Assembly (NCBI RefSeq): GCF_009914755.1
Contig: NC_060943.1
Strand: one strand, 5' to 3'
Origin: the human T2T-CHM13v2.0 reference genome, Homo sapiens
DNA: 64,000 nt
The position numbers and the translations under genes are program-made. Below the pieces are notes generated by a model. That model saw only the letters and a list, made by a program, of their open reading frames with translations. It did no database searches and was not told where the DNA came from. Positions 1 through 64,000 of this stretch are shown piece after piece. Positions within the stretch are counted from its first letter, which is position 1. Every line of letters begins with the position of its first letter.

Positions 1-1194
1 TGGGTATCTCTGGCTCTTTCTGCTCCTCTCTGTCCCTCATTTTCTTCCCCTTTCATTCTAGCTGGGATGCCCTGCCCTGCACAGCTTCCTCCACCCTTAG
101 GCCTTCCCCAGAAAACCCCTCTAACAAGGCTGGCTGTCCTGTTCCCTTCCTGCTCACACTGTGTCCTGGCCCACATCCCAGGCAACAGAGAAGGCACAGA
201 AATCAGCCGGAGCAGCCGCCCCTGCCGGGCTCCATCACGAGCCAATGTCCCCAAGTCAACAGGAGAATGAGCTTCCACTGTGTCCCCATCCAGGGCTCTT
301 TCCCCCAGTGAGGCCGACATGTGGAACAGGCCACGTGACAGGGACAAGCGACTCCTCCATACAGTCTCTACTGACTCACCAGGCAGTCAGAGGCAGGATG
401 ACAGGTCTGCTTTCCCCAAGGCCCAGAGGCTAATTTCATCCATTGACTTCCGTCCTCATCTTGGTGTGAGGCTCACATCCTCCAGTCATTCCCCAGGACC
501 TTCCCCAGGTGGAGCCGGCCAGGCAGGTGCTGTCTGATGGGTTTGCTGCCCATTCCACATACACTACTGTGTCCTCATGATGATGCCGTTGTCATAAGGT
601 GGGGTCCCTTGGACTGAGAAGTGCACCAGCCACTGGAGTCTCACATAGACTCTGCCCAGTTTAGATGAACTTAAACTCTCATTGTGTTTTCTCAGGTTAA
701 CAGGAGAGGAAGAAAGCATTTCACATGACTGTTTGGGGCTCCTTCCCTATTTGCCTAACTGCACAGGAATTAGGGGCAGGGAGCTCTTTCTAAATTTACT
801 AACATAACACACGTTGCTTCTAATTTGGCATCGTTCCTTCCTTTATGTAACTGACACACACCTAAGACTTCCTCTCCTACTGGTTCTATCCTCCTAAGAG
901 GACTCATATGCCTCTCTCTACTCAAGGAGTTGCTAATTTCAAACCAACTTCAGCATCTTCATTTGACGACAATATGATCCTGCTGGAATTCACAACACAC
1001 CTAAACCTTAGTATGTTATCAAGAAAAATACTACTTCCAGCCCTTGATCTTTGATCTTTAGGACATTAGTAACGATCTCCACTTATGGAAAAAATTAAAT
1101 GTTTCCCCCAAAGTTCTTTTATTTTTTACTATATTCAGAACATAACATGAGGTCTAAACTCCTGACAAACTTTTCAAAGCAAATTACAACACTA

Positions 1195-1431
1195 CAGGTC
1201 AAGCATCCCACATCCAATAATCCAAAATCTGAAATGCTCCCAAATCTAACACTTTTTGACCACTAAAGTGATGCTGAAAAGAAATGCTCACTGGAGCATT
1301 TTAGATTCTGGGTTTTCAAAATTAGGGTGCTAAACGGGTAAGTCTACTGCAAATATTCAAAAATCCAGAAACAGTCAGAAATCCAAAACACTTTTGGTCC
1401 TAAGCCTTATGCGTAAGTGATACTCAATCCG
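1195..1431 (+). mobile_element. Tigger4a/MER46A-like DNA transposon within an old L1 3' fragment
   Basis: TA-flanked, CAGGTC...AATCCG ends, internal AAATGCTC/GAGCATTT inverted motifs; paralogous copy at 46404-46633. Confidence 0.8.
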
Positions 1432-2534
1432 TATGAACTATAGGTACCAAGCTGTACAGCAAATCTCTAGAACCTCATCCTGTGTATAACTGAAAGCGCA
1501 CACCCATTGACTAACTCCCCATTCTGCCTCTCCCAATCCCTGGCAACCATGATTCTACTCTGATTCCATGAGTGTGACTACTCTAGGGACCTCATATAAG
1601 TGGAACCCTACAGTATCTGTCCTGTGAGTGACTTATTGCATTTAGCATAATGTCCAATGGGAGAAAATATTTGCAAAACTTCTCCTCAAATTTCTGTCTC
1701 ATATCTGTCAAACACACATGGTCCTTGAGAGTCAGATTTGCAGCATTTCATGCTCCCCCTTTCCACCACTCAGCTGTGCATTTGCAAACATCCACATGTG
1801 TTTATGGAGAGAGCCACAGGGTCCTCACCTGCCCTCCGCAGAGGGAGAAGAAACATTAAAGGCCAAAGAAAAGGAACACGGTTCTGCTGGGAAATTCAGG
1901 CAGCTCCTGCCTGTCCCCCTCACTGTCTTCTAGATCATTCTCTGAATTCTGCTCTATCTGTAGGTGTCACAGGCTCAAGTCAGTCATTATTAAACACCTG
2001 GGAAAAACTGCCCCACCTGTGGTTCCACTGCCTGATGACCGAACTGACCTCCAGGCTTGCCCCTGGTGTCCCCTGTGTTATTTCTGCTGAAAGGTCCAAT
2101 CCCAGGCCAGGCTGCACAGTATCCTTGGGGTTTAAGGACAATAAGAAGTCCCATCATCACCCATCTCTAGAATGTCCTTAGAAAAGGAAGCCACACAGAA
2201 AATACAGCTAGGGGGGCAAAGTAGGACTAAAGCTTGAAAAGACCCAGCACCTGAATGTTTCAGGTGAGGACTCCAAGGGAAGCCAGGCAGGCAGCTGGTC
2301 AGGGAGAAACCAGGAGAAGCACAAGGGGCTGTGACCCCGGGTCCTGTGTCTGTCCATGACCCAATGCTGCTGCTCAATTCACACTTGAGAAAGACTGTGC
2401 TTCTCCCACACAGAGCAGGTGATCTCACACAATCTCAGCCCTCAAATCATCGTGCATCTGTTGTGTGACACACACACCTGCCAGGGGCTTTTAAGGACTC
2501 AAGGGGGCTGAGAGGTGAGAGATGCCAACTCTGA

Positions 2535-2966
<432 letters not shown>

Positions 2967-3321
2967 TAAGGACTCAGACCCTCACCCAGGCTGGCCATGA
3001 CTTCCTGCCCTGAGCAAACCTGGGCAGACCAGGCCTTGACCAAGAATGGGAGGGGAGGGGCTGTCTCCTGTGCTACTTCTGCTCAAACACCCATTCCCAT
3101 CATCACTCATCTCCAGGATGTCCTTAAGGCTCAGGGTTCACATTTTCTGATGGGAGAAACAGGTGAATGTCTCAGACTTTGGCTCAGGGGACATAGCGGG
3201 GGTTTGGTTGAGACTTCAGGGTTGTGACATGGCTCAGGGGGACACCGTGGCCCTTCCACAGACCAGGAACTTATGCTTCCCTCTGACAACATCACCTGTG
3301 GCTTTATTCTCTTTCCTCCAG

Positions 3322-3576
3322 ATGGCCCAGATGGCCCCACCATTTCCCCCTCAAAGGCCAATTACCGTCCAGGGGAAAATCTGAACCTCTCCTGCCACGC
3401 AGCCTCTAACCCACCTGCACAGTACTCTTGGTTTATCAATGGGACGTTCCAGCAATCCACACAAGAGCTCTTTATCCCCAACATCACTGTGAATAATAGC
3501 GGATCCTATATGTGCCAAGCCCATAACTCAGCCACTGGCCTCAATAGGACCACAGTCACGATGATCACAGTCTCTG
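3322..3576 (+). CDS. CEACAM6: CEACAM6 exon 4, IgC2-like B domain (YGPDGPTISPSKANY...TMITVS)
   Basis: 255-nt exon, ctccag| acceptor and |gtaagt donor; matches CEACAM6 B domain; residue 239 is Gly (GGC, 3333-3335). Confidence 0.97.
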
Positions 3577-5143
3577 GTAAGTGGATCCATGAAGCACTAG
3601 CATCACATTTTCAGGTGGAGTCTGGCTCTCAGAGAAGAGCCAGGAAGAAATTTTCTTTCCCAACCTGTGTCCAAGGGGCACACGCAAATCCCAAATTCTC
3701 CCCTGAACCCTCCCAATTCACCTCTGCAGACTCTTTTCCCCTTGTTTTTTTGTTTTTTGTTGTTTTTTGTTTTTTGATTTCTCATGTCTGACTTTGGGTC
3801 CATCCTGGAATGAGAGGAGGGGGCTCCCTCAGCACTGAGCCCTGTGTAGTGAAAGGGGCTTCACAGAGAAAAAAGGAGGAAGGGTCCTCAGGGTCAAGTT
3901 CCTGCTCTCTGTCACCAACAATTCCCTTTCTGTCACTTCTTTGTGTTCTTTTACCTACTCCATAAGCTACAAGGGACAAGGAGGTTTTGAAATGAGCTCA
4001 CACTTTTTCCTTAAATGAGAAGAGGAAGCCCCTTGGGTGATGGAGGAGCAGCTCAGACTCTGCCCCCATCTCTGCTCCCAGCACCCCCAGTGACTGACTG
4101 ACCCCACCCTGAAGCCACCTAAGGTGGAACCAGGGCATATGGAGAAGGTGCCCAGGTGTCTGTCCTGAATCAGGCTAAATCAAGATGCTAATCAACACCA
4201 AAGCCTCCCCTGGATCAGGCCGCAGGAAAATGGGAAGACATGGAGCCTCATGACAGACTGCTGAGCTGTGTCCTGGCTCTGAAGTCACTGGCTGTATAAG
4301 ACTGTGGGCACAGCACATGGGACACAGCACAGAGGACAGCAAGTGACGCACACTTGGAGACATAGGGAGATTCAGCCATGGGGACTCTGCATGGCAGGGA
4401 AGGGGCAGTGCCAAAAAGTGTGTATTTATAGAGAGGATAAGACTACCAGCCACTATGTATCTAATATAGGACTTACCTTTTCAACCCTTCCACGTGTGCA
4501 GGTCCGTAGTATTAAACACATTCCCGTTGTTCTGCTACCATCACCACCACCCACCCACAGAACTCTCTTCTTCCTCCCAAAATGAAACTCTGTTCCCATC
4601 AAACTCCTGGGCAGAGCTGCCCACCTGTGACCCACAGCCTGACCCCTGAACTCACCTCTAGACTTGCTTCTGGTCTCCCGCTCAAACCCCCATCCCCATC
4701 ATCACCCATCTCCAGGATGTCCTTAAATAGCAAAGCCTCAGAAAAAACACACCTTGGCTGGGTGGTGTGGGACTGTGCAGCTGAAAGAAACAGCACCTGC
4801 ATGTTCCAGGTGAGTACCCCAAAAGACCAGGCAGTCAGCCAGTCAGGGAAGAAACAGGAGAGGTGCCAGAGGCTGTGGCTGTCAGTCCTGTATCTGCCCA
4901 AGACTCAATGCTTCTGCCCTATTCACATTTGAGAAAGTCTGTACTTCTCCCACACAAAGCAGGTGGCCTCGATCTCCGAGCCCTCAGATCGTTGTGCATC
5001 CGTCTTCTGACACACACACCTGCCCTGGGCTCTTAAGGACTTGGGTGGACTGAGGGGTGGGAGATGCCAACTCTGATTGAACGATGCCTGCAGAGGAATC
5101 AAAGGTGCCACACAGGGCAATCTTCTCTCTGTTTTCTGCACAG

Positions 5144-5193
5144 CGGAGCTGCCCAAGCCCTCGGTCACTAGCAACAACTCCAACCCTGTAGAG
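5144..5193 (+). pseudogene. Truncated second A-domain (A2-like) exon remnant in CEACAM6 intron 4
   Basis: Intact acceptor identical to exon 3; encodes [16 protein letters not shown], then switches abruptly to antisense L1; upstream ~4595-5143 duplicates ~2005-2601. Confidence 0.88.
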
Positions 5194-6235
5194 TTTTCTA
5201 CATATAAGTTTAAGTTATCTGTGAACAGAGATAATTTTACTTCTTTCCGATTTGGATGTCTGTTTATTTGTTTGTTTGCTGCCTAATTTCTCCAGCTAGG
5301 ACTTAAAATACTATGTTGAAGAGAAGTGGGGCAAGCAGGCATCCTTGTCTTGCTCCTGGTCTTACAGGGAAAGCTTTCAGTCTTTCTCCATTGAGTATCC
5401 CTCTATTATGTTGAGGTGGTTTCCTTCCATTCACAGAGTGTTTTTATTTATAAAAGAATGTTGAATTTTGTCAAATGCTTTTATTGGCTAAATCTTATTA
5501 CTAATTATAGGTCTATTCAGATTTTTTTGTGTGTTCCAGGAATTTGTCCGTTTCATCTAGGTTATCCAATTTGTTGGCATACAATTATTTACCGCACTCT
5601 TTTAATCTTTATTATTTCTGTAGAATTGGTAGCAATGTCATCAATTTTTTTGAGAGTAGGTCTCACTCTGTAACCCAACCCAAGCTGGAGTGCAGTGGCT
5701 TGATCATAGCTTACTTGCAGGCTGAACCCCCTGGGCTCAAGTGATCCTCCTACCTCAGCCTCCTGAGTAGCTGGGACTACAGGCATATGCCATCATGCCT
5801 GGCTAGTTTAAAAAAAAAAAAATGTGGAGACTGTGTCGCCCTATGTTGCATAGGCTGGTCATGACTTTCTGGCCTCAAGCAACCCTCATCCTCTGACCTA
5901 CCAGGGTGCTGGAATTAAAGGTGTGAGCCACCATGCCCCCATTTTCATTTCTGATTTTAGTAATCTGAATCTTCTCTTTTTTTCTCAGTCAACCTAGTAA
6001 ATGATTGTCAATTTTGTTGATCTGTTTTGAAGAACCAACTTTTGGTTTCATTGACTCCCTTTATTGTTTTTATAGCCTCCATTTTATTTATTTCAGTTAT
6101 AATTCTTATTGTTTCCTTCATTCACTATCTTTGGGTTGATTTTGTTCTTTTTCTATATCCTGAATTTGTAAAGTTAGGTTGTTGATTTGAGGTCTCTCTT
6201 TAATGTAAGTATTTACCACTATCAATTTCTTGCAC
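5190..6235 (-). mobile_element. Old L1 (L1M) ORF2 fragments with an AluJ inserted at ~5645-5940
   Basis: Antisense L1 ORF2 phrases (gggcaagcaggcatccttgtcttgctcctg, aagaaccaacttttggtttcattg). Confidence 0.8.
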
Positions 6236-7535
6236 AAGATTCTTAACTTCTCTGAGCCTTCAATTCTTCAACTGAAAATTGCAATAATTCTCATCACTAA
6301 GAAATGGGTGGAAAAAATGAAAATTGAAATAACAATGCCTGTTTCATAGTATCGTTTTGAAGATTTAATGTAACATTTGATTAAGCCTTCAGCAAAATGC
6401 CACACACAAAGAAAAGCTTCACAAATATTAGCTATTATTATTACTACTGTTACCATTAACCTTAAAGTCAGGTAGTCCTAGAGTCAAATTCTAAATCCAC
6501 TTGTCACTAACCATGTGACTTTGGATAAGTTTTCTCATCACCCTAAGCCTCTGTCTTTTCATCTGTAAAATGGAAATAATGTCTACCCAAGAGAGTTACT
6601 GTATAAATCAAATGAGATACAGGTAAAGTATTTAGCACAGGGCCTGGTATCTAGGACATGCCCCTCAACAGTAGCTAACCTAGCATTAACCATCGCACTG
6701 AGATGACTGGTGAGGGCTAAGCACCAAATGGAAACTCACTAGGACATGGTTACTGGCTAAACATGGGAGAGAGGAAAAACAGTGCAAAGAATCAAGCCTG
6801 GTATGTTAGCTTTCATCCACTGAGATGCAGCCAAGATGGGATTAGAGGTACAAGATAATTCACTGGGTAAAACAGCCATGAGGGAAGGTGGAGCAGCAGT
6901 GACAGGAGAGCCTAAGAGAGCCCTCAGACCACGATGCAGATCTCATTCCTGAGAAGGAGAAAGAGAAGGAGGGAAGTTTTACATAGCAGTGCAGTTCTGA
7001 GTTTCCCCAAGACCGATGGGGAGTCCTTGAACCCCTCACCCATGAGAGTGAAGCAGGGTCTCACAGACCTGGGCTTGCTTTCTTTCCCCTGGTGGGAGCC
7101 CATGGGAAGTGAGTTCTCTGTGCAAAGAACATAGTAAATTCAGAATGCACTAGCCTGGGCCTTCTGTCCATCAAGTCCCTGCCATAGAGCTCCAACAGGC
7201 TCTTATTCATGGCTGCCACAATTGAGACACTGAGAAAAAGATGCAAACATAAAAATATAGAAAGTTCTAATGACATGCAAAAATAGCAATCAGACTTTCT
7301 CAAATTTTCAAAGCCTTCAAAAATGTCTGAGTGCAGAAAGAACAGGATGAAATTGACAGAAGACTGATCACCAACCTAGAAACGTGGTAAGAGAGAAAAA
7401 AAATTGCAACTTTCCCACAAAACTAGTGTATTCCTTGAAGGAACAAGTCAAGCCTACTTCATGTTGACAGCTAGTTCTTGGGGACCCCACTGTAGAATAA
7501 CATCACCTTCATTCCTTCTCTCTTCTTCCCACAAG

Positions 7536-7612
7536 GAAGTGCTCCTGTCCTCTCAGCTGTGGCCACCGTCGGCATCACGATTGGAGTGCTGGCCAGGGTG
7601 GCTCTGATATAG
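7536..7612 (+). CDS. CEACAM6: CEACAM6 exon 5 coding part, GPI-anchor signal GSAPVLSAVATVGITIGVLARVALI*; exon continues to 7652
   Basis: Pyrimidine tract + cacaag| acceptor, TAG at 7610-7612, donor ggcag|gtatga at 7653. With the family-standard 64+360 nt upstream exons the CDS is 1035 nt = 344 aa. Confidence 0.96.
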
Positions 7613-8077
7613 CAGCCCTGGTGTATTTTCGATATTTCAGGAAGACTGGCAGGTATGATCGCCTTTCCTCTTGCCATGTTTCCTGCAGGGCTGACCACCA
7701 TGCTTGGGAAAGGAAAAAAACTTCTTCACCTGTATCTGGGACTGGATCTCCTTCTACCGCTAAACTCCTGCTTCTCAGCACTAATTCCTGCAGGTCTCTT
7801 CTTCCCTGGTCTTCATGCTCCCTGTACCCCACTGTCTCCTAGATATAATTATCCCCAGCCTCTGCTCATTTGTTTCCTAGAGTCAATACATTGTCAAAGC
7901 CTCTTCGTCCTTTTTCAACATCTCTCACTTTTGTCAGTCTCTCCATTCCCATCAACCTCAATAATTGTTCAACATCCTGCTTGACCCCTTGTTGTAAGGT
8001 TGGAATCCTTCTTGCATATGACTGCCTCATTATCTTCCTAAAATCTAGTTCACTCACCTACTTAAGGAGCCAAAGGG

Positions 8078-8444
<367 letters not shown>

Positions 8445-9419
8445 TTACTTCCTTTCCCTCTACTTCCCAGTATAATTCCTCCATCTTAATTAGAATCTGA
8501 CTCTCTACACATCCCTGCCCCTTTACCCCGGATGCACATAGAATTCTTAGTTTCAATGTTACACCTAAAAACAGGGTGATCTCCCCTCCACTACCTGCCC
8601 TGTGGACTTACTCACACCCTTCATCACAAGCAACCTCTTATTTCATGGAGAACACAGACTGTGTAGTATTAATATGTGAACTTTGGACACATCCTGCATG
8701 TGGCTGAGAACCTTTTCCTGACAATCAATTCATGTGTTCATAACAGATACAGAAATGAAGAAGGCAAGGTCCCTACCCCCAGGGAACATAAAGCCCAAGA
8801 CAGGAGATAAGACCTGAAAAATAATCATGATACCAAAGTAGAAAGGAGCGAATGCCACAAAAATTCAGATAAATCTGATGGGAAATATAGCTACACATTG
8901 GAATCACTCCGAAACATTTTTAAAAACGGATGCTCAAGCCCCAACCATAAATTCTGATCTACTGATCTGGAGTGGGACCCAGGCATTGGTAATTTTTAAG
9001 CCTCTCCAGACGCTACTAATGTGTAGCCACGATGGAGGATCCCTGTTCTAATAGGTAGGACTTGGGGCTAAACCCATGGTTTTTAGCTAGGAGGATTAGA
9101 ATTACCTCTGGAGCTTTTTCAACATACATGGGCCTATACTTTGTTGGCCTAATTCATTAATGGGCTCCACCAAGAACTCAGTAATCTAACTGAGAAACAG
9201 AAACTAAAAGGAAAAGCCGCCTTATTTGATATGTTACATTATATGGGAAGCACTGTCAAATGATAAGTGATGCTAAACCTTCTCTAAGTTATATTTATGG
9301 TTATGTTATTGATGTGAGTGTTCCAAAAATTATAAGAGATTCCCAGAAATCTAACAGATTATAAGCCATAATGTCATATGCCACAGAAGTAACTAAATGT
9401 CTATGGGAGATGCATTCTT

Positions 9420-10178
9420 TTTTTATTTTTATTTTTATTTATTTTTATTTTTTTTTATTGATCATTCTTGGGTGTTTCTCGCAGAGGGGGATTTGGCAGG
9501 GTCATAGGACAATAGTGGAGGGAAGGTCAGCAGATAAACAAGTGAACAAAGAAACAAGTGAACAAAGGTCTCTGGTTTTCCTAGGCAGAGGACCCTGCGG
9601 CCTTCCGCAGTGTTTGTGTCCCTGGGTACTTGAGATTAGGGAGTGGTGATGACTCTTAACGAGCATGCTGCCTTCAAGGATCTGTTTAACAAAGCACATC
9701 TTGTACCGCCCTTAATCCATTTAACCCTGAGTGGACACAGCACATGTTTCAGAGAGCACAAGTTTGGGGGTAAGGTCACAGTTCAACAGGATCCCAAGGC
9801 AGAAGAATTTTTCTTAGTACAGAACAAAATGAAAAGTCTCCCATGTCTACTTCTTTCTACACAGACACGGCAACCATCCGATTTCTCAATCTTTTCCCCA
9901 CCTTTCCCCCTTTTCTATTCCACAAAACTGCCATTGTCATCATGGCCCGTTCTCAATGAGCTGTTGGGTACACCTCCCAGACGGGGTGGTGGCCAGGCAG
10001 AGGGGCTCCTCACTTCCCAGTAGGGGCGGCTGGGCAGAGGCGCCCCTCACCTCCCGGACGGGGCGGCTGGCCGGGCGGGGGGCTGACCCCCCCACCTCCC
10101 TCCCGGACGGGGCGGCTGGCCGGGCAGAGGGGCTCCTCACTTCCCAGTAGGGGCGGCCGGGCAGAGGCGCCCCTCACC
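9420..10178 (-). mobile_element. 5'-truncated SVA retrotransposon (VNTR remnant + SINE-R + poly(A))
   Basis: Antisense SINE-R and GC-rich VNTR units; perfect 16-bp TSD TGGGAGATGCATTCTT at 9404-9419 and 10179-10194. Confidence 0.95.
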
Positions 10179-10269
10179 TGGGAGATGCATTCTTATCATA
10201 ATGAACTCTCATCAGATGTTTAACCATACTCATTTTCAATCTTTGTCATTCACTGACAATTGTTTTTTG

Positions 10270-10600
<331 letters not shown>

Positions 10601-11029
10601 GACAATTATTTTGATTCTTCCTTCCTTAAAGCATTTGCAATCAGCTACCATCCAAAATTGCTTCTTCATTGAGGATATTTACAGAAAATACTCCGACATG
10701 TACTCTTGAATACAAGTTTCTGATAACATTAAAATCATACCATTAGACTATTTAAGAATTTCCAAAATTTTAACAAACTGATAGCTTCATGAAACTGCCA
10801 ACCAAGAGCAAGCAGAGAATTCATTTCATGAGACTAAAAGAAAATAATGAAAATAATATTTTTATGATTTTTTATTTGAAATTTTGTGGATTCTTTGTTT
10901 TGTTTCCCAGATTTCAGGAAACATTTTTTCTTTCAAGCTATCTAGAGCTTCAACAATTTTGCGAACAAAAATTGAAACATCTATATTTTCTCCCTACCTG
11001 ACTGCTCCAGAATTCGGAAATTATTCATG

Positions 11030-11260
11030 AATATTTATATGTTTATAATAATATCGTTATTTGCACAAAAAATATAGTTATTAATATTGTTATAAAATAA
11101 TTATTATTGATAAACAATTATTTGATGATCATTATTTAATAATTTATTAATATTTATTAATAAATTAATAATTATTATTTAACGACTAATTGTAATTGTT
11201 AATTAATATTAATATTATATAATAAATATAATAGTATAGTTATTTGCTCAATAAAAATCT
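11030..11260. repeat. AT-rich low-complexity tract
   Basis: Almost only A/T, irregular TAA/ATT repeats. Confidence 0.85.
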
Positions 11261-11479
11261 GCTCCCTTTATAACAGGATACATTTGAAAACACTGGTTAT
11301 ATTACCCAGGCTTTGATTGGGATGTTATATTTGGGAATATACATAGATGAACCCATAGGCACTGCTGGCAAAGTCTGAAGTCGGCCTTGGTTTGGCTTCC
11401 TCATGTCAAGAGGTTTCTAAAAGTTTAATCTGAGATTCCTTATAAAAACTTCCTGTAAAACAAACTTGAAAAGACCCCA

Positions 11480-11930
<451 letters not shown>

Positions 11931-12151
11931 CTATGTGGTCACCTGCTACTCTTGTTGCACTTATATAAAGAATGAGGCCAAGTTCGATGAGACTAAACTT
12001 ATTTGGAAAACAAATATGTCTTACTGGGATTATCTTTGGTAGAAATAAAGATGCCTATGAAGAGAAAAATTATGTTGAAAAAAACTATAGTACACCTGTT
12101 ATGACATCACAGCTCTGCTTATTGTTTTTTATTTTCATTATCCACCTATAG

Positions 12152-13557
12152 ATTGGACCAGACCCTGAATTCTTCTAGCTCCTCCAATCCCATTTTATCC
12201 CATGGAACCACTAAAAACAAGGTCTGCTCTGCTCCTGAAGCCCTATATGCTGGAGATGGACAACTCAATGAAAATTTAAAGGGAAAACCCTCAGGCCTGA
12301 GGTGTGTGCCACTCAGAGACTTCACCTAACTAGAGACAGGCAAACTGCAAACCATGGTGAGAAATTGACGACTTCACACTATGGACAGCTTTTCCCAAGA
12401 TGTCAAAACAAGACTCCTCATCATGATAAGGCTCTTACCCCCTTTTAATTTGTCCTTGCTTATGCCTGCCTCTTTCGCTTGGCAGGATGATGCTGTCATT
12501 AGTATTTCACAAGAAGTAGCTTCAGAGGGTAACTTAACAGAGTATCAGATCTATCTTGTCAATCCCAACGTTTTACATAAAATAAGAGATCCTTTAGTGC
12601 ACCCAGTGACTGACATTAGCAGCATCTTTAACACAGCCGTGTGTTCAAATGTACAGTGGTCCTTTTCAGAGTTGGACTTCTAGACTCACCTGTTCTCACT
12701 CCCTGTTTTAATTCAACCCAGCCATGCAATGCCAAATAATAGAATTGCTCCCTACCAGCTGAACAGGGAGGAGTCTGTGCAGTTTCTGACACTTGTTGTT
12801 GAACATGGCTAAATACAATGGGTATCGCTGAGACTAAGTTGTAGAAATTAACAAATGTGCTGCTTGGTTAAAATGGCTACACTCATCTGACTCATTCTTT
12901 ATTCTATTTTAGTTGGTTTGTATCTTGCCTAAGGTGCGTAGTCCAACTCTTGGTATTACCCTCCTAATAGTCATACTAGTAGTCATACTCCCTGGTGTAG
13001 TGTATTCTCTAAAAGCTTTAAATGTCTGCATGCAGCCAGCCATCAAATAGTGAATGGTCTCTCTTTGGCTGGAATTACAAAACTCAGAGAAATGTGTCAT
13101 CAGGAGAACATCATAACCCATGAAGGATAAAAGCCCCAAATGGTGGTAACTGATAATAGCACTAATGCTTTAAGATTTGGTCACACTCTCACCTAGGTGA
13201 GCGCATTGAGCCAGTGGTGCTAAATGCTACATACTCCAACTGAAATGTTAAGGAAGAAGATAGATCCAATTAAAAAAAATTAAAACCAATTTAAAAAAAA
13301 AAAGAACACAGGAGATTCCAGTCTACTTGAGTTAGCATAATACAGAAGTCCCCTCTACTTTAACTTTTACAAAAAAGTAACCTGAACTAATCTGATGTTA
13401 ACCAATGTATTTATTTCTGTGGTTCTGTTTCCTTGTTCCAATTTGACAAAACCCACTGTTCTTGTATTGTATTGCCCAGGGGGAGCTATCACTGTACTTG
13501 TAGAGTGGTGCTGCTTTAATTCATAAATCACAAATAAAAGCCAATTAGCTCTATAAC
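12152..13557 (+). other. CEACAM6: CEACAM6 terminal (3'UTR) exon
   Basis: Acceptor cacctatag|ATTGGACCAGACCC; continues the recalled mRNA junction ...GACTGGCAG-ATTGGACC; AATAAA at 13533-13538. Confidence 0.9.
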
Positions 13558-13586
13558 TAAATTTGTTGTAATTCTGTCTCTTGATG
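13300..13586 (+). mobile_element. MER65-like 3' LTR (partial) carrying the CEACAM6 poly(A) signal
   Basis: Ends AATAAAAGCCAATTAG...CTAAATTTGTTGTAATTCTGTCTCTTGA, resembling the recalled MER65 LTR terminus; lies directly after the env relic. Confidence 0.65.
13533..13538 (+). terminator. CEACAM6 polyadenylation signal
   Basis: AATAAA followed about 25 nt later by a GT/T-rich tract (tttgttgtaattctgtctc). Confidence 0.85.
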
Positions 13587-13589
13587 TGG

Positions 13590-13843
13590 GTTCACAGCCA
13601 GCCACGGCCAGTGGAGTCTCTCAGGCGGCGTCATTCTCACTCCGACCCTCCTGCCTTCCTCTTTCACTTACAAGGGCCCTTCTGAATACACTGAGCTCGC
13701 CCAGATTATCCAGAATAACCTCCCATCTCAAGATCCTTAACTTTACTTATTTGCAAAGTATTTTTGCCAAATAATGTAACATGCACATGTTCCAGGGATT
13801 AGGATGTGGACATTTTTAGGAGGTCATTATTCTGCCTAACACA
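13590..13843 (-). mobile_element. MLT1-type MaLR LTR fragment
   Basis: ataacctcccatctcaagatccttaac...ttccagggattaggatgtggacat...ttctgcctaacaca. Confidence 0.75.
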
Positions 13844-14340
13844 AGTAACTTTCATAAACATCACCCACAACAAAAATTTGCTTTGCCTTCCTTCTGTGTC
13901 TCACCTTTCTGCCTGAATCACAGGCCAGAGCACAAACTTCAAGGTGAAACACACCAGCTCTGCTGTGAACTGCCTGGATGATCCTGGACCACTCACTTCA
14001 CCTCCCACAGTCTCTTCTCATTTGCAGCACAAGGATGACACTTACTGCATCAGAAAATGACAGTGCAAGAGTAAATTAAGATACTAAACACAGAGCGTGG
14101 TACCTGATGAGCCCTCGGTAAACATTCCTTTCAGTCTCTTCCTTTCAACATCCTGTTTCTTTCACCCTCACCCATCTGCCCTTTCATCTTCTTTCTCTTC
14201 AGCAACTTACACAGTCTACCCTACCAGTTAGCAAAGAAGCCAGCTACCCATTCTCTCTTGATTCTGCTGGAATGTTCTTGTGATAGAGCCTGCTATCTAC
14301 TCAAGAAAGCCCACATTATTTATATGGAGAGGTCTGTTTA

Positions 14341-14733
<393 letters not shown>

Positions 14734-16128
14734 TTAATTTATATGTGCACTTCCTTATTCATTCTTCTTTAGTCTTTCTCTTTATACCTTATAATCTAGG
14801 ATAGCACAGAGACAAAACTAATGACCCAGGCCACAAGAGGGGATTTTTTTTTTAGCAAGACGAATGCTTTCCATTAAAAAAAATCAATGCTTTTTTTTTG
14901 GCAAAAGGAATGCTAATTTGCAAGGCACCCCTGAAGCCTGTTTTTAGGCTTGGCTTTTGGAAAAACCATTTGAGCCTACAACACACTCTTAGACGCTCCC
15001 CAAACAGGAGACGATAATTACCACAGAAGCCACATTCACTCCACGTATTCCTGCTGTTGGATAAATGTATTTTCACAGAATGTTGAGCATGAGTTACTCC
15101 TCCCCAGTCCTTCCACTCCTGGAAGTTAAACTTCCTTCTTAACCATCTTCATCTCCAGGTGGACTGCCAGGACTCTGGCTGGAAAATACCGCCCACGCTG
15201 GATGGCCAGGGTGGCACCTTTGCCTATTCCCATAATTATAATAGCTCACACTAATGCAGCACTCACTATGCACCAGGCACTATCCTAAGAGCTTTCCAGC
15301 TAGCTACAGTCCTCACAAAACATCCTGAGTGCCACCATCCCCATTTTTACAGATTTTTAAAACTGAGGCAGAGAAGTGAAGTAGTGTAACCATTGTCACC
15401 CAACCCATAATTTAACCTCATTCCCCTCCCCCTCTGGGCAGAGGACACCCTAAGATTTCCAAGGTCTCTTGAATGACATCCACCTTCCAGAATGATTTTT
15501 GCCCCCTCTACTCTCAGGATTTGACAAACAGCCAGCATTTTGTTTTCTGTCTCACTCTTCACTTATGCACCTGTTCCCTAACACCACACTCACAACTGCA
15601 CAGCCTGGAATAAAAGCTGGCTTTTATGGACCTCAATCTCTTTGGAAAAAAAACAGGGCCAGGTTCCCAGTCATATACAAAGTCATTTTTACTCAATTGT
15701 CAACTACTTGCACAGCCATTCCCTGGCCACAAATGAGGTATGCTAGGGACAGAAAGTGTAATGAGAAGGAAGTAGGAGGAGGGTGACTTCCTGGAATGGT
15801 CCCAAAGAGGAGAAGATTTCAAATCCAGAAGCAGTCATAAAACACACCCAGAGTATGGCCTTTGAATAATGACAGCCCCACCTGTCTCTTTCCATGCCTC
15901 GTGGCCTCTATCTTCCTTCTCAGCCTGCCCTTCCTGCCCTTGCTTTCTTAGATCAATACTAACCACCTGGGAGCTGGGGCCAGACCAGAGCACATAGCAC
16001 TGAGTCGTCAGGGTGGAGGAGCTGAAAAGAGAGAAGAGTGTTTAACTTATGGGCGTCTGACTCACCTAGGTACACATCACCTGGGCAGAAAGTGGATTCA
16101 TGATGACCTGTGCGAGACTTATGGTAAT

Positions 16129-20394
<4,266 letters not shown>

Positions 20395-20411
20395 TAATTT
20401 TAAGAGTCAAG

Positions 20412-20692
20412 GGGCTGGGTGCGGTGGCTCATGCCTGTAATCCAGGCACTTTGAGAGGCCAAGGCGGGTGGATCACGAGGTCAGGAGATCGAGACCATCC
20501 TGGCTAACACGAAGAAACCCCGTCTCTACTAAAAATACGAAAAATTAGCCAGGCGTGGTGGCGGGCACCTGTAGTCCCAGATACTCGACAGGCTGAGGCA
20601 GGAGAATGGCGTGAACCCCGGAGGCGGAGCTAGCATGAGCCGAGATCACGCCACTGCACTCCAGTCTGGGCGACAAAGCAAGACTCCATCTC

Positions 20693-20718
<26 letters not shown>
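20412..20718 (+). mobile_element. AluY
   Basis: Full dimer with A-tail. Confidence 0.9.
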
Positions 20719-20723
<5 letters not shown>

Positions 20724-21629
20724 TACTTCCTCGATGCTGTTCCACTGAGGTCAAAGGGATGGGTGTGGAAGGCATCACAGCTTTTTCCTATTTAGAAACC
20801 CATTGACCCTTCCTTCTCCCCCTATTGGGTTACATTCCTCTGTCCATAGATCACATATTTACTGAGTTGTTTTCCAGGGGAAAAAAAAATCTCAGTTGAA
20901 CTCCTTAAAGCCCCAAGCATTCAATTCAGTTCAAGAGTGTCTCTCATTTTAATGATGACCAGGCATAAATATTTTTTAAAGGCTCTCCAGAAAATTTTGA
21001 TAAGAGCCTCTGCACAACCCACAGTAGCTTTGGGGAGCACTGAGCTACAAAAGTGATGGGGAAGGAACCTGCTATGTGCTGGGGACCTTTATATGTCCAC
21101 CTTATCTAATGCCCCAAATGACGCTTTAAGTAGGCACTATTATCCCCCTATCCCAAGACATCAATTAACTTGTCCTTTATCTCAGAATTGGTCAAAGGTG
21201 GAACCAGGATTCCGACTCACATATTTCTGAATCTAAAGGTCATGTTTCACTGCAGAGCGATTGAGCCTACACGAACTCAAAGAAAGACAGGATGACTGCT
21301 TCTAACAGAAATAACCATACAGTCTTCAATGAAGAGTCAGGGTCTGAAATGAGCCTTAGGACAAAGAACAGCTCAGGAGGCTGAGAAGACAGTCAAAGGT
21401 ATTGTGGAAAGGAGTGAAAGAATTAGAATAAGTTCAGACATGAAAACATAAAATGGGGATCAAGTCTTTCTACACAAACCAAGGGAGTAGACTGGGGCTG
21501 TGTTATGGGGCCTTTGAATGGCAGCCTAAGGAATTGAAACTTCATTCTATGGATGATAGGAGTCACTGGAAAGCTTTGAGAAGCTCAGTAACATGACAAA
21601 CAGCATTTCCAGGAAGATTACTCTGACAG

Positions 21630-22721
21630 TGTAACCAAAAACCAGTGTAACGAAAACCAGGTTAGTCGCATGCTGCATGTAGAGTCCCATCAACATGAGT
21701 GAGGTCCGATACAAAAAAAAAAGTGAATTTATTCTAAAGCTAGCTTGGAGGAAGGGGCACAAAGCATTCTGCCTTTAAATGTGCTGCTCCACCTTTGGAG
21801 CAGAAAGCAGGCATTTTTTTAGAAGGTAAAAGAGAAAATGAGCAAGAACAAGCGTCCCCCTGCTACTGGGCAATTATCTACCGGGCAGTTGAGATGGTGC
21901 CTTCCTGGACAGAAGTAAGTTGTAAAAATGGCCACGTGGGCATGCTTCTGACATGTTCCCCTAGTGGGTGTAAGTTCTGAGGTGACCCAGGATGGAAGCT
22001 CTGAGGCAACCCTCTGGAGGTGAAAGTTCCATGGCAGGTATTCTTTGGTCCGCTAATGAACTGTCAACTCTTGAGAGATTCATCACGGAGCACACAGCTA
22101 GAGGAACTTGCCCTGTAGGGAATGTCTGGTGATGGGGGAGGTGGAAGGTTATATATGCATTTCTGAAGGGCTAAGGGTAGGAAACGGGTAGCCAGGGAAA
22201 TGAGACAGGAGACAGAGGGAGGAAAAAATAATTAAACCACCTCTAGAAAAATGGGGGTACTCAGTTACCATTTTCCACTGCCAAGCTTTATTTTTATCTT
22301 TATGGGATCTGGGTGCCATATTTGTTCTGAGTACTTTTTGCTGAAAGGGCGCATAGTCAGTGAGCATTAGAATGAAACTGATCTACCTGGAGTTGGAAAT
22401 ATTTATGAGTACCCGGACTTATAGATTATATTGGTTGGAGCATTGTGGTCTGAGGTCTAGAAGGTCTCTGGGAAAGCGTGCCTTGTATTTTTATAAACAG
22501 GTTGTAATATCAGGAAGCTCCACACCAGAGGGATATGCCTATCCCTGCAAGCAGGGCCAATGTTATAAGCAGCTTTTGCTCCTACGATGGTTCTGACCCA
22601 AATCAGGATGCTAACCATTGGTCAGCAACAATGTGGGGTTAGGAGAAATGAAATAATTATTTCTGTTAAAACAATTAAAAAAATTAAGCTACCTCTAGAA
22701 AAATAGGGGTACTTGGTTACA
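21630..22721 (-). mobile_element. ERV1-type LTR sequence whose terminus occurs twice (~22228-22269, ~22680-22721)
   Basis: TGTAAC start and GGTTACA end; repeated ACCTCTAGAAAAAT(G/A)GGGGTACT motif; subfamily not assigned. Confidence 0.55.
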
Positions 22722-22789
22722 ATAGTGTTAGGCAAGATAACTTAGAGATGTGGTTCTGAACTCTGACAACTTAATAGAATTACCTAGAA

Positions 22790-23710
<921 letters not shown>

Positions 23711-23999
23711 CCAATACTTGGGCCACATGATGAACCAATCATCTCAGACTCTCTTAGGGGAAGACACAGGCCCTGGTAAGTTTTAAATGCCATATAGGTG
23801 ACTCTAACCAGCATCTACAGCTTACACCATGAAGATTAGAATCCTGGAAATCAGCTAGGAGGCCATTCCTTGGACCTAACATCCAGTTCCAGACACAATA
23901 TTTGGCATGGACCCATGATAGGGAAATGGGAAGGCAAAAAAATCTCCTAACTGAGAAATGATGGGTGAGTAGAATGCTACCCAATAAAAAGAGAAGGCA

Positions 24000-24711
24000 G
24001 GACCAGGTGCGGTGGCTCATGCCTGTAATCCCAGCACTTTGGGAGGTCAAGGCAGGCAAATAACTTGAGCTCAGACGTTCAAGACCAGCCTGGGCAACAT
24101 GGTGAAACCCCATCTTTACCCAAAAAAAAAAAAAAATTGGCCAAGCATGGTAGTACATGGCTGTAGTCCCAGTTACTTACTTGGGAGGTTGGGGTGGGAG
24201 GATCACTCAAACCCAGGAGGTTGAGGCTGCAGTGAGCCAAGACTGCACCACTGTGCTCCAGCCTGGGTGACAGAGAAAGACCCTGTCTCAAAAAAAAAAA
24301 AAAGAAAAAAGAGAGAGAGACGCAGGACACCAAGTAAAGTGTCCAGCCCTTCTGGACTATTTTCTCTCCAGATCTCAGAGAAACCTGTATTGTAGTGAAA
24401 GCACACACCATATAATTTTTTTTTTTTTTTAAGACGGAGTCTCGCCGTGTCGCCCAGGCTGGAGTGCAGTGGTGCGATCTTGGCTCACTGCAAGCTCTGC
24501 CTACCGGGTTCACACCATTCTCCTGCCTCAGCCTCCTGAGTAGCTGGGACTACAGGCTCCCACCACCACGCCTGGCCAATTTTTTGTATTTTTAGTAGAG
24601 ACGGGGTTTCACCGTGTTAGCCAGGGTGGTCTCGATCTCCCGACCTCGTGATCCGCGTGCCTCGGCCTCCCTAAGTGCTGGGATTACAGGCGTGAGCCAT
24701 GGCGCCTGGCC
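24000..24711. mobile_element. AluJ (+, ~24000-24310) and AluY (-, 24420-24711), tail-to-tail
   Basis: Alu consensus matches; AluY TSD CACACCATATAATTTT at 24404-24419 and 24712-24727. Confidence 0.9.
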
Positions 24712-25260
24712 CACACCATATAATTTTACTATCACAAGCCTGACGTGAGCTCCTGATTGCCACTGACGGGAAGGGAATTATGAATTATGTCATGGAAATA
24801 TATGACCACATATGCCAAGATGCACACTTCCGGGTATAACTGAATGAAAAATTCACAAAATCCACATCAGAGATACATGACCTCCCCTAAACAACCCTGT
24901 TCTCCCCACTTGGTCTTTTGTCCTTAATTTCTTTTGAAGTAAGAGAATAAAGACTGTTATAAATTTCACAAAATAGGAAAGTGTACACATCTCCTGTCAC
25001 CCGGCTGTTTAAGCAAGAGGACACTGTGCTCAACTTCGTTAGAGTTATTATCTTGAGGTTTTTATAAAGAGATATCATCAGTCCCCTCCTTAGAGGGGCC
25101 ATCTGATAACATGCAAAAAAATGCCACTGTAACCAAAACCCAGAGGCAGGAAGGACCCTGAGAAGAGCAATCCCTAAGGTATTCACATGCCTGCCATGGT
25201 CTGGTGCTGCTGGTACAGGAGGAACTGCTGCTGGCAATAGCTCGAAAAAAAGAGAAGGCA

Positions 25261-25584
<324 letters not shown>

Positions 25585-27102
25585 TCAGGGAGTAGTAAGA
25601 AAAGAACTCACTCAACCTTCAATTCTCAATTCTCACACAGCCAACACCCTTCCAGCCTCTCTATGGGGGTCTCACTGGGAGGGCTGGCACATAATTAAAT
25701 GCCAATACATGGATGAAATAAGTTACAGAAGGGTGGCATCAACTGGGTCAAAAACGGTTGAACATTTCACAAAACAGGAAGGATTTGGGTTAGACCCTGA
25801 AAGACTCAGGCTTAGGAAAGCAGACACAAAGAGAAACAGAAGCCAAGGGAACCTAAGTAAAGCATCCAGCCCTCCTGGCCAATTTCCTCCTCAGACCTCA
25901 GAGGGACCTTTATTGTAGTGAAAACACATGCCATATAATTTTACTATCCTAAGCCTGAGATGAGCTCCTAATTGCCACTGATGGGAAGGAAATTATGAAT
26001 CATGTGATAGAAATACACAACGCACGCAAAGATGCACACTTTGCACCACTCTGGATGCACAAAGACACACACAGGCCCCACCGGAGATGCTAGTTTTGAA
26101 GAAGGTCCCAGGAGTAAGAGTGGGTTTGCAGATGTTATTTTATTTACTCTTCTCACACACGATATGGGGATATTTCACAAGGAGGATACTGATCCTCAGA
26201 AAGGGGAAGTAACTTGCCAAGGTTGTTGGTGGATGTGGGATTAGAACCTCAGTGAGTCTAACACCGGAACCCATGCCACCACCACTACCACCGAGAGACC
26301 TGAACAGGGTATGTGTAGGGAACAGGAAGGAGCAGGGAGAGCTGAAGCAGAAAGAAACCATTTTAAAACAGGGAAGTTAGGTAAGCTTGCTAAACAGGGA
26401 TAATATGTTGCAGGGAAATGAACACTAGACAGACGTTCAAATTTGATCTGATTACAGAAAAGCCACTGAAGGTTTTGAGAGGGCAGAACCAGCCAAAGTG
26501 AAACCTTGAGCCAAGACCAAAGAAGGTGGTGAAAAGGGGAGTCTGGATTCCTAAGCTAGAGAGAAGCCGCCAACAACAGTGACAGGACTACGTGATGCAT
26601 GGAGCAAGAACTAGTCGGAGAGGCTAAAGCTGTGGGTTTAAATACAAAAAGTCATGCAGTAAGGGCATGGCAGGGTGAAGCAAGTTATATTCTTTCTCTG
26701 CAGTTCAGTCTCTCTTCATCTATAATCAGGTGCAATGAGAATTAATGTCTAAATGACCCTCAACCCTTGCTACTCAAAGTGTGGCCCACCAACCAAAAGC
26801 AACGACATGTCCAAAAGCTCCTTAGAAATGCAGAATCTCAGACCCCATCAGAAGGATCAGAATCTGTATTTAAACAAGATCTTTGGGGGATCTGTGAGCA
26901 CATTAAAGATTGTGAAGCAGTTTTCTGAAGTGTCTTCCAGTTCTAAAATGCAATGATTTCACAGTCATCTGAACTCCGTCACCTTACAGGAGAAAGAAGG
27001 AAAATAACATTTACCTTCGTCTCATTTGTGACCTTTTCTTAAAACAGCGTCTTAGACTCGCCCACATCCAGGTAGAGGATTTAGAAAACACCCGAAAGGC
27101 AG

Positions 27103-27121
27103 TGCTGCCACCTTGTGACCA
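27103..27121 (-). promoter_or_regulatory. Candidate CTCF site
   Basis: Reverse complement TGGTCACAAGGTGGCAGCA resembles the CTCF core CCACNAGGTGGCAG. Confidence 0.45.
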
Positions 27122-27399
27122 TCATCAGTAAATGCACTTAACTCTTAGCGGTCTCGCCAGTCGTGGAGGGGATGGGGCTGGAGCGGGCAGGGTGTAGGAA
27201 GTGAAGTCCAAGTCACAGATGAGGTAAGAGAACCATAACCGCCCACAAAGACTGGAAGTAACTGTCAGAGAGAGCTCAGCCTGCATCACAGAGCAACGAC
27301 CCATTGCAAAAAACAGTTTTTATAACAATATGTGATCAGTGAGAAACAGTTCCAAGCCAAGTTCTGCCCTTGTAACCTTAAAAATCATTGTAATGGGTA

Positions 27400-27435
<36 letters not shown>

Positions 27436-27731
27436 CTGGAGACGGAGTCTCGTTCTGTCGCCCAGGCTGGAGTGCGGTGGCGCGATCTTGGCGCGATCTC
27501 CACTCACTGCAACTTCCGCCTCCTGGGTTTAAGCGATTCTCCTGCCTCAGCCACCCAAGTAGCTTGGATTACAGGCGCATTCCACCATGCACGGCTAATT
27601 TTTGTAATTTTAGTAGAGACAGGGTTTCACCATGTTGGCCAGGCTGGTCTTGAACTCCTGACCTCAAGTGATCCGCCGGCCTCAGCCTTCCAAAATGCTG
27701 GGATTACAGGCGTGAGCCACCGCGCCAGGCC
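27400..27731 (-). mobile_element. AluS
   Basis: Antisense dimer, TSD tgtaatgggtattttc. Confidence 0.9.
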
Positions 27732-30700
27732 ACTGTAATGGGTATTTTCAACATCAGCCTCAGCCTGAATTCCGCCAGTAAACTGGTAATTCCCCAAGGA
27801 AACTTACTTTACTGTGACAGTTCTTTCACATCCTGAGCCAAAATGTGTGTGATTCGCACTCACCAATCCTTGTCCTGTGTCCTCCATAGGCTGAAATAAG
27901 TCTAATACTTCTTTGTACAACCCACCTTCAAATATTGGGTAAAATAAAAAAAAAAACATGTGCCACCCATCCCAAATTCCCTTGGTGGTTTCCCACGTTG
28001 GGTCACGTGAAGTCCCACACCTTCCGGTCCCTTTCCCACGGACGAGTGAAGTGCAGCAACCATAGCAGATGCTCCAAATCCTAGGGGTGTTCCCCAGAGC
28101 AGCAGAGCCACAGGACCCCCGTCACCGTCCTGGCACCTCACCCCTATGTAGAAGCTGAACCCCGTATCAGCTGATCTGGGGACGCTGACTTTTCCTGCTT
28201 CTGCTGCTGCTCAGTCATCCTACACCTGTGCAGGTGTCTACTTTTTATTCAGTTTTATTTTGTAAGAAATATTTGTCGGAGCCTGCTGTGTACTGTCACT
28301 GGAGAGACAAAGGTGAATCACACCCGGTCCCTGCCTCACAGAGCTCCAGGTTATGGAAGGAACCCACTCAAAGCCAGACCATTACCATTCAGTGAGAAAC
28401 ACCGTGACAGACATCAGCACAGGTTTCTTTGACCCATCTCACCAATGCCTTGTGAAAAATCTCCCACTCTTGGTTTTCTCACCAGGTTCCACGCATACAT
28501 GGGATCATTTCTGAGCTGAGATTTCGTCATTTCAAGCTCAAAGTGAAAAAGAGAATGCAAATGTCCCCGATGGTCCTTTGTGTGGTCACAGCTGAACCCG
28601 ACATGTCCTCCTGGCTAATCCAGGGTGCTCAGGGCTCCCATTTCACTCTGAGCGTCCTCTCTCCTATCGGAGCTCACATGTCTGCACCTGCAGCAGCCAG
28701 GTGGCTGCACACTAACAGAAAATCCACAAAGTCAGGAAACTTGATTTATTCCCGTAACTTTGAGGCTAGTGACTTTGTGACATTGAACTAATCTTATAAC
28801 TTCCCTGCACTTTAATTTCCATGTCTGTAAAGTGGGGCAGGTGGATTCGGTCACCCTAGGTGCCACTGTATAGTGAGAACTTCTCAGAGACAGCAGCACA
28901 CCTGATCTCAGCATCCACCATCTAGCGAATACCAGGCACACACTAGGGGCTCAAAGTCTCACTGAATGTATGTGTGAATAAATGACTATATGAGAGCCAT
29001 GTGGATCATGGACAAAGTCAACAAATATTTTTGAACGTCTACCAAATACACTGTAGAATAGGGAAATAAGTAACCCAGGCAGGGTGGTGTTTTCTCCTAA
29101 CTTCCCCTGACCTCCTTCCTGGGGGAGGGAGGGCCTCTGTGCATCAGACAGACTCTTGACACAGATAATGTTCTCGAGATGCATTGTAAGAAGTTATCAT
29201 GTTAACAAGAGGAAAGTCCATTTGTCTTGGGGGTGTTTTAATCAATGGACCTGAGGGACCTGAAGACCCCCCGATGAGACACAGGATGCGACACCCACCC
29301 CAAGTGCATGGAGGGGAAACCAGATGGAGTGAACTGACAGGTAGCGGGACCTGGGAGAACAGAGGGATAAAGAGACTGAGGCACCTGGAGGAAGGTCTGA
29401 GGAGGAGCTCCCGGCCCCTGCGGTGGCCTCGGTGTGGACTGATGCAGAACTCAGCAGCATAAGTAAGTAAAGTGGCCGCACCAGGCTCTATGCATACATG
29501 GGACCATTTTTCAGTAAGATTTTCTTTCTGCTAATGGGCTTCACTTTTGCCCACTTTCTAACACATCAGGACAAGTTAATAGGTTACAAACCATCATTCC
29601 ATTCAGCAGTCATTTATAGAATACTCCCAAAGTGCCAGGCCCTGTGTGAGTTCAGGCAATACAAAAATGAACATAAAAGCTCCTGTCCTCTAAGATCCCC
29701 ATCCAATGAGCTCCAGGGAGCACCTCTCCTACAACACGCCCCTGCTCTGCACGGCCCTCCTCTCTGCCCTCCACCAACCCAAATCCTCCTCCACCTCCAG
29801 CTCAAGTTCCACCCAACCAAGTCCCTCTCAGTCCCCCTCCACTCCTGCCACTTTGAGAGATGACTGCACTCATATCTCTAGGTTTTATGAAGTGGATGTC
29901 ATCTCCCTGGTTAGACTTGAGCTTCCTGAAGGCAGAGACCATTTTTAGAATTTTCCAGAAAAAAAGCCACATCAGTAATTTGCATCAGAACAAGCTTAGA
30001 CTCTGCTCAAGCCTTCAACTTAGACAGAGACTCCACTGCCTAGCACAGTCCCTGGTCCCTGCAGTGCTTTATAAACCCTGCAGTAGCAAAGTCCACAATC
30101 AACTCGTGTGTCAGTCAACAGGCTGGGATAAGTTGAAAATGCAGACAGAGAAGAACAGTCAAACAAAAATCAAAGGGCTTTGACTCATGCCTTGCCTCTT
30201 CCCTTTTCTCAGGGAAACAAAGTCACACCCCCTGCTCTCACTCCTGCCTGGAGGCTTCCAGGGAGGGCTCCCTTGTTGGCCTTCCCTTCAGCCCCCATGA
30301 ATATCACCCAGCATTCAAGCCCAGCCTCTCCTCTCCCTTTGAGCACATTGCCTAAAGTCTCAAATAAATGTCAAGTTTAGTGAGTGCTGATATTCTATGC
30401 CCCTAATGTTTACTTCAAGTATTATTACCTTTCTTCTTTTGCCCGGGGCCATTTCCAAACAAGGGCTGGAGCCAGGCGCCCCAGCAGCTGGGCAAACACA
30501 CTTCAGGGCTCCTTCCCTCCTGTGGCTCCTGTTTCTCAAACCCTCTGGGACCTGCAGCTCTGGGGGGTCTCTTCCCCCAACCCAGTTCCCTCCCCTTTAG
30601 ACCAGAACAACTAAGCCAGACAATGGAAAGGAATTGCGAACAGAGCCGGAACAAGGCAACTTTCCAGGCAACAACGCTACTATTGCCAATATTTTGCCAA

Positions 30701-30819
30701 GGATGGGAGCAGGAGCACAGAGGGGAAGCAGACCTTTTCAACATCTCTTCTACCAATACATAGCATCCACTTTCCTGCCAAATACTCAGCTAGAAAGGGT
30801 CATTGAAAGGTATAAGGTG

Positions 30820-31325
<506 letters not shown>

Positions 31326-31535
31326 CTAATCCGTTACCTAACAGCAAGACAGCATCAGTTCACTGCTTTTGCCCTCACATGAAAACAGTGTTGTGGGACT
31401 AAAGCACAGACTGGCAGGTCATGTACACTGGCCTCAGCCATCCCCAGAGATCAGGAGCCTCCGACTGGGAACCTTCCATACAATCTCCAAGCGACGTACA
31501 GCTGCACCAACAGTCACAATTAAAGTTCTAATCTC

Positions 31536-33400
<1,865 letters not shown>

Positions 33401-34133
33401 AGAGCTCACCCCATGTATATTTCCACTTGGGAGCATCATCTTTCCAAGGGCCACTTTGAGGTGAAATGGCTTTTTTACATACTCAGCATCAATTTGGTCC
33501 TAAAATCAGGAGACATTCACCCTTCTCCACCCCAATTTCCAACATCCCCTCCTTTGTAGAGAGAGCACTCTGGAAGCCACTGAGCCCCATAGCCCTAGGG
33601 CCTAGACCACTATTCCAAAAGGGAAGACTTTTCCATTACTATGACAGACACCCAGGCTGGAGTCCTCTGCCTGCACTCAAAGCTCTAACCCCAACCTCTT
33701 TTTCCAGTGCAAACCCTTCTACTCACTAAAAATTTCTCTCCACTCAAACTAGCCTGTTTGCCCTTCCCTGAACGGGGCTTGTGTTTTCCCATCAGCTCAA
33801 CTTTGCTGACATGCCCAGCTCAAAACCACATTTCCACAGGCCAGACAAGTGCTCAGTTCTTCCCACACGTAGATGAGTGCTCTGCCTCCTGAGAGCCTGC
33901 TTAGCCCTACTGGACACTGTCTTGTTGCACTTATCATCTGCTGCCTTATATTGAAGGCCTTCATATGCCTCTCCTGCCTCCACCCCCTGCCCTTCTAAAT
34001 TTCAAACTCCTTGGCCGCACAGACTGGTGCACTGTTTCCATATCCCTCACGCTATCCAGCTCAGCACTTGGCAAACATTAGCTCACCACAAGAATGCATC
34101 CTCAGGTTTTTAAGTCAGACAAGGGCTTCATAG

Positions 34134-34352
34134 CAGTTCTATTGACATTGGGGATGAACAGTTCCTTGCGGTGGGGGCTGTTCTGTGCATTGTGAGACGC
34201 TCAGCAGCATCCACGTGGCCTCTTTCCACTAGATGCCAATAGCAGCCTTCCCTCTCTCCCGTCCCCACCCCGGTATGAAAACCAAAAATGTCTCCAAACA
34301 TTGCCAAATGTCCCCTGGGCGGAAACCACCCTCAGTCCACAACCACTACTCT
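34134..34352 (+). mobile_element. MER20 DNA transposon
   Basis: ctattgacatt...ccactagatgcca...aaaaatgtctccaaacattgccaaatgtcccctggg. Confidence 0.85.
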
Positions 34353-34656
34353 ATACCAATAGTTCTCCACCTGGCCACACATTCAGACTCACCTGAACAT
34401 TTACACTCAGCCTGGAAGTCAGGGGGACCTAGATCCAAATCCTAGCTCTGTCACTCCCTTTGCAACCCTGACAAGTCGCTTCACTTTTTTTTACCCTGTT
34501 TTATCGTCTTAAGATGAATAAATATCCCTTCTCACAATCTTGTTGTGAAGATTAAATGATCCGCAGCGTGACCTAGAAAGGGTTTAATAAATGGACTGTG
34601 TAGAATTTCTAAGTCGCTCCTAAAGCACGAGGGTGAGGAACTGCGGAAAGTTCTCT

Positions 34657-34675
34657 GCGCCGCCAGGAGGCGCCA
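34657..34675 (+). promoter_or_regulatory. Candidate CTCF site in a CpG-retaining patch
   Basis: GCGCCGCCAGGAGGCGCCA resembles TGGCCACCAGGGGGCGCTA. Confidence 0.6.
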
Positions 34676-35099
34676 TCATAAACCACGTCGGTGGGTGGCC
34701 GCCAGGCTCCAGCTTTGTTTCCCAGCCAAGCAAACTTTGCAATGTGGGCCTGAGTCTGAGCTACTTCGTAGCTGGAGGAAATGACACTCCTCCTCATCCC
34801 CCAAAATAATTCTCAAAATAAAATCGAATCTTATTTTATCTTTTCATGACATACATGCTCAATATGCTTTTCACAGGGGAGAGGGAAAAAAGAAATGGAT
34901 GAGAATATATGAGGATATTATGAAAGAAATCATATTTTATATGATTTATAATAGATGACTCATTACTTATAATATTACTTGTTAATCATAAAATTACTTA
35001 TAATAATAGCTGACATGTTTTAAGAACTCCTGTGTCTCAGGCATTGTTCTAAGCACTTCACATTTATCTCATTTTATCCTCACAGAAATCTTATGCATT

Positions 35100-36570
<1,471 letters not shown>

Positions 36571-37699
36571 ACCCACACTAGTGTACTGTTACCCACATTT
36601 CACAAATTAGGTAAATGAGGCACAGAAAAGTTAGGCAACTTGACCAACATCACAGAGAAAATAGGTAGTGGAACTGGGAAATGAAAATAATGACAGATGC
36701 ACCACAAGTTCTAACAAGCAAAAGTAGCTTTTTCACACATCCACATCAGCAGAAAGCCACAAGCCCAATATTCCGGCGTAGACACTCTTTGAAAACCAGA
36801 ATTCCACAGCAATAACCACGATGACAACCACCATGTACTCAACACCCGCCTGGGCACGGGGCTCCCACAGCAGCTCACTTATTCCCAACAACTCTGCAAG
36901 GAGGATTTTACCATCCTCCTTTTACAAATCAGGGAATCAAGGATCATAGAAGCCACGTGACTTGTCCAAGTCAACATAGTTAAGTGACAGAACCATTAGC
37001 TGTCCCCAGGTACATCTGGACATAAAGTTCATGTTTATGCCACTGTGTCAGCATTTCCAAAAACTGATTTTAGGCGAAACGTAAGTAAGCTTTTTAAAAA
37101 CTTTAATACTTATGCGTTTATTTTAATATACATTGAGAAAACATTTAAGCACACATCAAATCTGTAATTTCATGGACAATATTGCATAAGACAAGGATGT
37201 TTTGTCTCCAACTCCTGGCCTCAAGCCATCCTCCCACCATAGCCTCTCGAGTAGCTGGGATCACAGATCTGAGCCACCGATCCCTGCTAGGACAGGATGT
37301 TTTGTAAACTAAATTTATTTAGAAAAAAGGATGAAATATATAATAATAAAGGTGGTACAAGCTAGAGAGAAAATCATAAAGTCAGCCTAGAAATGTCTGG
37401 TGTCTGGATGACATAAAGCTACAGCACTGTGAAGCCTCATTCTCAGTTACTCCCAGGAAATTAGAGTCACATAATGCTGCAGAAAGAACAGCTCAGAATC
37501 TTAGATCCGGGCTTTAGCCCTAGATATATCCATTTGTAGGACCCCAGACATCTCTGTGACCTCCTTGCTGGGAGTAAATCCAACCTTCCCAGACATGTGA
37601 GAACAGTAAGAAGACCCTGCACACACAAAGGAGTTTCTCCGTCACAGAGAAAATAACACCAGGTTCAGGGACCCCAGGGACTCTGCATGGTGCTGACAG

Positions 37700-38286
<587 letters not shown>

Positions 38287-38836
38287 TGATAAGAGGGAGG
38301 AAAATCCATTGATCATGTTTTCCAAGTTAATCATTACTGGCCACTACAATTAGAAAATGATAAGAATAAGAATTACATCAGGGTGATACTTTAAATAAAA
38401 ATATAACCAGGGCACTAAAACCTGTCTTTGACCACCAACCACAAGTTGCAAAATAACCACCACTCCTTAACTCATCCACCAGTATTTGCAATCAAATTTT
38501 AGGCACTGGCGTACAACAAATATCAGACAAGTCTCTGTGTTCAAAGAGCTTACACTCTTGCAGAGATGAAGATAGACACCCAAAGAGATCTAGAATGTGA
38601 GTTCAGGTGTTGACAAGAGCCCTGGAGGGAACAGAGCAGAAAAAGGTCAGAAAGGGAAGACCCAGGGTCTCTAGAGGAGGTGTCAGGGGAGGGATCTCCC
38701 AAGGATGCCCTGATGTGAGCAGGATCTGAGGGCAGTGGGGAGGGAGCCATGCAGACCCCTGGGGAAGGGGATTCCACACAGGAAAATGCCAAGGTTAGAG
38801 GTGCTGAAGAAAGAAAGGTCACGTTACTGACCTTGA

Positions 38837-39445
<609 letters not shown>

Positions 39446-40490
39446 TAGTGCAGGACACACACGGGGGAGACAAACTTCCACAGATCAGAATTCCTTTCCT
39501 GCATCCAGACCCTGCAGACACTCGCTGCAGAGGAAGGACAGTCTGATGGGGGGACTCAGCAGGGCAAGGTCAGTGTCAGAAAAGAACCCCATGGTCTCCC
39601 CATGGACCTGACCCTAAGAAAGACCCTGGAGAACTGGATCAGGGCCTGGCCTGAGGGGTCCCCCTAGGATTCTCAGAGAGAAGCTCAACTCTTCCCAGAA
39701 CTGAGCCCCTGTGCAAATCCCTGTCCCAGATTCCTGACTCCAGGTGACCCTGGGGACCCTAGGGATCCTGTGCCAGGGCTGAGTGAGGCCTCCTGGGCAG
39801 GGCTGACTGGGAGCAAGAATTTACCAGCTGTCTGAGGGTCGTGGCTCCTGGAGTTGGTCACCAGCCAGGGTCCAGCCCCAAGAACCTCTCCTGGGCAAGG
39901 ACAGGGCCTCATCCTTTACCTGAGACTCAGCATGGAGTGAACAGATGGACAAGATTACTAGGGCATGAGCCCACTGCCCAGGGGAACTTAGATGACTCCA
40001 TGGGAAGTTCAGTATCCCCAGGGGGAGGAAAAAGAAGAGAGAAGATGCTCCCAGCAGCTCCTTTTCCACAAGGGATCAGACTCAGGGACCTCTCTTTTGG
40101 AGGCAAATAAGCATAGATGCTGTTCCTTTGGGCAGCTCCTCTATACACAGCTGAGGTCAAGTAATTGTAAATATTTTGAGATTAATTCACAAACAACGTC
40201 ACAGCCAAATAGCACTTATCCTACTTATTGAAAAAAAAAATTGAGGAACAGGGAGACAGTCACCGACTAGGGTCACACAAGTCAAAGGTGTCAGATTAGA
40301 GTCACACGAGGTCTCTCTGCAGCCACAGCTGCCTCTTCTCCACCAGGGGACGGCTGGCGTTATTATTAGACATCTGCAGGCCTGAGACCAGTCCTAAGTT
40401 CTCTTTCCTTTTTCTTGGGCATCCACATCTCAGAGGGGGAGATTTTGGTCTGGAGAGTAAGGGGCAAATGGAAAATTAATCAATTTTTCC

Positions 40491-40908
40491 TGATATAGTT
40501 TGGATGTTTATCCTCTCCAAATCTCATGTTGAAATGTGATCCCCAACATTGGAGGTGAGGCCTGGTGGGAGGCGATTGGATCATGGGGGGCTGTTTCTCA
40601 TGAGTGGCTCAGCACCATCCCCTTGGTGACAAGTCAGTTCTCACTTTGAGTGCACAGGAGATCTGGTTCTTTAAAAGTGTGTGGCGCCTCCACACTCTCT
40701 CTTGCTCCTGCTTTTGCCACATGACACCACCTGCTCCCCCTTCTCCTTCCACCATGATTGTAAGCTTGCTGGGTCTCACCAGAAGCCGAGCAGACGCTGG
40801 TGCCATGCCTGTATAGCCTGCAGATCCCTGCATCAATTAAATCTCTTTTCTTTATAAATTACCCAGCCTCAGACATTTCCTTATAGTAACAAAAAATAGC
40901 CTAACACA
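40491..40908 (+). mobile_element. MST-family MaLR solo LTR
   Basis: TGATATAGTTTGGATGTT...AATTAAATCTCTTTTCTTTATAAATTACCCAGCCTCAG...CTAACACA. Confidence 0.88.
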
Positions 40909-41357
40909 TTAGCCTAACCTAGAACTAAATCCCTTGTGTCAACAGAGTCAGTGCCAGGAATGTCCGGGCCTCCCTCTCAGATGCGCACCACTGCCCTCAC
41001 TCGACCTGAAATCCTGTGTTTCCTGATGTGTCAGTGACACTCCCACAGGAGGATAAAACACTCCCCACTCACACCCTGCACCAGCGCAGGGCCCAGTGAG
41101 AGACACACACTCAGTAGTTCTCTGACGAAGGAGGGAAGGAATGAATGATGAATAATTCTTAAACTCTTCAGAGACCGGATCTTGGATGCAGAATCCTATA
41201 AGGTTCTGGCCACACCTGTTTCCTGTCCCTCCAGGGGCCGGGATCCTTGTTGCATTCCTCTAACCCCTGCCCCTAAAGCTACCCCAAGAACCGCATCTCA
41301 TGGGACTCTGGCACAGCTCACCTGTGGGAAGGTTTTCAGGTCTCCCTGGTCCTGGTT

Positions 41358-42366
41358 TGTGGGCGGCAGGTCACCCAGGCGCCGAGGCAAGAGACCAAGG
41401 ACACGAGCTGTTCCAGTATAATAAAATATAAAACAAGAAAAGTTATACCAGATATAGATCTTAGATATGATTATATGTGAATATCATTAATCATTAGTTG
41501 GTAGCAATTACTCTTTATTCCAGTATTATAATAATCCTCGCTCTATAATCACAACCTAGGAAAAGCCAGGCCATACAGAGATAGGAGCTGGGGAGACATA
41601 GTGAGAAGTGACCAGAAGACAAGAGTGCGAGCCTTCTGTTATGCCCAGACAGGGCCACCAGAAGGGCTCCTTGGTCTAGCGGTGACACTAGCGCCTGGGA
41701 AGACGCCCGTTGCCAGGCAGACCGAGGTCTAGCGGTAGCGTAAGTGTCAAGGGAAAACACCCGCTACTTGGCAGACCGGGAAAGGGAGTCTCCCTTTCCC
41801 CAGGAGAGTTTAGAGAAGACTTTGCTCCTCCACCTCTTGTGGAGGGCCAGACACCAGTCAGGTCCACTCGCAGTTATCCGGAGGCCTAACCGTCTCCCTA
41901 TGATGCTGTGCTTCAGTGGTCACGCTCCTAGTCCGCCTTCACGTTCCATCCTGTACGCCTGGCTCTGCCTTCTAGATAGCAGTAGTAAATTAGTGAAAGT
42001 ACTAAAAGTCTCTGATATGCAGAAATAATGGCATAAGCTGTCTTTCTCTTTGTCTCCTCTCTCTCTCTGCCTCATCTGCCAGGCAGGGAAGGGCCCCCTG
42101 TCCAGTGGACACATGACCCACGTGACCTTACCTATCATTGGAGATGACTCACACTCTTTACCCTCCCCCTTTTGCTTTGTATCCAATAAATAACAGCGCA
42201 GTCAGACATTCGGGGCCACTACCAGTCTCCGCGCATTGGTGGTAGTGATCCCCCCGGGGCCCAGCTGTCTGTTCTTTTATCTCTTTATCTTGTGTCTTCA
42301 TTTCTACACTCTCTCGTCTCCGCACATGGGGAGAGACCCACCGACCCTGTGGGGCTGGTCCCTACA
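41358..42366 (+). mobile_element. LTR13-type (ERVK class) solo LTR
   Basis: TGTGGGCGGC...CCCTACA, perfect 6-bp TSD CTGGTT (41352-41357, 42367-42372), AATAAA at 42185. Confidence 0.88.
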
Positions 42367-42809
42367 CTGGTTCTAGAATAACCAGGGGTCTCCTGGTCCC
42401 TAGGGTCTCTGAGGTCACTGTAGTCCCCACAGCTCACTGTGATGTAATCTCTGGCTATCTCTGCTACCCCTTGTCCCTTATCTTCCTCCCCTTTCACACC
42501 AGTGAGGATGCCCCTGCCCTGCACAGCTTCCTCCACCCTTAGGTCTTCCCCAGGAACTCCCTCTAACAAGACTGGCTGTTCTGTTCCCTTCCCACTCACA
42601 CTGTGGCCTGGCCCACCTCCGGGGCAATAAAAAAAGGCACAGAAATCAGCTGGATCAGAGCCCCTGCCAGGCTTCATCATGAGCCAGTGTCCCCAGGCCA
42701 CCAGGAGAACGAGCTTCCACTGTGTCCCCACCCAGGGCTCTTTCCCTTCTTGAGGCCAACATGTGGAAAAGGCCACAGGACAGGGACGAGCGACTCCTCC
42801 ACCTACTCT

Positions 42810-43500
42810 TGTAATTTCCCAGCAGGTTTTTCCTGCCACTGCACAGACAAAACCAATTCACTGAGACCACGATATTGCAGTCAAGAAAGAGTTTAATTAA
42901 TGCTAAGTAAGCCAAACAGTAAGACAAGAGTTTATTATTACTTAAATCAGCCTCCCTGGAGGCTTGAGATTAGAGTTTTTCATGGATAGTTTGATGGCAG
43001 GGGACTAGGGAATGGGGAAAGCTGATTGGTTGGGGATAAAATCATAGGGATGTGGCAACTGATCCTGGTGTGCTGAAACTGCCTCTGAGTGGGGGCCACA
43101 AGACCACTGAATCATGGGTCACAGTCCAGGTGGAGTCAGTCAGTTGCCAGAATGCAGAAGTCTGAGAAACATCTCAAAAGACCAATCTCAGGTTCTACAA
43201 TAGTGATATTATCTATGGGAGCAATTAGGGAAGTCACAAATCTTGTGACCCTCCCATAATGCTGATCTCGTAATGTTTCATTAGTTTACAAAGGCAATCC
43301 CTGACAAAGAGGAAGTTAGTTTTAGGGAGGGACTATAATCATCCTTGCTTCAAAGTTAAACTATACACTGAATTTTTCCCGTGGTTAGCCTGGCTTGTGC
43401 CCAGGAATGAGCAAGGACAGCCACTCTGAGGCTAGAAGCCAGATGAAGTCAGCCATGCTAGCTTACTCTCGCCATCTTAATCTTTGCAAAAGTGGTTTCA
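42810..43500 (-). mobile_element. LTR8B-like ERV1 solo LTR
   Basis: Reverse complement begins TGAAACCACTTTTGCAAAGATT...CTAGCATGGCTGACTTCATC; 4-bp TSD CTCT; empty site in CEACAM6 at ~362-372. Confidence 0.82.
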
Positions 43501-43639
43501 CTCTCTACAATGACTCACCAGGGGTCAGAGGCAAGAGGAGAGGTCTGCAGTCCCCAAAGCTCATGGCTCATTTCACCCATTTCCCTCCCGACTCCACCCT
43601 CATTCAGCTATGGGGCTCCCATCCTCCAGTCATTCCCTA

Positions 43640-44784
43640 GAGACTTCTGGTGTCCAATTTGGCATGTAAGAAGCTTGAAATCTGTCACTCAGTTATAACA
43701 AGTATAAAACTGAACAAACTGAAAAATCAACAACTCTTTTAGATCCCTCAGAGAAGCTAGGCCTCAGTGTTAATTGCCCCGCATATTGGAGAGACCGACA
43801 GGCAAAGATGGAGCAGCACACCTCACCTGGGCAGAAGCCCAGGGACAGAAACCCTGCAGAACCAGCGCTGGGGTCGGAAATCTGAACTGTAACTGACAAA
43901 TTGCTGGAGGCTCAGCGTGGACATGCCCCAGAGTTAAACTAAACACTCCAGGGGAGGGATCAATCTTGGGGCTGGGACAAGGAGGGACTCTTTTGTGAGT
44001 CTTAACTCCTAGAGCTACCAGATTCTCATAGTGAATAGGCAACAAAGATCCCCTCCTCCTTCCTGAAGCGGGAGGGGGAAAGGAATTATTTGGAAAGATC
44101 TCCGTGAATTCTATTCTTCTTAGCAACAGCTGCCTTTAAGAGAAACTTTTACCAGAGCCTGACCTGCTGGGGTTTTATGGGAGCCTAACTGGCCTGGCAG
44201 TGGGTAAATGTCCAACTCCAGCCCCCTGTAGCCATCATGTCCCACCTAAGGGGGCAAAAATACAGAGAGTCACTTATGAAGTTCACAGCCCAGGCTGCAG
44301 ACCTCATCCAGGACCACAGAACCCTTCCCTCCCCACACTCACCACAGCGTCACTGAACACCTGCTCACCCAAGTTCCTTTTACCCAGAATATCATGTCTG
44401 GCTTTCAACAAAACTGCACAAGATAGACTAAGGCAAAAACAAAAAAAATGCAATTTGAAACTCAGAACAACAATCAGAACCAGACTCAGATGTGGCAGGG
44501 ATGTTGAAATTAGCAGAACGGGAATTTAAAACAACTCTGGTTAATACAGTAAAGGTTATGATGGAAAAAGTAGACCCCATGCAGGAACAGATGGGTGATG
44601 TAAGCAGAGAGATCGATATTCTAAGACAGAACCAAAAGAAATGCTAGAGATAAAAAAAGAAACCCTCCTGTAAGGTAAATGAAGAATGCCCTCAATGGGC
44701 TTACTGGTAGCCTGGACACAGCTGAGGAAAGAATCTCTAGCTTGAGGGTGTGTCACTAGAAACTTCCAAAACTGAACAGCAAAG

Positions 44785-44785
<1 letters not shown>
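43640..44785 (+). mobile_element. Old L1 5'/ORF1 fragment
   Basis: ORF1-like phrases (atggaaaaagtagacccc, aagaatgccctcaatgggctt, aaacttccaaaactgaa). Confidence 0.7.
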
Positions 44786-45576
<791 letters not shown>

Positions 45577-46403
45577 AGAGTGGGGAAAAAAAGTGGAAAA
45601 GCATATTCAACTTCACATTCAATATTTTGTATTGACAATGGCATATTTTATATTTTCTAAAAGCTGTAACATACATGTAATGGGAATACTGGTGGTTCCT
45701 GGGACCAGGTGGAGCTGGCCAGCCCTATGCTGTCTGATGGGCCCACTGCCTGTTCCACACACACCTGTGTCCCTCATGATGATGCCATTATCATAAGATG
45801 GGGTCTTCGGGTGGGGAGATGCACCAGCCACCGGCATCTCACTTAGACTCTGCCCAATTCGGGCTAATTTAATCAAATTGTAGTTGTGTTTCCTGAGGCG
45901 TAAAGAAAAGGAGGAAGGTGTTTCATATGCCTGTTTAGGACCCTTCCTATTTTGCCTAACTCTGCACAGGAAATGGAGGTGAGGGCTCTTTCGACATTTA
46001 CTGACATACACACATCACATCTCCTAATTTGGTATTTTTCTTCTCTGTGTATTATTGAGACATCTCAGACTTTCCCTCTGACCAGTTCTGTCTTCCTAAC
46101 AGGACTCACAATTCTCTCTCTACCCAGAGAGTCACTGATTTCAAACCAAAGTCAGCATCTTTCTTTGAGCTTAACATGATTATGCTGGTCTTCAGCATTT
46201 AGCAGACCTAAACCTTATTATGTTATCAAGAGAAATGCTACAGCAACCAATTGACCTCAGACCTTTCGACCATTAATAATAATTTCCACTGATAGAAAAA
46301 AAATTAATTTCCCCCAAATTTCTTTTTTTTTTTTCACTATAGTGAGATCATAACTCCTTTGTCTAAACTCCTGACAAATTTTTAAGGGCAAAATGGACTA
46401 TTA

Positions 46404-46633
46404 CAGATGGAGAATCCCAAATCCAAAAATCCAAAATACAAAATGTGCCAATATCCAAAATTTTTTGACCACTGGCATGATGTTCAAAGGAAATGCTCAC
46501 TGGAGCATTTTGAAATTTTAGATTTTCAGATTTGGGATGCTAAACCGATACTTGTAATACAAATATTCCAAAATAAAAAATAATTAGAAATCCAAAACAC
46601 TTTTGCTCTTATGCATAAGAGATACTCAAACTC
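46404..46633 (+). mobile_element. Tigger4a/MER46A-like element, paralogous to 1195-1431
   Basis: Same internal sequence and flanks as in CEACAM6 intron 2. Confidence 0.75.
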
Positions 46634-46769
46634 TATTAATTATAGACACCAAGCTGTACAGCAGATCTCTAGAACCTCCATATTTTGCATAATTGAAACT
46701 GCACACCCAAGGAACAACTCCCTGCCAGCCCTTGGAAATCACCACTCTGCTCTTTTATTCTTTTTTCTT

Positions 46770-48468
<1,699 letters not shown>

Positions 48469-48588
48469 TGTCTTGGTCTTTTAAGGAGTGGAGTTGGCCA
48501 AATAGGAGATGTTGATTCTGATTAAAATATGCCTGTGGAGGAATCACAGGTGCCACACAGGGCAATCTTCTCTCTGTTTTCTGCACAG

Positions 48589-49019
<431 letters not shown>

Positions 49020-49252
49020 TGACCAAGAATAGGAGGGGAGAGGCTGCTCCTGTCCTGGGAGGCTCAGGGTCCACAGCCTGTGATGGGAGAAACAGGTGAA
49101 TATCTCAGACCCAGACTCAGTGGACAGATTGGGTTTCGTTAGGACTTCAAGGTTGTGACTTGGCTCACAGGGACACTGTGGCTCTTCCACAGACCAGGAG
49201 CTTCCCCTTCCCTTTGATGATATCATCTATGACTTTATTCTCGCTACTCCAG

Positions 49253-49507
49253 ATGGACCGGGCATTCCCACCATTTCCCCCCCAGACTCCTATTACCATC
49301 CAGGGGCAAATCTCAACCTCTCCTGCCACATGGCCTCTAACCCACCTGCACAGTACTCCTGGTTTGTCAGTGGAATGCTCCAGCAACACACACAAAAGCT
49401 CTTTATCCCCAACATCGCAGTGGATAAGAGTGGATCCTATGCTTGCCTCGCCCATAACTCAGCCACTGGCCTCAGTACAATCACAGTCAAGACAATCACA
49501 GTCTCTG
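49253..49507 (+). pseudogene. B-domain pseudo-exon in CEACAM3 intron 2 (frame open, donor dead)
   Basis: 255 nt, intact acceptor and both Ig cysteines; donor GTAAGT>CTAAGT. Confidence 0.92.
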
Positions 49508-50154
49508 CTAAGTGGATCCCTGGAGCATAGGCCCTGAGCCCTGGGTAAAGCCACTCAGTTTTCTGAAAGAGCCTAGAAGTTTATTTCCCAGCCCATGTCT
49601 TGGACACAAGCAAATCCCAAACTCTACCCTGAGCCCTCTCACTCCACCTCTGCAGGACCCCTCCTCCCCTTGTTGTTCTGATTTCTCACAGCTGACCTTG
49701 GGGCCAGCCTGGAATGTTGTACAAATTTTGTTTTATCACTTACGAGTTCTGTGACCTTCCTTGACTTACTGAGGTGCTTTAAGTCTCAGATTCTAACTCT
49801 GCAGCTGGGGGTGATGCCCCCTCTCCCTCAAGGTGATGTAAGGATGAGATGAGTTGTAGGTAGGTTGGTGCCCACTGGAACTGGCACATGGAAGGCCCCT
49901 GAAAACAGTCAATGAACATCATCCCTGCTTATCAGCATTGAGTTGATGCCAAGGGCCTGCCCTTTGTGAGTGTCATGGGATGGAAAAGGAGAAACAGAGG
50001 GAAGAGGCATGATGCGAGAGGAAGGAGGGACTAAAAGGCACAGGAGCAGGGTGAGGTGCAGGCACCTCTGGGACAATGTATGAGTTGGTGCCGCCCAGTG
50101 TGTCAAGCCTGCAGAAAATGGTGCCACCATGGAAAGCAAGGGAATCTGTGATGA

Positions 50155-50448
<294 letters not shown>

Positions 50449-51442
50449 TGACTCCAGGCCAAAAGAAAGGAGACCTTGTCCTGTATTCAGGGCCAGGCTC
50501 TCCACGGCCTCCCAAGTCCCCAGGGATCCTTCCCTCTTATTCCACGGCTCCTCCCTCGTCAGCTCCTGACCCTGGGTTGCTGCCTCAACAGCTTCCTCCT
50601 CTGTGAATTTGGCCCAATTAAGGCCCCACCCCTGAGTGTGGCCCTAGTTCCCTCACACAGCAAAGCCACAGCTGCCTGGAGGGAGGGAGAGAAGGAGGGA
50701 GGGAAGTAGGGAGGGAGGGAGGGAGGGCGTGCTCTGTACTTGGTACCTCCCATTGTTCATTGAATCCATCCACACAGTGAGGGGGATTTGCAGGCTCCGG
50801 ATCCTGGGCACCGTCACACAATGGGGAGTGGACCAGCCTGGACAGGCTGGGTGGGGTCAGTGCCCCCCATGGCTGATGTGGTAACCATAGGCCCTGAGGT
50901 GTGAGATGGGAGAACCTGGGCCTCAGAACAGCATGTCCTGGAGCGTCCTTTGTGTCTCTTGCCAAGGGGTTGAGAGAGAGGACAAGGACACTGTCCTATT
51001 TCAGCATCACCAGCCCTGAGTGCAGGGTCTGGCCACAGCAGGGACACTGAGTTCCAGGAGAATCCAAGACACTTGCGGTCCCCTCCGTGTCCTGCACACG
51101 TGGCCCTGCTTTGCCTCTGGGGACTTGACCCTTCCTCTCAGGCAAACCCTCGTGGTCTGTTTCCTTCCTTGGGTCCTCAGTCCCTTTCCTGGGTCCCTGG
51201 GTCAATGTTCTCCTGGCCCGGCATCTGCCTGAGGGTCCTTCCTCTCTGCTCAGGACAGATGTGGGTTCCTAAAGCCTTTCCTCAACTCCCCTCTGCTGGG
51301 CTCCCCCTAACACAAACCTGAGGGAGACAGGAGGTCTCCATGCCCATCCTTGAAAATGGGGTTCCCTTCTTGTCCCCTGTTCGAACTCCAAAGTTGTGGC
51401 TTTTAACCTGGCACCCTCCCAAATGACCCTGACCTTTCCTAG

Positions 51443-51495
51443 AACCAGCATCCAGCGTGACCTCAAGGAGCAGCAGCCCCAAGCCCTTGCCCCTG
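51443..51495 (+). CDS. CEACAM3: CEACAM3 cytoplasmic exon 1 (TSIQRDLKEQQPQALAP)
   Basis: 53 nt, cctag| and |gtgagt, in frame. Confidence 0.95.
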
Positions 51496-51800
51496 GTGAG
51501 TGTCCTCTCAGCCCAGGTGTGGCTGGGAACCCCTAGGACAGCCCCACAGTGTCCGCTCCTGCCAGTCACTGCCAGGCAGACTCTGATCCTTTCCCGGGGG
51601 CTGCAAGGAGGATCTCATAAAACATCACACAGGGGACCCCAACTGCTTGGGTCAGCCCTCACCTGTGGGCTCTGGGTCATGGGTCACCTCCCCAACCTCA
51701 GCTGCTCAGGTATCTTAGAGCTGAGGACCCCCTACGCCTTCCTGGAGAGGGGATAAGGCTCTCCTCCCACCCTGCTGCTCACTCCTGTCTCTGTTTCCAG

Positions 51801-51832
51801 GCCGTGGTCCCTCCCACAGCTCTGCCTTCTCG
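51801..51832 (+). CDS. CEACAM3: CEACAM3 cytoplasmic exon 2 (GRGPSHSSAFS)
   Basis: 32 nt, ttccag| and |gtaagc. Confidence 0.95.
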
Positions 51833-52309
51833 GTAAGCCTGTCCCCTTCCAGCCCCTTTCTACTGGGGTCCCAGCTGTGCAGGCTCTGGGCAGAGGGACC
51901 ATCAGCCCCCCAGCACAGAACAGACCCACCTTCCCCCAAAACACACAGGACAAGGCTAGCCCTGCCCTGGCCAGGAGCTGGGCCTCCCTACAGGGTCAGG
52001 ACCACCCACGCCCTGTGCTGACCCCTCCCCGGGACCCTCCATCACCTGAGGAGACCCCTGGAGTGCAGCAGGTGCAGAGTGGACACTGGGACCATCAGTC
52101 AGGGGCCCACATTAACAAGGGTGCAGGGTGGGCCCAGCCAGGAAAAGGGTCAGGGTGCTGTGTCCACACTGGGAGGCTGAGCTCAGGGGCAGAGCTGGTC
52201 ACTCCTGAGGGGAAATGACCAGAAGTAAACACAGAGAAGTAAATCCTGGCCAATCAGAGACAGGAAACTTCCAGGCTGGGCCTCCATGACCCTCCCTCCC
52301 TGTCCACAG

Positions 52310-52375
52310 ATGTCCCCTCTCTCCACTGCCCAGGCCCCCCTACCCAACCCCAGGACAGCAGCTTCCATCTATGAG
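52310..52375 (+). CDS. CEACAM3: CEACAM3 cytoplasmic exon 3 ([22 protein letters not shown])
   Basis: 66 nt, ccacag| and |gtgagt; Pro-rich, carries the first ITAM-like Tyr. Confidence 0.95.
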
Positions 52376-52649
52376 GTGAGTGTGGGCCACGGATGTTCTG
52401 GTCCCACAGGCCCCAGGGGACCCAGGATCTTCCCCTACTGGCATCGGCTGAGCTCTGAGATTCAGGAAACTGCTGTGAAAATAAGAACGGGGGTGGCGAG
52501 CAGAGGAGGGAGGGGCTTGGGAGCAGGAACCCCCTGAGCACAGCCAGGTTCAGCCCCAGAGCAGCCCTGGATGGGCCCAGAGCCTGGGAGACGCCACACC
52601 CTGTTCTGAGGAGACTAGAGGGGTCCAGGCCTCTTCTCTGTTTTAACAG

Positions 52650-52715
52650 GAATTGCTAAAACATGACACAAACATTTACTGCCGGATGGACCACAAAGCA
52701 GAAGTGGCTTCTTAG
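52650..52715 (+). CDS. CEACAM3: CEACAM3 last coding exon (ELLKHDTNIYCRMDHKAEVAS*); 3'UTR to ~53035
   Basis: aacag| acceptor; completes the YEEL-x7-YCRM ITAM-like motif; exon sum 759 nt = 252 aa + stop. Confidence 0.96.
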   Translation, partial: ELLKHDTNIYCRMDHKAEVAS

Positions 52716-53009
52716 CTTCCGCCAGGAGCTGCTCCTGTGGGTTGATGGAGAGTCCCCAAGGCCCCCAGCCCTGGGGATGGGGAAGGACATGAAGCCTGAG
52801 CCAGAGAACCAGCTATAAGTCCTGAGAAGACACTGGTGTCTGGGGACAGGGAGGGATGGGGGTCCCTGATGAATATCTGGAGACCTCGACAGCCTGCCCT
52901 AGGCCCTGGGTGGGTCAGGACAAAGGCCTCTCATCACCGCAGAAAGCGGGGGCTTGCAGGGAAAGTGAATGGGCCTGTGGCCCACCTGGGGTCACTTGGA
53001 AAGGATCTG

Positions 53010-53015
53010 AATAAA
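53010..53015 (+). terminator. CEACAM3 polyadenylation signal
   Basis: AATAAA ~295 nt after the stop, with downstream GT/T-rich ctgtttttct. Confidence 0.85.
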
Positions 53016-53939
53016 GGGGACCCTTCCTCTCATTAGCTGTTTTTCTGCTAGTGGGAACTTAGCAAAAATTCGCCTGAAACTCCATATCCATTCTCTCCTG
53101 GGTCACACAAGGAAAATGTCATCTCCAACTTATTTCAACCCCAGTCTCTCTTCCCTGGGAGGCAGAAATAGGGGGTTGGGAGTCAGGCTGGGGTGGACCC
53201 TACACAGGAAAGGGCAGGATTCACAGGAGACCTGCCCAGCCAGCTGAGCGCTCGGCTGTGCTCATACTGCCCCAGGGACCCACGGTGCCTAGCCCTGGCC
53301 ACTGGGTTTCTTCTCTGTCCAAAAGGCCAGTGCTCAGGACATCTTTACCCATATCAGGGGACACACAGAGGGCCTGTCAGAGTAATCAAGGTGAGGACAG
53401 ACCCAGAATTTAGTCCTGGAGTAAAATCCTCCCAGACACTACCTGGGACTCTAGCCCATCATTTCCCATCAGTTCCCACTTTACCCCCTGGAGTGGATCT
53501 CACTGAACAATCCTCCACTCCACACAGGAGATTCCAGGTCAGAGACACAGGGCTCTCTCACCTAAAGCTCACGCAGTCTACCATGGCAATGGGACAACCT
53601 CTCTCCTCTTCTCCCTGGCCTGCAGGGCCCTCCACTCAGGCCTCACCAGCAGCTCCACCACATACCTGGGCCGGCGGTTCTCTGTCCCTCCTGAGGGCCC
53701 TGGGGAGTGTAATGATCTCATGTAGGTTCACTCAGACCAGGTGTCCCCTTCCCACAATCAGGCTGGTCCCTGCACTAAAGCACAGAGCCACGGTTCCTGA
53801 GGGTATTCTGCCACTGCCCAGGGTTGTTTGCCATGAGATGGGAAGTAGGAAAAACAACCTGCAAATTTACATCAGGATTTAGCTCTAAATGACTCCTTAC
53901 CTCACTTGTACACATCGTCAGATGAGACAAGGTGATGTC

Positions 53940-55074
<1,135 letters not shown>

Positions 55075-56859
55075 TCACCAGCCCTTCAATAGTTCATGGA
55101 CATCAGCACCATGGATAGTGACCACGGAAGGGTCATCCCCAGGCACTGCAGCAGGGAGCGCACAGATGGAAAGAAACTGCCGGGAAAAGCTGCCCAGTCT
55201 ATTCTGCCTGAGAAAGACACAATGAGGGAGAACCTGATTCTTCTCTAATTTATTTGTTGTGAGCCCTGTGCACATGACTAAATGTTAGGGTTGTTGGCAA
55301 AGGTTGTTGACACCCCTGGCAGGGCTGATTTCTGTACCCAAAGTATGACCTTGGAGAGGCTGAGTCTGCTCTGGTTTCCCAGTGAATGTCCCTACCTCTG
55401 AGACTCAAGCCATTGTCTCTGCCTACAACACAGTGGGAACTTTTCATGATTAACTTCCGACCCCCGTGCCTGACCTTGGAACCACTACCATCACCCAGCC
55501 TGGAGCACTGCCTGAGCACAGCATCCTGTTCCCTGAGCTCCAGCTAAGCCCCTGGGAAGCTGAGCTGAACCGAGCCCCTGAACAATCCTCTCAGTGACTC
55601 CAGGCCAGGCCTCGTGCCCCATGTCAGAGGCCTTTGCCATCTGCCAGTCCTTCCCACACAATCCTCCTGAGGGACAAGTGGAGGCCTGAACATCTGTCTC
55701 CCAGGGTAGGGCCCAACTTCTCCAGGAGACAAAAACAGACCAGAGTCCTCCCAGTCACCCTCACCCTCCTCATTCCCACCACTTCCCACCCACAGAGGCA
55801 ACTCTGGTCCTACAGACCCACCCCTGCCCTTCCCAAGAGCTCAGGTCCAGTCAATCAGTGTCCCTGCAGGTCACACACACACACCACTCAGAGTGCTCAG
55901 TGGAAGGGTCCACTCAGGTCCCCACTGAGAGTCTCCCGTGCTTTGGATGGGTCAGAATCCTCTTCACATCCCACATCTGGGCAGTCAACAAGGTCTTCTC
56001 TGCACTGTCCTCGCACCTACAGTGTCTGTCTTGGTCATCCTCGTCATCTTTTCTGAGCACGGCCACAGCTCCTAACAAGTGGGGTTAAGGCTCCTGACAG
56101 ATAGGGTTAAGGCATAGGACCGTGATTCTGAGGGCTTCTCAGGTCTTGCCTGTTATGTGAAATTAGCATGTACAACACATAGAATTTGTATGTTTACCTC
56201 ATAATTTTAATGTGCACACCCTTTGATCATTAATTAGTCACATTAAGAAGAGCCTCCCCTGAATCGTGAGTTCTAAGGAGGCAGGAGTACACCTGTCCTG
56301 GTCTCTGCTAAGTCCAGTGACAAGCACCCAGTCTGGCACAAGGATGCTTCATAAATACATGTGGAATAAATGAGATCCTCTTACACCCTGCTCACTTCCC
56401 TGACTTATGTGACCAGACGGAAACTCCTAATGTACAGGAGAGAAAGGCAGAAATGCTGGAGACCAGCGAGAAAGCTGTTTTTTGAAAGAGCAGCAAGTTC
56501 CAGGCCTCTAAAGATACTTCTGGACTTTACGTGGTGCAGAGAAAAAGACAAAACCAATACATTCCCTTCAAACCACTAAAGTGGGTGGGGCCATAGCCTA
56601 ACTGAGAAAGAAAAAGACCAAGGTAGGGTACAGTTCCCCTAACCCACTTTGTTTCCAGACATCAAAAAATACAGTTTGTGGTCTTGGACTCTGATGTGGA
56701 AAAAGTACAAACCAAAAATTGTGTTACCACTAATTTCCTTGCTATGAGCAGTCATGAAATATCAATGTACAACCATACATGCAAAGATACAAATTCAAAC
56801 AGCACTTCAGTGAACATTCACAGGACCAGTGTCAGAGGTCTGCAAACTAACTACATTTG

Positions 56860-62100
<5,241 letters not shown>

Positions 62101-62109
62101 TAAGGAATG

Positions 62110-64000
<1,891 letters not shown>

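What the first reader, a model, noticed from the sequence alone, without database searches (positions are those of the whole stretch)
12152..13586. The whole CEACAM6 terminal exon appears to be a captured endogenous-retrovirus env/LTR module
Seen in sequence: translating the 3'UTR gives three colinear Env signatures. (i) A signal peptide/SU start, LSLLMPASFAWQDDAVISISQEVASEGNLTEYQIYL, where GAG TAT CAG ATC TAT (12540-12554) looks like a decayed E-C-W-I-C. (ii) An immunosuppressive domain plus CX6CC, NNRIA/LPAEQGGVCAVSDTCC*TWLNTMGIAET (12735-12835), with the last Cys mutated to TGA. (iii) A membrane anchor, TLGITLLIVILVVIL...LNVCMQP (12946-13038). An LTR-like end then holds the AATAAA. Established: CxxC, ISD, CX6CC and TM are gamma-type Env hallmarks, and EnvV (recalled) begins similarly (LSLLPMPLLSQAQWNENSLVSFSKIIASGNHLSNCWICH). 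Inference: the acceptor at 12152 may be the proviral env splice acceptor and the poly(A) site the 3' LTR's own. The provirus would then have replaced the ancestral cytoplasmic exons. Most of SU is deleted. MER65 exonisation has been discussed for PSG genes, so this may be partly known.
Basis: partly seen in the sequence, partly recalled or inferred. Interest (0 to 1): 0.85.

Follow-up and report, generated by a model that had tools for sequence, protein, structure and literature searches.

The report
CEACAM6 last exon is retroviral debris
The untranslated last exon of human CEACAM6 is made entirely from the tail end (decayed envelope gene plus terminal repeat) of an ancient endogenous retrovirus, which supplies both the splice site and the poly(A) signal that end the gene.

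Summary
All three translated blocks lie at the stated coordinates.

**The exon is retroviral.**
- Whole-genome searches show that window 9221-13586 is one member of a dispersed repeat family with copies on many chromosomes.
- The part matching window 10810-12543 matches what a 2026 paper calls MER65-int in PSG9.
- Other copies still encode C-W-I-C where CEACAM6 has E-Y-Q-I-Y, and S-C-C-T-W where CEACAM6 has C-C-stop.
- The read-through translation finds Syncytin-2 as its best solved-structure match, but only weakly (E 0.03).

**Both ends of the exon lie in the retrovirus.**
- The acceptor at 12152 lies inside the element and is ancestral to the family.
- The exon ends in the 3' LTR (about 13214-13586).
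- The AATAAA at 13533-13538 sits where other LTR copies carry it.
- The LTR ends exactly at 13586.

- The loss of most of SU is a family-wide feature, not a CEACAM6 event.
- The element reaches 2.9 kb upstream into the intron.
- The cytoplasmic exons were removed by a separate 6.1-kb deletion, with its junction at window 7846. It is shared by 16 CEACAM/PSG paralogs and absent from CEACAM1.
- Whether 12152 was the virus's own env acceptor is unproven.

MER65 use at PSG and CEACAM8 3' ends, and overlap with a CEACAM5 exon, are already published. This is a new member of a known kind.

The parts
7846..7846 (+). Junction of a 6120-bp deletion relative to CEACAM1. The deleted block held the ITIM-coding cytoplasmic exon and the CEACAM1-type 3' end.
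   Evidence: Window 7760-7846 aligns to CEACAM1 L069rc 2857-2943, and window 7846-7958 aligns to L068rc 1064-1175. The ITIM exon lies in between. The junction is contiguous in 16 chr19 paralogs and split only in CEACAM1.
9221..13210 (+). 5'-truncated internal part of the ERV (MER65-int type). It is interrupted by an SVA (9409-10181), an Alu (10276-10600), an AT-rich stretch (11069-11231) and an Alu (11478-11921).
   Evidence: Colinear blastn matches to 8 dispersed copies on chr1, 2, 3, 4, 5, 6, 8 and 10. Genome searches. No 5' LTR in 7600-13100.
12150..12152 (+). 3' splice site (AG at 12150-12151; first exon base 12152) inside the ERV, preceded by a pyrimidine-rich tract.
   Evidence: Exon start from the RefSeq table supplied with the finding. 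YAG at the same column in 5 of 7 dispersed copies and 5 of 5 chr19 paralogs aligned.
12423..12479 (+). Signal-peptide-like start of env: ATG at 12423, then MIRLLPPFNLSLLMPASFA.
   Evidence: Frame 2 translation. An ATG at or next to this codon is present in L055, L064, L065, L067, the CEACAM5 paralog and L037. The reading as a signal peptide is by inspection only; no predictor was run.
12540..12554 (+). Decayed CXXC motif of SU (reads E-Y-Q-I-Y here).
   Evidence: Homologous site reads NCWICH (L062), NCWICR (L063), ECWICH (L064), KCWICH (L053), KCEICH (L065), ECWIIH (L067), KHWIRH (L066) and KHWIHY (L055).
12735..12835 (+). Immunosuppressive-domain remnant (NNRIA, then a frameshift, then LPAEQGG) and CX6CC with the last Cys now TGA (12800-12802).
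   Evidence: Translations. Syncytin-2 7oix_A is the best solved-structure match, E 0.032. Copies L055, L062 and L063 read S-C-C-T at the site. Copy L053 also finds Syncytin-2, E 0.015.
12902..13053 (+). Membrane-proximal FYFSWF (frame 1, 12902-12919), membrane anchor (frame 3, 12946-13002), short tail and stops (13048-13053).
   Evidence: the alignment runs to Syncytin-2 residue 497. Hydrophobicity rank. Illustrative frameshift-aware alignment.
13214..13586 (+). 3' LTR. It lacks its first ~80-95 bp, and the polypurine tract before it is also missing.
   Evidence: Alignment with 5 solitary LTR copies and 3 proviral copies. The truncation is shared by 10 of 10 chr19 paralogs. The LTR end TTTTGACA is seen in 4 of 5 solitary copies and reads CTTGATG in the window.
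13533..13538 (+). AATAAA poly(A) signal inside the LTR. Annotated cleavage at 13561; GU-rich stretch at 13562-13590.
   Evidence: Sequence. Same hexamer in LTR copies L057 and L060; one-base variants in L058, L059 and L061. AATAAA in 8 and ATTAAA in 1 of 9 paralogs.
13587..13696 (+). Host flank on the right of the integration site.
   Evidence: Homology to an LTR-free locus (L052, chr19:45.279 Mb) starts within 4 nt of the LTR end.

Best explanation
The last exon of CEACAM6 (12152-13561) is built wholly from the 3' part of an ancient class I (ERV1, MER65-type) provirus lying in sense orientation.

**What the exon contains.**
- About 270 nt of sequence upstream of env.
- A decayed env that kept its signal-peptide region, CXXC motif, immunosuppressive domain, CX6CC and membrane anchor.
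- A short spacer.
- Most of the 3' LTR.

**How it works.**
- The donor after the GPI-signal exon (7652) joins an acceptor that the retrovirus family already carried.
- The transcript is cleaved 23 nt after the LTR's own AATAAA.
- The stop codon (7610-7612) lies 40 nt before this last junction. All retroviral sequence is therefore 3' UTR, and by the 50-55-nt rule the message should escape nonsense-mediated decay.

**History.**
- The element was already internally deleted and 5'-truncated when the gene family expanded.
- The same insertion, with the same flanks, is present at CEACAM5, CEACAM7, a paralog at 45.40 Mb (probably CEACAM8) and the PSG loci.
- All of these also share one 6.1-kb deletion that removed the CEACAM1-type cytoplasmic exons and 3' end.
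- The retroviral acceptor and LTR poly(A) site serve as the replacement 3' end.

**Shown versus inferred.** Shown: the homology, boundaries, motif states and shared junctions. Inferred: the order of deletion and capture, and that 12152 was the virus's env acceptor.
For: **Dispersed family.**
- Searches give matches on many chromosomes.
- Eight copies align colinearly with window 9221-13201, at 68-72% identity over the long blocks. All of them join 11477 to 11922 without the Alu.

**LTR.**
- Solitary copies exist at five unrelated loci.
- The copies start with TG and end with CA.
- A purine tract precedes the LTR in proviral copies L053 and L062.
- An LTR end also lies upstream of the internal part in L053 and L055.

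**Env.**
- Syncytin-2 is the top solved-structure hit for the window (E 0.032).
- It is also the top hit for copy L053. There, 6 of the 7 listed hits are retroviral Env TM chains.
- The tile 12602-12961 ranks first or second of 2124 six-frame tiles for 8 of 8 D-type/RD114-like Env queries.
- CWIC and CC are preserved in sister copies.
- The anchor sits 49 codons after CC, and so hydrophobic a stretch is rare in this window.

**Acceptor and AATAAA are ancestral.**

**Family name.** Three PSG9 primers printed in the supplement of PMC12969887 match locus L044 exactly. Their 'MER65-int' amplicon aligns to window about 10810-12543. A 628-bp ERV piece at CEACAM5 matches the 624-bp MER65-int-dup5 of PMC9626538.

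**Shared history.**
Against: **Protein-level evidence is weak.**
- Pfam found no TLV_coat or any other retroviral domain in the exon, in the intron or in 24 read-through frames of 8 sister copies.
- Solved-structure E-values are marginal. Copy L063 gave no hit at all.
- Six MLV-like Env queries did not pick the tile in their top five.
- With the AEQGG-C seed masked, my frameshift-aware alignment scored no better than the controls.
- The 8 Env queries that did hit were fetched with a motif taken from the window, so that test is partly circular.

**Other gaps.**
- No pol similarity was found upstream of the acceptor. The pol-env junction expected at an env acceptor could therefore not be shown.
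- PMC12969887 states that MER65 elements lie within 50 bp of gene 3' ends only at PSGs and CEACAM8. RepeatMasker may therefore not label the CEACAM6 LTR as MER65.
Confidence: 0.9

Rival explanations
1. The exon is retroviral, but the acceptor at 12152 is only a splice-site-like sequence that happened to lie in the element. It was not the site the virus used to make env mRNA. The capture would then be ordinary exonisation of a cryptic site.
For: No pol remnant was found upstream and no Pfam domain, so a pol-env junction is not shown. CEACAM5 ends its mRNA at a different place in the same element, at about window 12022. The paralog at 45.40 Mb lacks the acceptor region altogether. Several sites in this element can therefore serve.
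Against: YAG plus a pyrimidine tract at this column is ancestral to the family: 5 of 7 dispersed copies have it. It lies 271 nt upstream of the env ATG, which is a typical position for an env acceptor. That last point rests on general knowledge of simple retroviruses, not on a call.
Confidence: 0.45
2. One reading: the provirus physically replaced the ancestral cytoplasmic exons. Insertion and loss would be one event.
For: The provirus is 5'-truncated and its left junction (9128-9220) is not a normal integration junction. A deletion therefore did remove its 5' half together with host DNA. The homolog of the right flank lies 45 kb beyond CEACAM1.
Against: The block holding the ITIM exon is missing through a clean 6120-bp deletion with its junction at 7846. 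Another 1.3 kb of CEACAM1-flank homology (7846-9127) follows before the element begins. Two separate rearrangements are needed.
Confidence: 0.08
3. The Env-like motifs are chance matches in an AT-rich 3' UTR, and the exon is ordinary unique sequence.
For: Pfam is silent. Solved-structure E-values are only 0.015-0.03. The control with the seed masked is negative.
Against: Dozens of dispersed DNA copies exist. Solitary LTRs have TG...CA ends. The motifs are better preserved in sister copies.
Confidence: 0.01

Closest known systems
MER65-int-derived 3' ends of PSG genes and CEACAM8 (Genome Biol 2026, PMC12969887; abstract and passages read)
   Same: It is the same retroviral insertion. The PSG9 'MER65-int' amplicon of that paper is homologous to window about 10810-12543. 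The element supplies poly(A) signals to CEA-family genes.
   Different: That paper does not name CEACAM6 or CEACAM5. It places the insertion after the PSG ancestor split from a membrane-bound CEACAM. Here the insertion, its LTR truncation and its flanks are shared by CEACAM5, 6 and 7, the 45.40-Mb paralog and the PSG loci. CEACAM6 uses the LTR signal rather than a signal in the internal part.
CEACAM5 exon overlapping MER65-int-dup5 (eBioMedicine 2022, PMC9626538; passages read)
   Same: It is the paralogous copy of the same element. The 628-bp ERV piece at CEACAM5 fits the published 624-bp element.
   Different: CEACAM5 ends its mRNA at about window-equivalent 12022, after an AATAAA that reads ACTAAA in CEACAM6. 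CEACAM6 splices 130 nt further on and runs to the LTR.
Gamma-type retroviral Env TM subunits (Syncytin-2, Syncytin-1, Mason-Pfizer-type Env in the PDB)
   Same: The order is the same: immunosuppressive domain, CX6CC, membrane-proximal W-rich stretch, anchor. They are the best solved-structure matches.
   Different: The copy is broken by stops and frameshifts. Only about 72 codons separate CXXC from the ISD, against about 215 in the natural Envs fetched. No furin site, fusion peptide or first heptad repeat is recognisable.
LTR- and TE-derived polyadenylation sites in general (for example Lee, Ji and Tian 2008, seen only in a reference list)
   Same: A sense-oriented LTR provides the AATAAA and cleavage site of a host gene.
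   Different: Here the acceptor, the whole exon body and the poly(A) site all come from one provirus. The arrangement is inherited by a whole gene family.

Membership tests
Gamma-type (class I / ERV1) retroviral Env | CXXC motif in SU | tested here: met
   It is decayed in the window (E-Y-Q-I-Y, 12540-12554). C-W-I-C is present at the homologous site in 4 of 8 sister copies and C-E-I-C in a fifth.
Gamma-type (class I / ERV1) retroviral Env | Immunosuppressive domain followed by CX6CC in TM | tested here: met
   NNRIA..LPAEQGGVCAVSDTCC-TGA at 12735-12802. It aligns to the same motif of Syncytin-2. Sister copies read C-x6-C-C. Statistical support is only marginal (E 0.015-0.03).
Gamma-type (class I / ERV1) retroviral Env | C-terminal membrane anchor at the usual distance from CX6CC | tested here: met
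   The hydrophobic 19-mer at 12946-13002 lies 49 codons after CC. It is one of 7 such stretches in six frames of 64 kb.
Gamma-type (class I / ERV1) retroviral Env | Furin cleavage site, fusion peptide and N-terminal heptad repeat between SU and the ISD | tested here: not met
   Only about 72-73 codons lie between CXXC and AEQGG in the window and in L053. None has an R-x-K/R-R site or a fusion-peptide-like run. The family env is internally deleted, or too decayed to read.
Gamma-type (class I / ERV1) retroviral Env | Match to Pfam TLV_coat (PF00429) | tested here: not met
   There were no Pfam hits at E <= 10 for the exon frames and pieces. There were none at E <= 1 for 24 frames of 8 sister copies.
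MER65 (MER65-int with MER65 LTRs; Repbase/Dfam ERV1) | DNA similarity to the MER65-int and MER65A-D reference sequences | not testable with these tools
   No Dfam, Repbase or RepeatMasker was on hand.
MER65 (MER65-int with MER65 LTRs; Repbase/Dfam ERV1) | Homology to sequence that published RepeatMasker-based work labels MER65-int | tested here: met
   The PSG9 'MER65-int' primers (supplement of PMC12969887) match L044 exactly. The amplicon aligns to window about 10810-12543. The CEACAM5 piece is 628 bp against the published 624 bp. The LTR part (13214-13586) has no such published anchor.
LTR retroelement (provirus / solo LTR structure) | LTR with TG...CA termini, found solitary and flanking internal sequence, with a polypurine tract before the 3' LTR | tested here: met
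   Searches show this in sister copies. In the window the PPT and the first ~80-95 bp of the LTR are deleted and the terminal CA reads TG. No target-site duplication could be checked, because the 5' end is gone.
TE-derived terminal exon with TE-derived poly(A) site | The acceptor, exon body and poly(A) signal of an annotated transcript all lie inside one element, at positions ancestral to that element | tested here: met
   RefSeq exon 12152-13561 (table supplied with the finding). The element spans 9221-13586. The acceptor and AATAAA are ancestral.

The most novel reading that the evidence does not exclude
One sense-oriented MER65-type provirus and one 6.1-kb deletion, both fixed in a single early-primate CEACAM1 duplicate, created a 'tail-less' prototype gene. 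Its only usable 3' ends were retroviral. Every GPI-anchored CEACAM (5, 6, 7, 8) and every PSG would descend from that prototype. The paralogs would differ mainly in which acceptor and poly(A) site of the same dead provirus they use. The retroviral capture would then be a precondition for the whole primate GPI-CEACAM/PSG radiation, not a PSG-specific event as currently modelled.
Probability: 0.45. Interest if true: 0.65.

Novelty: new member of a known kind. Interest (0 to 1): 0.45.

Why it matters
**Gene-family history.** CEACAM6 and CEACAM5 are major tumour markers and pathogen decoy receptors. Their GPI anchorage is usually explained only by mutations in the transmembrane exon. These results add the other half of the story:
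- The ITIM-bearing exons and the original 3' end were lost in a single deletion.
- A dead retrovirus supplies the replacement splice acceptor and poly(A) site.
- The deletion junction is shared by 16 chr19 CEACAM/PSG paralogs, and the retroviral insertion by the CEACAM5, CEACAM7, 45.40-Mb and PSG-region paralogs aligned.

This revises the published model, which dates the MER65 insertion to the PSG ancestor.

**A practical warning.** Reads from CEACAM5 and CEACAM6 3' UTRs will be counted as 'MER65-int expression' in cancer repeat-transcriptome studies. PMC6925957 and PMC9626538 both report such signals.

Tried and rejected
**Family and protein searches that found nothing useful.**
- Pfam on exon frames and pieces, on the intron and on 24 sister-copy frames gave no retroviral domain.
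- The search for homologous proteins with the TM piece gave no hit. That library seems to lack vertebrate ERV proteins.
- The search for related loci with an Env alignment returned only the same eight viral contigs.

**Tests that did not separate signal from controls.**
- The frameshift-aware protein-DNA alignment gave control scores as high as the real ones with lenient penalties. With stricter penalties the whole excess came from the seed motif. It is kept only as an illustration.
- phmmer of 14 natural Envs against the first 590 nt of the exon gave nothing above the reverse-strand controls. Block (i) was settled by sister copies instead.
- Eight natural pol C-termini against the upstream ERV part gave a best E of 0.1.

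**EnvV.** The genome search with the block (i) peptide and with a natural TM listed no candidate I could assign to ERVV.

**Side-tracks.**
- The locus at chr19:45.279 Mb (L052) was examined as a possible empty site. It shares only the right flank.
- The stretch just downstream of CEACAM1 (L068) has no TM or ITIM exon. CEACAM1 itself was found in the next 8 kb.
- The within-window self-comparison masked the query region. It could not have found a 5' LTR, so the search was redone, which was negative.

**Literature.** The search for CEACAM6 + endogenous retrovirus + polyadenylation found 0 papers. MER65 + CEACAM found 5 papers. Of the four I opened with find, none named CEACAM6 together with MER65 in the passages shown. 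I did not open PMC13713651, PMC9429973 or the bioRxiv version. The CEACAM evolution papers PMC2832619 and PMC11646289 contain no word starting with 'retro'.
Full report
**1. Observation**

The three translated blocks are at the stated places.
- Frame 2 has a stop-free 104-codon stretch at 12369-12683. It contains ...MIRLLPPFNLSLLMPASFAWQDDAVISISQEVASEGNLTEYQIYL.
- NNRIA is at 12735-12749 in frame 2. Two bases later, frame 1 reads LPAEQGGVCAVSDTCC (12752-12799), then TGA, then TWLNTMGIAET.
- Frame 3 reads TLGITLLIVILVVILPGVVYSLKALNVCMQPAIK, followed by two stops (12946-13053).
- The acceptor AG is at 12150-12151.
- AATAAA is at 13533-13538, 23 nt before the annotated end at 13561.

**2. Protein-level tests on the exon alone were weak**

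- Pfam found nothing at E <= 10 for the three read-through frames or for four pieces.
- phmmer against solved structures ranked full-length Syncytin-2 (7oix_A) first for frame 1, at E 0.032.
  - Query residues 200-270 align to Syncytin-2 residues 422-497.
  - That covers the end of the immunosuppressive domain, CX6CC and the membrane-proximal stretch.
  - Syncytin-2 (6rx3) and a Mason-Pfizer-type Env (4jf3) were second and fourth.
- Frames 2 and 3 gave no Env hit.

I fetched natural retroviral Env genes from IMG/VR: eight through a motif shared with the window and six MLV-like ones through an independent motif.
- Against 2124 read-through tiles of the whole window, tile 12602-12961 was first or second for 8 of 8 of the first set (E 0.0015-0.02).
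- It was not in the top five for 0 of 6 of the second set.
- The first set was chosen with the window's own motif.
- With that motif masked, a frameshift-aware alignment did no better than the controls.
- A 19-residue stretch as hydrophobic as 12946-13002 occurs only 7 times in six frames of the window, and it lies 49 codons after CC.

**3. The decisive evidence is DNA homology in the window's own genome**

The window's assembly turned out to be searchable.
- For window 12600-13600, 29 of the 47 listed matches lie on other chromosomes. For 11935-12650, 14 of 46 do. Window 10601-11477 and 9221-9372 also have dispersed matches.
- Only the best candidates were scored in each search (40 in the DNA searches, 150 in the protein searches), so these are lower bounds.
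- Eight copies, on chr1, 2, 3, 4, 5, 6, 8 and 10, align colinearly with the window.
  - The aligned blocks are 9221-9372, about 10601-11068, about 11239-11477 and 11922-13201.
  - Identity is 68-72% over the long blocks.
  - All copies join 11477 directly to 11922.
- The Alu at 11478-11921, the Alu at 10276-10600 and the SVA at 9409-10181 are therefore later insertions into one retroviral stretch.
- The acceptor at 12152 lies well inside that stretch.
- No 5' LTR is present in 7600-13100.

**4. The LTR**

Window 13217-13584 matches solitary copies at five unrelated loci. In a MAFFT alignment these copies stop resembling each other immediately after ...TTTTGACA (4 of 5). The window reads ...CTTGATG there, ending at 13586.

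Upstream, the solitary copies begin TGTTAAAC... or a near variant. In proviral copies L053 and L062 that start is preceded by a purine tract.

The window lacks the purine tract and the first ~80-95 bp of the LTR. All 10 chr19 paralogs share this truncation, and CEACAM6 has lost 14 nt more.

The AATAAA column reads as follows:

| Copies | State at the AATAAA column |
|---|---|
| 2 of 5 solitary LTRs | AATAAA |
| 3 of 5 solitary LTRs | AGTAAA, AATAGA, AATTAA |
| 8 of 9 paralogs | AATAAA |
| 1 of 9 paralogs | ATTAAA |

The right flank starts right after the LTR. A locus 45 kb beyond CEACAM1 (L052) carries the flank from that point on and has no LTR.

**5. Env anatomy from sister copies**

Each copy was read on its own, with X at stops.
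- At the site of E-Y-Q-I-Y the copies read NCWICH, NCWICR, ECWICH, KCWICH, KCEICH, ECWIIH, KHWIRH and KHWIHY.
- Copy L053 independently finds Syncytin-2 (E 0.015). Six of its 7 listed hits are retroviral Env chains. Copy L063 finds nothing.
- An ATG at or next to window 12423 is present in several copies and paralogs. It is followed by a hydrophobic run ending ...SFA/T before WQD. This looks like a signal peptide by inspection only.
- Only about 72 codons separate CXXC from AEQGG, in the window and in all copies. The natural Envs fetched have about 215.
- The loss of most of SU, the cleavage site, the fusion peptide and the first heptad repeat is therefore a property of the family.

**6. The acceptor**

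- The column of the AG carries YAG in 5 of 7 dispersed copies and in 5 of 5 paralogs aligned. A pyrimidine-rich tract lies upstream throughout.
- The splice site came with the element and lies 271 nt before the env ATG.
- That it was the viral env acceptor is plausible but not shown.
- No pol similarity was detectable upstream (best E 0.1 among 488 tiles).

**7. Family name**

- No Dfam tool was available.
- PMC12969887 (abstract and passages read; one supplementary primer table read) reports that MER65-int provides poly(A) signals to PSGs and CEACAM8.
- Three of its PSG9 primers match locus L044 exactly. Its 'MER65-int' amplicon aligns to window about 10810-12543.
- PMC9626538 (passages read) says part of a 624-bp MER65-int element serves as a CEACAM5 exon. 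The ERV piece at CEACAM5 is 628 bp.
- Neither paper names CEACAM6.
- PMC5753468 (passages) lists MER65A-D as the LTRs of MER65-int.

**8. History in the gene family**

The same element with the same flanks lies at several chr19 loci.

| Locus | State relative to CEACAM6 |
|---|---|
| CEACAM5 | Annotated end maps to window about 12022, after an AATAAA that is ACTAAA in CEACAM6 |
| CEACAM7 | Annotated end maps to window about 13558, the same LTR site as CEACAM6 |
| Paralog at 45.40 Mb | Probably CEACAM8; the name is inferred from recalled gene order. Lacks 11348-12533 |
| PSG loci | Same element and flanks |

CEACAM1 was identified in L069 by an exon encoding ...VTYSTLNF...IIYSEVKKQ. I recognised those motifs from memory.

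Relative to CEACAM1:
- Window 7406-7846 and window 7846-8997 are separated by 6120 bp that contain that exon.
- Sixteen chr19 paralogs run straight across the junction. Only CEACAM1 is split.
- CEACAM1-flank homology then continues to 9127. The element begins at about 9221.

Two rearrangements are therefore needed: the 6.1-kb deletion, and a second one that removed the 5' half of the provirus.

**9. Mechanism and verdict**

- The stop codon (7610-7612) lies 40 nt before the last exon junction. The retroviral exon is pure 3' UTR.
- It serves as splice target and 3'-end-forming module after the loss of the ancestral 3' end.
- Which came first, capture or deletion, is open.
- The kind of event is already published for PSGs and CEACAM8, and noted in passing for CEACAM5.
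- What is added here:
  - CEACAM6 as a clear case that uses the LTR site.
  - The base-level anatomy of the element.
  - Evidence that the insertion and a cytoplasmic-exon deletion are shared by the GPI-CEACAM and PSG genes.

Noticed in passing
window 9409-10181 (minus strand): An SVA-type composite retroelement is inserted in the intron. It is flanked on both sides by the direct repeat GGGAGATGCATTCTT. It interrupts the retroviral stretch.
   Followed up: partly
window 11478-11921: An Alu is inserted into the retroviral sequence. It is absent from all 8 dispersed copies and from the CEACAM7, 45.40-Mb and PSG paralogs. It is present in CEACAM5, so it dates between those duplications.
   Followed up: partly
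window about 11996-12025; L034 880-900: CEACAM5's annotated mRNA end maps here, 130 nt before the CEACAM6 acceptor. CEACAM5 has AATAAA about 20 nt upstream of its end, where CEACAM6 reads ACTAAA. The two paralogs therefore use different 3' ends within the same dead provirus.
   Followed up: partly
window 7213-7232; L069 6030-6049: The published PSG9 3'-UTR forward primer matches the CEACAM6 intron about 300 bp upstream of the GPI-signal exon with 2 mismatches. It matches CEACAM1 with 1 mismatch. The PSG C-terminal/3'-UTR exon therefore derives from sequence that is intronic in CEACAM6.
   Followed up: no
window 13640-13843: A different short dispersed repeat of about 200 bp, with many copies on other chromosomes, lies just downstream of the LTR. 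Its family was not identified.
   Followed up: no
L033 (chr19:45.398-45.401 Mb): This paralog, probably CEACAM8, lacks the equivalent of window 11348-12533, including the CEACAM6 acceptor and the env start. It must use another acceptor.
   Followed up: no
L052 (chr19:45.2765-45.2864 Mb) against window 13587 onward: The homolog of the right flank of the element lies about 45 kb beyond the homolog of the left flank, which is next to CEACAM1. In CEACAM6 the two are 4.4 kb apart. A large rearrangement accompanied the loss of the provirus's 5' half.
   Followed up: partly
window 11069-11231: An AT-rich low-complexity stretch lies inside the retroviral sequence. It has no counterpart among the other loci listed, whether chr19 paralogs or dispersed copies; the only row that overlaps it is a minus-strand self-match of the window.
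   Followed up: no
window 55622-55981 (+): A read-through tile here scored E 0.0085 against the N-terminal part of one natural Env (L001), and more weakly against a second. It is probably chance. Not examined.
   Followed up: no
literature: Two cancer repeat-transcriptome papers report 'MER65-int' up-regulation with very variable levels (PMC6925957, PMC9626538). Reads from CEACAM5/6 3' UTRs could explain this. It is an inference and was not tested.
   Followed up: no

What the first reader, a model, noticed from the sequence alone, without database searches (positions are those of the whole stretch)
12152..12168. Skipping the GPI exon yields a PSG-type secreted C-terminus (...TVSDWTRP*)
Seen: the B exon ends in phase 1 (G at 3576). 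Joining it to 12152 reads GAT TGG ACC AGA CCC TGA = D-W-T-R-P-stop. The stop lies in the last exon, so the transcript would escape NMD. The GPI exon has a weak AAG acceptor. Established (recalled): several secreted PSGs end in DWTVP/DWTLP-like peptides. Inference: this is the same ERV-derived exon that terminates PSGs, so CEACAM6 has a latent natively secreted isoform, and PSG secretion could arise simply by losing the membrane exon.
Basis: partly seen in the sequence, partly recalled or inferred. Interest (0 to 1): 0.72.

Follow-up and report, generated by a model that had tools for sequence, protein, structure and literature searches.

The report
CEACAM6 last exon matches PSG ends
The start of CEACAM6's last exon is the same retrovirus-derived piece of DNA that supplies the last five amino acids of several secreted pregnancy-specific glycoproteins, so skipping CEACAM6's membrane-anchor exon would give a PSG-style secreted protein, but whether cells make it was not tested.

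Summary
The B exon ends with one codon base (G, 3576). Joined to 12152 it reads D-W-T-R-P-stop, with the TGA at 12166-12168 in the last exon.

The match to PSG genes is real homology, not chance. All 27 chr19 copies of this site align in register. 26 keep the AG acceptor, and most keep the same frame and TGA. In 7 of 7 PSG genes examined, the B2 exon ends the same way. Joining B2 to this exon gives DWTVP, DWTLP, DWILP or DWTGP, then stop.

Six of the 11 PSG genes have lost the membrane exon outright. Five keep it with a 48-nt deletion of the hydrophobic core.

The exon lies in an old dispersed repeat. Two papers name that repeat MER65-int (ERV1) at PSG and CEACAM5 3' ends. The same insert sits in CEACAM5, 6, 7 and 8, so it predates the PSGs. 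This conflicts with the model published in 2026.

No RNA or protein data were available, so the proposed secreted CEACAM6 isoform is plausible but unproven. The PSG and ERV parts are largely known; the CEACAM6 link is a modest addition.

The parts
3322..3576 (+). CEACAM6 B-domain exon. It ends with one base (G) of a split codon; the donor is CTG|GTAAGTGG.
3577..3791 (+). Read-through of the B-exon donor into intron 4 (..TVS-GKWIHEALASHF... to a stop at 3789-3791). Two peptides of a 'novel alternative last exon' CEACAM6 isoform from a lung-cancer long-read study map here.
7506..7535 (+). Pyrimidine tract and AAG acceptor of the GPI exon. A ~20-nt deletion specific to CEACAM6 removed the ancestral acceptor, which is kept in CEACAM1, CEACAM7, CEACAM8, the single-B unit L052 and PSG gene L051.
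7536..7652 (+). GPI-signal exon derived from a transmembrane exon (117 nt). It encodes GSAPVLSAVATVGITIGVLARVALI-stop; the stop at 7610-7612 lies 40 nt before the last junction.
12120..12151 (+). T-rich tract and TAG acceptor of the last exon. Both are inherited from the repeat: 12 of 14 dispersed copies keep the AG.
12152..12168 (+). The finding itself: AT TGG ACC AGA CCC TGA. It is 3'UTR in the reference mRNA and reads D-W-T-R-P-stop after a 3576>12152 join. It is the paralogue of the coding end of PSG genes.
12152..13561 (+). CEACAM6 terminal exon (hub annotation). It lies wholly within the dispersed repeat.
   Evidence: hub table
9157..13303 (+). Internal part of an old dispersed repeat (MER65-int according to two papers). 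Younger inserts interrupt it: a GC-rich repeat at 9409-10181, an Alu at about 10293-10598, and an Alu at about 11478-11921.
   Evidence: PMC12969887; PMC9626538
13304..13584 (+). Discrete 281-nt repeat unit with sharp ends, found in many dispersed copies. It carries AATAAA at 13533-13538, 23 nt before the CEACAM6 poly(A) site at 13561. It looks like an LTR but this is not proven.

Best explanation
Positions 12152-12168 are the first 17 bases of a terminal exon that an old retrovirus-type repeat (MER65-int in published RepeatMasker calls) gave to one whole branch of the CEA family: CEACAM5, 6, 7 and 8, the 11 PSG genes and the PSG-cluster pseudogene units. The repeat brought its own pyrimidine tract, AG acceptor and an early stop in the frame set by a phase-1 Ig exon. 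In CEACAM6 the GPI-signal exon lies in between and ends translation, so the stretch is 3'UTR. In PSG genes that lost the membrane exon, the B2 exon splices straight to the same acceptor and the same TGA ends the protein after DWT(V/L/G)P or DWILP. The DWTRP-stop reading in CEACAM6 is therefore a relic of shared ancestry. Skipping the 117-nt GPI exon would give an NMD-safe mRNA for an N-A-B protein without an anchor signal, built like a short PSG. Shown here: the reading, the homology, the repeat origin and the states of the PSG genes. Inferred: that such skipping happens. I expect it at a low level at most, because the reference transcript includes the exon and its splice sites look serviceable.
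For:: the skip reading is DWTRP-stop; all 27 chr19 copies align in register and 26 of 27 keep the AG. The peptides are DWTLP x6, DWTVP x2, DWILP x1, DWTGP x9, DWTRP x4, VWTRP x1, D-stop x3 and DWTGFF x1; in 7 of 7 PSG genes examined, B2 ends ..VS+G|GTAAG, and the join to this exon gives DWTVP, DWTLP (2), DWILP or DWTGP (3), then stop. CEACAM5, 7, 8, PSG and single-B loci are collinear with window 7263-13743; the four type-a PSG genes jump from about window 3718 to 10753; 5 PSG genes keep an 84-nt membrane-exon relic (132 nt in CEACAM8) with acceptor and donor intact; 6 PSG genes have none; copies on other chromosomes are 68-77% identical; 12 of 14 keep the AG and 13 of 14 stop within 6 codons in this frame. 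PMC12969887 (section 37 and passages) places MER65-int at PSG 3' ends, where it supplies poly(A) signals and distal acceptors. PMC9626538 (passages) says part of a MER65-int serves as an exon of CEACAM5.
Against: I saw no transcript or protein evidence for the skip in CEACAM6. The reference transcript includes the GPI exon. I could not run RepeatMasker or Dfam, so the family name rests on two papers. The Pfam scans found no retroviral domain (0 of 12 and 0 of 6 translations). No clean empty site was found beside CEACAM1, so 'insertion' cannot be told apart from 'duplication next to an existing element'. PSG gene names could not be attached to the loci because no annotation of that region was available.
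Confidence: 0.85

Rival explanations
1. One reading: CEACAM6 makes a real, possibly regulated, natively secreted isoform by skipping the GPI exon (3576>12152), and this contributes to soluble CEACAM6.
For: The frame, the stop and NMD safety are all right. The B donor (GTAAGT) and the 12152 acceptor (long T-rich tract, TAG) look strong. The GPI exon acceptor is a replacement AAG created by a 20-nt deletion. Six PSG genes use exactly this join as their normal mRNA form. The hub table lists a second RefSeq transcript that adds no new exon inside the window, so an exon-skipped model is one possibility. Another alternative C-terminus of CEACAM6 has been seen by long reads in a tumour.
Against: No report was found in the searched library: CEACAM6 with splice variant, alternative splicing or exon skipping; the peptide. 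The GPI exon has a good pyrimidine tract and a good donor (CAG|GTATGA). Reviews explain soluble forms of GPI-linked CEACAMs by release from the membrane (PMC13212111 passages). I could not see the structure of the second RefSeq transcript.
Confidence: 0.2
2. Chance: a short open frame with an early stop that merely resembles PSG ends.
For: A stop within 6 codons is expected in about a quarter of random frames (my arithmetic). The peptide is only 5 residues long.
Against: Hundreds of bases on both sides align with the PSG-cluster copies at 75-83% identity. The acceptor and the TGA are in register.
Confidence: 0.01
3. The published model: MER65-int entered only the ancestral PSG gene after it split from membrane-bound CEACAMs, and the CEACAM6 copy is a later acquisition, for example by gene conversion from a PSG.
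For: PMC12969887 (discussion passage) proposes insertion after the duplication that made the ancestral PSG. It reports MER65 within 50 bp of gene 3' ends only at PSGs and CEACAM8. Gene conversion is common in this family (PMC2832619 abstract and passages).
Against: CEACAM5, 6, 7 and 8 all carry the element with the same upstream and downstream flanks. The CEACAM6 poly(A) site lies 23 nt inside the end of the repeat. CEACAM6 also shares with the PSG type-b genes the loss of about 6.1 kb that holds the cytoplasmic exons in CEACAM1. That paper never mentions CEACAM5 or CEACAM6 in its main text (0 occurrences). I did not read its supplementary files.
Confidence: 0.1

Closest known systems
Terminal coding exon of PSG genes that lack a membrane exon (ends DWTVP, DWTLP or DWILP)
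   Same: Same repeat-derived exon, same AG acceptor, same phase-1 join from a B-type Ig exon ending ..VS+G, same TGA.
   Different: In those PSG genes the join is the only spliced option, because the membrane exon is deleted. In CEACAM6 a used GPI exon lies in between, and the stretch is 3'UTR.
MER65-int-derived 3' ends of PSG genes (Genome Biol 2026, PMC12969887)
   Same: The same element provides the poly(A) signal and distal acceptors. The same idea applies: the membrane-anchoring end is lost in favour of a secreted form.
   Different: The paper treats this as specific to PSGs (plus CEACAM8) and as arising after the PSG ancestor formed. Here the same insert is found in CEACAM5, 6 and 7 as well. 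The paper does not mention CEACAM6 in its main text.
PSG genes with a shortened membrane-exon relic (5 of 11)
   Same: Same exon order as CEACAM6: B, then membrane exon, then repeat exon as 3'UTR.
   Different: A 48-nt deletion removed the hydrophobic core, so the relic encodes 14-17 mostly non-hydrophobic residues and a stop. Secretion needs no exon skipping.
CEACAM6 isoform with an alternative last exon, found by long reads in a lung cancer (PMC7780684, Table 2)
   Same: It is another way to replace the GPI signal of CEACAM6 with a different C-terminus.
   Different: It arises by reading through the B-exon donor into intron 4 (window 3577-3791), not by exon skipping. It parallels the read-through ends seen after PSG B2 exons.
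Secreted splice variants of other CEA-family members (CEACAM5 variants, PMC3850884, abstract only; pig CEACAM1 variant, PMC13212111, passage)
   Same: Alternative splicing yields soluble forms of normally membrane-bound family members.
   Different: Different exons and mechanisms are involved. Neither paper describes skipping of the GPI or transmembrane exon onto the repeat-derived exon.

Membership tests
PSG-type terminal exon of the CEA family | Same genomic position, with collinear flanks on both sides | tested here: met
   CEACAM5, 7 and 8, PSG types a and b and the single-B units align with window 7263-13743 in order.
PSG-type terminal exon of the CEA family | Same acceptor, same reading frame after a phase-1 Ig exon, same stop codon | tested here: met
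   AG kept in 26 of 27 copies. 22 of 27 read five residues and then TGA, the same length as in CEACAM6.
PSG-type terminal exon of the CEA family | Used as a coding exon in mature mRNA (junction from the last Ig exon straight to this exon) | not testable with these tools
   No RNA-seq, EST or transcript table was available for CEACAM6 variants or for the PSG region. For PSGs the use is recalled knowledge, and it is implied by PMC12969887.
MER65-int (ERV1 internal sequence) | Dispersed copies on many chromosomes | tested here: met
   13 of the 40 scored matches lie off chr19. Searches show more.
MER65-int (ERV1 internal sequence) | Assignment by a repeat library (Dfam or RepeatMasker) | not testable with these tools
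   No repeat library was held. The name comes from PMC12969887 (PSG 3' ends) and PMC9626538 (CEACAM5 exon), linked to this window by collinearity.
MER65-int (ERV1 internal sequence) | LTR-like direct repeats at both ends of full copies | tested here: inconclusive
   the 281-nt unit 13304-13584 has sharp ends in many dispersed copies; one chr2 copy has such units on both sides; no clear LTR pair in 5 of the 6 loci examined.
MER65-int (ERV1 internal sequence) | Retroviral protein domains (gag, pol, env) | tested here: not met
   0 Pfam families in 12 and 6 translations read through with X. This is expected if the internal part is non-coding or too decayed.
GPI-anchored CEACAM | C-terminal hydrophobic signal exon with a stop, derived from a transmembrane exon | tested here: met
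   the 117-nt exon encodes 25 residues and a stop, and aligns with the CEACAM1 and CEACAM3 transmembrane exons.
NMD-insensitive transcript | Stop codon in the last exon, or less than about 50 nt before the last junction | tested here: met
   the skip form stops inside the last exon; the canonical form stops 40 nt before the last junction.

The most novel reading that the evidence does not exclude
One retroviral insert plus the loss of about 6 kb holding the cytoplasmic exons founded the whole GPI-CEACAM/PSG branch before PSGs existed. Every member that still carries the acceptor (CEACAM6, CEACAM7) would then be one exon skip away from a PSG-like secreted protein. On this reading, CEACAM6 really makes that N-A-B-DWTRP form in epithelia, neutrophils or tumours, where it adds to serum CEACAM6 and could act as a soluble decoy for bacteria or for therapeutic antibodies.
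Probability: 0.2. Interest if true: 0.55.

Novelty: new member of a known kind. Interest (0 to 1): 0.35.

Why it matters
CEACAM6 is a tumour marker and drug target, and its soluble form is usually put down to release of the GPI-anchored protein. A natively secreted isoform would have a distinct C-terminus that could be assayed separately, and it could soak up antibodies or bacterial adhesins.

For evolution, the data show that the ERV-derived terminal exon is older than the PSG family and is shared with CEACAM5-8. This revises the published order of events. The data also show two natural routes from anchored to secreted forms: deleting the membrane exon, or deleting only its hydrophobic core. 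The core facts about PSG ends and MER65-int are already known, so the gain is modest unless the isoform is found.

Tried and rejected
1. I first read the 215-nt matches flanking repeat copies as LTRs. Reading the sequence showed they are Alu elements, so I dropped that idea.

2. From the BLAST hits I first thought type-b PSG genes had lost the acceptor of the membrane exon. The alignment and the script showed the acceptor and donor are intact and that 48 nt of the hydrophobic core are missing.

3. Pfam scans of the repeat in six frames and of upstream internal parts of two dispersed copies gave 0 families.

4. A search for an empty site beside CEACAM1 failed. Homology ends near window 9138 and does not resume after 13584 within 20 kb.

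5. Self-comparison of six dispersed loci for LTR pairs gave only one 190-nt pair.

6. Literature searches for the peptides found nothing relevant: 'DWTVP' gave 0 papers and 'DWTRP' gave 2 unrelated papers. A search for PSG C-terminal isoform literature gave 3 unrelated papers. The papers from the 1980s-90s that cloned PSG genes are not in the searchable library.

7. PMC7893922 (passages) and PMC2832619 (passages) do not discuss the PSG terminal exon. PMC13005353 cites CEACAM6 only in its reference list.

8. I computed no splice-site strength score, because no scoring model was on the machine.

Full report
**The observation**

I read the three places named in the finding and joined the exons by coordinate. 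The B exon (3322-3576) ends ...GTC TCT G, followed by gtaagt, so it leaves one base of a codon. The reference join to 7536 gives ...TVS-GSAPVLSAVATVGITIGVLARVALI-stop. The join to 12152 gives GAT TGG ACC AGA CCC TGA, which reads DWTRP-stop.

The TGA (12166-12168) lies in the last exon, so no exon junction follows it. The reference stop (7610-7612) lies 40 nt before the last junction. The GPI exon acceptor is CACAAG|G. It is the only one of the 10 annotated acceptors in the window with A at -3.

**More than chance**

A stop within six codons is common in random sequence. The real test is homology, so I searched the window's own genome, which is held as G000.

With window 12100-12400 as query, 40 of 112 candidates were scored. 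Twenty-seven lay on chr19 (the window itself plus 26 others) and 13 on other chromosomes. A wider query found one more chr19 copy.

Aligned in register, 26 of the 27 chr19 copies keep the AG. With the G of a preceding phase-1 exon in front, the copies read:
- DWTLP-stop: 6
- DWTVP-stop: 2
- DWILP-stop: 1
- DWTGP-stop: 9
- DWTRP-stop: 4
- VWTRP-stop: 1
- D-stop: 3 (one of these lies beside CEACAM5)
- DWTGFF-stop: 1 (CEACAM7, which has a 7-nt deletion)

**How the PSG genes use the exon**

I mapped B-type exons (38 matches) and membrane exons (21 matches) across the cluster. There are 11 B1/B2 pairs, matching the 11 PSG genes. There are also 6 units with a single B exon.

In 7 of 7 PSG genes examined in detail, B2 ends ..VS plus G, with a GTAAG donor. 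Joining B2 to the repeat exon gives DWTVP (L050), DWTLP (L053, L066), DWILP (L060) or DWTGP (L051, L054, L065), each followed by a stop.

- Four genes (type a) carry a deletion that runs from just after B2 to the middle of the repeat, equivalent to window 3718 to 10753. The membrane exon is gone, and the terminal exon sits about 950 bp after B2.
- Two further genes (L054, L065) also lack any membrane-exon relic.
- Five genes keep the relic with its ancestral acceptor (..CCATGACAG|) and its donor. The relic is 84 nt long, against 132 nt in CEACAM8. The 48 missing bases are the hydrophobic core. It reads, for example, APSGTGHLPGLNPL-stop.

The other 5 took a different route.

**Origin in a repeat**

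The stretch belongs to a dispersed repeat. Copies on chromosomes 1, 2, 3, 6, 8, 10 and others match window 9157-13584 piecewise at 65-87% identity. In the window, younger elements interrupt the repeat, including an Alu at about 11478-11921.

Of 15 dispersed copies tried, 14 could be aligned at the acceptor site. Twelve of these keep the AG behind a pyrimidine-rich run, and 13 stop within six codons in this frame. The acceptor and the early stop therefore came with the repeat.

The last 281 nt (13304-13584) form a discrete unit with sharp ends in many dispersed copies. Forty of 442 candidates were scored: the window itself, 9 other chr19 copies and 30 on other chromosomes. This unit carries AATAAA at 13533-13538, 23 nt before the CEACAM6 poly(A) site. 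In one chr2 copy such units lie on both sides of the internal part.

I could not name the family with the tools at hand. Pfam found nothing. Two papers supply the name. PMC12969887 (section 37 read in full, plus passages) describes MER65-int (ERV1) at the 3' ends of PSGs, giving poly(A) signals and distal splice acceptors. PMC9626538 (passages) states that part of a MER65-int serves as an exon of CEACAM5. The CEACAM5 3' region is collinear with the window.

**Order of events**

CEACAM5, 7 and 8 carry the same element with the same flanks as CEACAM6. In CEACAM8 a deletion equivalent to window 11347-12534 removed this acceptor.

Beside CEACAM1, homology to the window runs through the membrane exon (window 7427-7846). 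It then resumes about 6.1 kb further on (window 7846-9127). The stretch that holds the CEACAM1 cytoplasmic exons is therefore absent from CEACAM6 and from the type-b PSG genes that are collinear with it.

No non-Alu copy of the repeat lies within 20 kb after the CEACAM1 membrane exon, or in the 3' part of CEACAM3. I found no clean empty site.

The simplest reading is that the element and the loss of the cytoplasmic exons predate the split between GPI-anchored CEACAMs and PSGs. This conflicts with the model in PMC12969887, which places the insertion in the ancestral PSG. That paper does not mention CEACAM5 or CEACAM6 in its main text. I did not read its supplementary files, which may bear on this.

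**The proposed CEACAM6 isoform**

Everything needed is present: a strong B donor, a strong terminal acceptor, the right frame and an NMD-safe stop. The GPI exon acceptor is a replacement. A ~20-nt deletion specific to CEACAM6 removed the ancestral acceptor, and an AAG that lies inside the exon in CEACAM8 is used instead.

Against this, the pyrimidine tract and the donor of the GPI exon look good, and the reference mRNA includes the exon. I had no junction-read or proteome data. Searches of the paper library found no report of this isoform.

One other alternative end of CEACAM6 is documented. Two peptides from a long-read lung-cancer study (PMC7780684, Table 2) map to a read-through of the B donor into intron 4, at window 3693-3758. 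Equivalent read-through after PSG B2 exons gives short ends such as GKWIPASLAIGF-stop.

The hub table lists a second RefSeq transcript that adds no new exon inside the window. I could not see its structure.

**Verdict**

The ERV origin is supported mainly through the two papers. The evolutionary inference is supported for about half of the PSG genes. The secreted CEACAM6 isoform remains an untested, plausible, probably minor product. Most of the underlying biology is already known, and the link to CEACAM6 and the earlier dating of the insert are modest additions.

Noticed in passing
window 3577-3791: Reading through the B-exon donor gives ..TVS-GKWIHEALASHF... and a hydrophobic tail before a stop at 3789-3791. 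Two peptides of a 'novel alternative last exon' CEACAM6 isoform from a lung-cancer long-read study map here. PSG B2 exons give similar read-through ends.
   Followed up: partly
window 7516-7535: CEACAM6 lacks about 20 nt that all compared paralogues keep just before the membrane exon. The deletion removed the ancestral ..CCATGACAG acceptor and moved splicing to a downstream AAG. The protein is therefore shorter here than CEACAM8's.
   Followed up: yes
L057 (G000 chr19:45398600-45403000, CEACAM8 3' side): A deletion equivalent to window 11347-12534 removes the DWT acceptor in CEACAM8, so its last exon must start elsewhere in the same repeat.
   Followed up: partly
L055 / L033 (G000 chr19:44545900-44552000, CEACAM5 3' side): The annotated CEACAM5 end falls at about the equivalent of window 12020-12030, upstream of the acceptor equivalent. 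In CEACAM5 the site therefore lies outside the gene, and it reads D-stop. CEACAM5 uses an earlier part of the same repeat as its last exon.
   Followed up: partly
G000 chr19 PSG cluster: L009, L012, L015, L018, L021, L027: Six further copies of the whole CEACAM6-like last exon (75% identity over window 11925-13600; four read DWTRP-stop) each lie 6-16 kb upstream of a unit made of a single B exon, a full membrane exon and a terminal exon. Those units are probably the interspersed CEA-family pseudogenes.
   Followed up: no
L031 / L032 (G000 chr19:45490084-45492289): Two copies of the terminal-exon region lie about 1.2 kb apart in inverted orientation. They have the same identity to the window (82.35%) and an identical sequence in the alignment excerpt shown, which points to a recent palindromic duplication.
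   Followed up: no
window 9409-10181: A GC-rich tandem-repeat block whose frames read repeated GRGGWPG-like units is inserted in the old repeat. It looks like an SVA-type VNTR, but that is a recalled guess and was not tested.
   Followed up: no
window 11723-11832: The Alu at about 11478-11921 carries an internal block of short tandem repeats (catacataggcctatact-like units) that splits it in two.
   Followed up: no
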